Of a stretch of 64,000 bases of DNA, positions 1 through 64,000 are shown piece by piece. The notes under the pieces were generated by a model. It was not told the origin of the DNA. It made no database searches and worked only from the letters and a program-made list of their open reading frames with translations. The DNA is from Opitutales bacterium (GTDB taxonomy: Bacteria; Verrucomicrobiota; Verrucomicrobiia; Opitutales; JABSRG01): NCBI GenBank assembly GCA_049599475.1, contig JBMYOQ010000005.1, forward strand, positions 32,001-96,000. The letters are read 5' to 3'. The translations under genes were made by a program, and so were the position numbers. Positions within the stretch are counted from its first letter, which is position 1, and each line of letters begins with the position of its first letter.

Positions 1-3000
1 GGCGATGTGATGACCGGCTGTTTCAGATTTTGTGATGATCGCGGGTGCGAATGTAACCGGAACACCATTGCTGTGAGTGCGTAACAAATTCCAGTTTGGA
101 GCCGGAAAATCCTCATTTCCGGAATCATGTGCCGCGATCATCCGTTGCCAGTTTCCGCCAGTAGCGTCATTGCTTTGCCCTACAATAAACACATCTATGG
201 CCCCCTCTGTATCCCGGATGTCACCGATATCTAACCAGTCGTTGTTTCCATCAAAACGGATAACTGGGCCACCATTTAATGCATTTTGCACAAAGGTAGG
301 ACGCGCATCACCTGAGTTAGTTGCGTTATTACTGGCGTCTGAAAGATCGTTCCAAGTGGAGATGAAGTCTCCGTCTGAAACTTCGATTATTTGGGAAGCG
401 TCGAGATGTAATACCAGCCCAACTCTGATCGGTATGTCGCCGTCGCTGGGGTCTAGAGATTCTAGAGTTGTTACCTCAAGTGGTTCGCTGAGAAACCACT
501 CTATCCCGTTAACATCTACTGCGCTGGCGGCATAAAAGTATGTGGTGAGTTCATCCACACTTTCGTCGGTATAATCACTAGATATAACCCCTGTTGCTAT
601 GGGGAGCCCAAAAGCTTCCTCGAGACTATTTTTTCGGTAAACATTGAAGATCACGCCATCTCTATTACTATTCGCCCAATCCAGAGACACAGAACCTTGT
701 GCAAGTGTTCCCACGAGCACCGGCGTATCCAGTGGCGCGGATTCAAGCTCTCCTGAGTCATAAAGCGCAACGATCTTTTCCGCATACCGCTCTCCCAATA
801 TAATTTGGCCACCTGTATCAAAATGATAGTAATCAGCAAGGGTTAGACCTTCGCTAGATACATAGTCTGTTCGCGCAATATTCTGTGGAATCGACGCGAT
901 GATTTCCTTTATCCTTGGAAAATTGTCATTGGGTTGCCCTGCGATAAAAGGGAGATCTGGTATTCCTAGGTCCGTTCTTAAGTCGTTCACGAGCGATTCA
1001 AATCTCTCCAAATACGCGTTTCTATTTCCGGCGGTGTCCTCATCTTGTTCCCCCTGATGCCACAAAACAGCTCTAACTTCCCCATATTGCATGGCATTTT
1101 GAATACGCTCTAGAGTCTTTTCGTAGTAACCCCTATCACCACCTTTGAGGAATCTTGAGAGAAACGTACCTCCCCGAGCGTTGACCACAAAGCCGAAATC
1201 TTTTTCAGGATAGGTCGCTGAAAGTGTTTTTCCGAACGAGTAGGCAAAACCCAATTTTTGTATATCATCATCGACTTTCCGAATATTGGAATAACGGTTG
1301 TATCCGTAAGGTTCGTTGCTCGCTATTTCAAATTCATCGTCAGCATTCAAAAGGTATACGTTTGGAAAGGTTTCTTTCTCATTTTCTGTTATGGCTCCTC
1401 TCCCAGCACAATTTGACTGTCCTAAGAATACATATATTTCCTTTGTGGGGTCTGGGTCCGGAGATGGGACTGATTCGATGTTATATTTTTGTAAGAGGTG
1501 GTTAGCGACTTCATCACGCTCCGCGTCTTCAAGCACACGATCGAAGATCACGATTTCTGCAATATCGCCGTCGAAGTAGTTTCGTGAAGCGAAACCATTT
1601 CGTCCCAGTTTAACGCCTGCTGCGTGTAAATCGGGCCCGGAGATATTCTTCAGTTGGGGGATCATCTCAAGAGGATTTCCATCAGCATCACGATTGCGTA
1701 GCATGGTCCAGTTTGGAGCGGTCCAGTCATCATTCCCGGAATCAAAGGCTGAAATGATTCGCTGGTTAGTTTCTCCATCGGTTTCGGAGGCTTGAGTAAT
1801 CACAAATATTTCGGCTCCGGAACTTTCTGTCACAAGATTTCCGATATTCATCCAGTCATCGATGCCGTCGAATCGAAGAGCGTCACTGCCATTGAAGAAC
1901 CCTTCTGCGAAAAGCGGTTCCTGATCGATCTCAGCTGTTGCCGAGCGTCCTCCAGGGACCAAATTTGGCCATTCGGCGACCGCGTCCCCTTCATTACGTT
2001 CAGTCAAGGTCGATGCATCCATATGCAATACCAGGCCGTCACTGATGGGCACGTCGCCGGAATACGGAGGTAGGGGTGTTGAATCCAGGTATACGAGCAA
2101 TCGTGGACGTAGGGTGAGATCGCCGGTGTATTCCTTGCTGTGGAAACTGAAATTTTTATTATCCGATGTCTCCTCAATGTGTATCGAGATTTTTCCGTCA
2201 TTGCTTGCTTCTGTTATGGCTTGGGCGCCCATAAAGAAGATAACGTCGCCCGTGCCCGTAATGCCTTCGACGGTCGAGAGTGTTTGGGCAGTCGCCGGGC
2301 GATTGCTATAATTTATCGAGGTCTCGCCCCAGGAGTCGTCAGAAACAAAACTGGCTCTGAGTCCAGCGTCTGAGTTTGCGAGTGACGATACCGTAAGCTC
2401 AAGCCAAACAGATTCTATTGTATCCGGTAGGGAACTAAGATCGAAACGGAGGTATGTTTCCCTGCGGCCGCTGACGCCCCCCTTGTTACGAGCGACAAGT
2501 GTCGAATCCGTCCCGTAATTCCTAGTGCTGAAGTTTCCTATTCTTACGTATGCATCGGCTTCGGGATAGATGATGAGGTCCGCAACTTCGGTGGGAGGAG
2601 TGAGGGAAACGATGGAGATATCTTTCTCAATTGTAGTGGATAAACCATTCGTATCATAGGCTACGGCTCTGAGTGTGTGTGGGCCTTCAGCCAGGTCACT
2701 CACGATGAAGTCGTGCTTGCCATAGCCGTCCATTTCATAGGTTTTGGACTGGGTGCCGACAAAGACATTATTCACAAAAAGATCTACCTTTGTCACGCCA
2801 TCGCGGTCATTGGCTTGAACTTGTACGGCAACGTCTGAACCCAGGGGTTGGTTGGTGCTTTCTGGCGTGTTGAACGAGGCTACGGGAGCTGTGTTTGTGG
2901 AGTTCATGTACGCGCGTAGCCAGGTCATCGCAGGGCGGTCTGTGCCGTCTTCTCGAACTAAAAAGGCGTTTGGCTTTACGCTCCACATATGTCCCTCCTC

Positions 3001-3939
3001 AAATCCCCAAAGAGCGACGCTGGTGACTTGCGGGTGTTCCCACATGACTGGAAACTGATCCATGTAAACAGCCTGTTGTTTTGAGTCACTCGATAGATTT
3101 ACATCATATTCAGTGATGTATATATCTACACCCGGAAGGGCGTCCGCGAACCGGTCTAGATTCCCTTTAATGGCCTCGGCAGAGTTGTTCTCTAGACCAT
3201 GAGCCTGACAGCCCAACGCATCGATATAGGGACCGCCTTCTGCGCTGTTCACGATGTTTATCATATCGATCAATCTTCCTGGCTTAATGGTGGCGCCGCC
3301 GAGAAGACCATAGTCATTTATGAAGAGTTGGACATCCGGGTCATATTCGTCGGCGATTCCGCGCACCATTGAGAAGAGATTTGTCAGCCAGTCATAGCCC
3401 GTTTCGTCGACTTGGCCTTCCTCAAGGAGCGCTTCCTCCAACTCAGGGCGGCGATTGATCTCGGCGCCTACTTCATTGATCACACGGAGAATATCGAACT
3501 TGAGTCCGCGCTCGACGTAGTAGCGCTCGAAGATAGCTCGGGTGTATTTTTCTAGCTCTTCCTTGATGACTTCCGGCGTATGCCAATCACGCGATTGCGC
3601 AGGATACCAGATGCCTTGGTATTTGAGGTTCATGTTTCGGTCGGACCCGAAGGCCATTTCGTAGTCTGGGTCGTTCCAGCGATAGCTTTCCGGAGTGCCC
3701 GGGTCGCGCCCTACTTTCCAAGACCAGTTACCTTGCACGATCAAACCGTCGAAGAGCTTTCCTTCGCCAAAGTTTTCCACCCCGTGTTCGGTCTTCGGGA
3801 TCAAGGATCCAAGGTGTTGGCTCTCTGCCTGCATCTGAGAAGCCATGTTCAGCACGAGAATGGCTGATACGGATACTGTGTTTAAGGCGACTCGAGCACA
3901 GCTCCGCCCGAGATTTTTAAAAGGAAGAATGGGGGTCAT
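1..3939 (-). CDS. Secreted multimodular CAZyme (3' end runs off window): GH10 - Ig-like - DNRLRE - LamG-like - SASA/CE6 esterase - FN3 - LamG-like
   Basis: Absent from the ORF track because there is no stop in the window. Manual translation from ATG 3939 gives MTPILPFKNLGRSCARVALNTVSVSAILVLNMASQMQA (signal-like). GH10 motifs RVINE, LFINDY, IDALGCQAH, YITEYDV, LWGF (~3830-2905). Ig-like NTAPVASF..HTLRAVAYD (~2895-2600). DNRLRE-type ADAYVR..NYG..YLRFDLS..RPRL (~2585-2090). LamG-like GLVLHMDAS..FDGIDDW..FDGDIAEIVIFDR (~2060-1480). SASA motifs FLGQSNCAGRG, WHQGE, DYYHF (~1440-770). FN3 (~730-470). Second LamG copy GLVLHLDAS..FDGNNDW (~445-1). Confidence 0.9.
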   Translation of the reverse strand, partial: MTPILPFKNLGRSCARVALNTVSVSAILVLNMASQMQAESQHLGSLIPKTEHGVENFGEGKLFDGLIVQGNWSWKVGRDPGTPESYRWNDPDYEMAFGSDRNMNLKYQGIWYPAQSRDWHTPEVIKEELEKYTRAIFERYYVERGLKFDILRVINEVGAEINRRPELEEALLEEGQVDETGYDWLTNLFSMVRGIADEYDPDVQLFINDYGLLGGATIKPGRLIDMINIVNSAEGGPYIDALGCQAHGLENNSAEAIKGNLDRFADALPGVDIYITEYDVNLSSDSKQQAVYMDQFPVMWEHPQVTSVALWGFEEGHMWSVKPNAFLVREDGTDRPAMTWLRAYMNSTNTAPVASFNTPESTNQPLGSDVAVQVQANDRDGVTKVDLFVNNVFVGTQSKTYEMDGYGKHDFIVSDLAEGPHTLRAVAYDTNGLSTTIEKDISIVSLTPPTEVADLIIYPEADAYVRIGNFSTRNYGTDSTLVARNKGGVSGRRETYLRFDLSSLPDTIESVWLELTVSSLANSDAGLRASFVSDDSWGETSINYSNRPATAQTLSTVEGITGTGDVIFFMGAQAITEASNDGKISIHIEETSDNKNFSFHSKEYTGDLTLRPRLLVYLDSTPLPPYSGDVPISDGLVLHMDASTLTERNEGDAVAEWPNLVPGGRSATAEIDQEPLFAEGFFNGSDALRFDGIDDWMNIGNLVTESSGAEIFVITQASETDGETNQRIISAFDSGNDDWTAPNWTMLRNRDADGNPLEMIPQLKNISGPDLHAAGVKLGRNGFASRNYFDGDIAEIVIFDRVLEDAERDEVANHLLQKYNIESVPSPDPDPTKEIYVFLGQSNCAGRGAITENEKETFPNVYLLNADDEFEIASNEPYGYNRYSNIRKVDDDIQKLGFAYSFGKTLSATYPEKDFGFVVNARGGTFLSRFLKGGDRGYYEKTLERIQNAMQYGEVRAVLWHQGEQDEDTAGNRNAYLERFESLVNDLRTDLGIPDLPFIAGQPNDNFPRIKEIIASIPQNIARTDYVSSEGLTLADYYHFDTGGQIILGERYAEKIVALYDSGELESAPLDTPVLVGTLAQGSVSLDWANSNRDGVIFNVYRKNSLEEAFGLPIATGVISSDYTDESVDELTTYFYAASAVDVNGIEWFLSEPLEVTTLESLDPSDGDIPIRVGLVLHLDASQIIEVSDGDFISTWNDLSDASNNATNSGDARPTFVQNALNGGPVIRFDGNNDWLDIGDIRDTEGAIDVFIVGQSNDATGGNWQRMIAAHDSGNEDFPAPNWNLLRTHSNGVPVTFAPAIITKSETAGHHIA

Positions 3940-4002
3940 AGAGGTCCCTAGTGGGTGATTATTGGTGGATCTTCCAATATGACCTATACGCCCAATTCTT
4001 GC

Positions 4003-4040
4003 ATCCACTATGGTGCTCAAAGGCTATGCACAATGGTGCT
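4003..4040. promoter_or_regulatory. Tandem 15-bp direct repeats, candidate AraC-type activator site for the GH10 gene
   Basis: ATCCACTATGGTGCT (4003-4017) and ATGCACAATGGTGCT (4026-4040), 13/15 identical, 23-bp period, ~65-100 bp upstream of the GH10 ATG and next to the AraC gene. Confidence 0.45.
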
Positions 4041-4106
4041 ATCGTAGCATTTATGCGACATGCACGGAGTATTGCAGAGCGAGAAGAAGGCGTTGAGAGC
4101 TTACTG

Positions 4107-5441
4107 CTAGGACTTCGAAGACTCTAAAAACTCCGCCGGACTCATTCCCGTGTGTTTCTTGAAGACTCTGCTAAAATAGGAAGAGCTGTTATACCCCACG
4201 GCGAAGGCTGTTTCTGTGACATTCTTTTCGGACAGCATGACCTTCGCGTGCTCGACTCTTACGGTGGTTAAATGCTGGTTGACTGTCTCGCCGGTGTGTT
4301 TTTTGAACTCTCGCATGAAGTGATAGCGGCTTACCCCAAGGGCTTCTGCTATTGTGTCGACGCTCAGATCTTCCGCGAAGTGTTCCTGAATATAGCTCTT
4401 AGCTCGTTCTACATTTTCGGCAGTGTGTTTCTCGGGTTCATCAGAGATGAATTCGGACACTTCAACAGCCTCGGATTGGAGGAGTTTCTGTATTTCCCCA
4501 GGGTCGTCCGAAGCCTCAATTTGCTCTGCCAAAGATCGATTGCGCAGGGCCGAGCTTTCGGAATCAGCCCCGGCTTGAATCGTCAGCTCGGCAAGCATGT
4601 TCAAAATTGCTCGCACCCGCATTTTGTAGACCTCGATATTGCCGTTGGAAAGCTCTTCCAGGTCGCCTAACATGATCTCAATCTCCGGCGTGAGCGATTT
4701 GGGTCCTGATTGGACGAGATGCTGAAGCTCCTCGTTCAGGAGGGTGACTTTACTCTTTAGGTCCCTGATGTCTTTGTAGACCACCCATGCCCAAGATCCC
4801 GCGAAAATGATGGAGCCTATGTAGTAGAGTCCGTTGTTTCCTCCTACGGTGCCTATCACCAGCAATACCCCGAAGATCAAAGCGCTGGTTAAAAACGTGA
4901 ACAAGTTGGGTCGGCGCATTGATCGGGCCTCCCTTACTATGAGCGCAAAGCAAGGGACAATTATGAACAAAAGGGCTGCGGTAACCTGAATCCCATTGGT
5001 AAGAAACAGGTGGTCGGTGTTTTCCAAAGGCAACCATGGAAAGTCATCCCGTTTTAGCCCGAAGCGATTCCATCTAGCTGCGAAAATGAAAGCATGTGAG
5101 AATGCGAAGAGAGTACCTAGACCGTAGGCAAAGATTGCAAATGCAGGGTGGGGCCGAGCTCTGGAATGTCGGACTATCGCCAATGTGAATGTAGGGAGAA
5201 CCACGGCGAATAACAGTGGCATCCTTAAGTATACCAAATTCCAGCTCCACCCTAGCCCTAGCTGAAAAGGCCGTGTTACCAGAAAGACGATAAAGGCCAA
5301 CAAGAAGCAGACATAGACTTTATAATTATCCGCGATCCGCTTCTTCACCAAAGTAAAGTAGACAAGGACAAACAGGAAAATCTGGGCAGCTAGGATAGGT
5401 GCGATGACCTCCTCAATGATCTGCCTATCGATTTCGAGCAT
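4107..5441 (-). CDS. Membrane-anchored AraC-family regulator (N-terminal multi-TM sensor, C-terminal double HTH)
   Basis: About 7 hydrophobic segments in aa 1-222. The C-terminal AKSYIQEHFAEDLSVDTIA..FKKHTG..ETAFAVGYNSSSYFSRVFKKHTGMSP matches the AraC signature. Confidence 0.9.
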   Translation of the reverse strand: MLEIDRQIIEEVIAPILAAQIFLFVLVYFTLVKKRIADNYKVYVCFLLAFIVFLVTRPFQLGLGWSWNLVYLRMPLLFAVVLPTFTLAIVRHSRARPHPAFAIFAYGLGTLFAFSHAFIFAARWNRFGLKRDDFPWLPLENTDHLFLTNGIQVTAALLFIIVPCFALIVREARSMRRPNLFTFLTSALIFGVLLVIGTVGGNNGLYYIGSIIFAGSWAWVVYKDIRDLKSKVTLLNEELQHLVQSGPKSLTPEIEIMLGDLEELSNGNIEVYKMRVRAILNMLAELTIQAGADSESSALRNRSLAEQIEASDDPGEIQKLLQSEAVEVSEFISDEPEKHTAENVERAKSYIQEHFAEDLSVDTIAEALGVSRYHFMREFKKHTGETVNQHLTTVRVEHAKVMLSEKNVTETAFAVGYNSSSYFSRVFKKHTGMSPAEFLESSKS

Positions 5442-5764
5442 AGGAGGATCTATATAAACTTACCGGTCACGAACAACTTATTATTTAGCGGTGGCATTCT
5501 CGCGCGTTTGGGTGCTCAGCTTGTTCTGATAATGAGATGCACGTCGCATGAGGCGGTTTACTCTCCTAAAGTTGCCTTGGTTTATGAGTATTTTTTTGAG
5601 TGGGTGAGTATCGAACTTTGGCTCTATTACTGGCCTGGTCGTTATTCTACGATCAATTGGCGCGCATTTGTTAATACAAATCGACTTGAGTTTGTTAATA
5701 TTTTGTGAATGCTAGGGCAAAGTAAGTTGGTTTCTAGCGCCATGAATTATCCCCGTTATTATCA

Positions 5765-6211
5765 ATGAATTTAAGGCAACCATTCAATGTAAGAGACTTC
5801 TTAGGCTGGAGTAATATCTTCTTCGGCATGTTCGTAGTCCTGGGTCTTTTCCTCTTAACTATTTATCATTATCAATACGCTGAAGGCAAAGCGGATGGCG
5901 ACTGGATTGCGATCAAAGGAGAATCCTATGCCTGGGCTCCCGCAGTATTGAATCTTTCGAAAACCAAAATGATGGAGGATTACGGGAAGCAGTTTGTCTC
6001 AAAACATGATTTTGAATATGAGCTGAAAAGTCATGCGAATGGCTACTCCGTAACCGTTTATCCCGTGAGCTACGACGACGGTAAGCCGATACGGTTGGCA
6101 AATATGGACCGAATCTTGTTTTTTGATCTGGGCATCAACTATGTCGGTGCATTCGGAGATCGAGGCGAAAATTCGGCCGGTGTTGCGAGCGTGATCGGTG
6201 GCAACGTATAG
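5765..6211 (+). CDS. Hypothetical protein with one N-terminal TM segment
   Basis: 148-aa ORF with ATG start, a hydrophobic stretch (IFFGMFVVLGLFLLTIY) and an AT-rich upstream region. No family recognised. Confidence 0.55.
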   Translation: MNLRQPFNVRDFLGWSNIFFGMFVVLGLFLLTIYHYQYAEGKADGDWIAIKGESYAWAPAVLNLSKTKMMEDYGKQFVSKHDFEYELKSHANGYSVTVYPVSYDDGKPIRLANMDRILFFDLGINYVGAFGDRGENSAGVASVIGGNV

Positions 6212-6359
6212 TTGGTAATCGTTCTGCGAGGACTGGAATCTCAGCTTTGCTACGATGATGTATGTGTCATTTACGCCAAGAATTTTAGCGTTCAGTTGAC
6301 CGACTTGTAAGCAACACCCTGGGCCGCATTCTGCGGACATGATGTATCATCCGATGTCG

Positions 6360-7337
6360 CTAACGTGATATCATACGCCGAAGGCCGTTGATGATTCTGC
6401 TATTAGCAAAGAATCCATTTCCTTTTCTCTCAGGGAAGGGCGCATCATAGAAGTTGCAAACAATGTAGTGTAGGAGGAACTTTTGATGCGAATCTTCTAT
6501 AAGCCGGATTGAGCGATCAAAGACTTTGGGATCGTGCATTGTCGAGCGGAGGAGATTGCTGTCGGTAGAGAGGAACGAGTTCGCATCTGCAAAGTAGGCG
6601 GTGGCGTCTTTCAGAAATGTATCCACTCGTAGTTGGGGTGCAGGTGTTACTTGAGCCTTGCGCCCTGTTTTCATGCCGAGTGCCTGAGCGATTGCTTTCA
6701 GGGAATCGGGTTCCGGTGCCTGGGATTGCATGTATCCCGCCATCAGGGCCTGTAGGCTGGTGCCCTGGCCGTCGGGATTGAGGGGTAGATATTTCTTGAT
6801 GCGCTCGGGTGAACCAGAGAGGAATGAGCCCTCGATGTCCGCTAGTTCATGATTTTTCTCACGGGCCTGCGAGGACGGAGGCGTCATCGAAAAAATATCT
6901 TTCAGTGTTTTGACCCCTTCCGATGCGATTCGGGCTTTCAGGTTCGGAGAGACTGTCATCAAATGCGCGGGAAAGTCCGGATCGATTTTGAGTTCTCTGA
7001 GCTTATTCAGGATCTTATTTAAATTGGAGCTCTTGCGACCCACATTACGTGAAATTCCTTGGAGGGACATGTCATAAGCAGCAATATCGGTAAATAGGCG
7101 AATGAGCCTTTGTAGCCTTTCGGGGTTCTTAGCAAATTCAGGGTGAGCTTGGAGCTCTTTGAAACTCATTGAGGCATACGTGGCCACTGTAGCTTCGCGC
7201 TTTTGCGCTCCGCTGAAAACAGGTCGGGTGTGTCTATCTTTTTCGAGATCGCGCAAAGCCATCGTTGCGCATGGGCCGTTGAGGATGGATTCTCGGGATG
7301 CCTCCCAGGATTCTGCTAGTGAAGGGTCGGTCTGCAT
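6360..7337 (-). CDS. Hypothetical protein
   Basis: 325-aa uninterrupted ORF with protein-like composition. No motif recognised. Confidence 0.65.
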   Translation of the reverse strand: MQTDPSLAESWEASRESILNGPCATMALRDLEKDRHTRPVFSGAQKREATVATYASMSFKELQAHPEFAKNPERLQRLIRLFTDIAAYDMSLQGISRNVGRKSSNLNKILNKLRELKIDPDFPAHLMTVSPNLKARIASEGVKTLKDIFSMTPPSSQAREKNHELADIEGSFLSGSPERIKKYLPLNPDGQGTSLQALMAGYMQSQAPEPDSLKAIAQALGMKTGRKAQVTPAPQLRVDTFLKDATAYFADANSFLSTDSNLLRSTMHDPKVFDRSIRLIEDSHQKFLLHYIVCNFYDAPFPERKGNGFFANSRIINGLRRMISR

Positions 7338-7580
7338 GATTCTTGATTATCAAGTTTCGGGGTATTCCGCTGTAAGAAGCTATCATTACCGAATGAGGAG
7401 GATTTCAGCGTTCAGAGCTGCATTGGATCATATTTGGAGGCGTCCAAAGCGCTCTTAACGGGTATGAAAGTTGTCCCATACGGGGTATCCCCGTTTAAGT
7501 CGGATAGACCCCGACGGTCTTGCGCGAAATCTACGAGATTGGGTTTTCTGACAGTCGCTTTACAGAGATTGGCCTAAATG

Positions 7581-7823
7581 TTCGCTGAGGACAGCGGACA
7601 TAGACTTGTCGGAGATGGCGAAGCAATGGCGCTGCGTTTAGGATGATGTCATCGGTAGCGGCCGATCTCCGAACGGCCGAATGCTGCGTATGAGCTGGGC
7701 GAAATTGCTGTCTTCCACCGCTCGGAGATCGGTTGCTCCCTCATTTCTTCTCTAAAGGCAGCCGCAGAAATGAAGGCGAATTCCGGCCAGCAGAGGCGTC
7801 TGCGTGAGGACACGCAGCCTTAC
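7581..7823 (-). repeat. REP-like hairpins with GTCCTC loop flanking the 153-bp repeat
   Basis: Minus-strand TCCGCT-GTCCTC-AGCGAA (7581-7598) and GTAAGG-CTGCGT-GTCCTC-ACGCAG (7800-7823). The same loop occurs at 26029-26054 and 58674-58690. Confidence 0.6.
7610..7762. repeat. 153-bp dispersed REPIN-like repeat, copy 1
   Basis: 142/153 identical by manual count to 58514-58666. Contains two inverted REP-like units: GTAG-CGGCCG-ATCTCCGAA-CGGCCG at 7655-7679 and an inverted partner at 7716-7739. Confidence 0.9.
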
Positions 7824-7959
7824 CTTATCGCCATGATTTCAATTCTAATCTATCCCAAAAATAGCGACATCCTGAAGCCCCTCATGAGTCCCAATATTTC
7901 GAAAACAGGCAGCAGATTTCAGCGCCCTGGACGTTCTTCAAACGGAATGGCTACCGGAA

Positions 7960-10900
7960 TCACGTCCAGGCGCAGATAGAATCTAAATACTGGGCAGATC
8001 CATCTCTCAACCAACCGTCGAGTTGGGCTTGAGCTTTGAGCTGTTGTCCTCGGTTTCTGGGTACGGTGATGAAGCCGCACTCTGCGCCGGGGTAGGCAGT
8101 CATATCGCTCCAAAGTTTTTCGAATTGGCTGACTGGGTAAATGTCCTCCTGAGCGTGTCCCCAGCGTTTTTTGACCTCCTTTATGGTGATGTAAGTGGGC
8201 ATGCGGTTGGCGACTTTTCGGACACAGTCGGCGACCTTTGCCTCGTCGTCTAAATCGGAAACCGAAAGTTCGAAGAGTGCGAGTAGGCGCTCTATCGAAA
8301 TCCAGGTGGTCATCGAATTGTAGTAGGATAATTTATATTCCTCTTCCTCGCTGGGGAGGGAGAGTCCTTCGACGAGCCGAGGTTTGCCATTGATGCGGGC
8401 GAGCCCTCCGCCCCGGTCTTCATAGCGACGGGTGATTACCTCGAACGAAAAGTCCTTTTTGGATTCGATATGGACGCCCAAAAACGCCGGGTCGATACTG
8501 GCCCCCAATGTATCAATATTGTGGAGCATGAGATACTTGAGCTGCGGGCGCTCTTTCAGCATCGCGGCCAAGGTGCCATTGCGCAGAAGGTTTGGAATCT
8601 CATACCAGTGGCCTACGGGGTGCAGACACTGCATGGGGAGGTTGTCGCGGTAGTCGCTGCCTTCGCCGAGGCCGCGTGCCCAACCCGCGAGCGCGTCGCG
8701 AACGCTTTCTTTCATCTTCTGCGCGCGCTCATCGAGAATCTGCTCGGTGACCTCTTCCCAGGAGAAGCGCAAATCGCGCACCATGGGCACCATACGCAGG
8801 CCGATGTATTTACCTTTGGATACAAATAGACTGCCCGGATAGCCATATTGGTCCTCCTGTTCGAGGACGCTTTTGATGGGCTGGTGGGTGAGGTAGCTGC
8901 TGGTGATCACATGTAGCGGATATGCACCGAAGGTATCGCCGACTTTTTTACTCTTCGCCAAGTGAGTCTCGATGAAGGAGCGATGTTTGCCGCCCAATTT
9001 GCAGAATGGGTGTAAGCCTTTCACTACGCCTGCACCTTCGGTCCACCGGCTACCGACCCCTGCGGCTAGGGTGACCACGCCGACTTCGCCCTTGCGAATT
9101 GCGGATTCTCCGATGGTTTGTATCGATTTATCAATCACGCCAGTGCCATCGAAGGTGTCTTCAGGCTCAACATCTTCGATTGTGGTCGTGGTTGGGAAAC
9201 GGTTTTGCGCCAGGCCAATGCGGCCGTTTTGCAATTGTTGACGAATGGTGTCGTGCTGAATGGTGTCGAAGCCGTTCTCCACCAAAAGATCGTCGAGATT
9301 GCTTGTAGTTTTCTTGGCACTACAAGTATCCGGAAGGAGCTGTCTGAAAAAGTCCGGGATTGCTTGTTGGAATTGGGTGTCGCCTTCGCAGTGCCGGGTA
9401 AAGGTTTGTAGCTCGGCAACGCGCCCCGCAGTCATATTCTTGATGTCTGATCTTACCAATTCGGGTATCACTTGCTTGTAGTAGACTGGAGGTAATAAGG
9501 CTTTTTCTCCGCTGAGTAGGGTGCCGAAAGTGCCATTCGGGTTGATGGTAAATTCATAAACGACCGGATCCATCGCGAAGGGAAGGGATTGTTCCAGCTG
9601 GCCCTTGGTCTCGAGCATGATTTTGCGGATTTCGGGAAGCGCCTCACTTTTGATTGAAGGATCTACGAAGAATCCCATACCGCCGCCTGACATGCCGCCT
9701 AGCATGACGAAGCCCCAGTATTTATCTCCGAAACGTGCACTGATCTTCTGAATCAATTGCTCCGTGTAGTAGGTCGTGGCCCATGGGATAATACTCTGAA
9801 CGGGCTCAAAGAAATTCTGCGTGGTAAGCGCGGCTAAGCGTTTGATGTCGCCCGTCTTCAGGCAGTCCACGATGTTGTCGAAGAGCTCAATCGCTAGGGC
9901 GCGGCTCTCCCACTCCTTACCCGATCGCAGCAAATACTTTTCGGAAACCATCTCGAGAATGGGCCCTACGTTCTGGGCCATCCCTCCATGAACGAGGACC
10001 AGACTGTCTTGGAGGCCCTGAACGGTGTCAGCGCTGATATCTTCGTTGAGGACGCGGTGTCGTGGTAGGAGGCAGCCGCGACTGATGCCGTATTCTGGGT
10101 CGTTCTCGGTGGCGAGCTCTCCGCAGATAGTCTTGATGCCAGGCCAAACGCCGCCGGAGTCCTGCCAGCCACCGCCGGAACCTCCGAGCCATTCACCGAG
10201 GATCGCGCGGGCCGCTACGATGCGTCGTTCAGCTTCGTTGAGGGACCCCTCCAATTTGCTGGTTTGGCCCGTAGCGCGCATGCAGGCGGATATGAGGCAG
10301 GCCAACAGGTTCGTCGAGACCGCAAGGCGCGAGCCCTTGGGAATATCGCGGACGTGGCTGACGAGTTCGAAGCCTTTGCCGGGCCCGAGGAGTCGTTCCA
10401 AAAGACTTTCTAGAGATTGCCCGGAGCCTTCAATGCCAGGAGGGACGATGCCCGCTGCAATCACGGCGGCTTTGAGCAGTCCGAGGTAGTCTTTGCCGAA
10501 GCTGAAGAGATCCTCTAGGTTTGTGATCTCCGCTGAGGCCTTCAGGTCGAGGCTGATGAGTTGAATGACGGGTTTGTCGATGACTCGGAAAAAGCCTTGG
10601 ACGGGCGGCAGAGTCTCTTTGTCTCGACCCCACACGGCGAGGTCCACGGAGATGTTTAAAACACGCGCCGCTTCTGGTAAATCCATGCCCAGGAAGAAAA
10701 TATCGCTCCAACCGCTGTGGGTTAGATCCATGCGCACAGGTGTGGTCTCGTGGATGACTGGGTAGGGCGTGCTAGCGTTTGCCCGTTCCAAGAGCTCATT
10801 GCGTATTCTCAGCGGGTGGCTGCTCGGGTGCCCCATGCGGAACATCCACTGGTTGCCCTTTACTGATCGGACGCTGCGGCGTACTTGGTTTGCCAAATAC

Positions 10901-11277
10901 TGGAGGGCCAGATGATAGTAGGCGTAGGCGAGAGCGCTGGAAAGGGTGTCGTTGGAGCCTTCGGTATTTTGTTGTTCGAGTAGGACGTCGATTCCCTCCT
11001 CAAAACGCCGCTTTAGGATCCGCTCATTTGCCTCAAAGGAGAGCAATCCAGCTTGTTTAGAAGTGTAGTGCTTGGGCAGGTGAAAGCGGTGAATTGCGAA
11101 GAGAAAGAAGAGGGCGCGGACTTTCTCGTAGAGGTTCTCGCTCTTTCTGCGAAAGGCATCAAGCGCTTCGCATTCGCTTTGCAATTGCTCTGGAGAAAAT
11201 CCAGCAATGGCGTTTTCCAGGGGGATGTCTCGCTCTGATTTTTCGGGCGAGATGATCAAATGTATCAGACTGCTCAT
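7960..11277 (-). CDS. Fusion of GHMP sugar-kinase-like domain and UDP-sugar pyrophosphorylase (UDPGP family)
   Basis: Fucokinase/HddA-like GHMP motifs PVRMDLTHSGWSD, IPKGSRLAVS, GGGWQD, GGMSGGG. C-terminal UDPGP motifs LAAGVGSRW, HPVGHW, HNIDTLGA, QFEK. Confidence 0.8.
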   Translation of the reverse strand: MSSLIHLIISPEKSERDIPLENAIAGFSPEQLQSECEALDAFRRKSENLYEKVRALFFLFAIHRFHLPKHYTSKQAGLLSFEANERILKRRFEEGIDVLLEQQNTEGSNDTLSSALAYAYYHLALQYLANQVRRSVRSVKGNQWMFRMGHPSSHPLRIRNELLERANASTPYPVIHETTPVRMDLTHSGWSDIFFLGMDLPEAARVLNISVDLAVWGRDKETLPPVQGFFRVIDKPVIQLISLDLKASAEITNLEDLFSFGKDYLGLLKAAVIAAGIVPPGIEGSGQSLESLLERLLGPGKGFELVSHVRDIPKGSRLAVSTNLLACLISACMRATGQTSKLEGSLNEAERRIVAARAILGEWLGGSGGGWQDSGGVWPGIKTICGELATENDPEYGISRGCLLPRHRVLNEDISADTVQGLQDSLVLVHGGMAQNVGPILEMVSEKYLLRSGKEWESRALAIELFDNIVDCLKTGDIKRLAALTTQNFFEPVQSIIPWATTYYTEQLIQKISARFGDKYWGFVMLGGMSGGGMGFFVDPSIKSEALPEIRKIMLETKGQLEQSLPFAMDPVVYEFTINPNGTFGTLLSGEKALLPPVYYKQVIPELVRSDIKNMTAGRVAELQTFTRHCEGDTQFQQAIPDFFRQLLPDTCSAKKTTSNLDDLLVENGFDTIQHDTIRQQLQNGRIGLAQNRFPTTTTIEDVEPEDTFDGTGVIDKSIQTIGESAIRKGEVGVVTLAAGVGSRWTEGAGVVKGLHPFCKLGGKHRSFIETHLAKSKKVGDTFGAYPLHVITSSYLTHQPIKSVLEQEDQYGYPGSLFVSKGKYIGLRMVPMVRDLRFSWEEVTEQILDERAQKMKESVRDALAGWARGLGEGSDYRDNLPMQCLHPVGHWYEIPNLLRNGTLAAMLKERPQLKYLMLHNIDTLGASIDPAFLGVHIESKKDFSFEVITRRYEDRGGGLARINGKPRLVEGLSLPSEEEEYKLSYYNSMTTWISIERLLALFELSVSDLDDEAKVADCVRKVANRMPTYITIKEVKKRWGHAQEDIYPVSQFEKLWSDMTAYPGAECGFITVPRNRGQQLKAQAQLDGWLRDGSAQYLDSICAWT

Positions 11278-11287
11278 GGCGCCGGAT

Positions 11288-12139
11288 CTAAGCTTTTTTT
11301 GCTGATTGAGACTCTGCTAAGAGCTCCACGAGCTGGGTGAGAATCTCCTCACGATGCCGGCCATCAAGTGCGAGGGCCATCTGGGCTGTAAGCATCCCGT
11401 AGCGCTGCTCTAGATCGTAGCGTCGACCTTGGATGACTGAGGCTAGGTATTGATCCTGGTTTTTGAGAAGGTTCAGGGCGTCTGTGAGGTTTGGCCGAGC
11501 GTTGGGCTCCTTAAGCAAATCTTCGAGAACGGTGAATATGCGAGGCATCAGAATATGCATTCCAAAGAAACACAGGTAGTGGCCAGTACGGAGTCCGGGG
11601 ACCAATAGCTCTTGCTCAGCCAGGGTCGGTGTGGGCTTTTCCAGGATATTATTCACCTCATAGAGGCCTTTCCCGTTTGAAGAAAGGGTGCCGCTGACTG
11701 CTCCAAAATCTGCCAAACTGCGTTCGTGTGTTGGCTGCACAGCGGACACGCTGCAACCGAGCTGGGTGGCGGTTTCTACTAATTGTTTCGCACAGCTAAC
11801 ATCGGTATCGCTCACATACAGATGGTCGCTTACCATCAGAAGAAAGGGCGTATCCTCAACGAACTCGCGAGCACATTGCACCGCGTGTGCGTAGCCGAGG
11901 GGTTCCTCCTGGGTGATGAAATGGAGGTTGGCATTCTGAACATCGACAGACTGCTCAAACAACTCTTGGTCCCCAGGTGCAATGACGATGCCTACATCCT
12001 GGATGCCGGTAGAGGTGATTTCCTCTACCAGGAGATTAAGTGCCGAGCGAGGGAAGCCTTCGCGATCGACAAGAGTTTGGAGGGGCAGGTGTCTTTGATT
12101 TCTACCTGCCGCAGTAATAACAGCCTTAGAGAGATTCAT
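11288..12139 (-). CDS. GalU/GalF-like sugar-phosphate nucleotidyltransferase
   Basis: KAVITAAG, QEEPLGYAHAV, ILEKP and LTDAL motifs. Lies 10 bp upstream of the fusion gene (operon). Confidence 0.8.
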   Translation of the reverse strand: MNLSKAVITAAGRNQRHLPLQTLVDREGFPRSALNLLVEEITSTGIQDVGIVIAPGDQELFEQSVDVQNANLHFITQEEPLGYAHAVQCAREFVEDTPFLLMVSDHLYVSDTDVSCAKQLVETATQLGCSVSAVQPTHERSLADFGAVSGTLSSNGKGLYEVNNILEKPTPTLAEQELLVPGLRTGHYLCFFGMHILMPRIFTVLEDLLKEPNARPNLTDALNLLKNQDQYLASVIQGRRYDLEQRYGMLTAQMALALDGRHREEILTQLVELLAESQSAKKA

Positions 12140-12292
12140 GAGAGAGGGATTTGGCTCCAGTTAAATGAAACTTGTGTGGAGATAAATGTGTCTTGAGGGA
12201 TATTGGTCCAAGGTTCAATATCTTACACGAATCTCGTGGGATTTCGGGGTAGTGGAATTTCAATGAAACGGTTCTCTGAGACTTGCAGATGT

Positions 12293-14188
12293 TTAGAAAT
12301 CTGTGCCGTTCTTGAGCTTGAGGAGAGCCATCGATTTTTTAGGATTCAGCAGGTTGCGGCGTCCATCTTCACTTGTGTCTGCTCCGAGGGTTATCAGAGA
12401 TATAATCTCTTCGGGCGAAAGCGTCGGGTCGATGGCGAGGAGTTTTGCTGCCAGATTAGTCACGTTTGGAGCACTCATCGATGTACCCGAAAATTTCTGA
12501 CGTTTCCCTCCAGGAAGATAGCTGTCGACTTCGAAACCGTTGGCGTGGACGCGCACATTATCTCCATAGCTAGTAAATGAAGTTTCATCCCCGGCTTGAT
12601 CCACAGCCCCTGCTACGAGCACATTGCTCAGAGCGATGCTAGAGGGTAAGACTTTGTTGAATTCGATATTTTCGTCGCTGTTGCCCGCAGCGGGTATGAA
12701 CAGGATACCTGGGCAAGAGGCCATAGCATCGACCAATGCATCATAGAAAATATCGAAGTGAACACGGGCTATCTCAGCGCGCATCTCAGCATCGTCGCCG
12801 ATCCCGTTGGCTTCCAAGGCTCTTTCAAATCCCGCTTGGCTTCCACCCCAACTCATGTTTACGACGCGCACATTGTTTTCGCGGAGATATTGAGCTACTT
12901 GTTGAGATGATTTTACGCCGCGAAGGGTGTTCACGAGCTGAGGAGCATCTGGAATGATTTTGTGGTCAAAAGTAATGCGCACAGACATGAGCTGGATTGC
13001 GGGGTTGCCCTCCGCGGCAATTCCCGCGACGTGGGTCCCGTGTGTATAATTACCAAAATAACCGAGATCCAGGAGGAAGGGTTCGACAGCTTCAGGAGTT
13101 AAGGAAGCCATGTACTGTTTGAATTCTGTAGCCTCGTCGCTATCGATCGAGGAACGCACGTCCATCATCCCTTTGGCTAAGGACATCAGCGCATCGTAAC
13201 GGGCTGCTATATCCTCAGGGAGTTCAAATAGGTCTCCCTGGGTTTTGAAGCTCTTGAGGTCGTGAGCAATCCCATGCATGTCATCAACCCAGCCATTTTG
13301 ATCATTGTCGATACCATCTCCAGGGATCTCGTCTTCGTTGGTCCACAGCTGGTTTAGGGGCGCGAAAATCTCAGTATCCACGCCGCTATCCCAAATGGCG
13401 ACCACGACCGCGTTCAACCCATCTTCATCGCTTAAATCAACGGAACGCTCAGCCCAAATGTCTTCCTTTTCGATGCGGTTGTTATCGATATATTCGGAAA
13501 GCACGTCGACCATCGCTACTTTATTCGGAATAATGTAGTCGATCATCATGCGGAAGCGTATGAGCGCACTGGCGATCCCGAAATCAATCTGTCCGGATTC
13601 CTGAGCACCTGGGTCCATCGAGGACTGCACAATCCCCATTAAATAATTTCCACTGATCATCTCCATCGATCCCTTGCTGGCCTCGATAACATCTTGCACG
13701 GTATCCCATGGCAGTCCGGCAATTTTACTGGTGTAGTCCGCTTTGAATGCATCTGTAAAGGCCTCATCGCCCACGGAGTGGCCTGCAATCAATGTATTCA
13801 AAATAGCATCCGTCGATAAGCCGCTGGTCAGCCTTTCCGCCGGTTTTTCCTGCATCTCGCGGACTTCTTTGTTGAGCTTCACCGCGTTCTCCCAGTCGCC
13901 TTTGAGCATAGCAATTGTCCTCAAGGTGCCCATGTAGGCACGCACCGTTCCTTGGTCCGAGATTTCGTATTTAGATAAAATATCTTCAAGGTCTGCTTCG
14001 ATTTCAGTAGCCAGAGCCAGCACTTGCTCGGGATCTGCGACGATGGCTGAGGGCAAGCTCTCGGCTTCATAGCTGATCCGGGGAAGTTCATCCATCGATG
14101 AAACTTTTATTTTCTCTGCATAGGCAGATAGTGCCGCGGCAGATGTAATTAAAATAGCGGTGAGGTATTGTTTAATGCTAGATGTCAT
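12293..14188 (-). CDS. Secreted S8 (subtilisin-like) serine peptidase with long helical N-terminal region
   Basis: Triad motifs AIWDSG, HGTHVAG, SGTSMSAP and oxyanion AAGN. A signal peptide follows the likely start ATG 14188 (MTSSIKQYLTAILITSAAALSAYA). Confidence 0.92.
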   Translation of the reverse strand: MTSSIKQYLTAILITSAAALSAYAEKIKVSSMDELPRISYEAESLPSAIVADPEQVLALATEIEADLEDILSKYEISDQGTVRAYMGTLRTIAMLKGDWENAVKLNKEVREMQEKPAERLTSGLSTDAILNTLIAGHSVGDEAFTDAFKADYTSKIAGLPWDTVQDVIEASKGSMEMISGNYLMGIVQSSMDPGAQESGQIDFGIASALIRFRMMIDYIIPNKVAMVDVLSEYIDNNRIEKEDIWAERSVDLSDEDGLNAVVVAIWDSGVDTEIFAPLNQLWTNEDEIPGDGIDNDQNGWVDDMHGIAHDLKSFKTQGDLFELPEDIAARYDALMSLAKGMMDVRSSIDSDEATEFKQYMASLTPEAVEPFLLDLGYFGNYTHGTHVAGIAAEGNPAIQLMSVRITFDHKIIPDAPQLVNTLRGVKSSQQVAQYLRENNVRVVNMSWGGSQAGFERALEANGIGDDAEMRAEIARVHFDIFYDALVDAMASCPGILFIPAAGNSDENIEFNKVLPSSIALSNVLVAGAVDQAGDETSFTSYGDNVRVHANGFEVDSYLPGGKRQKFSGTSMSAPNVTNLAAKLLAIDPTLSPEEIISLITLGADTSEDGRRNLLNPKKSMALLKLKNGTDF

Positions 14189-14554
14189 GGTTTGAAGAAA
14201 CGAATTAGGCTGCTTTTGTAGCATAAATAGACCCAATTTTTTGAGTGTAGATCCGTGCGTTGTAATGCTTTTCTAAAATGGCAATTGTCATGAAAAAACT
14301 ATGTATTGCAACGCACTCACCGTGTTACACTTATTTGATCAATATTTTCGGGATTCGGTATTAGGGGAAAGCTTGCGAAAAAGGTCTGCCCAGCCCGGGG
14401 GGCGGGTGGGTTTCGTCGTAATGTAACGAATAGGTGCGAATGTAGTCAAAAGAGGGGTCCAATGGAAGGGGGATTCGATTGAAGGGTCCATTCCGCGATG
14501 AGGGGTGTGACGAATGATCTTTCGATTTCGTGAAATCTGGCTTCACTGTCTGAG

Positions 14555-14904
14555 ATGACTATTGAAAGACAGGAAATAAAACAGCGGATGAGCCGCATTG
14601 TGATACACCAAGGCACCGTCTATTTGTGCGGGCAGGTGTGTGCGGATGCTACGAAAGGTATCGCTGAACAAACGCAGACTATGCTCGATAAAGTGGATAC
14701 CTTACTCGAGCAAGCTGGCTCAGACCGTGAGCATATGCTGTCTGCGACTGTCTATCTGCGCGATATGAAAGATTTTGCGGCGATGAACGCCGTCTGGGAT
14801 GCATGGGTGCCCGAAGGGCATGCACCCGCGCGCGCCTGCGTGGAGGCCCGAATGGCGCGCCCAGAGCTCCTCGTAGGGTGTCTGTAATCGCCGCACTCAA
14901 GTAA
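14555..14904 (+). pseudogene. RidA/YjgF (YoaB-like) protein with apparent 1-bp deletion near the 3' end
   Basis: RidA motifs [22 protein letters not shown]. The ORF ends LLVGCL* at 14887. Restoring one A at 14876/14877 gives the canonical [12 protein letters not shown] ending at 14904. Confidence 0.75.
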
Positions 14905-14942
14905 GGCGCGGTAATCGGATTCGACTCTATGAGCGTTTAGGC

Positions 14943-16394
14943 CTAGGTGCCGCAGAAGGTTTCGGTGACGCGTTCCTCGGGTTTCGCGGCGGCTTCTAGG
15001 TCGGTGTATTCGGGGCGATCTGCGAAGGGTTGGGCGAGGGCTTCTATGAGCCTGTGGAAGGGGGCGAAGTCTCCTGAATAGCCCGCGCGGATTGCGCGTT
15101 CGACTTGGTGGTTGCGTGGAATCAGGACTGGGTTTGCCGCTTGCATCTGAGGGAGATTTGACTCCGCTTGTGCGAGGGCTGACCAGCCTTCCAACCATTT
15201 GCGCGCCTCGGATGCGTTGTCCCATAGCTCGACTAGTTCAGTGGAATCTTCGCCAGTCGCTACGCGCGTAAGATGGCGGAAAAACAGAGTATAATCGACA
15301 TTGTGCCGCGCGAGCTTCTCAAGTGTGTTTTTGATGAACGAGGTGGTCTGTGCGTCGTCGCGCGCGAGGCCTAGTTTTTGCGAAAAGGTGTCGAGATACG
15401 CGCTGTGGAAGGCTGGCGAGAAGCTTTCCAATGCTTTCTCGGCTAGGGGTATCGCTGTATCGAGATCGTCATCGATTAAGGGGAGTAAGGTCTCAGCAAA
15501 GCGCGTGAGATTCCAATGAGCAATTTGAGGCTGATTGCCCCAGGCGTATCGACCTTGTTGATCGATAGAAGAATAGACGCATTGTGGGTGGAATTGCTCC
15601 ATGAAGGCGCAGGGGCCATAATCGATCGTTTCACCCGAGACTGCACAGTTGTCGGTATTCATCACACCGTGGATAAATCCGAGCCCTAGCCATTTGCTGA
15701 CAAGTCGAGTCTGCGCCATGATTACCGCGTTTAGCAAGGCGATGTAGGGGGACTCTTGGTCTGCGGCTTCTGGATAGTGGCGATCGATCGTATAGTCGGC
15801 GAGGGAGCGTAGAGATTCATAATCCTCACGTGCCGCAAAGTATTGGAAAGTCCCCACGCGGATGTGGCTGCTCGCGACCCGCGTAAATACGCCCCCGGCT
15901 TCCATCTCTCCTCGAAAGACTTCTTCTCCGGAAGTCACTGCAGCGAGGGCGCGCGTGGTTGGGACGCCGAGAGCGTGCATCGCCTCACTCACAATATATT
16001 CTCTTAGCACAGGACCCAGAGCCGAACGGCCGTCGCCACGTCGAGACCAATGAGTCGGTCCGCTGCCTTTGAGCTGGATATCGTAGCGCTTACCCGACTT
16101 TGCCACGACTTCACCGAGCAAAATAGCCCGACCGTCGCCCAGCTGAGGGACAAAGTTTCCAAATTGATGTCCGGCATACGCCTGAGAAATAGGCTTGGCC
16201 CCCTCGGGCACCTCATTGCCAGCTATAACCGCGATGCCCTCAGCCGACTCCAACCATTGCGGATCGATACCCAATTCGTTGGCCAGTGCGTGATTTACCC
16301 GGATCAGTCCAGGGGCCCGAACCGCTGCGGGAGTCGGGTTCGAATAAAATTTTTCAGGTAGCTTAGCGTAGGTGTTGTCGAAGGGAATAGACAT
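14943..16394 (-). CDS. selO: Protein adenylyltransferase SelO/YdiU
   Basis: YAGHQFG..QLGDGRA, QLKGSGPT..SRRGDGR, HGVMNTDN, IDYGPC, C-terminal TFCGT. Confidence 0.95.
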   Translation of the reverse strand: MSIPFDNTYAKLPEKFYSNPTPAAVRAPGLIRVNHALANELGIDPQWLESAEGIAVIAGNEVPEGAKPISQAYAGHQFGNFVPQLGDGRAILLGEVVAKSGKRYDIQLKGSGPTHWSRRGDGRSALGPVLREYIVSEAMHALGVPTTRALAAVTSGEEVFRGEMEAGGVFTRVASSHIRVGTFQYFAAREDYESLRSLADYTIDRHYPEAADQESPYIALLNAVIMAQTRLVSKWLGLGFIHGVMNTDNCAVSGETIDYGPCAFMEQFHPQCVYSSIDQQGRYAWGNQPQIAHWNLTRFAETLLPLIDDDLDTAIPLAEKALESFSPAFHSAYLDTFSQKLGLARDDAQTTSFIKNTLEKLARHNVDYTLFFRHLTRVATGEDSTELVELWDNASEARKWLEGWSALAQAESNLPQMQAANPVLIPRNHQVERAIRAGYSGDFAPFHRLIEALAQPFADRPEYTDLEAAAKPEERVTETFCGT

Positions 16395-16485
16395 TCAACT
16401 GAAAACTATAACACCCATTTCGAAAAAAGCGAATAGGAGATTGTCCAGAATAGGCGCTACGGTGCGTGATTGAGTTTTTATAAAT

Positions 16486-16503
16486 TGGAAACTTAAGTTT
16501 CCA
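16486..16503. promoter_or_regulatory. Perfect 18-bp palindrome upstream of selO, candidate operator
   Basis: TGGAAACTT|AAGTTTCCA in AT-rich intergenic DNA ~90 bp upstream of the selO ATG. Confidence 0.4.
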
Positions 16504-16695
16504 TTAATAGTTTAATCTACGAAAGAATGAGATTAACGAGGCATTTGGGGCAGTTCTCGAGGGAGTCGGTCGTTTCGAAGAATACGCGAGAAAAGCAAAG
16601 CTGGGATCGGGCCGCCTTCTCGTCACAAAGCAGCGTCTCGCCGAGATTCGAAGGCGATTTGGGTGAAACGGTCGCGGACCTTATGCGAAGCGAAT

Positions 16696-17694
16696 TCAAT
16701 CGCTTAGCTCTTCACCGCGGAGCATTTTTTTAAATTCATCTAAAGGCGCTTTGGACATATCTCGGAACTCGATGAAGTCTACGTGCTGTTCGGGGTGTCT
16801 GGAGTCGAAGGCTATGCCCCAGAGGGGGGCGATAGAATTGGGGAGCATGGAGTAGCGTATGTCTCCTAGAAGAGTCTTTGATTCCATGGGCAACTCGTAG
16901 AGATATTTTTGGGAGAAATGGTCGAAGCGGGCGATGTCTTTGGCCAATCGAGTGCCGGGTTCGGCGTAGGTTGTGAGATCGGGGGAATCGACGCGCGTGC
17001 CTTCGTAGATTTTGGCTTCTTTGAATGGCGTAATGTTTACGGCATCTACAGTGTAGGTCCCTTCGCTGTAGACGATGATGCGCCAGAGGAGAACGTTGGC
17101 TATTGAGGGACGCGCGGTAAGCCTATCAATTGTCAGACCCCGGGATTGCGCGAGCTCGGCGGCGTAGCTTTCGGCGCGCTCTCTTTGAATGTAACCAAAA
17201 GATAAATACATGATGGCCCAGAGGAAGCTGAAGCGAGCCAGTATTCTTTTTTGTATGATGAGTGCTCCAAGGATACCTAGAGTAAGCGGAAGGGTAAATA
17301 TGGGATCTATAATCGAGATGATATCCCAGGATTCCCTGTAATTTGAGAAGGGTAGGTAGAGCTGAGTCCCGTAGCTGGTACAGGCATCTAATATTCCGTG
17401 GGACAGTGTGGCTAGGATGGCTGGCAGTAAAATGTCGCGTAGTTCCCACTTGAATATTCCACGGAAAAGCAGTGCGACCAAACCGCCGATGAAGGGTGCG
17501 AAAAAGAGCGCGTGGGTCACATTTCTGTGGAATTCCAAATTAAGCAATGGGTCTTCTTCAGATCGAATGAGAACATCCAAGTCGGGCACCGCGCCGGCCA
17601 CCAGCCCCACGCACAAGGCTTGCCGCACCCTGTCTTTGGGGGCCGCGAGAGCCGCTGCTGCAGCGCCGAAAGTAGCTTGTGAAAGGGGGTCCAT
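16696..17694 (-). CDS. Inner-membrane metal-dependent hydrolase (YdjM/DUF457-like)
   Basis: MDPLSQ, PDLD, HRNVTH, SHGILDACTSYGT and IIDP motifs with TM segments. Confidence 0.85.
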   Translation of the reverse strand: MDPLSQATFGAAAAALAAPKDRVRQALCVGLVAGAVPDLDVLIRSEEDPLLNLEFHRNVTHALFFAPFIGGLVALLFRGIFKWELRDILLPAILATLSHGILDACTSYGTQLYLPFSNYRESWDIISIIDPIFTLPLTLGILGALIIQKRILARFSFLWAIMYLSFGYIQRERAESYAAELAQSRGLTIDRLTARPSIANVLLWRIIVYSEGTYTVDAVNITPFKEAKIYEGTRVDSPDLTTYAEPGTRLAKDIARFDHFSQKYLYELPMESKTLLGDIRYSMLPNSIAPLWGIAFDSRHPEQHVDFIEFRDMSKAPLDEFKKMLRGEELSD

Positions 17695-17800
17695 TTATCA
17701 GAAATTCTTACCGTGTTGTCAGGGTAGTCTGGCTAACTCCCTTACAAGTGCAAATCGTAGCCGTTTGAAGAGGCTAGGGATAGCCTTGGGGCATGCAGTT

Positions 17801-17900
17801 TTAGTAACTGAAGTCTGAATGCTGTTCCAAGAAATCCGTATTCTCCGTAACAGCGATGGGAGGCCCAATGGGGTCTTCGTAAATGCTTCAAAGCGCACGG
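17801..17900 (-). pseudogene. Decayed 3' remnant of a paralog of the 18821-20905 gene
   Basis: Minus-strand translation YEDPIGPPIAVTENTDFLEQHSDFSY* aligns with the 18821 gene C-terminus QQPIEPPFADPENTDFFLQYSDFSY*. The stops are 1020 bp apart, and a 1-nt frameshift and stop lie just upstream. Confidence 0.75.
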
Positions 17901-17941
17901 ATGATACTGAGATAACGCAATTGCCATTCGAAGGTATACGC

Positions 17942-18667
17942 CTACTGGTTGAGGGTTAAAGTGCTCGGAGGATTGCCTTGTCGGGTGGATTTCCTCCCAA
18001 AATCTGAAAGCACTGCTCGGACCGACGCCACGAAGGCGTCTGGGTCGTCGGGAGTGATCACGATGGTTTTTCCATCGAATCGAGCTATCACCGCTTTCTT
18101 AGGGTCGGTGGCGTAGACACGGTAGGTACCGAGGAGTCCATTGCGAAAATAGCCGATGTAGCCGAAAAGGCCCCCTATACCAAATAGGCGAATGGAGCCC
18201 ATCATTGCGTCGGGCTCGACTTGTAGATCTTCCAGTTTCTCGAGAGGGAAGCGCTTACTCCACCCTGCGCGATGAACGAGGAGTTGCCCTTCGCGGATCG
18301 AATATCCGGCAACCCCAAGAAAGTAGGCAAGAATCAATATGATGGTGAAAATCCAAAGAATCTCCGGAAGGAAAATGGATAGTGTTATGAAAAGAAGAAC
18401 CACAGTTGTGGTCACTATCTTTAGCGGCTTGTCCCAGGGAGCGCTGAAATTTAAACGCAGGACGGCATCTTGAAAAACTATTGGATCTACTTCGAAGGTA
18501 TTCGCCAAGAGGAGGATGCAATCTGCAGAGGGAAGCTCCCCTTTTTCATATCTTTGTATCGAGCGAGTCGATAGGCCGCACACTTCCGCGAGTTTTTCCT
18601 GTGTCCAAGAGCGGCGAGCGCGCTCAAGCTTTATTCGGGAAGCGATCTTTGAATGTGTTGAATTCAT
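17942..18667 (-). CDS. XRE-family HTH regulator fused to 2 TM segments and a bacterial PH domain
   Basis: N-terminal RARRSWTQEKLAEVCGLSTRSIQRYEKG, two TM segments, and bPH motif SIRLFGIGGLFGYIGYF..ITPDDP. Confidence 0.85.
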   Translation of the reverse strand: MNSTHSKIASRIKLERARRSWTQEKLAEVCGLSTRSIQRYEKGELPSADCILLLANTFEVDPIVFQDAVLRLNFSAPWDKPLKIVTTTVVLLFITLSIFLPEILWIFTIILILAYFLGVAGYSIREGQLLVHRAGWSKRFPLEKLEDLQVEPDAMMGSIRLFGIGGLFGYIGYFRNGLLGTYRVYATDPKKAVIARFDGKTIVITPDDPDAFVASVRAVLSDFGRKSTRQGNPPSTLTLNQ

Positions 18668-18701
18668 GGCCTAAAACTTTACTAGAATGCGCCATTTTGA
18701 C

Positions 18702-18730
18702 CACGACAGCAACACGACAATGACCTGACA
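18702..18730. promoter_or_regulatory. Three phased direct repeats (11-bp period), candidate XRE autoregulatory site
   Basis: CACGACA (18702), CACGACA (18713), CCTGACA (18724), 35-63 bp upstream of the XRE start. Confidence 0.45.
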
Positions 18731-18820
18731 GGCTGGCGAAAGGTGAATTTCGTGTCCCCTAAAATTGATCACGGAGCTAAGCCGCCTTACAGAGCTTGAG
18801 CTTGGTCAATTCATCTCCCA

Positions 18821-20905
18821 TTAGTAACTAAAATCTGAATACTGCAGGAAGAAGTCTGTATTCTCCGGATCTGCGAAGGGGGGCTCGATCGGTTGTTGAG
18901 TGAGCCGAAAAAAGCGGCTGGGATCGAGGCCCACAGTATCCTCGGTCAAGACGCCCTCGCCCGTACCGTCGAATGCGCTCGCGAAATCCTGCCATGCATT
19001 GAGGAGGTTGGTTGTCGATTCCCATTGGTAATTGAGGCGCGTGTTGGTCGCATTGGCCGTGAGCTCAATATCTTCTTGCGGATCGTCTCCGGGTGCGATG
19101 CTGACGGGTGTGATTGGTTTCATATGGGCCTCTAACCACTTTAAAACCTCGGCGCGCGAAAGTCGTTTGGCCTTTTGATCGGCAGTTTCGTTATTGGTGT
19201 CCCAATCAATCCCAAGTGAAGATGTGACCAGATCGAAGGAGTGATCCACGCCTGCATAGATGAAGTGGTGCTGCAAGGGATCCTCGACGCCTTCCGCTGC
19301 GGCTTGAAGGGAGGAAGATTCGACTTGTTTGATTGGAAAAAGGTTTCCCGTAAGCGGCAATGCAGCATCTGGATCGTCGACACCCAGCAGTGAATCCTCT
19401 GTGCCGTGGAAGAGGAGGACCTTCATGCGACGGTCGAACATATAGCGTCCGGCGGTGACAGAACTGGCTTGTCCATGATAGCGCCAATGGGAGCCCCCGC
19501 CGTAGTAGAAGAAGCCCAGCTTGGGAAAGGGTAGGTCGTCTGGAATGCGGACGGGGCTGTCGACGACAAGTAGGGTGTCGAATTCGACATCATCCTCTGG
19601 CTCTGGCGTGTCTTGGTCGTTCAAATCGACATAGGAAACCTCGTATTGGCCAAGGTCGACAGAGACGTCGAGCACGGCGTTCATGGCCGTCTGAGCACCA
19701 TGGGAGAACCCCATCAATGCAATGTTGTCGGTATCTACATCGTCTCGGCTCTGTAGATAGCTCAAAGCGGCAACGACATCCTTGGGCCTCTCGTAATTCG
19801 GCGAGCACAAGGCGTCGTCGTCAGTGGGGTCGTAGTGCGGCCGCCGGCCACTGAAGTTCTCTGGAATGCCGCGTGGATTGTAGCTGTCTGGGAAACAGGC
19901 AATGTACCCTAGGTCTGCGAGGAGTTCACCCCATTGCTCAAATTGAGAGATGAGGCCATTCGCGATTTCATCATTTGACCATAAACCTCCGGATCCGTGC
20001 ATGATCAACACGGTGGGATAGGGCCCCGGACCGAAAGCACTCGAGTCAGGAACGTACAGGCGTGCGACTAGGGTGAGTTGATCCGCATCGTCAGGGTAAC
20101 CAGGCAAAGCGGATAGCTGTGCAGTCGGGGTCGGGATTGAGTCAGGCTCGAGATCCTCGGGGAGATCGAAGAAGACGGTTTCTTCGGTGAAGGCGGTCAC
20201 CAGCGACTCTGCATCTAAACGCACATCATCGAAATCGACCTCGATACCAGGATCAGGAGTGTCTGCGATATTCAGATTAACCAGGCGAATGGTCAGAGCC
20301 CCGCCTTCCTGGGGGTGCGCATCCCCGACATCGTAGACAATCTCGCGCGTCTCCCAGAGGCCTTCGCTGATCTCCGCTCCGGTGTCGGAGGCTAGCACGA
20401 CATCGCCCGCCATAAGGTCTATGCGGTAGCCAGGAAAGCCGTTCAGGTTATAAAAATTGTTACCCCCGTCTGCGGAGGATACGGACCCTTGGCCGGAAGC
20501 AATGTTGCCTACATCGACCTGTAGTGTGTAACGGGTTTTGAGCTCCAGAGTATCGCCAAGGGTTTGTTGGATTCCGACTTCACCTTGTCCAAATGCGCCG
20601 TCCAAGTAAATAATAGCAGCCAAGGAACCCTCAGGCGCGCCGCCAGGGAAAAAGTCTGAGCCGGTAGGATTGATCAGGCCGATCGAAAGATTGTTGCCAT
20701 TTAGCAGGGCGTTTGGGTCGTAAGGGTCCCAGTCCGAAGGGGTCCCTGGATCGACACGAAAGGTATTATCCGGGATCGGAGACAGGTCCGGCATGGTGTC
20801 ATTCTCGAAACCTGAATTCAGGATTGCGAGAGGCGCAGCGTGGGAAACGTTAAGGCAAACCGAGGCCGCAACGCACAGCGCGGCACCGAGTGGGTAGGTC
20901 TTCAT
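18821..20905 (-). CDS. Secreted protein: Stig/HpiC1-cyclase-like beta-sandwich domain + dienelactone-hydrolase-like serine hydrolase + short C-terminal domain
   Basis: Signal peptide. N-domain motifs NSGFE, WDPYDPN, APEG, IQQTL..RYTLQVDVGN, GFPGYRIDLMAGDVVLA, IRLVN, EVDFDDVRL. Hydrolase motifs HGSGG, GFSHG, HGTED, HSFD. Confidence 0.8.
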   Translation of the reverse strand: MKTYPLGAALCVAASVCLNVSHAAPLAILNSGFENDTMPDLSPIPDNTFRVDPGTPSDWDPYDPNALLNGNNLSIGLINPTGSDFFPGGAPEGSLAAIIYLDGAFGQGEVGIQQTLGDTLELKTRYTLQVDVGNIASGQGSVSSADGGNNFYNLNGFPGYRIDLMAGDVVLASDTGAEISEGLWETREIVYDVGDAHPQEGGALTIRLVNLNIADTPDPGIEVDFDDVRLDAESLVTAFTEETVFFDLPEDLEPDSIPTPTAQLSALPGYPDDADQLTLVARLYVPDSSAFGPGPYPTVLIMHGSGGLWSNDEIANGLISQFEQWGELLADLGYIACFPDSYNPRGIPENFSGRRPHYDPTDDDALCSPNYERPKDVVAALSYLQSRDDVDTDNIALMGFSHGAQTAMNAVLDVSVDLGQYEVSYVDLNDQDTPEPEDDVEFDTLLVVDSPVRIPDDLPFPKLGFFYYGGGSHWRYHGQASSVTAGRYMFDRRMKVLLFHGTEDSLLGVDDPDAALPLTGNLFPIKQVESSSLQAAAEGVEDPLQHHFIYAGVDHSFDLVTSSLGIDWDTNNETADQKAKRLSRAEVLKWLEAHMKPITPVSIAPGDDPQEDIELTANATNTRLNYQWESTTNLLNAWQDFASAFDGTGEGVLTEDTVGLDPSRFFRLTQQPIEPPFADPENTDFFLQYSDFSY

Positions 20906-21006
20906 GGCTAGTCAGGCTTGGGTGGAGTGAGCGGAGCCTACGGATCCGATTAGGCGGGTCAAACCTGAACAGGGTGTCTCTGAGGAAAGCGGGAATCGGC
21001 TTTTTC

Positions 21007-22194
21007 CTACTTCCTTGACGAAAGTCTGATCACCGAAACCTCTGCGGGGGTGCCGAACCGAAAGGGAACTCCCCAAAATCCAGTTCCAGGATTTATATAG
21101 AGGGTGCTTGTTCCTTTTTTGTAGAGGCCCATGGCGTGCTCCAGGAAGGGAGACGCGAGACTCCAATTGAGAAAGGGGATGGCGAATTGGCCATAGTGGG
21201 TGTGACCGCTTAGAGTGAGATCGACACCGCGCTGGTTGAGCTCGCTCCATAGAGCGGGGTTGTGAGCGAGAGCGATCACGGGTTCGTTCGGAGAAATGTC
21301 CTTAAAGGTCAGGGAAATGTCGGGTGCCGCTGGCGCCTGCAATGGGTTGTTTTTGTTGGCTGCGGGATCGCCCGTTCCGGCTATCCAAATACGTTGACCG
21401 TCTTTTTCGATAGATTTCGATTCGTTGAGTAGCACCTGGATGCCACTGCTTTCTAGGCCTGCTTTGACGGGGATCCAATTCGCGTAGATGTCATGATTTC
21501 CTATGACAGCATATACGCCGCAGGGTGCCTCGAGGTCTTTGAATGCCGCGTTGAAGTGCTCGATGTCGTGAGCGAAGTCGTCAACCTGGTCTCCGGTAAT
21601 GACGATTAGGTCAGGTTGCTGGTTGAGAACCGTCTGCTGTATTTTTGCCAGAAATGGTTTAGAGGTATGAGGCCCTACATGAAGGTCTGAGATTTGGACG
21701 ATTTTTAGCCCTTCAAAAGCTTCTGGTAATCGAGAAATAGATACATCTATGACCTTAAGCGTTAGTTTGCGCGAATGGTACCATCCCATGATGGACAGAA
21801 GGCTGAGCCCAGGTATCGTGATCGCCGTGCTCCATCGAGCAAACTGGGCACTGTCTCCGAATGGAAACCCTAGAGCTGCGCCCGTGAGCATGCCTATTGC
21901 GATGAGGGGCAGGGCCAGCATCGCATACCAAAATGGCCGCATAATGAATAGCCGTGTCGAAGCATTGGGATAGGCTTCTCTTGTGAATCCGTTGACCAGT
22001 GCGCGCAGGGGAATCGCAACGAGTAAGAGGGCTCCTGAAATGGACAGCCATCCTCCAGGCAAGAAGGGGTGGAAAAATACTCCGATTACCGACAACGGAA
22101 GACCTATCCACGCTAGGACGAATAGGGATACGGGAAGAAGTGGGAAATGCGATTGCGGGGCAGCAGTCGTTCTGATTTCGGCATTCATGAGCAT
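21007..22194 (-). CDS. Membrane-anchored metallophosphoesterase (YkuE/YaeI-like)
   Basis: SDLH, TGD, GNHD, AHNP and SGHTH motifs after 4 TM segments. Confidence 0.92.
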   Translation of the reverse strand: MLMNAEIRTTAAPQSHFPLLPVSLFVLAWIGLPLSVIGVFFHPFLPGGWLSISGALLLVAIPLRALVNGFTREAYPNASTRLFIMRPFWYAMLALPLIAIGMLTGAALGFPFGDSAQFARWSTAITIPGLSLLSIMGWYHSRKLTLKVIDVSISRLPEAFEGLKIVQISDLHVGPHTSKPFLAKIQQTVLNQQPDLIVITGDQVDDFAHDIEHFNAAFKDLEAPCGVYAVIGNHDIYANWIPVKAGLESSGIQVLLNESKSIEKDGQRIWIAGTGDPAANKNNPLQAPAAPDISLTFKDISPNEPVIALAHNPALWSELNQRGVDLTLSGHTHYGQFAIPFLNWSLASPFLEHAMGLYKKGTSTLYINPGTGFWGVPFRFGTPAEVSVIRLSSRK

Positions 22195-22339
22195 TATGAC
22201 AAACTTCGGCGATCGATGTTCGGGACTGTAATCGATTTTGAAATTATACTATCAGGTCCGCCCGCTTTAGCGCCAATTTCGTGACTCTCGTGTATTTGGT
22301 GGACTCCCGAATCGAAGCTTAAATAGCATCCGCGGGAAG

Positions 22340-24076
22340 ATGTATACACTTAGGCCCTATCAGCAGGAAGCAGTAGATCGGACGCTCCGTTATTTTCGGA
22401 AGAAGCGGAGTCCTGCGGTGATCGTCCTGCCTACTGGAGCAGGGAAGAGCCTTGTCATTGCCGAGTTAGCGAAGATTGCTAAGGGGCGCGTCTTGGTGCT
22501 CACGCACGTGAAGGAGCTGGTCGAGCAGAACCACCTGAAATACGAGAGCTACGGCCTGAAGGCGGGAATCTACTCAGCTGGATTGAACCAGAAGGACAGT
22601 GCCCAGAAGGTCATCTTCGGGAGTATCCAATCTGTCGCAAATGCTGAAGATAGCTTTTTCCGAGATTTCAACTTGGTCGTGATCGACGAGTGTCACCGTG
22701 TGGGTCTGCAGCCGGAATCCCAATATGCGCAAGTGATTGGGCGACTTCAGCGCAACAATCCGCGCATCTGCATCCTAGGCCTCACGGCTACACCCTATCG
22801 CTTAGGACTGGGATGGATTTTTAATGTCGCGCTTGATGGCGAGATAAAGACGGAAGAAGATCGTTTTTTTAAGCACTGCATCTACGAGTTGCCAATCGAC
22901 TACATGATCCGGAATCGTTACCTTACGCGGCCGGTAAAAGTGGACAATCCGGTGACCTCCTACGATTTCTCCGAGCTTACCGAAGGGGGCGAATCCTACA
23001 CCATGGCGCAACTTGAGGAGGTGCTTGGTCAGCAGCGACGGCTCACACCCCTTATTATTAAAAACATTATCGACATTACGGAGAGTGAACATCGGCAGGG
23101 TGTTATGATTTTTAGCTCTACCGTGAAGCATGCCGAGGAGATTATGGAGTACCTCCCCGCGGGGCAGGCCCGGCTCGTGGTCGGGACGACAGAGCTCAGC
23201 GAGCGAGATGCGATCATTGAGGCCTTTAAGCAGAAAGCATTTCGTTATCTCGTGAATGTCTCGGTGTTGACGACGGGGTTCGATGCCTCCCATGTGGATG
23301 TAATTGCGATACTACGACCCACCGAATCTGTGAGCTTATACCAACAGATTATTGGTCGCGGCTTACGTTTGGGAGATGATAAAAAGGACTGCTTAGTCCT
23401 AGATTATACTGGAATGGGGCACAGTATCTTCAGTCCAGAAATCGGAGAGAAAAAGCCAGAGTCGGAATCGGTTCCGGTGCAAGTCGCCTGTCCGCAGTGT
23501 GGGCATATTAATGACTTCTGGGGTACCCTCGATCATGATGGCAATGTCGTAGAGCATCATGGGCGCAAATGTAGGGGAGGGAAAACGGATCCGCACACGC
23601 TTGAATTTACGCCGTGCGGCTTTCGTTTTCGCTATAAAATTTGTAGCGAGTGTGGCTCAGAAAACGATATCTCTGCGCGGGCCTGCAATAAGTGCGGTGT
23701 TGTATTGGTAGATCCTGACGAAAAGCTCAAGCAGGCTAGGCTTTCTAAAAATGCCCACGTGCTCACGCCAGATTCCATAGAAATGCTAGAGCGCACTGAC
23801 AAGCGAGGAACGCCCTACCTACAGGTGAAGTATTACGATTACGACGCACAGTTTGTATCCGAAATGCACTACCTGAACAATCCGACGAGTCTCAAAAAAT
23901 TCAGAGTCAACTTCCTTCGCTCCCACCTGCGTCGACCCGAAACAAAGCTCAACATCCGAAGGGTCGAGGATGTGATCAATATCCAGTCCCAGCTCCGCAT
24001 GCCCGCCTTCGTAATCGCCCGCAAACAAGGCAACTTCTGGAAGGTTACGGAGAAGATATTCGGCGAGGAGCTGTGA
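22340..24076 (+). CDS. radD: DNA repair helicase RadD (YejH)
   Basis: [34 protein letters not shown], plus C-terminal Zn fingers CPQCG and CSECG..CNKCG. Confidence 0.9.
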
Positions 24077-24101
24077 GGTGTAGGCTTCTACTCTTTACAG
24101 G

Positions 24102-24317
24102 TCTCACGCCCGCTTCGCTCAAGCAGCAAAGACGCGAAGATACTTGAAGAACTGCCACCAGGCAGGCCTCGTGAGAAAGCGTTTCGAATCTAGAATTACT
24201 CAAACGGAGCGAGTGTAGCCAAGGGTGCCGAAACCTATCTTAAAAGAATCTGCGTCCATCTGGGGATCTCCATAATAAGCTTTGCGCCTTTGCTGCTTGA
24301 GCGAAGCGGGCGCGAGA
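24102..24317. repeat. 38-bp long inverted repeat (arms 24102-24139 and 24280-24317)
   Basis: TCTCACGCCCGCTTCGCTCAAGCAGCAAAGACGCGAAG versus the reverse complement of the right arm, 35/38 identical, 140-bp spacer. Confidence 0.85.
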
Positions 24318-24403
24318 ACATGAGCTGTTTCCATGAATTCCCTGAACTTTTTCTTCGATAGGAGTTTGAGGAATGCAACTGGCTGTCTAAACCTAATTTT
24401 AAG

Positions 24404-26032
24404 ATGGATGCTGTTTTTATTGCTGTTGCCTTTGGATTTGGACTGATCGCTCAACGACTCAAGCTGCCGCCCTTGGTCGGCTTCTTGATTTCGGGCTTTG
24501 TATTGCAGGCGATGGGGCACACCGGAGGACCGGCCTTGGAGACTATGGCGAATCTCGGAGTCACCCTCATGCTATTCAGCATTGGCGTCAAATTGAAGCT
24601 GCGCACCCTCGCAAGGCCCGAGATCTGGGGAGGCACTACCATGCATACTGCCGGCGTGCTTCTCGTTTTTGCGCCGACTATCCTCGTGCTTGCTCTCAGT
24701 CTGTTCGATTTGCCTGGTTTCGACGTTAAGGTGGCGATGCTGGTGGCCTTTGGCCTGAGTTTCTCGAGCACTGTATTCGCCGTGAAGAGCTTGGGTGAAA
24801 ACGGGGATATGGACTCGATGCACGGTCGGGCCGCGATCGGGGTCTTGATCATGCAGGACATCATTGCCGTCCTATTTCTCACCTTCAGCACGGGCAAGAT
24901 TCCAACGCTCTGGGCCATCCCGCTGCTGGCCGCACTGCTCTTTGGCCGCAAGATTTTACAGCGCCTGATAGCAGGCTCAGGTCACGGTGAAATGATCGCC
25001 TTGTGTGGACTGTTCTTAGCCCTGGTGGTGGGTTCCGAAGGCTTTACCGTGGTGGGCCTCAATGGGGACTTGGGAGCTCTGTTTATCGGGGTTTTGGTGG
25101 GAGCGCATCCTCGAGCGAGCGAGCTCAGTAAATCACTCTCGGGAATCACAGACTTGTTACTTGTGGGCTTCTTCTTGCAAATCGGTCTTCAGGGAAGTTT
25201 GACGGGGCAATCCTTAATTTGGGCGCTGATCTTCATTGCGATGCTCCCCCTGAAGAGCGTCGGCTTCTTCTTCATCTTTACTCGCTTTCACCTCCGCGCG
25301 CGGACCGCTTGGCTCAGTGCGCTCAACCTATCCACCTACAGTGAGTTTGGCCTGATCGTGCTAGCTCTCGCTGTGGGGAAAGGTTGGCTCGGCAGCGAGT
25401 GGCTCATTTCCATGGCCTTGGCCCTTTCAATTAGTATTTTGTTGGTGTCTCCACTCACGCGCAATGCCGACGTCCTCTACGAGAAGATATGTAGTAAGCT
25501 GCGTAAATTCGAAACCGATACGGATCATCCCGACGATCTTCCCATCGAAATCGGCGACCGCCGTATCGCCATCTTCGGTATGGGCCGTGTCGGTACCTCC
25601 GCTTATAAATATTTTGAGGAGCGATTCCCAGGGAAAGTCATCGGATTTGATATGGATGCGTATACTCTGGAAAAGCACCAGGACGAAGGCCGCGCGGTCC
25701 TGCTCGCAGACGCGACCGACACCGATTTCTGGACCAAAATGCAATTCCGGGACAAGCTCGATCTGGTCATCCTAGCCCTTTCTAGCCACCCCGCCAACCT
25801 CCACGCCGCCGAGACCCTCAAGCGTAACGAATTCTCCGGCGTGGTAACCGCCATCGGCCGCTACGATGACGAAGTATCCGAACTCTGCGGCCTCGGCCTC
25901 ACCACTGCCTTCAACCTCTACATCGAAGCCGGGAACGGTTTCGCCCACCACGTCCACGAAGTCTTCTCAGAGCAACGCCCAGACCTCGTAGAAGCCTTGC
26001 AAAAGGACGGGGCGAAGGCGACCGAAGGGTAG
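24404..26032 (+). CDS. Kef-type cation:proton antiporter (CPA2) with TrkA-N/KTN domain
   Basis: LPPLVGF, LFSIG, SSTVFAVK, GVLIMQD and SEFG motifs; C-terminal GMGRVG and DATD. Confidence 0.9.
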   Translation: MDAVFIAVAFGFGLIAQRLKLPPLVGFLISGFVLQAMGHTGGPALETMANLGVTLMLFSIGVKLKLRTLARPEIWGGTTMHTAGVLLVFAPTILVLALSLFDLPGFDVKVAMLVAFGLSFSSTVFAVKSLGENGDMDSMHGRAAIGVLIMQDIIAVLFLTFSTGKIPTLWAIPLLAALLFGRKILQRLIAGSGHGEMIALCGLFLALVVGSEGFTVVGLNGDLGALFIGVLVGAHPRASELSKSLSGITDLLLVGFFLQIGLQGSLTGQSLIWALIFIAMLPLKSVGFFFIFTRFHLRARTAWLSALNLSTYSEFGLIVLALAVGKGWLGSEWLISMALALSISILLVSPLTRNADVLYEKICSKLRKFETDTDHPDDLPIEIGDRRIAIFGMGRVGTSAYKYFEERFPGKVIGFDMDAYTLEKHQDEGRAVLLADATDTDFWTKMQFRDKLDLVILALSSHPANLHAAETLKRNEFSGVVTAIGRYDDEVSELCGLGLTTAFNLYIEAGNGFAHHVHEVFSEQRPDLVEALQKDGAKATEG

Positions 26033-26054
26033 GGGCAAGCGTCCTCGCTTGACC
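26029..26054 (+). repeat. GTAG REP-like hairpin overlapping the antiporter stop codon
   Basis: GTAG-GGGCAAGC-GTCCTC-GCTTGACC. The TAG of GTAG is the antiporter stop. Confidence 0.6.
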
Positions 26055-26109
26055 GAGAGAGTCGGCCTCACCGGGGGTGATAAACTTGGCTCTTATCTAT
26101 TTATGAAAA

Positions 26110-26187
26110 ACTGAGCGGCTCTGTGACCCTTGCGCGATATCTATATGCTTAAAAATCTTCACGTGGATTCCGCAGAGCCGCTGAGTT
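26110..26187. repeat. CGCAGAG-type short repeats (inverted pair), left boundary of the dehalogenase cassette
   Basis: ACTGAGCGGCTCTGTGACCCTTGCGCGAT (26110-26138) and inverted CCGCAGAGCCGCTGAGTT (26170-26187). Confidence 0.6.
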
Positions 26188-26211
26188 TGGGCACTGTTAA
26201 ATTGAGCCTCC

Positions 26212-26787
26212 TTAAACCACGGTCTCGTCAGGTTCGCTTTCAAGAAACTCGCGGCCGTTGCTGCGTGCTGGGTCGTCGATTATTTCTACCCATTTTTCTC
26301 CCTATTCTCGTATCGAATCTTCAGATACGCTGTCAGCCCGATACATCCATTGTGGGATCATGTAGTTCATCTGGCATAGGTTTGCGGTTAGCTGAAAGGG
26401 TCGCAACAGATCGTGGATTGTGGCGTAGATGTCGAAGCCTGTGTAATACTTCTCCTGCCCTCCCGCCGAGAGAATGATCTGAAGGTCTTTGCCTTTGAGT
26501 TTGTCGCCTGTGCTTCCGTAGGCGAATCCGTAGGTGAGGACATCGTCCAGCCATTTTTTCAAGAGAGGCGGACTCGAATACCAGTAGAAAGGGAATTGGA
26601 AAATAATGCGGTCGAATTCAAGTAAGAGGTTCTGTTCTCTTTCAACATCAATTTGCAATTCGGGGTATTCCTGATACATATCTCGCGAGATTGCGATCTT
26701 TCCACTGGCTTCGAGTTGTTGTTTCCAGATTCGGTTGACGCGTGACGACGATAGATCCGGGTGGAACACCATGTTCATGATTTTCAT
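26212..26787 (-). CDS. Flavodoxin-fold NAD(P)H oxidoreductase (KefF/KefG/YwrO-like) with an in-frame TAG at 26302-26304
   Basis: HPDLSSSRVN, IDVEREQ, FQFPFYWYSSPPLLKKWLD and GFAYG motifs. The frame stays open 29 codons beyond the TAG (GEKWVEIIDDPARSNGREFLESEPDETVV*). Confidence 0.85.
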
Positions 26788-26809
26788 AGCAAATCCAATC
26801 ACTTGATAA

Positions 26810-27724
<915 letters not shown>

Positions 27725-27729
27725 TTAAT

Positions 27730-27773
27730 TAGGTCAAATGACCTATTCAATATCGATTAGGTCTGTTGACCTA
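27730..27773. promoter_or_regulatory. Two TAGGTC-N4-GACCTA palindromic operators
   Basis: TAGGTCAAATGACCTA (27730-27745) and TAGGTCTGTTGACCTA (27758-27773), between the divergent dehalogenase and TetR genes. Confidence 0.8.
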
Positions 27774-27822
27774 GGGTGTCAAGCATGCTAGCAAAGAAAA
27801 TTGTCCCACGATTCAGAATCCC

Positions 27823-28392
27823 ATGGCGCACAAGCAAGAAACCAAAATCCTCATCATCGAAACCGCTATCGAAGTCCTCCGCACCAGCGGGACCGAGGGC
27901 CTGACATTGCGTAAAGTCGCGACCCAGGCATCGATCAGTCTGGGGAATCTACAGTACCACTTCAAAGACAAGCCGGCCCTCTTTGCGGGGCTTGGCGGAT
28001 ATTATTTTGGGCAGTGCGCAGCATTGCTCGACCAATATGAAGGCCTGGATGATTCCAAATCTATCGAGAAAAAACTGCGCCACTTGATTCTATTTTACCT
28101 GGATCACCTAGATGAACTCACTGACATGTGCCGCATCTTTCGAGAACTCTGGGCCCTAGCCACCCGGGACATCGAAGTGCAACAACAGCTGAACGACTAC
28201 TACAGGCTGACCGTAGAAAAGCTCGAGGCTATAGTTTCAGAAATGGGCATTAGCCCAAAATTAGCCCGCGAAATTGTAATCCTACTTCTCCCATATTTCG
28301 AGGGCTATTCCATCACGCATGACTCCCTCGCCTATAACAAAACTGAGACCGCCAAACTGCTTACGCGTCTATCTATGGAGTTGGTGGAGTAG
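27823..28392 (+). CDS. TetR/AcrR-family regulator
   Basis: N-terminal HTH LTLRKVATQASISLGNLQYHFKDK; divergent from the dehalogenase gene. Confidence 0.92.
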   Translation: MAHKQETKILIIETAIEVLRTSGTEGLTLRKVATQASISLGNLQYHFKDKPALFAGLGGYYFGQCAALLDQYEGLDDSKSIEKKLRHLILFYLDHLDELTDMCRIFRELWALATRDIEVQQQLNDYYRLTVEKLEAIVSEMGISPKLAREIVILLLPYFEGYSITHDSLAYNKTETAKLLTRLSMELVE

Positions 28393-28428
28393 GAGGAGTC
28401 CGCTGTAGTTTTGGCTCCTTACCTAAAC

Positions 28429-28533
28429 AACTCTGCGACTCAGCGCCGTAGGCCTGCCGGAGATGGCTTAGCAACTCAACGCGAGAACCCAATCGAGTAA
28501 TAGCATCGCGCAGAGTCCGCAGAGCCGCGGAGT
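28429..28533. repeat. CGCAGAG-type short repeats, right boundary of the dehalogenase cassette
   Basis: ATCGCGCAGAGTCCGCAGAGCCGCGGAGT (28505-28533) is 22/29 identical to the reverse complement of 26110-26138. CCGGAGATGGCTTAGCAA (28457-28474) matches the start of the 153-bp repeat at 16/18. Confidence 0.6.
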
Positions 28534-28592
28534 GTAGGCGTTTTCAATGTAGATGACATGTGGTATCTGATTCTTTCTTGTGATTGGTGTCA

Positions 28593-29903
28593 CTAGTCTG
28601 GGATTACGATTTCTATTTTAATTGGTGAGGCTAACCTCATCGTGCTTTGGTGATCTTTGGAAGATTCGAAATATCCGCGCTTTAGGGTGACGGTGCGCTG
28701 CTGATTTTGATTGTCCATCATTTCGAGGCTGATTTCGGAGCCGTTGGGGCCAGCGAAGAGCTGTGCGATAAAATGGCGGCTGCGCCCCTTTGTATCGATA
28801 CCATTGATGCGGATGATCTTTTCCTTTTCGAATACCAGGCCACTTTGGCATGCGGGCGAAATGCTGGAAAAGGATTCGATGTAGGGTGTCCGGTCCCTAT
28901 CTACTTTAATGTTGATTCCGAGCCCGTGGTATTTTTCCAGGGCGCGTTGTTCTCTTCTTAGGGCTCCGCGTGATTCGAGATATGCGGCGATGTCGCTTTT
29001 TTTCTTTATGATTGCATAGTCCAGAGCGGTAAGTCCGCCAGCATCCAAGTGATTAATAGGGATGCCTAGATCGACCAAATACTCGATGATTTCAGTGTCT
29101 TCGTGGAGCATCACCGCGGCTTGGATAAGAGAAAATTCGGCTCCATCTACGATCCAGGGGCTTATGCCGCTTTGGATGAGTCGATTGAGGATCTTAGGGC
29201 GATTGAAACCCACAGCTATACGTAGGTATAATTCGGGCGCTTCGGATCCCAGGATTTTTTGGATAGTCGCCTGGTCGAGATATTCAGACGATTGCATTTC
29301 GCGCGTGATCGCAGAGTCCGGTTGCACGTTTGGATACGGTATAAGATGACGATGATCGGCGCCGAGATTAACGAGTGTCCTGTTTTTCTTCTCATATCTG
29401 AGTATTACGGGTGTGTCTTCGCTGATCTTTGTGAATCCCTCGCGCGCCTGATTGGAAAAGAAATAGGTCTCCTCCTTTGCATGAAAACCTTTTGTTTGGA
29501 ACTGAATCGCTAATTCGTTCCCTACGGCATTTTCGATTTTGAAATAGCCTTCTTTATCAACTGGGATCCCCGTCACTATTTTTATGTAATCCGGATACCC
29601 CTTACGTTTCAGAAAAGACTGAATCTTCTTTTTAGTCTCTTGATGTGTATACCATCGAGCGATAATCCGGAGTTTAGATGGATCATCAAGATGAGGGCTC
29701 TCAATTTTTCCATAAAAGGAGAATGTTTTATCCCAATGATTGTCTGAACCATTCCGCTCATTTGGAAGCGAATTAGCGAGTATCTGATCGCTCGCATTTT
29801 TGATCAAACTTGCACCGGCGGCATACGTGTCCGGGGGGCTTTGGGCAATCGCGGTTCCGGGAATGAGTATCGATAAGAAAAGAATCTTTAGTGAACAACG
29901 CAT
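28593..29903 (-). CDS. Exported protein with ankyrin repeats and C-terminal PDZ domain
   Basis: Signal-like MRCSLKILFLSILIPGTAIAQ (ATG 29903). Ankyrin INHLDAGGLTALDYA..AYLESRGA. CtpA-like PDZ GLGINI..SPA..G..IIRINGIDT..GPNGSEI..VTLKR. Confidence 0.75.
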   Translation of the reverse strand: MRCSLKILFLSILIPGTAIAQSPPDTYAAGASLIKNASDQILANSLPNERNGSDNHWDKTFSFYGKIESPHLDDPSKLRIIARWYTHQETKKKIQSFLKRKGYPDYIKIVTGIPVDKEGYFKIENAVGNELAIQFQTKGFHAKEETYFFSNQAREGFTKISEDTPVILRYEKKNRTLVNLGADHRHLIPYPNVQPDSAITREMQSSEYLDQATIQKILGSEAPELYLRIAVGFNRPKILNRLIQSGISPWIVDGAEFSLIQAAVMLHEDTEIIEYLVDLGIPINHLDAGGLTALDYAIIKKKSDIAAYLESRGALRREQRALEKYHGLGINIKVDRDRTPYIESFSSISPACQSGLVFEKEKIIRINGIDTKGRSRHFIAQLFAGPNGSEISLEMMDNQNQQRTVTLKRGYFESSKDHQSTMRLASPIKIEIVIPD

Positions 29904-29969
29904 CCGATAGGTCGAGTTTCCAGTGTGGAATGCATCCGGCAAGGATATTCATGCGCGACGACCTCCCTG

Positions 29970-30008
29970 CGGCGGCTACTCACCCTTCAGCATTTGTCGT
30001 AGCCGCCG
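29970..30008. repeat. Inverted GTAG-REP-like pair with 19-bp spacer
   Basis: CGGCGGCTAC-N19-GTAGCCGCCG. The same geometry occurs at 31913-31945. Confidence 0.5.
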
Positions 30009-30112
30009 GGCGAAATTCAAGCATAACTGAAATTATACGCGAGCATCTAAAAACTGGGCTTTTCGAAGTGGCGTTCATTTTTGAAGTTGGGCGAGGTGTC
30101 GGCACTGAGCTG

Positions 30113-30799
30113 CTACTCAAACTCTTTACGGAAGGCCGCGAATTCTGATCTGAGATCGGCAAGATCGGTCTTTAGGGCTTCTACAGTGGCTTCGAGTTCG
30201 GCGATTCTGTCCATCTTCGCACTAGCCTTATCTAGGCCGCTGTGGGGCACGGGCGCCGCTTGTTCTGACGTCTCGGGCGTTTCAGGGACGCCGGATAGTA
30301 AATGGGTGTAGCGTTCTTCCTTTTGGCCTGGGGCTTGGGGGAGTTTGCGCCACAGGGGGCGATCGGAATCCTCTGCGATGTCGGTAAGCGCTGTCTCGAT
30401 ATCTTCAATATTTGCAAAGGCGAATAGACGCTCGGTGCGCTGGCGAAGCTCGCCTAGAGTTTGGGGACCGCGCAGAAGTAATACGGCAAGCAAGGCTTTT
30501 CCGGAACGCTCGAGCCCGAGGGTGTAATCGACACGGTGGCTAAATTTCGGTACTCGTGAACCCGCTCCATCCGAGCGAGCGACTAGCTGTTTATGACGTA
30601 GGCCTTCTATAGCCTCTGCGAGTATGTCTTCATTGTAGTCGACTACCGGGTTGCGGTTTGTCTTCTGGTTGCAGGCCAGGAGTAGGCTGTTGAGCGTGAG
30701 CGGGTAAGTGTCTGGAGTGGTTGCCTCCTTTTCCATTAAGCAGCCCAATACACGGGCTTCTTCGGGGCTTAGAGTGGGGTATGTTTCCTCTTCGATCAT
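30113..30799 (-). CDS. yceH: YceH/DUF480 family protein
   Basis: [47 protein letters not shown]. Confidence 0.9.
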
Positions 30800-30933
30800 G
30801 CTTCGACCATCATCGGATTAAACGAGCGAAAAGACAAGCGTGCGGATCGGGCAGGGAAGGGGGGCGCTGGAATGTGCCGGCCGGTGACCTTCTCGTTGCA
30901 CTCTTTATTCGGGTAGATATGCATACCTGATTT

Positions 30934-31878
30934 ATGTCGATGCCTGGTCCATCCAAGTCACCTCTCCCGCTCAGCTTCTATGTGCAGGTGCTATTGTGCG
31001 CGGTGTTGTGGGGGAGTGCTTTCCCGGTCATCAAAAACAGCTATACAGCGCTGAACATTGAAAGCTTTGGCGAGCAATTGGTCTTCGCGGGGAGTCGCTT
31101 CGTACTGGCTGGCTTGTTTTTGCTGCCTTTGTGCCGTGGTCGCTTCATCTCTAGTATTCAGGCAGCGCCCCGGCTCCCACTGGGTGCTATCCTGCTGGGA
31201 CAGACGTATTTCCAATATTTATTTTTCTACTATGGTTTGAGTGTGTCGAGCGGAGCCTTGGGTGCGCTTCTGGTTGGTTCTGGGAGTTTTTGGTGGATGT
31301 TGTTGGCACCGCTAATCCTCAAGACTCCGGCGCCGACACGACGCCACTGGCTCTTATTGGCAGGCTGCTGCGTGGGGATCGTATGTGCGGTTTACAATCC
31401 GGATAATGAAATTTCGAATACTGGTCCGGGGTCTGTCGCCTTTCTCTTGGCGACGTTTTCGGGGTCTGTTGCGGCGATCTTTATGAAACGCGTAGCGCCC
31501 ATTGCCGGCTCCTTGGCACCGACTTGTTTTTCTCTCGGGGGCGGTGGACTCCTTCTTTTGCTGAGCTCGTTTGCAAGCTGGTCTGCTTACCTGAGCCACT
31601 TCAACGTGATCACCTTTGGGGTCACGGTCTATCTCGCGATTGTTTCTGCGGCTGCGTTTGCCATTTGGAATCGTCTAATCCAGCGTTATAGCGTAAACAC
31701 GCTGTCGGGTTTCCGATTCCTGATTCCCCTGATGGGCTTGATCGAGTCAGTTCTATTTATCCATGGAGAGGCACTTAGACCAGGTATCCTGATTGGAGGG
31801 GGGATTATTCTCGGCTGCCTAATAGGAGTCGCCAAAATTAAAGAAGCTCCGACGGAAGGACGCCTGATTCGGCCATAG
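30934..31878 (+). CDS. DMT/EamA-family transporter
   Basis: LWGSAFP, QYLFFYYGL, ~10 TM segments in two repeats. Confidence 0.9.
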   Translation: MSMPGPSKSPLPLSFYVQVLLCAVLWGSAFPVIKNSYTALNIESFGEQLVFAGSRFVLAGLFLLPLCRGRFISSIQAAPRLPLGAILLGQTYFQYLFFYYGLSVSSGALGALLVGSGSFWWMLLAPLILKTPAPTRRHWLLLAGCCVGIVCAVYNPDNEISNTGPGSVAFLLATFSGSVAAIFMKRVAPIAGSLAPTCFSLGGGGLLLLLSSFASWSAYLSHFNVITFGVTVYLAIVSAAAFAIWNRLIQRYSVNTLSGFRFLIPLMGLIESVLFIHGEALRPGILIGGGIILGCLIGVAKIKEAPTEGRLIRP

Positions 31879-31912
31879 GAATGTTGGTTTGCTGGAGATC
31901 ACTTCTCTGTCG

Positions 31913-31945
31913 CGGCTACTTGGTCTTTTCTTGTCCCGGTAGCCG
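31913..31945. repeat. Inverted GTAG-REP-like pair with 19-bp spacer
   Basis: CGGCTAC-N19-GTAGCCG. Confidence 0.4.
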
Positions 31946-31967
31946 TTAGAGCTCATGTCCTTTTTTA

Positions 31968-32741
31968 ATGCAGCAAACTCTTGAAGTCCGACCGTGTCCG
32001 AAATCGCGTCATGTATTTACACCGCAGGGTGACATTTTGGCGGTGCCGGATGGTTGGGCACTTCTCGAACCTGGAGACGCCGCTCTAACGCGACGGGTGA
32101 AGGCCGACGGCCCTCATTGGGAGGTGAAACAGAAAAAGGGCCGAAAAGTGTTTTCGCGTGGAGTCTGGGCTCCCGCTGAGCGGATTGAAGCCCTCGCATC
32201 GGCTCTTAAAATCGAGCGTAAAGATCCCGCATATGCGCGTAAGCTCGAATCAGCCCGGGCGCGAAGAGCTGAACAAGAGACGGCATACGCTGAAGACTTT
32301 ACGCAGGCTTTACGTGATTATCTGAACTTCCATTCGGACTACGAGGCCCTCGCGGCAGAGTTGGCGGGTCGTATAAGCGCGCACGCTTCACCTGTCGGCA
32401 GTCGCACGGTGGCCCGCACGAAACGCATTACCATTGAACAGCGTGCCGAGGCGGCGACGATAGCTTGGCTGCGCCATCAAACGACGGCTTATGACAATAT
32501 GCATATTCCCCGGGAAAAGGGTGCGCGCCGAGAGATCAGGCGGATCTTGGCCAAAGAATCCAAGCGGCTTCTGCAGCATTACCGAGAAGGCAAACCAATC
32601 GACATAGCAAGGTGCCCTCTTCAAAAGGCGATTCGCGTAGAACTAATTGCGGTTTGCGTATGTGGTAGCCAGAGCAGGTGTGCGACACCCTATTGTCATG
32701 CCCCTAGGCGGCTTGCTAATCCGATCGCCTCAACAGAGTGA
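31968..32741 (+). CDS. DUF2293 domain protein
   Basis: PGDAALTRRVK, FSRGVWAP, SPVGSRTVART, AWLRHQTTAYD. Confidence 0.8.
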   Translation: MQQTLEVRPCPKSRHVFTPQGDILAVPDGWALLEPGDAALTRRVKADGPHWEVKQKKGRKVFSRGVWAPAERIEALASALKIERKDPAYARKLESARARRAEQETAYAEDFTQALRDYLNFHSDYEALAAELAGRISAHASPVGSRTVARTKRITIEQRAEAATIAWLRHQTTAYDNMHIPREKGARREIRRILAKESKRLLQHYREGKPIDIARCPLQKAIRVELIAVCVCGSQSRCATPYCHAPRRLANPIASTE

Positions 32742-32895
32742 GTCGACTTCAGAACTAACAAAGAGGTCACTAAGATTTACCTTATCGTTTTCAATGGCGC
32801 ACTCGAAGAGACACATACATGCGTTCCTATAAATAAAGATACAGTATATTTATACTTGACAAAAATTGCTTAAGCCCGGCTTTTAGTTTCAAGGA

Positions 32896-33906
32896 ATGGG
32901 CTACCACCGAAGAACTAGAATACTAGAGAGGCATCTGCTTAAAAACCAGAGCTGTGTTTACCATGTGGTGAACAGGGTGGCATTGGGGAGTATGTTATTG
33001 GATGATAGGGCGAAGGGTGTGTTTGTGCAAATGATGCGTAGGCAGGCTGGTTTTGCTGGGGTGGAGGTGATGGCCTTTTGCGTGATGACGAATCATTTTC
33101 ATCTGTTGGTGCGGGTGCCTGAGCCTTGTGAAATCTCTGATGAGGAGCTTTTGAGGCGGTATCGCATTCTTTATGGGAAGCATTGTCCGCAGTCTATGCC
33201 GCAACCTGATTATCTTGAGCAGATGTTGGCTGAGGGAGATGAAGATGCCGAGGAGTGGCGAAAGCGTATTGTTGCTCGGATGCATGATCTGAGTGCCTTT
33301 GTGGGCGAACTGAAGCATCGCTTCTCTATTTGGTTTAATGACCATCGTCATAATAAGGGGACTGTGTGGTCTGAGCGTTTTAGGAGCATTATTGTTGAGG
33401 ATTTACCTGAATATACCGCTCCCGTTGCTGCTTACATTGATTTGAACCCTGTGCGTGCTCAATTGGTGGATGATCCCGGTGAATATGTTTATAGTAGCTA
33501 TGGCTCTGCTATGAAGGGGGTGCGCTCGGCTCAGTTTGGCTTACGGTCTTTATATTCCGGAAAACGCACCTGGAAGGTGGCTCTGGAGTCTTATCGTGTT
33601 CTGTTGTTCGGAAAGGGATACGAATCGAAAGGAACGCCTCACGAGGATACAGGCATGATCGATCCCGAGCGTGCGTATCAAGTCATCAAGGATGGCGGTC
33701 GCTTGTCTTGGGCAGAATATCTGCGTATGCGCGTCGGGTATTTTACGCGTGGAGGCGCGCTAGGGTCTTCAGAATTTATTAAAGGGTTCCATCGAGGAGG
33801 CCTACCACCAAAGTCCGATTCACCTTCCGGCCAAGGGCACCGCGCAAAAGGAGTTAGTGACCAGTTCTATACTTTCCGGAACATTCAGAAAAACGTCTTT
33901 GGCTGA
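32896..33906 (+). mobile_element. REP-associated tyrosine transposase (RAYT; HUH/Y1, IS200/IS605 TnpA superfamily)
   Basis: YHVVNRV, HUH motif FCVMTNHFHLLV, GTVWSERFRS, catalytic YIDLNPVRA..YSSY, and a verrucomicrobial-type C-terminal LRMRVGYFT..LGSSEF. No tnpB. GTAA-led imperfect hairpin just downstream (33933-33961). Confidence 0.85.
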
Positions 33907-34012
33907 GTTTCGCCTGCTTGGTCCAAATACACCGGATCGCTCGGGTGAGACCTCCGCTTACAGAAAAACCCAAACGCTTCTTTGCATTTGGGCCTGTGGT
34001 TCTCGTTTCCGA

Positions 34013-34091
<79 letters not shown>

Positions 34092-34228
34092 CGGTGGAAA
34101 GGAAGGAAAGAGCCAAAAGATTGGGTGCTTAGCAAGCGTTTTTTAGAAAAAATCTCGTGAGGTAGGTTTCTGGAAATTGCGTCTTGTCGTTGGGGGATGC
34201 GGTCGTCGTAAGATAGGGCTTTTGATTC

Positions 34229-34885
34229 ATGTCCCTCCGAAAAGCATATAGAGGCGCTCGTTTTGTGGCTGCAGAGCCGGGTGCTTACCTGAAGCCCTGG
34301 AATCGACCGGTGCAGTGGGAGCCCAATGGTGAAGGGCTGTTTGGTGCTTCGAAGGGCATATTGAGCTGGTTCCAGAATGTGGACGGTTCGATCGCAGAGG
34401 TGATTGCTTATCTGGATTGGTTGAATCACCGGAACCCCTACCGACCTTACTGGATGCGTCGGCTCTGTCTGCCGAATGGCTTGATTCTGGGGCTTATTGA
34501 CCGGCTGCTGACGCAGCAGGAGCAGCTACCTGATATGAGTTTTGATGTTCCAGAGGAGCTGGCTTGGACCTATTTGGAGCAGCAAGCGGTTCATCTTGAT
34601 GGCCTAGAGAAAGTTTTTGGGAAGACGAGTATCGGTATGCCTTTGATGCGGGTGTATCGTCTCCACAGCACGGTTTTTAAATTGCGGGAACGCTTCTATG
34701 CCGAGGTGTCTGAGGCTGGGGGACAGCTCTTTGGTTACGGAAATCAGATAACGATGAATGTTGGGCTCGAAATTTTAGGACTGTCTCATTTTGCCCCTGC
34801 CAGCCTTTTGAGGAAATTATATGCGCGCCAGCGTGATATTGAGGCGAAAATACGGTCTGCTTTTGAAGAGAGGTCGAGAGCGTGA
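34229..34885 (+). CDS. Hypothetical protein, first gene of a glycosyltransferase operon
   Basis: 218 aa; its stop overlaps the next start (GTGA). Confidence 0.7.
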   Translation: MSLRKAYRGARFVAAEPGAYLKPWNRPVQWEPNGEGLFGASKGILSWFQNVDGSIAEVIAYLDWLNHRNPYRPYWMRRLCLPNGLILGLIDRLLTQQEQLPDMSFDVPEELAWTYLEQQAVHLDGLEKVFGKTSIGMPLMRVYRLHSTVFKLRERFYAEVSEAGGQLFGYGNQITMNVGLEILGLSHFAPASLLRKLYARQRDIEAKIRSAFEERSRA

Positions 34886-35925
34886 GGGTTGCTGTCGTAA
34901 ATACGCATGTGCCTTTTACCATGGGAGGTGCGGAAGCTCATGCAGACAACCTTGTGAAGGCGCTGGAAGACTGTGGCCATGAGGTAGAGCTGGTAAAGAT
35001 CCCCTTCAACTGGCAATCGCCTTGGAGCGTAATGGACCATCTGCTGGCGACCCGTATGTTTGATTTGGAACGTGTGAACGGGAAGGTGATCGACCGGGTG
35101 ATTGGCTTACGATTTCCCGCATATCATGTGCGCCATCCGAACAAAGTCCTATGGATTATTCATCAATATCGCTCGGCCTTCGATTTTTGGGAGGATCCGA
35201 AAGCAGATTTGGCGCAGCAAGAAGGGGGGCGCGCAGTCCGCGATGCGATTCGCTCTTCGGAACGAAAGCTCTTAGCCGAAGCTAAAGCAATCTATGCCAA
35301 CTCGGATAACGTTCGCAAGCGCCTGCATGATTTTTGCCTGCGGGAGGCGGAGACTTTATACCATCCTCCCGCGCTAGCGGATGTGCTGAAGCCTGGGGAA
35401 GATTCGGGATATTTCTTGTGCCCTGGGCGTTTGGATTCGATGAAGCGTCAGGATTTTGTATTACAGGCTCTCGCGAAATGTAAGCAGTCTATTTCCCTGA
35501 AGTTTGTAGGGTCAACAGGATCTGAGAAATACGCTAAGGATCTGATACAATCGGCGAGACGCCTCAAGGTGGCGGATTGCATTGAATGGTGTGGCTATGT
35601 ATCCAAAGAGGAATTGTCCGAGCTCTATGCGCATGCGCGTGCGATTGTATATGCTCCCCAGGACGAAGATTATGGATACGTTGCCCTAGAGTCGCAGATC
35701 GCAGCGAAGCCCGTGTTGACGACCGATGATTCGGGCGGTGTGCTGGAATTTGTGAATGATTCCAATGGGTGGGTCGCTTCCTTTAATCCGGAGCAGTTTG
35801 CAGAGAATTTGGATGAGGCTTGGTCAGATCCTGACAAATGCAAGCGTTTGGGAGAGGCGGGTAATGCTGCCTACCGCTCCCATGACATGACCTGGGCTGC
35901 CGTGGTGGATAGGCTGGTGTCGTGA
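34882..35925 (+). CDS. GT4 glycosyltransferase
   Basis: GGAE, GRLDSMKR, EDYGYVALES. Confidence 0.9.
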   Translation: MRVAVVNTHVPFTMGGAEAHADNLVKALEDCGHEVELVKIPFNWQSPWSVMDHLLATRMFDLERVNGKVIDRVIGLRFPAYHVRHPNKVLWIIHQYRSAFDFWEDPKADLAQQEGGRAVRDAIRSSERKLLAEAKAIYANSDNVRKRLHDFCLREAETLYHPPALADVLKPGEDSGYFLCPGRLDSMKRQDFVLQALAKCKQSISLKFVGSTGSEKYAKDLIQSARRLKVADCIEWCGYVSKEELSELYAHARAIVYAPQDEDYGYVALESQIAAKPVLTTDDSGGVLEFVNDSNGWVASFNPEQFAENLDEAWSDPDKCKRLGEAGNAAYRSHDMTWAAVVDRLVS

Positions 35926-37244
35926 TGAAGATTCATTGGTTTACGCCTTTGCCTCCAGAACGGACCGATGTGGGAAACTTTTCGGAACGCGTTTGCCGAG
36001 TGCTTCAAGCGCGTTGTGATCTTACGGTCTGGTCGCACTCCCAGCATGCGGGCCGTTTTTCTAAGCCGCGGAATAGTGGATCTTACCAGGTGTTACCTTA
36101 CTCGGCCGTCGACGCGCATCGAGAATCTCTTAATCGTGCTGACGCGATTTTTTATAATCTAGGTAACAACGCGGCCTTTCATCGGGAAATCATTCGGATT
36201 ATGCGGCAATACCCGGGGGTCGCAATCTTGCACGACCTCTCTTTGTTTGAGTGCGTGTCTAGTGTCTACCGTGAGCGCCTAGGAGGGGACCAAATGTTCC
36301 TGGATTTGGTTAGGTTCGAATATGGTGAAGAGCTTGCTAAGAAGATTGGAGATTGGCTCCTAGCAGATGACGAAGCGCGTAAAATGGTCGACGTGGCGAG
36401 CATGTGCCCCTTTGCGAAGCATGCAACCTTGGGTGCGTGGGGGATTATTTCACACACGGAAATTGCCACAGGCTCGGAGCTTGGAAGCGACACGCGTCCG
36501 CGGTGGACTCTGCCGCTTCCATTTCCCTCTGAAGACGTGAGCTTGCTCGGGATCGCCGGCGGTGAGCGATTAGATATGTGTGTCTTTGGCTATATCGGAG
36601 GTCCGAACCGGAGGCTTGATGAGATTTTGCAGGCTATGGCGTCGTTTTCGAAAAGCGAAGCACTCTTTTTGCATATCGCGGGGGCCGTGAATCCGTCCCT
36701 AGAGATCGTGCAGAAAGTTAAAGAATTGGGCTTGGAGAATCAGGTGAAGATTCATGGGTTTTTGAGTGATGAGAAGCTGGATACATTACTGGCTCAGGTA
36801 GGACTTGTGCTGAATTTGCGTTTTCCTACACGCGGTGAGGCCTCGGGCTCATTGCTTCGGGCTTGGAGTCAGGGCGCAGCGGTGGTTGTAACGGATACGG
36901 GGTTTTATGGGAAGATCCCGGACGAAGTCGTATGGAAGGTGAGTCCGAGGAGGGAGCAGGAGGACTTGTTTGCCTTGTGGGAATTACTATTGGGCGATCG
37001 TTCGCTGATAGATTCAAAGCGTCGGAACGGTATTGAATATTTAAAGACACAGCATTCGGTTGAGCCCTATGTTGAGCGGATTTTAGAAATAGCCCAGACT
37101 CCTAGTGACTTACGTGCCCCGTCGATATTACCTATGCTTTATCAGCGTTTTGGATTGGTCGCGGCGAGTACATTTGTCCTTCCTGAAGATGTCGATACTG
37201 TTTGGATTGAGCGTCTGGATGCTGAAATGAGCTCGTGGTTTTGA
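35922..37244 (+). CDS. GT4-like glycosyltransferase
   Basis: WFTPLPPERT, YNLGNN..FH, LHD, NLRFPTRGEASG. Confidence 0.85.
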   Translation: MMKIHWFTPLPPERTDVGNFSERVCRVLQARCDLTVWSHSQHAGRFSKPRNSGSYQVLPYSAVDAHRESLNRADAIFYNLGNNAAFHREIIRIMRQYPGVAILHDLSLFECVSSVYRERLGGDQMFLDLVRFEYGEELAKKIGDWLLADDEARKMVDVASMCPFAKHATLGAWGIISHTEIATGSELGSDTRPRWTLPLPFPSEDVSLLGIAGGERLDMCVFGYIGGPNRRLDEILQAMASFSKSEALFLHIAGAVNPSLEIVQKVKELGLENQVKIHGFLSDEKLDTLLAQVGLVLNLRFPTRGEASGSLLRAWSQGAAVVVTDTGFYGKIPDEVVWKVSPRREQEDLFALWELLLGDRSLIDSKRRNGIEYLKTQHSVEPYVERILEIAQTPSDLRAPSILPMLYQRFGLVAASTFVLPEDVDTVWIERLDAEMSSWF

Positions 37245-37270
37245 GGCTCTGTTTGGGCGACGATTTCCGT

Positions 37271-38176
37271 TCAATCTGGTTTCTTAATAAAAGCCGTCGA
37301 TCGATCTTCGATCGATTTCCAGAAAGGGAGGGCGAGCTTTAGGCAGAGTGTGCCGCGAAGTTTAGCCCAAAAAGGCTTGGATACTCTGGACTGGATCCAG
37401 GTGTATCGAGCTTGATCGATTACGGACCATTCATGGAGCGGGTAGCGCCATTTTTCCCAGAGTTTGCGGTAATTGTTTTCGTCTTCAATGGATCCAACGC
37501 GTGAGGCGCTGACTGCATGCTGGATGATGCTTTGGTTCGCGACAACGGCGACGCGGCCTTTCTCAAGTGCCTGAAGGCAAAAGTCGACATCCTCCATGCC
37601 ATTGACGTAGCGCTCATCGAAGCCACCCAGGGATCTGAAAAACTCTGCTTCGACGAGCCAGCAGGCGGCAGTCGCGGCAGCCCATGGGGTATATTTCTCT
37701 TTTGGAAGGGTCTCCGCATTCTGAAAGGCATGCGCAGGTGTGGTGTATATGCTTAAATAGACTCCGGCATGATCGATCTGGCCATCGTCCATGCGTTTTT
37801 GAATGTTGCCAACGACGCTCACTTGGCGTTTGTGGTCCATCCAGCGGTGTTTACGCCTGATGGCTTTATGCATTGGTTTGAGCCAGCCTGGAGTCAGGAT
37901 TATATCATTATTGAGGAGAAGCAGTAATTTCCCTTCGGCTTTGCTCGCGGCGTAGTTGTTGGAGCGTGCGAAGCCCATGTTTTCCTTGTTGAGGAAGATT
38001 TTGGTCTTTGGGCGATCCCGAAGTGTCTCCAGGAACTCGCGGGTGCCGTCGGTGCTACAGTCGTCTATGAGGATGAGTTCGTAATCCTCGCCTGCCATCG
38101 TCTCCTCGAGGGATTTGAGGTAGGCCTTGGTGTATTCCAAGCCATTATAAAGCGCCGTGACGACCGAGTATTCCAT
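37271..38176 (-). CDS. GT2 glycosyltransferase
   Basis: LIDDCSTDGT, NMGFARSNN, LLNND, GGFDE..EDVD. Confidence 0.92.
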   Translation of the reverse strand: MEYSVVTALYNGLEYTKAYLKSLEETMAGEDYELILIDDCSTDGTREFLETLRDRPKTKIFLNKENMGFARSNNYAASKAEGKLLLLLNNDIILTPGWLKPMHKAIRRKHRWMDHKRQVSVVGNIQKRMDDGQIDHAGVYLSIYTTPAHAFQNAETLPKEKYTPWAAATAACWLVEAEFFRSLGGFDERYVNGMEDVDFCLQALEKGRVAVVANQSIIQHAVSASRVGSIEDENNYRKLWEKWRYPLHEWSVIDQARYTWIQSRVSKPFWAKLRGTLCLKLALPFWKSIEDRSTAFIKKPD

Positions 38177-38286
38177 GTGCCCATCAGAGCATGCCTAAGG
38201 GCGCACCATGTCAAGCTAGGTGAAGTGGGCAGCAGTGGCGCGGAACCGGTGGAGCATCGCTTGCTGCAGGAGCTCTCGAGTAAGAC

Positions 38287-40314
38287 TTAAGCGGGAAAGG
38301 TGTAATTATGCCCCGAGTGCGCTGAGATTTTATCGAGATAGACAAGATCGCTGTGGTAGGCTGCTCGGCGCGCTATCTCCACTTTAAATTCTTCGGTAAT
38401 TTGCTCTAGGTTTGTGTCAGGATTTAGCAAGTCGGCCCAGAAGCCGGCTTTACGTAGGACTCGATTCCAGGAAGCGCGATCTGCCTTGATTCTACCGAAT
38501 TTGTCAAGGTATCGGATTTTCCCAACGTGTGAGTAATGCTGGAAGATCTCGGGGGGTACTTCTGTGATGGGGTCGTCTTCGTTGACGAATCTAAAGATCT
38601 GTCCCGACATTTCTTCCATCAGGAATGTGGCGAAGTCTTTGTCCCCGGGACGGGGCGATCCGTAAGTATACAGGCCGGATACTGGGATCTTCTGAGCGCA
38701 TAAATCTGCTGCGCAGAGGGTTGCCAGGCCGGCTCCTAGACTGTGGCCAGTGAGCCAAATTTCTCTTTCTGGATTTTCCTCAAGGGCTTCTTTTACTTGT
38801 GCGACCACGGTTTCTTTGACGGCGGAGTATGCACTGAGGAAGCCCTTGTGCACGGAGACTGTGGGGCCTGGGGTGTCGCCCAGAATATTCCAGCTGTCTA
38901 AGGGGATATTTAGATCGGTAATGATGTCTTGGAGTTCCTCTTTTTGTGTGCCTCGGAAGCAGATAGTTATGGAGTCATGGGTGTTTATGATGAATCCCTG
39001 GGTTCCGCGTGAAGCATTGTCTGCCCCTTCGCTGCCGAGCAGTATTGGCTTTTTAGATACGCCCATTTTGGAGACTTCTGGTTCGATCTCGGGGAATGGC
39101 AGGTATGCAATTTTGGAACAGCGCGCGGTCCAATATGCGATGTTTATGTCGAATGTGTCTTCGTCGGAAGCCATTGCTTCTGCGAAGGTTTTCGGGGTAT
39201 TGGTGTGGGCGGGCTGGGGTCCTTGCTGGTTGGCTGTTTTTGTCGGATTTTCAGAACTGTCCGCTTCTTTCTTTTCTGTTACGCCGGATACGGTAGCGCG
39301 GATTTTTGAGATTTTGTTCAGGATGTCATACCAGAAGGGTGCTCCGAGCGAGGCTGCGATGATGGTCGCGCTTAAGCCGATGATTTTTAAGAACCAATAG
39401 TGGGCGACCTGTCCGAAATCATCCTTTATGCAGCCGAAATCCATTTTCTTGAATTCGTAGTCGTCCCAGCCTAGGGGCACACCGGTGTTTTCAAGTTCGA
39501 GAACCGTATCTTCTACATTGTTGAAGGCTTCTTTGAAATTATTCGCCTGCTCTGAGCTGTCGTCTCCTTCCGTGCCGATTTCTTTATATGCCGCTTCTAC
39601 ACTGGCCTTTAAGATTTCGTCATTGGTCGAGAGGGCATTTATTATCCTTATCGTGTCAGCATTTATTAATACAGTCACGGCGATGGAGCTGATGATGACG
39701 TAGCGTTGGACGAGTCGCTTAAAGATACCCCGACTGCGGTCCATGCTCTCGTCGTACCAATTTCCAAGGGATTGAATAAGGGCGTCGCGCTCGCTGAGCT
39801 GTGGATTCTGGCGCTTGATGACTGCCGCGTGCTCGATTTGAGATTCGATCGCGTGGGCCAGCTGCACGCGTTGATCTTTCTCATCTTTATCCTTTAGCGA
39901 CTCGCTGTTTGCCCACCGTTTTACAGCGTGATTAAATCCTCCCAAACTATAGCATGGCTCCTTGCTGATTAGCTGCATTAGGACCGTGGCAAAAGTCTTG
40001 GCGTTTAAGCTGGAGGGAGCATGATTCTCGGAGTTGCTTTTTTTCTGTGCGCTCTCCTCTTGTGTGCCTGAGCCTTGTGGGTCTGTTGCATTCTTACACT
40101 GGCGGGCTGGATCGATGAGTGCCAGAATTTTGGGCTGATTGAAAAATTGCTTTGTTAATGTGCTATTCTTAAAGAATAAGCGGTCTACTGTTTGCCTGAG
40201 GACCTTTGCTTTGAGGTGGAAGCGAGCGATCAGGATGTCGCTGATGGATGTCACCAGAGTGCTGAGTACTAGGTAGACGAAGAAGAGGCCGATAAATATT
40301 TCGAGAGCTTTCAT
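38287..40314 (-). CDS. Membrane protein of unknown family fused to a class-3 lipase domain
   Basis: N-domain with TM segments, PLGW and LGAPFWYDIL. Lipase motifs FRGT, VHKGF, TGHSLGA, YGSPRPG, VNEDDPI, H near the C-terminus. Confidence 0.85.
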   Translation of the reverse strand: MKALEIFIGLFFVYLVLSTLVTSISDILIARFHLKAKVLRQTVDRLFFKNSTLTKQFFNQPKILALIDPARQCKNATDPQGSGTQEESAQKKSNSENHAPSSLNAKTFATVLMQLISKEPCYSLGGFNHAVKRWANSESLKDKDEKDQRVQLAHAIESQIEHAAVIKRQNPQLSERDALIQSLGNWYDESMDRSRGIFKRLVQRYVIISSIAVTVLINADTIRIINALSTNDEILKASVEAAYKEIGTEGDDSSEQANNFKEAFNNVEDTVLELENTGVPLGWDDYEFKKMDFGCIKDDFGQVAHYWFLKIIGLSATIIAASLGAPFWYDILNKISKIRATVSGVTEKKEADSSENPTKTANQQGPQPAHTNTPKTFAEAMASDEDTFDINIAYWTARCSKIAYLPFPEIEPEVSKMGVSKKPILLGSEGADNASRGTQGFIINTHDSITICFRGTQKEELQDIITDLNIPLDSWNILGDTPGPTVSVHKGFLSAYSAVKETVVAQVKEALEENPEREIWLTGHSLGAGLATLCAADLCAQKIPVSGLYTYGSPRPGDKDFATFLMEEMSGQIFRFVNEDDPITEVPPEIFQHYSHVGKIRYLDKFGRIKADRASWNRVLRKAGFWADLLNPDTNLEQITEEFKVEIARRAAYHSDLVYLDKISAHSGHNYTFPA

Positions 40315-40560
40315 GAGAGGAGGGTCGGAGAGAGCTAAGGATTCGTTGTATAACTTTGGACCTGTCGCGTGGCTCTTTCAGGTGCCACTGTGTGTTACCT
40401 TAATTAGCGATAAGCGATAGGTGTCCCTCCAGGACTCAAGCGCAGGGATGAAAGTCAAGCAGATTTGAGAACCGCTTTTCAATTAGGGATCTACTGGCAT
40501 CAGCCTAGAACTCTATGGTGTATTGGAGATGCTAGCCAGCTCAGCGGCTCATTCGCCGTC

Positions 40561-41295
40561 TTATTTGCCCCGCTGGTGGGATTGCACGAGGGCCTTGGCG
40601 ATTGCGTTTTCCACTCTGTTGCGAGAGTGGTTTATGTTTTGACGAATGCTCTTTCTGGCAGCTTGCGGGTCTTTGTTCTCAATGGCATCCAATATGGCCA
40701 AATGCTCTCCTGCTGTTTCTTGAATGCGGTGTGCATTTGTGATGACCGAAATTTTTACGAAGCGCAGACGCTCGTTCAAGCTGTGGAGAGAATCGGTGAT
40801 AGCCTGGTTGTTCAGGCTGTGAGCGAGACCCATGTGGAAATTGGTGTCACCCTCTACAAGGACTTCCGAATCGACCGTTTCGTCTGCCTGGATCTGCAGC
40901 CATTTTTCCCAGAAGCTACGTTGCTCCTGGACCCACTTTGCGTCGAGAGCAGAGTGGGTTGCCAAGGAATCTACGATAAACAGTTCCAGGGCCATGCGTA
41001 GATCGTAAAAGTCTTGGGTCTCTTTCGCGTCAGGTTGAATGACGAAGCATCCCTGGTTGGGCACCTTTTCCACGAGCTTTTGCTCTACAAGAGCTCGGAG
41101 TGCTTCTCGAATGGGGATGCGGCTGGCTGAAAACTCGGCGCAAAGAGATGCCTCAGAGAGGTGAAAGCCTGGGGGGTAATACCAGCTCAGGACTCGCTTG
41201 CGCAGAAGTTCCAAAATCTGCGCATTCGAACGACCGTGCCCGGTGGGGGGCGCGGTGTCTTTGGGGCGTGTCGCCTGAGTAGAGGGTTCCTGCAT
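40561..41295 (-). CDS. GntR-family (FadR/FCD) regulator
   Basis: LSEASLCAEFSASRIPIREAL HTH; FCD motifs DTNFH and EHLAILDAI. Divergent from the TonB receptor operon. Confidence 0.92.
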   Translation of the reverse strand: MQEPSTQATRPKDTAPPTGHGRSNAQILELLRKRVLSWYYPPGFHLSEASLCAEFSASRIPIREALRALVEQKLVEKVPNQGCFVIQPDAKETQDFYDLRMALELFIVDSLATHSALDAKWVQEQRSFWEKWLQIQADETVDSEVLVEGDTNFHMGLAHSLNNQAITDSLHSLNERLRFVKISVITNAHRIQETAGEHLAILDAIENKDPQAARKSIRQNINHSRNRVENAIAKALVQSHQRGK

Positions 41296-41355
41296 GGGTA
41301 CAACTGTCGGTTAAAAATGCTCATCTGCAACTGTGAATCGATTATTTTATAAAAA

Positions 41356-41376
41356 CGTATACGCTGTTGTATACAA
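41356..41376. promoter_or_regulatory. Tandem GTATAC palindromes, candidate GntR/FadR operator
   Basis: CGTATACG (41356-41363) and TTGTATACAA (41367-41376) in the divergent intergenic region. Confidence 0.65.
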
Positions 41377-41433
41377 TGGTATGGGTGCTGCTAAAGCCGA
41401 ATTGGACAAACTCATTCTTTCCGATTTCTAATT

Positions 41434-43890
41434 ATGATTACTGACTCACATCGTCCTTGGTCGCCAAAGAGCGCCACATCCTCCCGCCTGTTGACGGGTG
41501 GATTCTTCGTATGTGTTCTCGCAGGTTCTACATTGCAGGCACAGGAAGCGGAGGAAGATATCCTGGAGCTCGACAGCTATGTATTCGAGACCAACGAAAT
41601 TGACGACACAGGGATTCTTCCGGATCGTCCGATTGAAGGTTTCGGCGCGGGCTACTCGTCGTTGACGGAGATTCCGCGTTCGATCACGACTCTGGAGTCG
41701 GACCTCATCGACAATTTTGCGATTGAGAATGTAAACGACTTCGTGCGTGTCGCAGCGGGAACATACACGGGCAACTACTTTGGTGTTCCTGGAGCCCTCG
41801 ATGTGCGCGGTGACCGCGCTGACAATCTTTTCCGCGGGTTCCGTAGGGTAGAAAACCGAGGTAACTATCCGACTCCGCTTGGTGCGACAGAATTTGTCGA
41901 AATCATTAAAGGTCCCATGCCTGTTTCTTTTGGGCCAGGCAAGGTAGGAGGAGCGCTTAATTTCTATCCTAAAACAGCTAAAAGCGATACTGCGCAGATG
42001 CTAGATGAGGCAACGGGTAAAGTCACGGCAACCATTGGAAGTTACGATAAGTATATCGGCTCAATCGAGCATGGAGCCCCGTTAGAGGTTGGCGGTAAAA
42101 AGGGTGGTTACTATGCATACCTACGTGCCGAAGATACAGGAAGTTTCTATGATAATGTCTTCAGCGAAGGACTGCTCGGACAACTTGCTTTCAACTTCGA
42201 TCTCAGCGAAGATCTTCGTATCGAATTTGGCACGATGGCCCACTACAGCAATTTGGCTCAAAACTTGGGCTGGAACCGCGTAACGCAGGACCTGATCGAT
42301 AACGGAACTTATATCACTGGATTGGATACGGATGTCCAAGATACAAACGGAAATGGCTTCCTGGACCGTGACGAACTAGATCCTATCAATGACGTAGGTG
42401 CGGGGCTCGACCAGTTTGCATTTTTAGGAAATATGACAGGTATCACGACGCCTGCGGGCAGCCCTGGATTCTTCTTAGACAGCGGGCTCGGTACGACCAC
42501 GCTGGATCATAGCCAAGTCCAAGCGGACCCTGATGACTTCTCTGAGACAGATGCGATCGTCCTCTACTTTGACCTCATCAAGCGCATCGATTTCGATACT
42601 GTATTCACAAATCAAAGCTTCTTTGATGTCTACGATCACCACAAGTATTCAACTTATGGTTTCACTGCGAAATATGACACCTACGTGTTTGAAAATCGCT
42701 CTACATTTGAGAAGCGTTGGCAGCTAGAAAATGCGACTCTTACTTCTGAGCTTGGTGGTGGAATCCGCTACTCGGATGGTGAAGAGCGCGAATCACGGGG
42801 ACGTGGCTATCAAGTGCAAGATCGTCGCGACATTTCTTTGGATTACATCCCAGCTAATACACGTTTCGAGCAGGCAGAGGCCAATGGCGATGCAACGGAT
42901 ATTCCATACAATCACGTCCAAGAAGGGGATTACCTCAATCTTGGCTTGTTTGGAAGCTTGACTGCGGCATTTGACAATGGTCTTACCGCGCAAGCCGGTA
43001 TTCGCGAAGATTATTTCGAAGTCGAAACTGAGGGTTACAGCTTTGGCCCAGGATCCGGTGCCACCAATGAAGATGAGGACGAAGCCTTCTCCTTCAATCT
43101 AAGCCTGACTTACGACACTGGCACTGGCCTGTTCCCTTACGTCACGTATGCGGAGTCCAGCTATCTGGAGTTGGGGCAGGGTAGCATTCTTGACCAGGCG
43201 CTCATCGGAAATGGTTCTTGGCTCCAGGATTCCGAAGTATTCGAAATTGGTGTGAAGGGGTCGTTCTTCGATAAAACACTCTTCGCGACGATTGCTTACT
43301 ACGACCAAGAGCGCTCCTTCAACGATTCCAACGCGAATGCATCTGTTTCCTACGGTTCTAAAGGGGTTGAGGCAGAGCTGAGATGGGTGGTTAATGAGAA
43401 CCTCTCTTTCATTGGTGCAGCCACCTTTTCTGAAGCAGAATTGGATGCCTTCCCATTTTTCCTAGGTATCCCGCCGGAAGTGCTTGGATATTCATTGGAT
43501 GATATTTCCGAAATACCTTATGGTGGACGCTTCATCTCGGACGGCAATGCGATCGATCTCGGTATCTCAACACCCGCAGATTGGCCAGCACCTACCGAGA
43601 CACACTCGCTCACCGCGATCTACTCCATGGACAATGGGCTCGGCTTCTCTTTCGGGGGAACTTACATCGGCTCGACTTTCTCAGGATTCTTCGAAGAGGT
43701 AAGCTTGCCGTCTTACATCGAATTTAATGGTTCGATCTCATATAAATATAAGAATTGGAGCTTCAATGCCTCAGTCCTCAATATCTTCGAGGAAGAAGGC
43801 TATACCCCACAGTTCCTCTTCCAGGAAGTGTTTATTGGACCAAACATAAACGAGCGTCAGTACCAACTGACGGTTGCTTACGAATGGTAA
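41434..43890 (+). CDS. TonB-dependent receptor
   Basis: Signal peptide, plug motifs EIPRSIT..DVRG..EIIKGP..G.GG.LNF, beta-barrel composition, terminal aromatic residue (YEW). Confidence 0.92.
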   Translation: MITDSHRPWSPKSATSSRLLTGGFFVCVLAGSTLQAQEAEEDILELDSYVFETNEIDDTGILPDRPIEGFGAGYSSLTEIPRSITTLESDLIDNFAIENVNDFVRVAAGTYTGNYFGVPGALDVRGDRADNLFRGFRRVENRGNYPTPLGATEFVEIIKGPMPVSFGPGKVGGALNFYPKTAKSDTAQMLDEATGKVTATIGSYDKYIGSIEHGAPLEVGGKKGGYYAYLRAEDTGSFYDNVFSEGLLGQLAFNFDLSEDLRIEFGTMAHYSNLAQNLGWNRVTQDLIDNGTYITGLDTDVQDTNGNGFLDRDELDPINDVGAGLDQFAFLGNMTGITTPAGSPGFFLDSGLGTTTLDHSQVQADPDDFSETDAIVLYFDLIKRIDFDTVFTNQSFFDVYDHHKYSTYGFTAKYDTYVFENRSTFEKRWQLENATLTSELGGGIRYSDGEERESRGRGYQVQDRRDISLDYIPANTRFEQAEANGDATDIPYNHVQEGDYLNLGLFGSLTAAFDNGLTAQAGIREDYFEVETEGYSFGPGSGATNEDEDEAFSFNLSLTYDTGTGLFPYVTYAESSYLELGQGSILDQALIGNGSWLQDSEVFEIGVKGSFFDKTLFATIAYYDQERSFNDSNANASVSYGSKGVEAELRWVVNENLSFIGAATFSEAELDAFPFFLGIPPEVLGYSLDDISEIPYGGRFISDGNAIDLGISTPADWPAPTETHSLTAIYSMDNGLGFSFGGTYIGSTFSGFFEEVSLPSYIEFNGSISYKYKNWSFNASVLNIFEEEGYTPQFLFQEVFIGPNINERQYQLTVAYEW

Positions 43891-43901
43891 TCTCAGGTCG
43901 G

Positions 43902-43927
43902 CGGGCGAGGCAGAATAGTCTCGCCCG
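43902..43927 (+). terminator. Intercistronic GC-rich stem-loop after the TBDR gene
   Basis: CGGGCGAGGC-AGAATA-GTCTCGCCCG followed by a weak T-rich tail. Confidence 0.55.
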
Positions 43928-44064
43928 TTGTATTTCAAGTAGTTGTTTTGTTTGTAGTGTAAATATTGGTTAGATTAGGACAAACCGCGCATTCTCCGAA
44001 TGGTGAGATCTTTGGAGAATGCCGGGTTGTTCTAACGGCCTCTCAGAGTTCTCTTACCCATACC

Positions 44065-44634
44065 GTGAACGAATCGAGGAAAACAGAAATAGCGCAGAAT
44101 GTTGTAGCCGCTTTCAAGGGGTACGAAGCCGCATTGGTTTCCAACGACATTGAAGCCTTACAAAGTTACTTTCACCAATCGCCTGATGCTATTCGCTTCG
44201 GAGTGAATGAGCAATTATATGGCTACGAAGCGATCGCTCAGTTTCGCAAAGACCGTGTAATCAATTTTCGTAACCGGACGGAAAAACGCTTCGAAATCTC
44301 GGTTCTATCCGAGACTGTCGCGACCACGATGTACGAATACTCTATTGAGGTAGAGGGCGTGCCGCGAGATGGGAGACAGTCGCAGACATGGTTGTTCTCC
44401 GAGGGTAATTGGAAAATAATTACGGCACATGTTTCCCTACTTCCTGGTCGATCGGAAGTAGCTGACTGGAAACGCTTTGCACAGGAAAATGCAGCCTGCC
44501 TCGATTTTACTATCGATCCAGCTCATTTGGCAGGCGTTGTGCAACACCTAGAGACCATGGATAAACTTGTGGAGCCTCTGATGGATTTTGAATTGCCGGA
44601 GGACGTGGAGCCCGCTCCTGTATTTCGCCCATGA
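44065..44634 (+). CDS. AtzH/HpxZ-like (DUF3225) domain fused to AtzG/HpxX-like (DUF4089) domain
   Basis: Likely GTG start at 44065, in frame with ORF 43966. N-part AFKGYEAALVSND..IRFG..LYGYEAIAQFR..GRQSQTW..WKIITAHVS. C-part AACLDFTIDPAHLAGVVQHL..LMDFELPEDVEPAPVFRP. Confidence 0.85.
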   Translation: MNESRKTEIAQNVVAAFKGYEAALVSNDIEALQSYFHQSPDAIRFGVNEQLYGYEAIAQFRKDRVINFRNRTEKRFEISVLSETVATTMYEYSIEVEGVPRDGRQSQTWLFSEGNWKIITAHVSLLPGRSEVADWKRFAQENAACLDFTIDPAHLAGVVQHLETMDKLVEPLMDFELPEDVEPAPVFRP

Positions 44635-46028
44635 GCACACCTTATTATCGCATGCAAGCTGCAGAAATTGCGGCAGGTGTGAAAACGAAACAATTTTCGG
44701 CGGTCGAAATTGTCCAAGCATGTATTGATAGAATAGATACTGTAGGGCAGAAGCTAAATGCATTTACACGGGTCACGCGTGAGCGCGCACTCGCAGAAGC
44801 GGCGGAACTGGATGCTGCGCTTGCTCGAGGCGAAGATGTTGGCCCCCTTGCAGGCGTTCCTTTTGCCGTGAAAAATCTCTTCGACTTAAAGGGCGAGGTG
44901 ACTGTTGCAGGGTCCAAAATTAACAGAGATAATGATCCGGCGGAATCCGATGCGACCGCGGTCCAGCGCCTTACTCAAGCTGGAGCCATTTGCGTGGGCG
45001 CACTCAATATGGGGGAATACGCCTATGATTTTGTCACTGAAAATGCCCACGATGGCGCGACGCTCAATCCTTGGGACTTGGGGCATTCGGCGGGCGGTTC
45101 CTCGGGTGGCTCAGGAGCAGCAACGGCGGGTGGGCTTGTGCCCATAACTCTTGGAACGGATACCAATGGATCTATCCGAGTGCCTTCTTCATTCTGCGGT
45201 ATTTGGGGAATACGCCCCACCTATGGGCGTCTCTCTCGCGGAGGTTCGTTTGCCTTTGTTGATAGTATTGATACGATTGGCCCGTTCGCGCGGAGTGTTG
45301 AGGATCTTGCTCAAGCCTACGATGCCATGTCAGGTCCCGACGCACGCGATGCCGCATGCTCGGAGTTGCCAGAAACCGCGTTTGCCCAAACCCTGACTTC
45401 GGCTGATACACCGTTTAGGATCGCCAAGCTTGGGGGCTATTTCGCGGAAGGCGGCGATCCCAAGGTGCATGCGGCCGTGGATACCGTCATGGCGGCTTTA
45501 GGAGTCAGTGAATCAGTCGAGATCCCTGAGCCAGCGCTCGCTAGAACCTCTGCATTTGTCATTACTTGCGCAGAAGCCGGAGCACGCCATCTAGACCGAG
45601 TGCGCAGCCGTGCTCATGATTTCGATCCGAATATTCGCGACCGCTTTATTGCCGGTACGATGGTTCCGCACGCTTGGGTGGATAAGGCCCAGCGCTTTCG
45701 CACCTGGTGGCATGGCGAGGTGATGAAGGTGTTTGAATCCGTAGATATATTGATTGCACCGGCGACACCGCTTACTGCTTCAAAGCTTGGCCAAAAGACT
45801 CTGAGCTTCAACGGGGAGCAGTTGCCCCTACGCCCCAATATCGGCCTATTTACGCAGCCCTTGTCGTTTGCGGGTCTTCCTATTTTAGCGGCTCCAGTGC
45901 ATCGCGACGAGCAGATGCCGTGTGCCGTCCAGCTGGTAGCGGCTCCGCATGCTGAAGAAAAATTATTTAAATTGGCTCGAAAGTTGGAGACGATGGGGGT
46001 GTGCACCTCCCCGGTGGCTTCATTTTAA
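44631..46028 (+). CDS. atzE: AtzE-family amidase (1-carboxybiuret hydrolase-like)
   Basis: GPLAGVPFAVKNLFD, LNMGEYAYDF..ENAH, GGSSGGS, GTDTNGSIRVPS (Ser-cisSer-Lys triad intact). ATGA overlap with the upstream gene. Confidence 0.88.
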   Translation: MSTPYYRMQAAEIAAGVKTKQFSAVEIVQACIDRIDTVGQKLNAFTRVTRERALAEAAELDAALARGEDVGPLAGVPFAVKNLFDLKGEVTVAGSKINRDNDPAESDATAVQRLTQAGAICVGALNMGEYAYDFVTENAHDGATLNPWDLGHSAGGSSGGSGAATAGGLVPITLGTDTNGSIRVPSSFCGIWGIRPTYGRLSRGGSFAFVDSIDTIGPFARSVEDLAQAYDAMSGPDARDAACSELPETAFAQTLTSADTPFRIAKLGGYFAEGGDPKVHAAVDTVMAALGVSESVEIPEPALARTSAFVITCAEAGARHLDRVRSRAHDFDPNIRDRFIAGTMVPHAWVDKAQRFRTWWHGEVMKVFESVDILIAPATPLTASKLGQKTLSFNGEQLPLRPNIGLFTQPLSFAGLPILAAPVHRDEQMPCAVQLVAAPHAEEKLFKLARKLETMGVCTSPVASF

Positions 46029-46050
46029 GTGTATCCTAAATTAAATTACA

Positions 46051-46731
46051 ATGTCTCCTGCGCCTGTTAATGCCCAGCCTTTTGAGTTCCATCTGAAGAT
46101 GGATGAGTGTGCATTCCTCATCATTGATATGCAGCGGGACTTTGTTGAGCCTGGAGGTTTTGGAGAATCTTTGGGAAATGATGTATCCTTGCTCCGTTCG
46201 ACAATATTGCCTACGGCTCGGTTGCTGGCTGCATGGCGCGAAATGGGGGGTAAAGTGATACACACGCGTGAAGGGCATTTGCCGGATTTGTCGGATCTTC
46301 CGGAATCTAAGCGCACGCGAGGCAATCCGGAAATTGCGATAGGGGATACCGGGCCGATGGGCCGCATTCTAATTCGCGGCGAAGCGGGCCAAGGCATCAT
46401 TCCTGAGTTAGCCCCCGCCGAGGGTGAGTGCGTGATCGATAAGCCGGGGAAGGGCGCATTCTATAATACGTCTCTCGGAGATTATTTGAAGGCGGAAGGG
46501 ATCACTCAATTGATTGTTGCAGGAGTGACCACTGAGGTTTGCGTGCACACCACCGTGCGAGAGGCCAATGATCGCGGATATGACTGCCTCGTATTATCGG
46601 ACTGCACAGGGTCTTATTTCCCGGAATTTCATGAAATGGCCTTAAAAATGGTCGTAGCTCAGAGCGGCATATTTGGCTGGGTGTCCGAGAGTGCATCTAT
46701 CTTAAACGCACTAGATAAATTGAAGGAATAA
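46051..46731 (+). CDS. trtA: Cysteine hydrolase (isochorismatase fold), triuret hydrolase TrtA-type
   Basis: Triad IDMQ/DKPGK/EVCV. The positions that discriminate TrtA from BiuH are TrtA-type: GGF-GESL-GN, TTE, SYF, GIF (BiuH has Y, M, Y, D, T, V). Confidence 0.8.
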   Translation: MSPAPVNAQPFEFHLKMDECAFLIIDMQRDFVEPGGFGESLGNDVSLLRSTILPTARLLAAWREMGGKVIHTREGHLPDLSDLPESKRTRGNPEIAIGDTGPMGRILIRGEAGQGIIPELAPAEGECVIDKPGKGAFYNTSLGDYLKAEGITQLIVAGVTTEVCVHTTVREANDRGYDCLVLSDCTGSYFPEFHEMALKMVVAQSGIFGWVSESASILNALDKLKE

Positions 46732-46737
46732 AACGCG

Positions 46738-48312
46738 ATGACTGATTCCACGAATACTTTTAAGCCCAAGCTCTGGGTTCCCGGAGATTGGAATGCATTT
46801 TTTGGATACGGGACAAATATTTTGGTAAATGTCCTCACGCTCACAGGCTTATTGAGATTCGTATTGGGCTTTCCTGACGAGCTTGTTTTCGGTCGAGTAT
46901 TACCAGCAGTCGGGTTGATGCTTTTCCTGTCCACTTTTTATTATTCCTGGATGGCGTATCGTCTGGCGAAGGAAACGGGACGCACCGATGTCTGTGCACT
47001 CCCATCCGGGCCGGGAGTGGGGCACATGTTTATCTGTGTGTTTGTGGTCATGATGCCGATAAAAATGGAGACGGGCGATCCTGTTAAAGCTTGGGAAGCC
47101 GGCCTCACCTGGGTGTTTATTCAGAGTTTTGTCCTCGTGATCGGCGCATTCTTGGGGAAGTGGATTCGTAAGATTACCCCGCGTGCTGCGCTTTTGGGTA
47201 CTCTCGCTGGGGTCGCGATTACTTTTATCTCAATGCGTCCACTGATGCAGATGTTCCTCACTCCAGCGATTGGCGTGCTGTGCTTTGTCATCATTATGGC
47301 AGGCTGGTTCGGAGGTGTGAAATTCTTCAAGGGAATGCCCGCAGGTTTAGTTGCCTTGTTGGGAGGCACTGCCATTGCTTGGGGATCTCAATTATTCGGA
47401 ATGAATCTGGGTGGCTTGTCGCTTGAGGGGGTGACTGACTCTTTGAAATATTTTGGATTTAGCATTCCGATTCCAGCCCTCGATCATACGTTTTCGGGCT
47501 TCGAGTTTTTAGGTATCCTGCTCGTGACTGCGATTCCCTTCGGCCTGTATGATTTGATCGAAGCGATCGATAATGTGGAGAGCTCCGCCGCAGCGGGAGA
47601 CCCATATCCTACCAAAAAAGTGCTCTTGGCCGACGGTGTTGTCAGTATGATCGGTTGCTTGATGGGGAATCCATTTACCTTAGCCGTTTATATTGGGCAT
47701 CCCGGCTGGAAGGCTATGGGTGGCCGTATCGGCTACACTTTGGCAACAGGTGTTATGGTGATTCTGTTGTGCTGGTTTGGTACAGTCTCTGTGATATTGG
47801 CCGTCGTGCCGGTTGTCGCAATATTACCAATACTTTTATATATCGGACTCTTGATTGGCTCTCAGGCATTTCAAGAGACTCCCGCGCGTCACGCACCCGC
47901 AGTGATCATGGCGATGGTGCCGCACATGGCACACTGGGCTGGAGGTATGATCGAGGGTGCGCTCAATGCAAATGGCATTTTCGAACGCACACCAGAGCTC
48001 TACGAGAAGCTCGCTGGGGAAGGTGTATTGCTTCAAGGCCTACACAAAGTCGGAGATGGTGCAGCGCTCTCTGGGATTATTCTGGCGACGATGACTGTGT
48101 TTATCATCGAACGAAAATTACAGTATGCCGCGATTGCTGCCGCGATTGGCGCCGGCCTGACTTATTTGGGCTTAATGCATGGTCAAAATGTGGGCTGGGC
48201 GATGAATCCGAGTATAGCGCTGGGATACTTGATGACGGCTGGGTTTCTTGCCTTGTGCTCACGCCAGAAACTCGATCCCGTTCCTGAAGACCCACATCAC
48301 CATGCGTCTTAG
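46738..48312 (+). CDS. NCS2/AzgA-like (xanthine/uracil-type) permease
   Basis: About 13 TM segments; PGDWNAFFG, ALPSG, NVESSAAAGDPY, VYIGHPGWKAMG. Confidence 0.82.
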   Translation: MTDSTNTFKPKLWVPGDWNAFFGYGTNILVNVLTLTGLLRFVLGFPDELVFGRVLPAVGLMLFLSTFYYSWMAYRLAKETGRTDVCALPSGPGVGHMFICVFVVMMPIKMETGDPVKAWEAGLTWVFIQSFVLVIGAFLGKWIRKITPRAALLGTLAGVAITFISMRPLMQMFLTPAIGVLCFVIIMAGWFGGVKFFKGMPAGLVALLGGTAIAWGSQLFGMNLGGLSLEGVTDSLKYFGFSIPIPALDHTFSGFEFLGILLVTAIPFGLYDLIEAIDNVESSAAAGDPYPTKKVLLADGVVSMIGCLMGNPFTLAVYIGHPGWKAMGGRIGYTLATGVMVILLCWFGTVSVILAVVPVVAILPILLYIGLLIGSQAFQETPARHAPAVIMAMVPHMAHWAGGMIEGALNANGIFERTPELYEKLAGEGVLLQGLHKVGDGAALSGIILATMTVFIIERKLQYAAIAAAIGAGLTYLGLMHGQNVGWAMNPSIALGYLMTAGFLALCSRQKLDPVPEDPHHHAS

Positions 48313-49237
48313 GCCTTTTTATAGCCTGGTTTTTGCTGCCGTACTGGCGGGGCCGTTGGTGGCACAGCCGGTTTGGCTGGATATGGACCAGCAGGCATTG
48401 GATGATGCGTATAATCAGAGTGTATGGGCCGGGAACCTAGAGCAGGTCATTGCTCGCTTCGATTCGAACAGTGATCGCGCCCGAGCAGCCCTCGGAGCGC
48501 CCAAGCGATTCACGTATGGGCAGGAGCCGGATGAAGGTATTGATGTTTATAGGACGTCTGCCGATAACGCACCTATTCATATTTTCATACATGGAGGAGC
48601 CTGGTTTTTGGGGCGCGCACATGGAAACGCGCATGCGGCTGAGGCCTTCGTGGATGCGGGAGTGCATTTTGTAGTTCCTGATTTTTCATCGGTGAAAGAT
48701 CTTGGAGGCAACCTCGGCGGGATGGTTGCGCAGCTGCGAGCGGCTGTCGCGTGGGTCTATAAGAATGCGGCGACAGAGTTTGGTGGTGATCCTAACCGAA
48801 TATTTCTCTCCGGTTTTTCATCAGGAGGCCATCTTGCGTCAGTCCTTGCTACGACGGATTGGCCAGCGTTCGAAAAAGGCCTGCCATCTCAAATGTTTCA
48901 AGGCGCGGTCCTCTGTAGTGGAATGTATGATCTGTATCCCGTCAGCCTGTCGGCCCGCAGAGAGTATGTGAATTTCACAGATCAGATTATCGAAGATTAT
49001 AGCGCATTGAGACAGCTTCATTACCTAAACTGTCCAATCGTGCTGGCTTACGGTGGATTGGAGTCGCCCGAGTTTAAGCGGCAATCCGAGGTGTTTTATG
49101 AGGCACTCACAAAGGCTGAAGTTCCGGTCGAATTGATCGTCGCGGAGCAATACAATCATTTCGAAGTGATAGAGACCCTGGGGAACCCGTTCGGGCATTT
49201 AGGCAAGGCAGCTCTAGCGCAGATTTTCGGGAAATAG
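48302..49237 (+). CDS. Exported alpha/beta hydrolase, arylformamidase (kynurenine formamidase)-like
   Basis: Likely start ATG 48302 with signal peptide MRLRPFYSLVFAAVLAGPLVAQ; HGGAW, GFSSGG, ESPEF, NHFE. Confidence 0.82.
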   Translation: MRLRPFYSLVFAAVLAGPLVAQPVWLDMDQQALDDAYNQSVWAGNLEQVIARFDSNSDRARAALGAPKRFTYGQEPDEGIDVYRTSADNAPIHIFIHGGAWFLGRAHGNAHAAEAFVDAGVHFVVPDFSSVKDLGGNLGGMVAQLRAAVAWVYKNAATEFGGDPNRIFLSGFSSGGHLASVLATTDWPAFEKGLPSQMFQGAVLCSGMYDLYPVSLSARREYVNFTDQIIEDYSALRQLHYLNCPIVLAYGGLESPEFKRQSEVFYEALTKAEVPVELIVAEQYNHFEVIETLGNPFGHLGKAALAQIFGK

Positions 49238-49290
49238 ATCAAAGGCGATCATGATTGGAGTGCCTCTGCCGGGATCCCATGGCTGAGAGT

Positions 49291-49977
49291 TTATTCGACC
49301 TCTTGATACAGGGATTGGCTTATGATCGATCCGTGCTCACTTTCGGAAATAGCCCTTGTGATTGAAGGCTGTGCGTCTAGAGCCTGGCCGAGCATCTTAA
49401 GTCCATCCGTGTTGAAAGAAATTAAGTGGCTGAATGATCCATCTCCGACTTCTACTCGAAACATGTTAATGTAGATGTCTTTGCTGACAGTTTCTTGAGT
49501 CTGGGTCTGCCATCTTTCAAGAGTCTCGAGGAGCTTGGATTCATTTTTTGCGGCTACCCGTAGATTCAGGAGTGTGCCAGGAGTGTGGGTTCCGTCGAAA
49601 CGAACTGCTTTTAGATAAGTGTGTGAACCGGACGATTGAAGAGTCCGTGAAAGTGTGTTGCTTGCTGCTGTCCAGTCGGGGTGTTTCGAGAAAAGATCTC
49701 GGTTTGTGAGCAGGGATTCGAACGATAGGGCCGGGATAAGTGTGAAGCCGCCCTGTGTGTCGAGTGACTGATATGCTCGAAGGAAAAGCGGAATATCATG
49801 TTGATCGCTCATCCGCGCATTGATCGCCTGCATCTCCTGTTGAAAGCGTGGCAGGTCGGAAAACGCGACAGGTTCTATACAAATTGCCGGCAGGATCTCT
49901 GGCGCCTCAGCTTTTATTGCTATAGTTTGTGAGAGTAAAACCGCGAGGCTTAGGCAAAGGATATAAGGTGTGTGCAT
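49291..49977 (-). CDS. Exported hypothetical protein
   Basis: Signal-peptide-like N-terminus, 228 aa, no family recognised with confidence. Confidence 0.65.
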   Translation of the reverse strand: MHTPYILCLSLAVLLSQTIAIKAEAPEILPAICIEPVAFSDLPRFQQEMQAINARMSDQHDIPLFLRAYQSLDTQGGFTLIPALSFESLLTNRDLFSKHPDWTAASNTLSRTLQSSGSHTYLKAVRFDGTHTPGTLLNLRVAAKNESKLLETLERWQTQTQETVSKDIYINMFRVEVGDGSFSHLISFNTDGLKMLGQALDAQPSITRAISESEHGSIISQSLYQEVE

Positions 49978-50175
49978 ATTTGAGGAAACGAGTTGCGGAC
50001 GGGTCTTGCGGTCTGAGCATGGTGGGTAGCGAGTGTCGTACCGTGTGCTTGTAGGGGTTGAATCTCTGCTGATTTTATCTATCTCTGAACAATATGAGAA
50101 AGGACTATCGCCTTTACAGGAATGCCCTTTGCTGCGATACTATTTCGCTTTTTCTAACCGCAACCTATCGCTAAA

Positions 50176-51237
50176 ATGATCGAAGCACCTGAAACGCCGA
50201 GCTTTACGGACGCAGAATTGGATGCAGAGGCTGATCGTATTTTCAAACGCCTCTACACCGTCGAATGCAGTACGGACGTTTCGTGGTCGTATGAGAAGTG
50301 CCGCGAGCTTGCTCCGGTGACTCTCGAGATCGAGCACTGGAAGCGCGAGCGCAATGCGATCGTGTTGGCCCATTCCTATGTGAATCCGGAGATTATCTAC
50401 GGAGTTGGGGATCATGTCGGCGATTCATACAAGCTCTCTGTCGACGCGGCTGAAAACAAGAAGCCGATGATCGTCTTCAGCGGTGTGGTTTTCATGGCAG
50501 AGACTGCGAAAATCCTCTCTCCGGATGCCCGCGTCTTAGTGCCAGATATGGGTTCTGGCTGTTCCTTGGCTGATTCTTTGACAGGCGAGCAACTTCGTGA
50601 GATGAAGGCTGGAATTGAGGGCGATTTTGCAACTGTCTGCTATGTGAATTGCAACGCAGATGTGAAGGCCGAGTGCGATGTCTGCGTGACTTCTACCAAC
50701 GTATACAAAATTATCGCGGCCCTCCCGCAGAAGCGCATTCTCTTCGTGCCCGACCGTTTGATGGCGGAAAACATCCGTGTCGAGATGCGGAAATTGGGGA
50801 TCGATAAAGAGATTCTGACATCTGATGGCACATGCATGGTGCATGACCAATTTACTCCAGATCTGATCGCTGATGCGCGTAGCCGCTACCCTGGCTTGGC
50901 AGTGGTATCTCACCCAGAGTGCACACGTGAAATCACAGAGCGTAGCGACTTTGTCGGCAGCACGTCTGCGATGATGAAATACGTGAAGGAGAGTGATGCG
51001 CCTTACTACATGATGCTTACCGAGTGTGGGTTGGTGAGTCGCTTAGAGGTGGAAAATCCCGAGAAGCGCTTTATTGGCTCCTGCAAGATGTGCCCTTACA
51101 TGAAGCTCAATACTTTGGAGAAGATTCGCGATGCTCTGAAATTTGTAGATCCAGCTCTCGAGGTCACCTTGGATGAAGATATTCGCCTGAAAGCCGAAGC
51201 TTCCCTGAGGAAAATGATCGAGATGACCCAGGCCTAA
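50176..51237 (+). CDS. nadA: Quinolinate synthase
   Basis: LAHSY, GDSY, VFMAETAKIL, GCSLA, CYVN, CMVH, HPEC, CPYMK. Confidence 0.96.
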   Translation: MIEAPETPSFTDAELDAEADRIFKRLYTVECSTDVSWSYEKCRELAPVTLEIEHWKRERNAIVLAHSYVNPEIIYGVGDHVGDSYKLSVDAAENKKPMIVFSGVVFMAETAKILSPDARVLVPDMGSGCSLADSLTGEQLREMKAGIEGDFATVCYVNCNADVKAECDVCVTSTNVYKIIAALPQKRILFVPDRLMAENIRVEMRKLGIDKEILTSDGTCMVHDQFTPDLIADARSRYPGLAVVSHPECTREITERSDFVGSTSAMMKYVKESDAPYYMMLTECGLVSRLEVENPEKRFIGSCKMCPYMKLNTLEKIRDALKFVDPALEVTLDEDIRLKAEASLRKMIEMTQA

Positions 51238-51264
51238 GGCCATAAATTTCTACCCAAGAGAGTC

Positions 51265-52089
51265 ATGTTTGACGACCCACTTATTGATCTAGCGCTCCGC
51301 GAGGATGCCGGGCTAGGAGATTTGACCAGCGAAGCGATTTTTAGCAAATCCGACACCGCATCTGGCCGAATCGTGGCCAAGGAGCCCCTGGTTCTCGCCG
51401 GTATGGAAATTGGCGCAAAGGTGTTCGAACGCTGTTCGAAGGACATTGTATTTGAGCCCTTGGCGGAGGATGGCGACAAGATCATCCCGGGCGAAACGGT
51501 GCTGCGATTCTCGGGGCCCACGATCCCGCTGCTCATCGCAGAGCGTACGGTCCTGAACTTCATGCAAAACTTGTCTGGCATCGCGACGGTTTGTCGGCGC
51601 TACGCAGATGTTGCGACACCCTATGGTGTGAAAGTCGTTGATACGCGCAAAACGCTCCCAGGATTCCGTTCCTTGGCTAAGTATGCAGTGCGTTGTGGCG
51701 GTTGCTTTAATCACCGTTCAGGTCTGGGAGACCATGTGTTGATTAAGGAAAACCATATAGCGGCTGCGGGGTCGCTCGAGGCAGCTATTGAACGCTGCCA
51801 GGCGCGTGCTCCACATCTCTGCAAAATCGAAGTAGAGGTCGTCGATATCGAAATGGCCGGTAAGGCGATCGCGGCGGGTGCAGATGTATTGCTTCTCGAT
51901 AATATGAGCGTAGAAGAGATTGGCGACTACGTGAAGCGCTACAAATACCAGGCGGTGCTCGAAGTCTCAGGAGGCGTCACCATGGACACTTTGGAAAGCT
52001 ACTGTCAGACGGGTGTCGATGTGATCAGTGTCGGTGCTTTAACCCACTCTGTGAAGGCTGCCGACCTGAGTATGCTCTTCGATGTATGA
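51265..52089 (+). CDS. nadC: Nicotinate-nucleotide diphosphorylase (carboxylating)
   Basis: ERTVLN, DTRKT, HR.GL, IKENH, EVE, LLDN, SVGALTH. Confidence 0.96.
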   Translation: MFDDPLIDLALREDAGLGDLTSEAIFSKSDTASGRIVAKEPLVLAGMEIGAKVFERCSKDIVFEPLAEDGDKIIPGETVLRFSGPTIPLLIAERTVLNFMQNLSGIATVCRRYADVATPYGVKVVDTRKTLPGFRSLAKYAVRCGGCFNHRSGLGDHVLIKENHIAAAGSLEAAIERCQARAPHLCKIEVEVVDIEMAGKAIAAGADVLLLDNMSVEEIGDYVKRYKYQAVLEVSGGVTMDTLESYCQTGVDVISVGALTHSVKAADLSMLFDV

Positions 52090-53684
52090 AGGTCCTAGAT
52101 ACAGATTGTCTCGTGCTGGGCGCGGGACTCGCGGGCGCGGCGTATGCATATCATGTCGGTAAGCAGGGGCATGACGTAGTCTTACTCTCGGCGGATAAGC
52201 CCAAAAAAAGTGCAAACTCAAATTGGGCTCAGGGCGGCATTATTTATCATGATAAAGATGATATGGATCGCCTGCGTAAGGATATTTTGGATGCGAATGG
52301 AGGTACCTCGAATCCGGATGCGGTCGACGCTCTGGTGCAGCATGGCGCTCAGTCGTTGAAGACCTTGTTGCTGGACGAATTAAATATTGATTTCGACCGG
52401 GAGGAGTCTACTGGAGACCTCAAGTTTACTCGGGAAGGTGGACACTCCGAAGCCCGTATTATCTTCGCTAAGGATACCACCGGGAAAAGCATGTTGGACG
52501 GGGTGCACAAAGCGCTGGACGGCCTCGACAGTGTGTCGCGTATCGAGAATTCTGTAGCAATCGATCTGCTCACGCTCTCACATAGCTCGACCGCTTACCA
52601 CGACCGTTTCAAACCGCCGACGGTCTTCGGAGCTTACATCCTGGATACGCAGACACGCGAAGTCTCTGCAATTCGCGCGAAGAAGACCATCCTGGCCACG
52701 GGAGGTCTCGGGCAATTGTATAACCACACGACCAATCAGCGGGGGATATATGGTCATGGCGCTGCCATGGCGTATCGCGTTGGTGCGCGGATGATGGATA
52801 TGGAGTATATTCAATTCCATCCTACTGCATTCTGTAAGAAAGGGGCACCCACCTTTTTGCTTACGGAGGCCTTGCGCGGAGAAGGCGCGATTTTGATCAA
52901 TGAAGCAGGCGAGCGCTTCATGGAAGGCAAGCATCCTTTGAAAGAGTTGGCCCCGCGTGACTTTGTAGCGCGCAGCATCTATGAAGAGATGATGCAAAAT
53001 GGGGATTTCTCGGTCTATTTGGACATGACTCACTTCGATGCTGAGCACCTCAAAGCCCGTTTCCCCTTTATCTACGAAAAGTGTCTCGAGTTTGGTGTCG
53101 ATATCACTCGAGAGCCCGCACCGGTGGCTCCGGCGGCCCACTATCTGTGTGGCGGAGTCTATGCGAGCATGTCGGGGCGTACAACGATTGAAAATCTTAA
53201 CGCGATCGGGGAGTCTGCCTGCACTGGATTGCATGGTGCGAATCGACTGGCCAGCACGTCCTTGCTCGAATGCCTGACGGGTGCTCAATTGACTGCGGAT
53301 CTCGACCTGCGCGATCTGAAAAATGAACAATTCCACTTGCCCGAGGTAAAGCCATGGCAAAGCCCGAGCAAAGAAGCGGACAGTTCGCTGGTGAAACAGG
53401 ACCTCAAGCTCATCAAGAACACGATGACGAACTATGTCGGCCTGATTCGCTCGGCCGATCGCCTCGAGCGAGCGGGGCGTATTTTAAACACGCTTAAAGA
53501 AGAGGTCGACGCCTTCTACAAGGACTGCCGCCTGGATGAGAGTCTCCTCAATCTGCGCAATGCTGTTTTATCGGCCTTGCTGGTGGTGCATGCTGCAAAG
53601 CTCAACCGCCAGTCTCGAGGCTGTCACTACCGCGCTGACGCCGTGACAAAAGAAGTCCAAGGGATCGTCGAATATCGGATATAG
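52086..53684 (+). CDS. nadB: L-aspartate oxidase
   Basis: GAGLAG, NWAQGGI, REGGHS, QFHPT, TEALRGEG, LAPRD, HYLCGG, HGANRLASTSL. Confidence 0.96.
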   Translation: MKVLDTDCLVLGAGLAGAAYAYHVGKQGHDVVLLSADKPKKSANSNWAQGGIIYHDKDDMDRLRKDILDANGGTSNPDAVDALVQHGAQSLKTLLLDELNIDFDREESTGDLKFTREGGHSEARIIFAKDTTGKSMLDGVHKALDGLDSVSRIENSVAIDLLTLSHSSTAYHDRFKPPTVFGAYILDTQTREVSAIRAKKTILATGGLGQLYNHTTNQRGIYGHGAAMAYRVGARMMDMEYIQFHPTAFCKKGAPTFLLTEALRGEGAILINEAGERFMEGKHPLKELAPRDFVARSIYEEMMQNGDFSVYLDMTHFDAEHLKARFPFIYEKCLEFGVDITREPAPVAPAAHYLCGGVYASMSGRTTIENLNAIGESACTGLHGANRLASTSLLECLTGAQLTADLDLRDLKNEQFHLPEVKPWQSPSKEADSSLVKQDLKLIKNTMTNYVGLIRSADRLERAGRILNTLKEEVDAFYKDCRLDESLLNLRNAVLSALLVVHAAKLNRQSRGCHYRADAVTKEVQGIVEYRI

Positions 53685-53749
53685 CTTTTGGCGAGCTTAG
53701 GCTTTCCGGCCTTTACATGCGAACGGGCTCGGATACGGTCTAGGTATCC

Positions 53750-54238
53750 ATGTCGCAGCATCGTAACATTGTCCTTTTTATCTGCACCGGCAACACATGT
53801 CGGAGTCCGATGGCTGAGCGACTTTTGGCGCATGCTCTCAAGGCGGAGGATGCTCCATTGAATGAGCTGGAAGTGCGGTCGGCTGGAGTCGCTGCTTACG
53901 GAGGCGATCCGGCTTCTGAGAATTCGGTGGTTGCGCTGAAGAAGGTGGGTATCGCATTGGATGATCACCAAAGCAGCGCATTGACGCATCAGCTGCTGGA
54001 TCAGGCCTTGGTGGTTTTCTGCATGACGGACTCCCATCAATTTGCGATTTCTCAAGCGCTTGACGGTGTCCCGGATGCGCCTAAGGTTTTCCTCATGCGC
54101 GAGCTGATGGGGGCAGGAGTCGATGTCCAAATTCCGGACCCCTTTGGTGGGCCGCTTCCCGCCTACGAAGCATCGCGCGATAGTATGGTCGAGGCGATCC
54201 CGTCCATTATTCAATTTCTCAAAAACGAGCTTTCCTAA
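53750..54238 (+). CDS. Low-molecular-weight protein phosphatase (YwlE-like arginine/tyrosine)
   Basis: CTGNTCRSPMAE, SAG, IPDPFGG. Confidence 0.92.
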   Translation: MSQHRNIVLFICTGNTCRSPMAERLLAHALKAEDAPLNELEVRSAGVAAYGGDPASENSVVALKKVGIALDDHQSSALTHQLLDQALVVFCMTDSHQFAISQALDGVPDAPKVFLMRELMGAGVDVQIPDPFGGPLPAYEASRDSMVEAIPSIIQFLKNELS

Positions 54239-54265
54239 ACATCCTACTTTTAAACCCAGAACAAC

Positions 54266-55537
54266 ATGCTAACCACAAATCCAAACCTCTTGTCTACACC
54301 GCTAGCCGAACTCGATCCTGCGATCTACGATTTGATCCAGTCTGAGAAGGGCCGCCAGCAGAGCCACATCGAGTTGATTGCATCGGAAAATTTCACCTTG
54401 CCCGCAGTAATGGAAGCGCAGGGCAGTGTGTTGACGAACAAGTATGCCGAAGGCTACCCAGGCAAGCGCTACTATGGAGGTTGCGAGTTTGTGGATGAAG
54501 TGGAGACGCTTGCTATCGAGCGGGCGAAGGCTCTCTTCGGAGCAGGATGGGCCAATGTGCAGCCGCACTCTGGTAGTCAGGCGAATGCCGCGGTATATTT
54601 CGCTACGATTAAGCCAGGGGACAAAATCCTCACTATGCGTCTCGAGGACGGCGGTCATCTGACGCATGGTCACCCAATGAATTTCTCCGGTAATTTCTAC
54701 GAAGTGGTGCACTACGGCGTGGATCCGGAGACCGGCCTTATCAACTACGACGAGATCGAAGAGATGGCTGAAAAAGAGCAGCCTAAGATGATCACGGTGG
54801 GTGCGTCTGCCTACTCACGTGTTATCGACTTCGAGCGCATGGGTAAGATCGCTCGCAAGGTGGGTGCTTATCTTCTCGCAGATATTGCCCACATCGCAGG
54901 TCTGGTTGCTGCAGGCGAGCATCCATCACCAGTCGGCCACGCAGATTTCGTGACTACCACGACCCACAAGACCCTCCGCGGACCGCGTGGTGGTTTGATC
55001 CTTGGAACTGACGAAGAGCTCGGTAAGAAGGTGAACACCTCTGCTTTCCCAGGGATTCAAGGCGGACCGCTGATGCACGTTATCGCTGCAAAGGCGACTT
55101 GTTTCCAAGAGTGTGCGAAGCCCGAATTCAAGGCTTACCAGGCTCAAGTGAAGCGCAACGCAGCGGCCTTGGCAGGGCGTTTGGTGGAAAAGGGATACGG
55201 TGTCGTCTCTGGCGGGACTGAAAATCACCTCTGCCTCATTGATTTGCGCAAAAATCTTCCAGACCTCACCGGTAGTCTCGCTCAGAAGACCTTGGACAAG
55301 GCGCATATCACGCTGAACAAGAACACCGTCCCGGGTGAAGATCGTAGCCCATTCAAGACCAGCGGTATTCGCATTGGAACGCCTGCAGTGACCTCGCGCG
55401 GGATGGGAGAGGCTGAAATGGTCGAGATCGCCGACGCCATCGATTTAGTGTTACGCGATCCGAAAAATGAATCTGTTATTGAGAATGCCAAATCAGTAGC
55501 TACCCGCTTGGCAACAGCCTTTCCGCTGCCGTATTAG
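54266..55537 (+). CDS. glyA: Serine hydroxymethyltransferase
   Basis: [36 protein letters not shown]. Confidence 0.98.
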
Positions 55538-55654
55538 CGGTATTTTTACAATTAGCGCACTCTGTTCTAAAAAGAGGCGCTTTTTGTTAAAAAGTATTGG
55601 CTCTCCTGCCGTTATGATCTTACTCGGAGTATTCTTTAATCCCAAAACTATCCT

Positions 55655-56359
55655 ATGAAGAGAAATTCTAATCTATCCCCAAGACGCGGTTTTACCCTCG
55701 TAGAACTGCTCACTGTAATCGCCGTTATCGGCATCCTGGCTGCGATCCTCATTCCGACGATCGGTGCGGTGCAAAAGACCGCGCAACAGACACAGTCTTC
55801 AAGTAATCTTCGCCAGATCGCTACGGCTTACACATCTTATTCAAACTCAGGTGGCCGTGCGCGTAACATTTCTTCTTCCCAGGCCTCTGATATGCAGAAC
55901 TGGGCAGCAGTCCTTGCGGCGAACGTAGGCCTGAACGAGCCGGCGCTCTACATCATCAATTACGCAGATGATGTCGCAGCAGAAGAAACACTTCCTACGA
56001 TCATCGTAGACAACTCTGGCAACATTGATGGCGATTTCTCTGGTTTCCCAGTGAGCTACAGCGCTGTCACAGGATTGAGCTTAAGCTCGCCTGCTTCGAC
56101 AACTCCACTCATCTGGACTAAAGGCCTTAGTAGTTCAGGAGAGTGGCCAGCGGCAACTAGCCCATGGATTGCAAATGAGGGACATATCGCATTCCTCGAC
56201 ACACACGTAGAGTTTTTCCAGGCACAATCAGGTGAAGCTGCAGTGACTCTCGTAGGTCACCCGCGCAACGGTTCTGCTGGTCAGGAAACGAATGACATCA
56301 GTGCTGCGGTTAACGCGTCTGGCACTACAGTTATTCGCGAAGGTCCTGCTCTTCAGTAA
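55655..56359 (+). CDS. Prepilin-type N-terminal cleavage/methylation protein (PVC type)
   Basis: RRG|FTLVELLTVIAVIGILAAILIP, SSNLRQI, C-terminal HIAFLDTHVE. Confidence 0.9.
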   Translation: MKRNSNLSPRRGFTLVELLTVIAVIGILAAILIPTIGAVQKTAQQTQSSSNLRQIATAYTSYSNSGGRARNISSSQASDMQNWAAVLAANVGLNEPALYIINYADDVAAEETLPTIIVDNSGNIDGDFSGFPVSYSAVTGLSLSSPASTTPLIWTKGLSSSGEWPAATSPWIANEGHIAFLDTHVEFFQAQSGEAAVTLVGHPRNGSAGQETNDISAAVNASGTTVIREGPALQ

Positions 56360-56381
56360 GGCTGTTTAGCTAATTTTCCCC

Positions 56382-56411
56382 AAGCCCGGTTCATAAGAGC
56401 CGGGTTTTTTT
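56382..56411 (+). terminator. Rho-independent terminator
   Basis: AGCCCGGTTC-ATAA-GAGCCGGGTT followed by a T-tract, downstream of the prepilin stop. Confidence 0.8.
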
Positions 56412-56461
56412 GTGCCTGTAGCATTGCTTTCGTATTCAGGCTAGGTCTGATTGATAAACAT

Positions 56462-58492
56462 ATGATCAGTTTACGAGATATGCCCGAAGAGGCTGTGTCG
56501 GTGCCGGATGTGCCGGGATTGGTGTCTCGTATTTTTGGAGAAAGCGGATGGCTGGTCGAAAAGCATGGTTTGGAGTATCGTGCCGAGCAGGAAGAGATGG
56601 CCTTGCGGGTGGCGCATGCCTTCTGTGGGGACCATCCTATTATCTTCGAGGCCGGCACGGGGACGGGGAAGAGTCTCGCTTATTTGGTGCCAGGAATCAT
56701 CCACGCGGTCGCCTTCAAGCGGCCTTTGGTGATCTCGTCGCATACGATCGCGCTGCAGGAGCAATTGAAGCGGAAGGATTTGGTCATTTGCCGGGAGCTA
56801 TTTGAGTCGATACCGGAGCTGAATCCATTTGCCGAATTTGAGACAGCCTTGCTTGTTGGGCGCGGAAACTACCTTTGCACGACCCGTCTAGCGCGTGCGC
56901 TCGGAAATTTATCCGAAACCGTTGAGGATGCGGAGTCGAGTGAGCTGAGGCGTATCGCCGATTGGGCGCAGCATACGGAGACAGGGCTGCAGCATGAAAT
57001 TGTGCCAAGGGTGTCCCCCGAGGTATGGGACATGGTGAGCGCGGATTCCTCGATTTGCTCCCGTAAGAACTGCGACGACTCCATTTGTTTTTACCAAAAG
57101 GCGAAGAAAGAAATTGCTCGGAGTCACGTGCGAATTCTCAACCACAGCCTCTTATTCGCTCTGCTCAATGCTGGGATGTCTGCACCTGCTGATAAGCGCG
57201 GTATTCTCTTTCCGGAAGATACCTTGGTGCTCGACGAGGCGCATACGATACCATCGATTGCGACGGACCATATAGGGAATGCTGTGAGTTCCTTTGGTTT
57301 CGGTTTGGCGCTGAATCGTTTATACAATCCGCAGAAGGAAAAAGGCTTTTTAAAGAAGCATGGAAACAAGCGTGTAATAGACACGGCGGCCCACGCAATT
57401 TTGGCAGTGGATCAGTATTTTTCCGATATCCATACTGGATTGCTGGACGTGAAAAATATTGTCCGAGTGCATCAGCCTGGATGGTCGGATATGAGTGAAC
57501 TCTCACCGGTGCCCCGCCTTGTGGATGAGTTGGGAAGCCTGGAAGGGCGCATTCAGGATGAGAATGCGTTGTCTGAGTTGCGGGACCATCGCCGACGTCT
57601 CAAAAGCCTCTACGAGTCCTTAGTTGCCTGCAATGAGATGAAAGAGCCTGGGCATGTCTTTTGGGTGGAGCGCGCCGGTAAACGGCGGACAACGATACAT
57701 GTGCGCTCGGCTCCGATTGACGTGGCTCCCTATCTCAAAGAATATCTGTTCGATGCTGAGACGGGCTGTCTCATGACGAGCGCGACCTTGGCGACAGGGA
57801 GAAATCTCAATGATTTTGCGAAAAAAGTGGGAGGGCTGGATGCTGACCTCGGGCAGGTGCTGTCTCCCTTTGATTATGACAAGCAGGTGGACATTCGCGT
57901 GTCGAAGAAAGGGTTTCTTGCTCGAGTGCAAGGCCGGGGAGGTTTCCAGACAGACATTTCTGGCCTTTGCCAGGAAATTTTCAAATCGGTGTCTCTGCGT
58001 GAAGGAGGCAGTCTAGTCCTTTTCACCAACTATCGGGATATGCAGCAGTGTGCCCTCGAATCTGAGCGAGCCTTCTCCGATGCGGGTCGTGCTTTGTTTG
58101 TGCAAGGGCAGGATCTATCTCGGAGTGAGATGGTCGAGCAGTTCAAGAAATTGGGGAATGCTGTGATGTTTGGGACGGATTCCTTTTGGACGGGCATCGA
58201 TGTGCCGGGCCGAGCTTTGGAGCACGTGATCATCACGAAATTGCCCTTTGAAAACCCATCGCACCCAGTCCAAGAGGCCAAGGTAGAGTGGGTTGAAAGC
58301 CATGGTGGAAATCCATTTATGGAGATATCGATCCCGGACGCGGTCATCAAATTTCGACAAGGGATTGGACGACTCATTCGAAGCCGAACGGACAGTGGCA
58401 TCATTACGATCTTAGATAATCGCGTATTGAATAAGCCCTACGGTAAATATTTCTTAGCAGCTCTACCCAAGAAGCAGTACGCGGTGGTCTAG
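56462..58492 (+). CDS. DinG/YoaA-family ATP-dependent DNA helicase
   Basis: EAGTGTGKS, GRGNYLC, Fe-S cysteines C..C..C, LDEAH, TSATL, FWTGIDVPG, QGIGRLIR. Confidence 0.92.
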   Translation: MISLRDMPEEAVSVPDVPGLVSRIFGESGWLVEKHGLEYRAEQEEMALRVAHAFCGDHPIIFEAGTGTGKSLAYLVPGIIHAVAFKRPLVISSHTIALQEQLKRKDLVICRELFESIPELNPFAEFETALLVGRGNYLCTTRLARALGNLSETVEDAESSELRRIADWAQHTETGLQHEIVPRVSPEVWDMVSADSSICSRKNCDDSICFYQKAKKEIARSHVRILNHSLLFALLNAGMSAPADKRGILFPEDTLVLDEAHTIPSIATDHIGNAVSSFGFGLALNRLYNPQKEKGFLKKHGNKRVIDTAAHAILAVDQYFSDIHTGLLDVKNIVRVHQPGWSDMSELSPVPRLVDELGSLEGRIQDENALSELRDHRRRLKSLYESLVACNEMKEPGHVFWVERAGKRRTTIHVRSAPIDVAPYLKEYLFDAETGCLMTSATLATGRNLNDFAKKVGGLDADLGQVLSPFDYDKQVDIRVSKKGFLARVQGRGGFQTDISGLCQEIFKSVSLREGGSLVLFTNYRDMQQCALESERAFSDAGRALFVQGQDLSRSEMVEQFKKLGNAVMFGTDSFWTGIDVPGRALEHVIITKLPFENPSHPVQEAKVEWVESHGGNPFMEISIPDAVIKFRQGIGRLIRSRTDSGIITILDNRVLNKPYGKYFLAALPKKQYAVV

Positions 58493-58513
58493 AGTGGATC
58501 TGGGAAGGCTTAC

Positions 58514-58666
58514 CGGAGATGGCGAAGCAATGGCGCTGCGTTTAGGCTGATGTTGTCAGTAGCGGCCGATCTCCGAGCGACCGAATGCTGCGTATCAGCT
58601 GGGCGAAATTGCTGTCTTCAACCGCTCGGAGATCGGTTGCTACCCCATTTCTTCTCTAAGGGCAGC
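58514..58666. repeat. 153-bp dispersed REPIN-like repeat, copy 2
   Basis: Same orientation as 7610-7762. Inverted REPs GTAGCGGCCGATCTCCGAGCGACCG (58559-58583) and CAACCGCTCGGAGATCGGTTGCTAC (58619-58643). Confidence 0.9.
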
Positions 58667-58803
58667 GCAATTGGAGGACAGCGTCCCTCCCAGAAGGCTG
58701 ACGATTACAAATTGAGCTCAATACGAAAACACTTCTGAGAAATGCTCTAGATGCCAAACACTACCCGACGTGGATATATGTCGCTCTGCTGGTAGTGGAT
58801 TGT

Positions 58804-59727
58804 TCAGGCAGTCTTCTTTTGCCGAGTCAGTTTGAATAGATAAATAAACAGGCTGATGGTCCGTGAGCACGGGTAGTAAACTAGGGCTTGGAGGCTCCTA
58901 AAAATGGCTCTTCCAATGCGGTAGCTTGTATCGCTTGGGCGGTTTCTAAAATACCATGCGCAGAATTTATATTCGAGACTGCTCGTCCAGGGGCCCGCGA
59001 AGTGTAGGATGGCGGGTTGCTGGAGTCCGTGTTTGTCGACGAATTCGCAGATGTTGGCCTTGGGGTCGAGTCTTACGGGCTTTATCGCGCGTATCGGTGT
59101 TTTCATGAACTTACCCCACGCATTGTAGGCCTCGCGTCCGGCGATTTCCAGGGCGAGTCCATAGACGGTCTCATCATTGGGCCCTCCCGAGTCGAAGTTT
59201 CGAATCTTTAATTCGACGCACCGTTCGTGGATTTGGTGGGCGGTCTCGATGACTTTCTTTGCGAAAGGGCTTCGGTCAAAATAGTAGACCCCGCCGTTAA
59301 ACTTGGCTAGTCGCTCGATCCCAAGAGTTTTGAGGGTGAAATCGAGGTCCTCGAGATAGGGGTCGGACTGGCCCAGGAATTTAAATCCAGACCAAATCGG
59401 AGAGAATCCGTGTTTCCGAATGGCCTCTAGCTGGTCTGTGAAGGGTTTCAGGCACAGGCTGTCAGCGTCGATAAACAGGGTTTCTTCGAAGGGCGAGTAG
59501 GTGTGCAGGTGGAGTTTTTGGACCACGCCACGGCCGAGGCTCTTATCCAGGGGTATGATTTCCTGGAAGTGGGGGTTGCGGTAATCAGGATTGTCTGTGA
59601 CGAGCGCGATTGGTAGCTCTGGCATGTGCTCCTTGAGGGAGATCGCTAAATTTTCGGCCTGCTTTATGAAGCGTCTCTTGCCAAATGCGATCGTGAGGAT
59701 TCCAATCCGATGCCTGTCTGATTCCAT
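58804..59727 (-). CDS. GT-A fold (GT8-like) glycosyltransferase
   Basis: YSPFEETLFIDAD (DxD), FNGGV, NDE, ILHFAG. Confidence 0.7.
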   Translation of the reverse strand: MESDRHRIGILTIAFGKRRFIKQAENLAISLKEHMPELPIALVTDNPDYRNPHFQEIIPLDKSLGRGVVQKLHLHTYSPFEETLFIDADSLCLKPFTDQLEAIRKHGFSPIWSGFKFLGQSDPYLEDLDFTLKTLGIERLAKFNGGVYYFDRSPFAKKVIETAHQIHERCVELKIRNFDSGGPNDETVYGLALEIAGREAYNAWGKFMKTPIRAIKPVRLDPKANICEFVDKHGLQQPAILHFAGPWTSSLEYKFCAWYFRNRPSDTSYRIGRAIFRSLQALVYYPCSRTISLFIYLFKLTRQKKTA

Positions 59728-59932
59728 TGTGAGTTTGCTAAATGATCGCGAAACCTATGAACCAGGGAGGAGCAATGGATCGGTGGATCAAGAGCCGTTA
59801 GCCGCAGGCTGAGGGAAGGGAGGCATCGGTCAATCGATTAATTTGCGGCTATCTGAGACTTAAAAAAATCAGAATTAAAGTCTTGGCAAGTGAGGCGAAT
59901 TATGAGTTTCTCTTCGCTTTCCAATTTTTCAT

Positions 59933-60028
59933 ATGGGTAATTTAAAGAAGAAACGTCGTCTCAAGATGAACAAGCACAAGCGCCGTAAGCGGATCAAAGA
60001 GAACCGCCACAAGAAGCGCGCTTGGTAA
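59933..60028 (+). CDS. Small basic ribosomal-associated protein, bS22/mS38 (AURKAIP1/COX24, DUF1713) family
   Basis: Below the ORF-track size cutoff; [31 protein letters not shown] (31 aa). Confidence 0.88.
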
Positions 60029-60077
60029 TCATCTGTTGAAGAGACGCGCGCGCTTGCCGCGTATTTTCAATTTCCGG

Positions 60078-60110
60078 AAACGCCACCCTAATATAGGCTG
60101 GCGTTTTTGT
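60078..60110 (+). terminator. Rho-independent terminator after the small basic protein
   Basis: AAACGCCA-CCCTAATATAGGC-TGGCGTTT followed by a T-rich tail. Confidence 0.7.
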
Positions 60111-60167
60111 GTTTGCAGGAAAGATCCTTTCGCTGTTTGGAACGTTGTCCTGTCTAAACGGAATTCC

Positions 60168-62729
60168 ATGAGCATTTTCGCGCGAAGATTTTTTGAGCTT
60201 TGGATCCTCGTAGGAGTATCCTCGGTTCTTTGGGCGACTCCGCTTGTTGAGGGTGAGGATGTATTAATCTCATCGGAGCCCACGGCGGATCTATTGAAGG
60301 AAGCTCTGGAGCTCGGTCTGCCGGAAGCGGATGCGTTTCTGGCGGCTGAATTGGAAAAGGAGGGCTTATCCGAGCTGGATAGGGTCAGCCTCCTGGTGGA
60401 GAGAATGGCTTTGGCGATTCAGCTCAATGACTGGACGAAGGCCGCCGCAATCTCGGAGGAATTTCCCGAGGATGGCCCGTTACAGACTGTGCGTCGGCTT
60501 CTCAGCGCGATGCTTTGGTGGGGTGAGCGCGATGTTGCAGAGGCACAGAAGCTCCTAGGGGAAATCGAAGGGTGGCGCTTAGGTGCTCGATGGCGCGCAT
60601 GGTATTGGGTCCTCGATGGGATGATTTCTGAGCATCGCAATGAATTGGCGAAATCAGCGGAGAGTTACGACAAGGCCTTGGAGCATGCGCGAGAGGATCA
60701 ATTGCCATTTTTGGAGCTCCTCGTTGAAAGAAACAAAATCCTTATAGATGGCTCATCGGAAGGGGTTGAGACGGATCTCCTGATAAGGATGAGGGAGTTC
60801 TCTGGGGAGGCGATCGCTCACCAATTTGCGGAGCAGTTGATGTTTTCATATGTGCGCCGAGGCGCATACGACGAAGCATTGGCTCTTCTAGAGGAACGCC
60901 GTGCTTTTATTTTGCTGCCCCGGGATCAGAACTATTTGGATAAATTTAGGCTTTTTGAGGCGCTTGTCTTGGAGGAAAGCGGTCAGGAAAATGTAGCTGC
61001 ATTGGTGCAGCTTTTGGGGTCTGGGCAGACGCCGCGAGTGCTTCGTCAGGGGCTGGAGATGCTTTTGGCGCAGAAGGAAGCTTTGCCTGCGGATGTGGAC
61101 CTTGCTGCATTGTTGACGCGCTGGTCTGAGCAGCTGCCAGTGCATCCCATTCAGGTTGATATTCTGAATGGCTTGGCGGTGCTGGCATTGGTCGAAGAGA
61201 GGTTTCCCTTAGCTCGGCAGGCGGCTGAGGTGATTATCGAAGAATATCCTGGTTCTGAGAAGGTGGCCTCAGCGATGCAGATATTGGCCTGGGCAGACTG
61301 GGATGAAGGGGCTTATCGCTCGGCGGCAGTCTGGTTTGAAAAGCTACGGAACCTAGAAGCGAGAGGTTCAGAAAAAGCCCTGCTGGCTGCTAAAGTCGCG
61401 GATGCTTATTTCCTCGCGGGGGACTATGAGCTTGCGGCTGGAAGCTACGCGCAGGCCTTGCAGAAGCGTTCTGCGGTCGGGGAAATGTGGCCGACGTTGC
61501 AGTATCAGAGGATTTTGAGCTTATTGCGCGCGGATGCGATTGATCAGGCGATCGCAGCTATCAAGGACTATCCCGATGGTTGGGCGGGCGAAGCAGAGGA
61601 ACTGCGTTGGCGGTTGGAGTGGAATGTGGCTGTGCAGTTATCACGCGGCGGTAATCGTGAAGATGCGCAGTCGCGGGTTGAGCGCCTCTTGGAAGAAGGA
61701 GGTTTGCCGGAGTCTCTGGGTTCGCGTTTTGAGTGGCTGAATGTGCGCTTGCTGTTTGATCTGGGCCGCTATGAAAGCGTGATTGCGCGGGCGGACCGGG
61801 TGCTTGGGGGTGCTAATGCAGAATCCGCTTTTGGGCCTGAGGTGAGTGCTGAGCTTATGCTGGTGCGTTCGCGGGCAGAGTTGCGCACAGGCGAAGATGT
61901 GGATGTCGTTATTGCCGAATTGGAATCGATTCGGACTCAATTTCCTGAGACTGAGGCCGCTCCTGAAACGCTCTGGATCGCGAGTCGGATGCTTTCGCAG
62001 CAGGGGCGTTTGATTGATGCAGAGGAGGCCATGAATCAGTTGGCCGCCGAGTATGCGGGCACTCAGTGGTCACGTATGGCTTTGTTTGAGTCGGCGGATT
62101 TGGCGGAGGCTCGAGAGGATTTTGAGCAGGCTGCAAGTCGCTTGGAGGACTTTGTTCAGGAGTCTCCGCAAGACCCATTGGCATTTACTGCGCGCTTGAA
62201 CCAAGCTGATTTGTTGCGAAAGACGGGCGACTTTGATGAGGCGCGCGTGCTCTTGGATTCTGTTTTGCAGGCATTTCCTGGTCATCCGGAACGTTTCCTG
62301 GCTGAAATGATTCGGGCGGACATTTTGGCCGCAGGTTCGGGCGAAAACCGTTTGGAGAGTGCAATCTCTGCCTATGGCCGACTCCTAGACCTCCCTGGCT
62401 TACCGGCTGACCTCCTCTTGGAGGCTCGGTTTAAGCTGGGTAAAGTGCACGAGCGTCTTGGTGATAAGGAGTCTGCGATTCGCGAATGGCTAGAGGCTGC
62501 GCTGAAATTTGAGGAGGCGACTGACGGAGCATTTGTGAACGGGCCTTATTGGGTCTCTCGCAGCCTATTGGAAATCGCGCGAATTTCAGAGGAACAGCAA
62601 AACATTGAGGCGGCTAAGGGGGCCTTGGGGCGTTTGATAGCTCTGGGTTTACCTGGAACCGCTGCGGCAAACTCGGCGCTTCAACGCTTGCGTAGCCCAC
62701 TTGTAGGGCTCAATTCTGTGTCACCCTAA
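60168..62729 (+). CDS. Exported TPR-repeat protein (YfiO/CpoB-like repeats)
   Basis: Likely start ATG 60168, after the terminator, with a signal-like segment. Repeated TPR motifs such as IIEEYPGS, TQFPET, AEYAGT, QAFPGH. Directly upstream of exbB/exbD. Confidence 0.85.
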   Translation: MSIFARRFFELWILVGVSSVLWATPLVEGEDVLISSEPTADLLKEALELGLPEADAFLAAELEKEGLSELDRVSLLVERMALAIQLNDWTKAAAISEEFPEDGPLQTVRRLLSAMLWWGERDVAEAQKLLGEIEGWRLGARWRAWYWVLDGMISEHRNELAKSAESYDKALEHAREDQLPFLELLVERNKILIDGSSEGVETDLLIRMREFSGEAIAHQFAEQLMFSYVRRGAYDEALALLEERRAFILLPRDQNYLDKFRLFEALVLEESGQENVAALVQLLGSGQTPRVLRQGLEMLLAQKEALPADVDLAALLTRWSEQLPVHPIQVDILNGLAVLALVEERFPLARQAAEVIIEEYPGSEKVASAMQILAWADWDEGAYRSAAVWFEKLRNLEARGSEKALLAAKVADAYFLAGDYELAAGSYAQALQKRSAVGEMWPTLQYQRILSLLRADAIDQAIAAIKDYPDGWAGEAEELRWRLEWNVAVQLSRGGNREDAQSRVERLLEEGGLPESLGSRFEWLNVRLLFDLGRYESVIARADRVLGGANAESAFGPEVSAELMLVRSRAELRTGEDVDVVIAELESIRTQFPETEAAPETLWIASRMLSQQGRLIDAEEAMNQLAAEYAGTQWSRMALFESADLAEAREDFEQAASRLEDFVQESPQDPLAFTARLNQADLLRKTGDFDEARVLLDSVLQAFPGHPERFLAEMIRADILAAGSGENRLESAISAYGRLLDLPGLPADLLLEARFKLGKVHERLGDKESAIREWLEAALKFEEATDGAFVNGPYWVSRSLLEIARISEEQQNIEAAKGALGRLIALGLPGTAAANSALQRLRSPLVGLNSVSP

Positions 62730-63388
62730 TGGATAATTTTTATCAACTTTGGCAAGCGGGCGGTCCGATGCTCTGGGTAATGGCCCTGATGAGTATTATC
62801 GGAGCATTCTGTTTTTTGGAGCGGTTCCTCTATTTGCGGAAGTGCACCTTGGCTCGTGCGACCTTCACAAGCGGACTGTATAATCTGGTTGAAAAAGGGC
62901 GCTTGCTTGAGGCTTTGACGGTTTGCCAGGAAAATCCGGGCCCGATTCCTCCGGTGATGCGTGCGGGGTTGTTGAATTTTAAAGAAAATACTGAGAAGAT
63001 TGCGGCTTCGATGCGCGAGGCTGCTTTGCTTCAGGTGCCCTTGTTGGAGCGTCGGATTTCAACGCTTAATTGGGTTGCGAAGATGGCACCCTTGGTGGGC
63101 TTGCTGGGGACCGCGATTCCGCTGGTCAATACGTTTATCTTGATGGGTGCGCAGGGACCTTATGCGAGTAGTGATCTGTTTATCGGAGAGGTCGGTGAGG
63201 CATTGATCACGACTGCAGTTGGTATCTTTGTCGCGATCATGGCGATGAGCTCCTGGTACTGGGTGGATGGTAAGGTGAAGTTTCTTCTGCAAGAGATGGA
63301 GCTGGCTGCGGCCGAGTTTTTGGAATTTCGCCTCAAGATGGAGTTGCGGTTGGACTCGTTGCCTGAGGAGGCTGCGGTTGAGGGATGA
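62729..63388 (+). CDS. MotA/TolQ/ExbB proton channel protein
   Basis: GGPMLW, APLVGLLGT, EALITTAVG. Confidence 0.92.
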   Translation: MDNFYQLWQAGGPMLWVMALMSIIGAFCFLERFLYLRKCTLARATFTSGLYNLVEKGRLLEALTVCQENPGPIPPVMRAGLLNFKENTEKIAASMREAALLQVPLLERRISTLNWVAKMAPLVGLLGTAIPLVNTFILMGAQGPYASSDLFIGEVGEALITTAVGIFVAIMAMSSWYWVDGKVKFLLQEMELAAAEFLEFRLKMELRLDSLPEEAAVEG

Positions 63389-63858
63389 GTTCTGAACTCC
63401 AGATGAGCGTCCGGCCTGTATTGGGGGTCGAGGCGGCTCGCCGGTATCGTAAGCTCGGCTGGAGTTGGCTGGCGATTTTGGATTTCGTAGTGATCGGGGG
63501 GCTGATGGGATTCGTGCATTCCGATCTGATTTTCGCCCCCGGCCAGTCGATAGAATTGCCGCGATCCGGGAATGTGGAAAGTCGTCGCATCGAGGCGGTG
63601 CTTACAGTATCCGGGGACCTCTATTTGTTTGATGGTCAAGTCTTTCGTGCGGAAAACATCGAGGATGGTTTTAAAGCCTTCTTTGAAGAGAATGAGAAGT
63701 TGAAGGGGCGCTCAACGATTCTAATTAAGATGGATGCGCAGGCGCCCTCTCGTGCGCTGCTGGATGTCTGTGAACAGGCGCAAACGGCAGGATTTGCTGC
63801 GGTGCACGTGGCTGAGAATCCCGAAGAAGAAACGACGAACTCGGTATTTCCCAATTAG
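63385..63858 (+). CDS. ExbD/TolR-family protein
   Basis: TM with the conserved Asp (AILDFVV), ELP, ILIKMDAQAP, AQTAGF. Confidence 0.85.
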   Translation: MSSELQMSVRPVLGVEAARRYRKLGWSWLAILDFVVIGGLMGFVHSDLIFAPGQSIELPRSGNVESRRIEAVLTVSGDLYLFDGQVFRAENIEDGFKAFFEENEKLKGRSTILIKMDAQAPSRALLDVCEQAQTAGFAAVHVAENPEEETTNSVFPN

Positions 63859-63866
63859 GGCGGGGT

Positions 63867-64000
63867 ATGGGTGTCTCAAGGCGAGTTCTTTGGATTCTGC
63901 TTCCTGTGATCCTGGTGGGGCACGGTGCAGCGTTTTGGTTTCTGGCAACCGGCGTAGAGTTCGGAGAGGCTGGGTCTGATGTAGAGGCTCATGCTGCAGG
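63867..64000 (+). CDS. Partial membrane-anchored protein (possibly TonB-like), runs off window
   Basis: MGVSRRVLWILLPVILVGHGAAFWFLATGVEF...; TM containing His, immediately after exbD. Confidence 0.5.
   Translation, partial: MGVSRRVLWILLPVILVGHGAAFWFLATGVEFGEAGSDVEAHAA

Follow-up and report, generated by a model that had tools for sequence, protein, structure and literature searches.

The protein encoded at positions 18821-20905, on the minus strand of the window (the whole stretch of DNA that was analyzed, 64,000 nucleotides), is best read as a predicted secreted hydrolase that recently gained a HpiC1-like beta-sandwich, and we put at roughly 55% the probability that this N-terminal domain (N-domain) is a non-catalytic, Ca-stabilized binding module and probably not a hapalindole cyclase. 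The analysis found homology of the N-domain to the Stig cyclases, kept Ca ligands, changed pocket residues, an intact triad in the hydrolase, a fusion that goes back to a single recent event, and no hapalindole genes. Stig cyclases are homodimers, formed through strand beta6, that carry out the Ca-dependent cyclization of geranylated indolenine, and to our knowledge they are among the very few enzymes known to catalyze a Cope rearrangement. The first-pass annotation of this DNA had proposed that a Stig-like domain joined to a secreted hydrolase was either a hydrolase-cyclase or the ancestral binding module from which the Stig cyclases derive. A binding module of the kind that lies behind the Stig cyclases is now the better supported of the two, and a hydrolase-cyclase in the hapalindole sense is unlikely. 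The features of the gene are given below.

18821..20905, minus strand: whole gene, 694 aa, signal peptide, HpiC1-like domain, serine alpha/beta-hydrolase and C-terminal beta domain (architecture repeated in P0003-P0007 and L011)
20837..20905, minus strand: predicted signal peptide, residues 1-23 (from the sequence: hydrophobic core, 11-residue hydropathy up to 2.5, ends S-H-A)
20204..20836, minus strand: HpiC1-like (PF22825) beta-sandwich, residues 24-234 (PDB and Pfam matches, AlphaFold model, alignment)
20648..20650, minus strand: Phe86, which replaces Stig Tyr89 (alignment)
20228..20242, minus strand: E222-V-D224-F-D226, with Glu222, Asp224 (= Asp214) and Ca ligand Asp226 (= Asp216) (alignment)
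19112..20197, minus strand: serine alpha/beta-hydrolase, residues ~237-598, DLH-like fold (PF01738, model, fold search)
19703..19705, minus strand: Ser401, nucleophile position in GFSHG (invariant in 121 of 121 aligned hydrolases)
19394..19396, minus strand: Asp504, predicted triad acid (invariant in 121 of 121)
19241..19243, minus strand: His555, predicted triad base (invariant in 121 of 121)
18824..19111, minus strand: C-terminal five-strand beta domain and tail, residues ~599-694 (strands in the model)

The hydrolase and the history of the fusion

The gene is an uninterrupted single open reading frame in which all the motifs listed by the first-pass annotation, from NSGFE to VDFDDVRL.AE, occur in order within residues 24-234, with GFSHG at 399-403. 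A frameshift or chimeric origin was ruled out by the one open frame and seven independent fused sequences, and an assembly artefact by six further full-length fused proteins, one of them from the same genus (87% identity). The linker between the N-domain and the hydrolase is short, ~5 residues. The partner had been called a secreted serine hydrolase, which agrees with the predicted signal peptide and with S401-D504-H555, and the protein would be secreted.

Sequence and model make the partner domain a serine alpha/beta-hydrolase: a GxSxG elbow is followed by Asp and His in the canonical order on an alpha/beta fold (S401, D504, H555; model pLDDT 93), and the enzyme is likely to be an esterase or lactonase acting through this Ser-Asp-His triad. 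PF01738 matches with 33.9 bits (cut-off 21) over profile positions 11-114 of 217 only. Classical dienelactone hydrolase uses a Cys nucleophile, and that identity was excluded by Ser401 and the partial match. We assign no substrate, because the fold matches (Z 19.7-21.1) are tied among several unrelated esterases and thioesterases and the NCBIfam matches of the hydrolase lie far below cut-off. The domain belongs to an uncharacterized family of ~470 aa whose named members are Verrucomicrobiota, the closest matches being named Opitutaceae, Haloferula, Cerasicoccus and Rubellicoccus, names that point to a host in Verrucomicrobiota. The last ~95 residues are modeled as a small beta domain of five strands, for which a search of Pfam and NCBIfam gave no match; by eye it resembles the tails of stand-alone homologues, similar tails are found on 28 of the 120 near N-domain homologues, and it is likely a sorting or anchoring domain.

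The search for full-length homologues found 150 matches, and among the 120 of them listed six have both domains and 114 are hydrolases without the N-domain. The same-genus orthologue, L011, is fused, and a full-length match is present in two of 41 related genomes. On a midpoint-rooted tree all seven fused hydrolases fall in a single clade (support 1.0) that lies within the unfused ones, which indicates that the N-domain was gained once by a hydrolase family that does without it; as far as these sequences tell, the fusion is a single recent event. In P0379 a BD-FAE esterase is joined to an HpiC1-like domain in the opposite order and on another branch of the domain tree, by sequence a second, independent esterase fusion. 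In a sample of 301 genomes from the organism's own phylum, the hydrolase family occurs only in the genome of the window (G000) and in none of the 11 other genomes that have PF22825, so the N-domain and hydrolase families are not habitual partners.

This history could also be that of an uncoupled fusion, in which two secreted cargo domains share a signal peptide and a C-terminal sorting domain but act independently of each other, the N-domain being an adhesin or an ion-binding surface module. Each domain does occur separately with a like C-terminal tail (P0124-P0126 versus P0008-P0121), the joining arose once and is rare, and the two families do not co-occur in the 300 other genomes; against this, the fusion has been kept in seven proteins that share 74-87% identity and include two whose names give different genera, and esterases have acquired such a domain a second time. 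We regard an uncoupled fusion as improbable. The occurrence of hydrolases without the domain, the nested fused clade and the opposite order in P0379 favor a binding module, while the lack of habitual partnership between the families speaks against it.

Homology to the Stig cyclases and the changed pocket

Residues ~22-234 match 13 distinct PDB chains of Stig cyclases (phmmer, E 2.6e-25 to 2e-22), and the match to PF22825 covers profile positions 2-174 of 174 with 156.8 bits (cut-off 27), which bears out the proposed homology. The AlphaFold model of the N-domain (pLDDT 96) was built on 131 aligned sequences, eight of which are Stig cyclases. It superimposes on the Stig cyclase 6a8x with Z 28.0 and an rmsd of 1.3 A over 190 residues, whereas the best carbohydrate-binding module (CBM), CBM4-2 (4bj0), reaches Z 15.5; Foldseek gave E 5e-19 for Stig cyclases versus 4.5e-7 for the first non-Stig match. 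The suspicion that the domain would align better with ordinary CBM modules thus fails, and an ordinary CBM4/9 identity was ruled out by a Stig match 12 Z units higher. Its Atlas neighbors are DUF642 and CBM_4_9 clusters, and CBM Pfam families had no match among the 131 aligned HpiC1-like members. We had presumed that Asp214 might equate with the sugar-binding Asn of CBM6/CBM35; this found no support, as no CBM6- or CBM35-titled entry led the fold lists.

The Stig cyclase structure papers define two Ca sites, an essential Asp214 with Tyr89 as its partner, and pocket residues 101, 138 and 210 (10.1101/173674, PMC9063808). In these papers the Ca1 ligands are N137, D/E175 and the backbone of 138, 147 and 149, and the Ca2 ligands are E39, E95, D216 and the backbone of G37 and N98 (10.1101/173674, PMC9063808). 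Tyr89 is the hydrogen-bond partner of the catalytic Asp214, and Y89F loses >90% of the activity (PMC9063808). We aligned ten Stig cyclases from hapalindole loci with 283 other domains to compare the pockets. By alignment both Ca sites are kept in the N-domain: Ca1 is predicted at N134, E181, L154 and G156, and Ca2 at G32, E34, E92 and D226, with N98 replaced by Leu95. Asp224 aligns with HpiC1 Asp214, the equivalence that the first-pass annotation had drawn, and Asp226 with the Ca ligand Asp216. Most of the aromatic Stig pocket is gone. Phe86 stands in place of Tyr89 and breaks the strictly conserved Stig Tyr/Asp pair, Tyr/Phe101 is Ile98, Phe138 is Ile135, Phe210 is Gly220, and Gly212 is Glu222; a single aromatic residue over positions 89, 101, 138 and 210 is also all that four of the ten Stig sequences have. 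At position 212 all ten Stig sequences have Gly or Asn and none has Glu (= Glu222), the residue found in 256 of the 283 other domains; from strand alternation, Glu222 would lie in the pocket.

The combination of Tyr89 with Asp214 is found in 10/10 Stig cyclases, 13/34 repeat domains, 5/242 single-domain proteins and 1/7 fused proteins. Counted on 232 of 249 single-domain rows, after 17 with other residues or gaps were dropped, the residues at 86 and 224 are Phe with Asp in 182, Tyr with Asn in 34, Phe with Asn in 10 and Tyr with Asp in 6. Position 224 shares more mutual information with 86 than with any other position and has changed between Asp and Asn at least 16 times on the tree; once corrected for kinship this covariation is borderline (nine independent pairs, of which ~7 agree, median p 0.07). 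In relatives as close as 59-64% identity the residues are Tyr with Asn (P0124-P0126, P0128) or Ala (P0129), the sister branch has A, G, V or Q at 224, and the tandem repeat copies of the domain have degenerate pockets, while Asp224 is kept in seven of seven fused proteins. As judged from these alignments, a kept Asp224 does not mean a kept catalytic site, given the Tyr89 to Phe change, the loss of three pocket aromatics, the added Glu and the Asn of relatives at 59-64% identity. The alternation of Phe/Asp with Tyr/Asn and the rarity of Tyr with Asp suggest that Asp at 224 is probably not a general acid outside the Stig cyclases, and we infer that the position provides a neutral hydrogen-bond donor beside a constant Glu and not an obligatory acid.

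The flanking genes (12 open reading frames scanned) encode a metallophosphoesterase, an HTH-bPH protein, YdjM, SelO, a subtilase and a helicase, identities that leave no biosynthetic cluster at the locus, and a scan of 18500-22500 for promoters and terminators stayed at chance level. Isonitrile synthase and prenyltransferase genes had been reported absent nearby, and this extends to the genome: PF05141 (isonitrile synthase) and PF11468 (ABBA prenyltransferase) were found in neither of the two genomes of the genus (G000, 96.6% complete; G001, 86%), both were found in two of two control genomes with hapalindole clusters, and tblastn of the genome with an isonitrile synthase and an ABBA prenyltransferase gave no match. 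G000 has one strong match to PF22825 and one below cut-off. A working Stig-type cyclase, performing a Cope rearrangement or a cation cyclization on a prenylated indole or similar substrate, would account for the close fold, for the 36-41% identity between the N-domain and the ten Stig cyclases, and for the kept Asp214 equivalent and Ca sites; the five pocket substitutions, the missing pathway enzymes and the position of the N-domain on a branch far from the Stig clade make it highly improbable. By the homology and pocket residues considered here, the 694-aa protein belongs to PF22825 and to the serine alpha/beta-hydrolases and is not a Stig cyclase.

The wider family and the probable origin of the Stig cyclases

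That a Stig-like domain exists outside cyanobacteria, as the first-pass annotation had emphasized, is real, but it is not rare and Pfam already models it, and its fusion to the hydrolase was a recent addition. The HpiC1-like family has at least 592 clusters at 50% identity, and a search with the N-domain alone returned 683 proteins of 116-370 aa and 30 longer ones. Named matches come from Verrucomicrobiota, Planctomycetes, Gammaproteobacteria and Fimbriimonadaceae (Armatimonadota-named), with identity across phyla near 45-55%, and PF22825 occurs in scattered genomes, 12 of 301 in the organism's own phylum and 8 of 301 from the phylum of the Westiellopsis genome. Among the 120 nearest homologues of 116-370 aa, to which the anchor count is confined and toward which the search is biased as short proteins, pattern rules gave 42 membrane tails, 28 dockerin-like tails and 28 C-terminal beta domains; 11 more PEP-CTERM tails and two more dockerin-like ones were added by eye, so that ~111 of 120 consist of the domain plus an anchor. 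Pfam found PEP-CTERM in 31 and dockerin in 12 of the 131 aligned members. Many of 48 hand-chosen longer matches have two or three tandem copies or RTX, Fn3, LamG, Ig or RHS partners, and enzyme partners are few. The survey of architectures that had been suggested thus describes a family of predicted surface proteins, mostly a domain plus an anchor or tandem repeats in RTX proteins. Its neighborhoods are not conserved: in 84 loci, which form 66 groups under 80% identity (56 long enough to show neighbors; antisense frames over the target left out), no gene recurs in more than five of the 66 groups and no hapalindole enzymes were found.

These family data also fit an enzyme. The HpiC1-like family could consist of widespread surface enzymes that carry out an acid/base chemistry of their own through Glu222 and Asp/Asn224 (for example an isomerase, a lyase or a detoxifying enzyme), and the 694-aa protein would then work in two steps, the hydrolase product being converted by the N-domain. 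Residues of the pocket and of the Ca sites vary little among matches from Verrucomicrobiota, Planctomycetes and Gammaproteobacteria and those named Armatimonadota, single-domain surface proteins predominate, the sole characterized family members are enzymes, and there are two independent esterase fusions, with the short linker noted above. Comparison of the N-domain with its same-genus orthologue (G000 versus G001) gave 3.9% non-synonymous and 73% synonymous differences, the latter near saturation, which points to purifying selection on the N-domain. On the other side, position 224 switches between Asp and Asn or is lost in the sister branch, degenerate pockets in tandem copies are what binding repeats commonly show, and pathway neighbors are lacking. 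We consider a surface enzyme rather unlikely.

Several observations are at odds with a binding module: the cross-phylum identity and the near-constant Glu with Asp/Asn fit an enzyme as well, a catalytic partner, which typical CBMs have, is missing from most family members, all the fused proteins keep Asp224, and both the covariation and the rooting of the Stig clade (below) are statistically borderline. The binding module remains our preferred reading on the rarity of Tyr with Asp together with the effect of Y89F (PMC9063808), the Asp/Asn switching, the near-constant Glu222 outside Stig cyclases, the prevalence of domain-plus-anchor proteins, the tandem repeats, the lack of shared neighbors, and CBM4/16/61 as the next folds. 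In such a module, by analogy with the Stig cyclases, the loops that border a terminal pocket would be kept in place by two Ca ions. The ligand may be a small amphipathic molecule or a polymer side group lying among aliphatic walls (Ile98, Ile135, Leu154); its polar group would be held by Glu222 and by residue 224, the latter as a neutral hydrogen-bond donor in the form of Asn or, next to Phe86, of a protonated Asp. Binding would tether the hydrolase to its substrate or to a surface.

We built domain trees with FastTree on 182 domains and with IQ-TREE on 66 chosen domains rooted on seven divergent ones. In both, the latter with a bootstrap that had not fully settled and one Nostoc domain represented by a 137-residue part, the Stig clade (100/99) lies among cyanobacterial-type RTX/tandem-repeat domains, grouping with six of them at 84/98, and the N-domain of the window is on a separate, supported branch. 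The label cyanobacterial-type relies on named loci (Nostoc, Scytonema), loci from that phylum and likeness, several of the proteins having no taxon. On these trees the nearest relatives of the Stig cyclases are such repeat domains and not the N-domain of the window. PF05141 and PF11468 were each found in none of five cyanobacterial genomes with such repeat domains (controls were positive in separate searches). A basal Stig clade stayed compatible with the data in an AU test (p 0.108), so descent of the Stig cyclases from repeat domains is favored and not shown. They probably arose, to judge from the sequences, from this wide family of predicted surface proteins, and would be a derived cyanobacterial branch in which Tyr89 and Asp214 were combined, the Glu was lost and pocket aromatics were gained, turning a binding pocket into an acid catalyst.

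More tentatively, and as an idea we hold possible without favoring it, the family may be a hitherto unrecognized, cross-phylum set of Ca-stabilized surface proteins whose Glu and Asp/Asn pocket binds or converts one common extracellular small molecule; the Stig cyclases would have come from its cyanobacterial RTX-repeat branch through a handful of changes in the pocket (pairing of Tyr89 with Asp214, disappearance of Glu212, added aromatics), and the esterase fusions would point to an ester or a hydrolysis product as the ancestral ligand. The analysis supplies hundreds of homologues from outside the pathway, including the cyanobacterial-type repeat domains that adjoin the Stig clade. It also yields a small set of pocket positions that separate Stig from non-Stig domains (86/89, 222/212, 224/214, 98, 135, 220), and together these make the transition from binding module to enzyme testable. 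If the tentative idea above is true, the emergence of the enzymatic Cope rearrangement could be followed through intermediates that still exist. The fused esterase offers a handle on the ligand of the N-domain. Labels of hapalindole synthase on such metagenome proteins are probably wrong.

Comparison with known systems

The fusion itself is small and recent, and both Pfam domains are already called on the 694-aa protein. The wider PF22825 family is likewise covered by Pfam, and the CBM-like fold of the Stig cyclases is already published, as the two papers state (10.1101/173674, PMC9063808); their Ca2 site is common to CBMs (PMC9063808), and CBM surface-cleft residues are not conserved in HpiC1 (10.1101/173674). 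Our literature search, with subscription journals mostly outside its scope, found no description of the non-cyanobacterial family, the pocket covariation or the esterase fusions.

The hydrolase shares its fold and the order of nucleophile, acid and His with the DLH-like alpha/beta-hydrolases (PF01738; 3f67, 4zi5) and with the feruloyl esterase 7z2u. It differs from them in its low identity (14-20%), its Ser nucleophile, large insertions, the signal peptide and the C-terminal domain. To clusters of DUF642 domains the N-domain has an Atlas feature score of 0.93. Beta-sandwich CBMs, namely CBM4-2 (4bj0, 2y64), CBM16 (2zew), CBM61 (2xom) and a porphyran-binding CBM (8xmz), have the jelly-roll in common with the N-domain (Z 13.5-15.5; Z 11.7-15.5 for members of CBM4/16/22/61), and appended-module and domain-plus-anchor architectures are common to CBMs and HpiC1-like domains; identity is 11-18%, however, and the N-domain has an extra Ca1 site and long loops that form a terminal pocket. 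The closest known systems are the Stig cyclases HpiC1, FamC1, FilC1 and FisC (PF22825; PDB 5wpr, 5yvk, 5yvp, 6a8x), which the N-domain resembles in fold, identity, Ca sites and the position of Asp214, and which have an N-terminal leader in common with the 694-aa protein. Unlike them, the N-domain is fused to a hydrolase and a C-terminal domain, is without their loop around Trp73, carries insertions at 40-45, 142-151 and 213-218, and has aliphatic residues where they have pocket aromatics, with Glu222 added.

Other genes of the window

Domain make-up of two further genes of the window:
7960-11277, minus strand: protein of 1105 aa whose C-terminus weakly matches UDP-glucose pyrophosphorylase
17942-18667, minus strand: HTH_3 regulator extended by fusion to a membrane segment and to a bacterial PH domain

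The N-terminal part of the first protein appears sugar kinase-like by eye, and its gene is adjoined by a nucleotidyltransferase gene. The HTH_3/PH gene separates the fused hydrolase gene from selO, which in the same-genus genome G001 directly follows the fused hydrolase gene.

Unfused hydrolases and other HpiC1-like proteins

The hydrolase relatives without an HpiC1-like domain (P0008-P0121) form a family that is well conserved but uncharacterised; its members, ~470 aa long, are predicted to be secreted serine hydrolases and share the invariant motif Cys-Ser-Pro-x-Tyr-Glu-Arg-Pro-Lys-Asp. Among 301 genomes sampled from the phylum, just 1 was found to have the family.

The window's genome contains a second, weak match to the HpiC1-like domain family PF22825 (21.9 bits, below the 27-bit cut-off):
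L002:1429-3501 (G000:C23): match at the N-terminal end of a long protein with predicted secretion

Another protein, P0379, consists of a signal peptide, a BD-FAE esterase, an HpiC1-like domain of the Tyr+Asn type (positions 86/224) and a C-terminal beta domain, in that order; this esterase fusion is an independent event.

EukProt supplied three HpiC1-like proteins (P0130, P0131 and P0262). P0130 and P0262, labelled as the foraminiferan Bolivina argentea, are the sister group to the branch of the fused gene's domain in the domain tree (99/95). Gene transfer into foraminifera is possible; contamination may instead be the source of these sequences. In similar matches, which have either PT repeats or a SAM domain, the Asp position is altered.

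Relatives of the Stig cyclases

The JGI name "hapalindole H/12-epi-hapalindole U synthase" on the stand-alone or anchored homologues P0144, P0149, P0217, P0224 and P0387 is likely an over-annotation. Nostoc and Scytonema proteins encoded outside hapalindole clusters consist solely of three tandem HpiC1-like domains:
L009:8396-10267: Nostoc protein
L004:8636-10264: Scytonema protein

The last domain of each is among the closest relatives of the Stig cyclases.

Follow-up and report, generated by a model that had tools for sequence, protein, structure and literature searches.

A candidate triuret operon in an Opitutales bacterium combining a TrtA-type hydrolase with AtzE and an AtzH-AtzG fusion

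Organization of the locus

The window, the whole stretch of 64,000 nucleotides analysed here, contains between positions 40561 and 49237 a gene cluster with the order gntR, TonB-dependent receptor (TBDR), atzH-atzG fusion, atzE, trtA, permease and hydrolase. An ORF check of the window recovered every reading frame and confirmed the observation, and the ORF coordinates and Pfam matches bear out the co-oriented, partly overlapping run with a divergent GntR gene that was described in an earlier, sequence-only reading of this DNA. The fusion and atzE overlap by 4 nt and the permease and hydrolase genes by 11 nt, while the remaining gaps are 174, 22 and 6 nt. No allophanate hydrolase is encoded in the window, as that reading had also noted.

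The divergent gene (40561–41295, minus strand) encodes a GntR/FCD (FadR-type) regulator, identified by Pfam matches to GntR and FCD, which is likely to be the repressor of the operon; orthologues that are 46–53% identical occupy the same position in three related operons (G177, L052 and G410). Operator-like sites on the plus strand (41356–41376) consist of CGTATACG (41356–41363) and the palindrome TTGTATACAA (41367–41376). The GTATAC boxes reported earlier beside gntR are present at 41357 and 41369, the second within the palindrome; however, the hexamer by itself is weak evidence, since the window has 11 copies against 4.3 expected. The longer element GTATACAAT is unchanged in four of four orthologous intergenic regions, and we infer that the sites belong to GntR. 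Abutting them is a GG-N10-GC motif (41377–41392, plus strand), which we take to match the sigma-54 -24/-12 consensus, and which follows the GntR box in the same four of four regions. The combined box and promoter pattern, itself derived from those four regions, occurs a single time in 4.68 Mb, and rpoN is present in the genome. This apparent adjacency of the GntR box to a promoter of the sigma-54 type is a new observation relative to the earlier reading. Scans for sigma-70 promoters and terminators gave chance-level results only, and a literature search with the operator sequence returned no relevant match.

The TBDR (41434–43890, plus strand), for which the Plug domain is the sole Pfam match, is found in the same position in four related operons (G177, L052, L054 and G410; 35–73% identity) and is likely to mediate outer-membrane uptake. 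The membrane permease (46738–48312, plus strand), whose family is annotated 'regulator', likely provides inner-membrane uptake; it is the usual neighbour of trtA and comes after it in the majority of the 80 top-ranking trtA loci. Its earlier description as NCS2-like is supported by the nearest named atlas cluster (Xan_ur_permease, 0.89) and by 39% identity to proteins annotated as xanthine permease, but not by Pfam, where no match was found even at E 0.1. The last gene (48302–49237, plus strand) encodes an arylformamidase-like alpha/beta hydrolase (Pfam BD-FAE/Abhydrolase_3) with homologues labelled arylformamidase and a start that, judged by eye, resembles a signal peptide. No homologue was found in the related operons and loci compared, a pathway role is unsupported by synteny, and the protein may be accessory.

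The cysteine hydrolase is of the TrtA type

The product of 46051–46731 (plus strand) carries all of the TrtA-type residues F35, L39, N41, A134, E160, Y187, Q202 and I205, that is, the full signature and not only the F, L, N, E, Y and I that had been read as TrtA-type rather than BiuH-type. Its signature, DFFLNEKKAECYQI, is the TrtA consensus, in contrast to DFYMYEKKSDCTQV in BiuH. The catalytic triad of the IHL family (D24/K129/C162) and the substrate residues F29, E72, K132 and Q202 are kept, with positions as given in PMC7948467. This is consistent with the closest PDB match, 6XIX (275.8 bits, versus 249 and 225 for BiuH structures), and with failure of the BiuH model (275.7 against a threshold of 370), which the Rhizobium BiuH control passes (428). 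In a tree where the Rhizobium and Ideonella TrtA proteins were stand-ins for the assayed enzyme, the window hydrolase lies inside a 17-row TrtA group (support 87/97), with BiuH split off (98/98), and is also apart from GuuH-like proteins. One row without the TrtA signature (L200) falls inside the same group. These results support the assignment of the protein as a predicted TrtA-type triuret hydrolase.

AtzE and the AtzH-AtzG fusion

The amidase encoded at 44631–46028 (plus strand) passes the TIGR02715 AtzE model (643.6 > 425.75), has 6C62 as its closest PDB match and keeps the triad K74, S150 and S174, with the positions checked on AtzE of Pseudomonas sp. ADP (L142). It is likely to be a 1-carboxybiuret amidohydrolase. 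However, Klebsiella HpxY also passes the AtzE model (683 bits), so that family membership cannot tell the substrate. The window amidase is 49% identical to ADP AtzE and 45% to HpxY, and in the AtzE tree it groups with the proteins of G177, L052 and L064 (support 99–100), separate from both. Comparable amidase residues do not sort by gene context; a D121G/G126D swap was rejected as a specificity marker, both states being found in trtA and ggt contexts.

Upstream, AtzH and AtzG are joined in a single frame (44065–44634, plus strand; PF11533, E 6e-34; PF13318, E 1e-11 and 45.1 bits > 24). Translation likely starts at GTG 44065 rather than TTG 43966, giving 189 aa as in the database protein P0001. 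The predicted structure (pLDDT 87.8) shows an NTF2-like domain and a helical tail, Pfam and the model agree on the NTF2-like DUF3225 fold, and the closest fold match is AtzH 6D63 (rmsd 1.2 Å over 119 columns). Of the AtzH pocket, Y22, R46, R63, R66, R73, Q106 and Q108 are kept, including both catalytic residues, Tyr22 and Arg46 (PMC6219798), but F94 is replaced by Tyr and R96 by Ile, the loss of Arg96 being common to the fusion subgroup. The fusion also fails the HpxZ/AtzH equivalog model (106 < 135). Its H domain is thus not a full member of AtzH and at best works like it. Family models and residues nonetheless support the earlier AtzE/G/H assignment, with an incomplete AtzH pocket. A metagenome scan with the fusion found one locus, where AtzH and AtzG are unfused.

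Genomic context and recurrence

The genome (G000, 96.6% complete) has no BiuH among its four isochorismatase matches, so the proposed lack of BiuH extends genome-wide. The proposed lack of AtzD holds for the operon but not for the genome, where an AtzD-family gene lies on contig C39. AtzF (690.9 > 511.05) and urea carboxylase are both encoded on contig C11, likewise outside the operon, and urease is also present; atzF is unlinked to the trtA operon, and a search ahead of the AtzF operon found no box in common with the trtA operon.

Pairing of trtA and atzE recurs in many unrelated bacteria. Among 301 genomes of another class (that of G404), there are 17 with atzE, 24 with a trtA-type gene and 11 with both, and nine of the 17 atzE genes share a contig with trtA at a distance of no more than 8 kb. 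In this sample atzE is commoner where a biuH-like match is missing (8 of 11 trtA genomes, versus 3 of 13 with such a match; Fisher p 0.038, with kin that are not independent). Across 301 genomes of the window genome's own order there are four atzE genes, two of them without trtA. In the 80 top-ranking trtA loci, atzE is present in just four and biuH in 21, never together, but these numbers are too small to establish that the two exclude each other. The complete genome G177 has the same operon, no AtzD, AtzF elsewhere and two isochorismatase matches, namely TrtA and a distant one. Operons ending in or including atzF are found at L052, L082, L147, G737, G796 and G948, the gene order in Terrarubrum (L147) being trtA-perm-atzF-atzG-atzE-atzH. 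In the literature available to the search, we found no paper on a combination of TrtA with AtzEGH.

G410, from the same family (97% complete), has gntR-TBDR-H/G-atzE-permease-atzF behind the same promoter, and no trtA, biuH or atzD was found in it. The AtzEGH module can therefore be kept without a known source of carboxybiuret.

Proposed pathway and alternatives

Triuret is a product of uric acid oxidation. We consider it reasonably probable that the operon imports triuret and converts it to 1-carboxybiuret, 1,3-dicarboxyurea and allophanate, bypassing biuret. Nitrogen limitation and an inducer would lift GntR repression and permit transcription by sigma-54 polymerase, as the motifs suggest, and triuret would enter via the TBDR and permease. 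TrtA, judging from its identical diagnostic residues, would then yield carboxybiuret and NH3, a reaction shown for Herbaspirillum TrtA. AtzE, kept soluble through the AtzG tail, would free another NH3 before carboxybiuret could decompose to biuret, which would be a dead end in a genome that has no BiuH; the carboxybiuret step has been shown for ADP AtzEG. The AtzH domain, presumably held at AtzE by the fused AtzG, may decarboxylate dicarboxyurea to allophanate, a reaction that is only proposed even for ADP AtzH. Finally, the AtzF present on C11 would free the last two nitrogens, with urease and urea carboxylase presumably mopping up urea. Through the AtzD-family enzyme on C39, cyanuric acid could also reach the AtzE reaction; in the TrtA paper, TrtA is the sole other enzyme named as a carboxybiuret producer (PMC7948467). 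The hybrid route put forward in the sequence-only reading gains support from residues and family models, from the AtzF on C11 and from recurring synteny, with AtzF present in sister operons, but membership of the AtzE family does not reveal the substrate. Counting against the route are genomes with both biuH and atzE (three of the 13 biuH-bearing trtA genomes of the G404 class and Azospirillum L153), the trtA-less operon of G410 and the loss of Arg96.

Alternatively, the DUF3225 domain may be a TrtB-type carboxybiuret decarboxylase and the amidase a biuret amidohydrolase, so that triuret passes through carboxybiuret and biuret to allophanate. TrtB, AtzH and HpxZ are homologous (PMC12625717, legend of Fig. 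S11), atzE tends to occur where biuH is missing, and Arg96 is lost in the fusion; moreover, the module persists in G410 although trtA and atzD are missing there, and biuret, unlike carboxybiuret with its half-life of about 20 min, lasts long enough to be taken up. We nevertheless regard this as unlikely. The window H domain keeps Arg66, which is absent in three DUF3225 proteins encoded at trtA loci that have no atzE, and a tree uniting it with these TrtB-like proteins is rejected (p-AU 0.0014), so that it shows neither the grouping nor the pocket pattern of TrtB; the TrtB identity of this set, a group named after an earlier tree, is itself inferred from context. The G410 H domain retains all nine AtzH pocket residues, ADP, which carries AtzEG, cannot degrade biuret (PMC6219798), and loci with both biuH and atzE (L153 and G696) argue for different substrates.

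Less probable again is direct action of the amidase on triuret, or on several acyl-ureas, with the H/G-AtzE-AtzF set being self-sufficient and TrtA an optional accelerator. The G410 operon is cleanly joined, the stop codon of atzE leading straight into the permease gene, and atzF-atzG-atzE-atzH clusters with no atzD occur commonly (PMC6219798; L145 and G748), but the nine atzE genes beside trtA are hard to explain if TrtA is dispensable, and there is no residue evidence of triuret binding by AtzE. Slightly weaker still is an HpxY-type amidase converting oxalurate to oxamate, co-regulated with TrtA for parallel scavenging of urate oxidation products and not in series: the AtzE model accepts HpxY, the AtzH pocket is intact in HpxZ, TrtA-signature genes adjoin allFGH/arcC, another oxalurate module (L165 and L168), and the G578 atzE sits among xanthine dehydrogenase-like genes, but no hpxW/ggt was found in the window operon or any trtA-atzE locus compared, the linked downstream enzyme is AtzF, implying allophanate, and the window amidase resembles HpxY no more than it resembles ADP AtzE.

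Comparison with known systems

All enzymes of the favoured biuret-free route are known, and what appears to be new is the combination of TrtA with AtzE and an AtzH-AtzG fusion. In one class sample, roughly every second atzE gene has trtA as a neighbour; this points to a concrete natural substrate that can be tested for atzG-atzE-atzH clusters and, if the reading is correct, to a second pathway for triuret. Such clusters without atzD are widespread and probably older than the cyanuric acid operon, with no substrate given (PMC6219798). It is conceivable, though doubtful, that triuret from urate oxidation has maintained AtzG-E-H across several phyla as a biuret-free route alternating with TrtB/BiuH, that the cyanuric acid operon shares this lower pathway but has exchanged the entry enzyme, and that the fusion hands on unstable dicarboxyurea which would otherwise be lost as urea. 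The suggestion that the native role of AtzEGH lies here is not supported as stated: the trtA pairing is one of several contexts (ggt/hpxW, atzD and xdh), and in the AtzE tree ADP AtzE does not arise from trtA-linked forms. Cultured carriers of the pairing (Terrarubrum flagellatum and Paroceanicella profunda) exist, the naturally fused H and G domains offer a ready means of examining substrate hand-over, and the trtA-less sister operon of G410 marks where the pathway model may fail.

The operon shares with the TrtA-TrtB-BiuH-AtzF pathway of Herbaspirillum sp. BH-1 and Rhizobium leguminosarum 3841 (PMC7948467) the entry enzyme TrtA with all diagnostic residues, a GntR-type regulator and convergence on allophanate. 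It differs in that BiuH is missing from the genome, AtzE and the fusion replace TrtB/BiuH, a TBDR and secondary permease are found instead of a BMP ABC importer, and atzF is unlinked. Relative to the Klebsiella hpxWXYZ genes of the oxalurate/oxamate branch of purine catabolism, whose X/Y/Z trio is homologous to AtzG/AtzE/AtzH, the window operon has no hpxW (ggt), and its neighbours are trtA and, in sister operons, atzF. With atzDGEHF of Pseudomonas sp. ADP (PMC6219798) it has in common the AtzE triad, AtzG, the AtzH residues Tyr22/Arg46 and the proposed lower pathway. Here, however, TrtA takes the place of atzD, with the atzD-family gene and atzF on other contigs; AtzH and AtzG are fused, H first; GntR and a sigma-54-type promoter are present in place of LysR; and AtzE (49% identical) and the H domain (39%, with Arg96 lost) belong to a different branch.

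Enzymes of the proposed route

The cysteine hydrolase of the operon at 40561..49237 is, on its sequence, TrtA-type. Among solved structures it matches TrtA best (6XIX, 275.8 bits; two BiuH structures score 249 and 225), and against the BiuH model, which Rhizobium BiuH passes and Rhizobium TrtA fails, it scores 275.7, under the cut-off of 370. The TrtA-type residues claimed in the sequence-only reading (F, L, N, E, Y, I) are all present. The enzyme has the triad, L39 and F35, N41, A134, E160, Y187 and I205, the six positions that separate TrtA from BiuH in the accessible text of PMC7948467; the placement suggested at that stage, run as a tree of 28 rows, puts it within the TrtA group.

From gene content, conserved residues and synteny we infer a route from triuret through carboxybiuret, dicarboxyurea and allophanate to NH3 and CO2, which we regard as the best explanation and a probable one. 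Triuret would be imported and converted by TrtA to carboxybiuret, which AtzE, with AtzG, would turn into dicarboxyurea before the carboxybiuret, whose half-life is some 20 min (PMC7948467), decays to biuret. The presumably tethered AtzH (H) domain may then yield allophanate, which AtzF would break down to NH3 and CO2.

For the AtzH-AtzG fusion, GTG 44065 is the most likely start, giving 189 aa and matching the database protein. In its predicted model (pLDDT 87.8) an NTF2-like domain carries a tail of two helices, and AtzH is the top fold match (rmsd 1.2 Å). Seven of the nine AtzH pocket residues taken from the accessible part of PMC6219798 are conserved, Tyr22 and Arg46 among them; F94 is replaced by Tyr and Arg96 is lost. 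Both domains occur in 14 of the 120 homologues listed, the window's own included, and in the related operons G177, L052, L054 and G410. Because TrtB, AtzH and HpxZ are homologous to one another, as stated in the accessible portion of PMC12625717, the H domain could be a TrtB, and a TrtB-like H domain with a biuret-active amidase would make a biuret route, which we judge unlikely. Three DUF3225 proteins from atzE-less trtA loci, taken as TrtB from context, are without Arg66 and form a 100/100 group; a tree constrained to place the window's H domain in this group, which was named only once an earlier tree had been seen, was rejected (p-AU 0.0014).

A sister operon from the same family (G410, 97% complete; L156:5505-14361) reads gntR-TBDR-H/G-atzE-permease-atzF behind the same promoter, and a search of that genome found no trtA, biuH or atzD. 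Identity to the window's counterparts is 73% for its TBDR and 85% for its permease; its amidase and H domain cluster with an acidobacterial locus, away from the window's. Either trtA was lost there, or biuret, triuret or some other ureide is the module's direct substrate. For the window's operon, we give little credence to an amidase acting on triuret itself.

Assignment of the amidase to the AtzE family held (TIGR02715 643.6, cut-off 425.75; best structure match 6C62). K74, S150, S174, Y125, N172 and Q402 (numbering of AtzE from Pseudomonas sp. ADP), positions with known roles in AtzE, are all conserved. Klebsiella HpxY also passes this model (683 bits), so family membership leaves the substrate unfixed. 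The window amidase shares 49% identity with ADP AtzE and 45% with HpxY. Parallel use of oxalurate seems very improbable. In the amidase tree the window enzyme clusters with no rows other than its orthologues from G177, L052 and L064. The nearest rows to ADP AtzE are an atzD-linked Pseudomonas enzyme and, with weak support, HpxY, apart from the trtA-linked rows; the tree lends no support to descent of the ADP operon from a triuret operon.

Operon layout and regulatory region

All seven ORFs described earlier were found in place when their coordinates were rechecked in the window. A family search returned GntR with FCD, TonB plug, AtzH-like and AtzG-like domains in one frame, amidase, isochorismatase and alpha/beta hydrolase, and assigned no family to the permease. 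GC content of the genes (0.49-0.55) is in line with the flanks. A protein of 228 aa that matches no Pfam family (49291-49977, minus strand) bounds the operon from the opposite strand, and behind gntR lies a membrane protein of 675 aa in which a class 3 lipase domain was recognised (38287-40314, minus strand). Elsewhere in the genome (G000:C10:45830-49956), a further member of the operon permease's unnamed family, 35% identical, stands back to back with another TBDR.

Immediately after the box TTGTATACAA at 41367 comes TGGTATGGGTGCTGCT at 41377, which has the GG-N10-GC form of the sigma-54-type promoter consensus. GTATACAAT is identical in the window, G177, L052 and G410, each with a GG-N10-GC site at most 20 nt away; L054 has neither. 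The joint pattern, derived from these same regions, occurs once in the window's genome, G000, where rpoN was found, and similar boxes lie before or between genes in three of 13 further loci scanned (L204, L205, L208). Box and promoter fit a nitrogen-scavenging operon under a dedicated repressor, whose binding is predicted. A long palindrome with TTGTATACAA at G000:C57:16226, upstream of a sigma-54-like site and a urea ABC importer-urease cluster, is possibly a site of the same regulator or a terminator.

Genomic background

G000 (completeness 96.6%) has four isochorismatase matches, of which the operon's TrtA alone is TrtA/BiuH-like, in agreement with the proposed absence of BiuH. Its nearest neighbours in the trees indicate that the host probably belongs to the Verrucomicrobiota. 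The search suggested for atzF and urea carboxylase located both on contig C11, with urease on C57; allophanate can therefore be finished. The urea carboxylase and AtzF belong to one run (L012:3419-15990) together with two DUF1989 proteins, an ABC importer and genes resembling creatininase and type III glutamine synthetase.

The proposed lack of AtzD stands for the operon and fails for the genome, since an AtzD-family ring-opening amidohydrolase on C39 passes the cyanuric acid amidohydrolase model (NF052395, 429.5 > 360), with Ser/Lys/Arg motifs conserved and 41% identity to ADP AtzD. Behind it come an amidase outside the AtzE family and an NCS2 permease (L011:9759-13709, that is G000:C39:17758-21708, and L011:14023-20000); the run faces a TBDR, with a sigma-54-like site upstream, a 2OG-Fe(II) oxygenase, an NMT1-type ABC importer and a DUF3891 gene.

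Distribution of trtA and atzE

The best 80 of 581 trtA-like loci, many of them truncated, include 78 with the exact signature, 4 with atzE, 21 with biuH (20 called by signature, 1 by identity) and none with both biuH and atzE. More than half of these 80 (L026-L105) show trtA and the permease only, neither biuH nor atzE lying close by. A cupin follows biuH in 18 loci. The window's operon recurs in L052, with atzF at its end, and in the complete genome G177, where AtzF lies elsewhere, no BiuH-like match was found, and a search that does detect the AtzD-family gene of G000 found no AtzD. Across 401 genomes of the phylum, atzE exceeds the cut-off in two (G000 and G177), each time beside trtA, and four others have trtA with biuH; among 301 genomes of the order, atzE occurs in four, two of them without trtA.

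Eleven of 27 plasmid records with atzE were examined, and three hold a TrtA-signature gene in the atzE cluster: Terrarubrum (trtA-permease-atzF-atzG-atzE-atzH), Paroceanicella and Azospirillum, the last with biuH alongside. The class to which G404 belongs was sampled with 301 genomes, counting the seed: 17 have atzE, 24 have a TrtA-signature gene (interrupted by a stop in one case and differing at one position in two), 11 have both, and in 9 the two lie within 8 kb. Here atzE accompanies trtA in 8 of 11 genomes without a BiuH-like match (two 46-47% matches in G948 being scored as not BiuH, unchecked) versus 3 of 13 with one (4 of the 13 checked by signature, the rest called by identity and position); the p value of 0.038 (0.040 minus the seed) overstates the association because kin are not independent.

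Other atzE contexts contain ggt, atzD or xanthine dehydrogenase-like genes. In Salipiger, two tandem cysteine hydrolases with signatures differing from TrtA, BiuH and GuuH-like proteins lie within an atzG-atzE-atzH cluster (L152:133-1508). A further trtA context is allFGH/arcC: TrtA-signature hydrolases head DUF2877-fdrA-DUF1116-arcC clusters (L168:8001-13559, L165:7986-13437, L167:8001-15162) on E. coli plasmids (one of 77 Escherichia records matching the query was examined) and in Photobacterium, the signature being altered in Peptoclostridium. Such an allFGH-type transcarbamylase and carbamate kinase cluster is a possible third, ATP-yielding module downstream of TrtA.

Comparison with known systems

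In the literature listings on triuret/TrtA, TrtB and AtzE/AtzG/AtzH, and in the text consulted of the papers cited here together with passages of PMC5270733, no description of a trtA-atzE combination or of an AtzH-AtzG fusion was found. The contexts listed in the part of PMC6219798 consulted are ggt, atzF and a monooxygenase, and the operons described in that of PMC7948467 are trtA-trtB-biuH-atzF only. The enzymes of the proposed route are all known already. The same portion of PMC7948467 has carboxybiuret handled by a decarboxylase or deaminase in cyanuric acid degraders, and names AtzEG as able to act on what TrtA produces.
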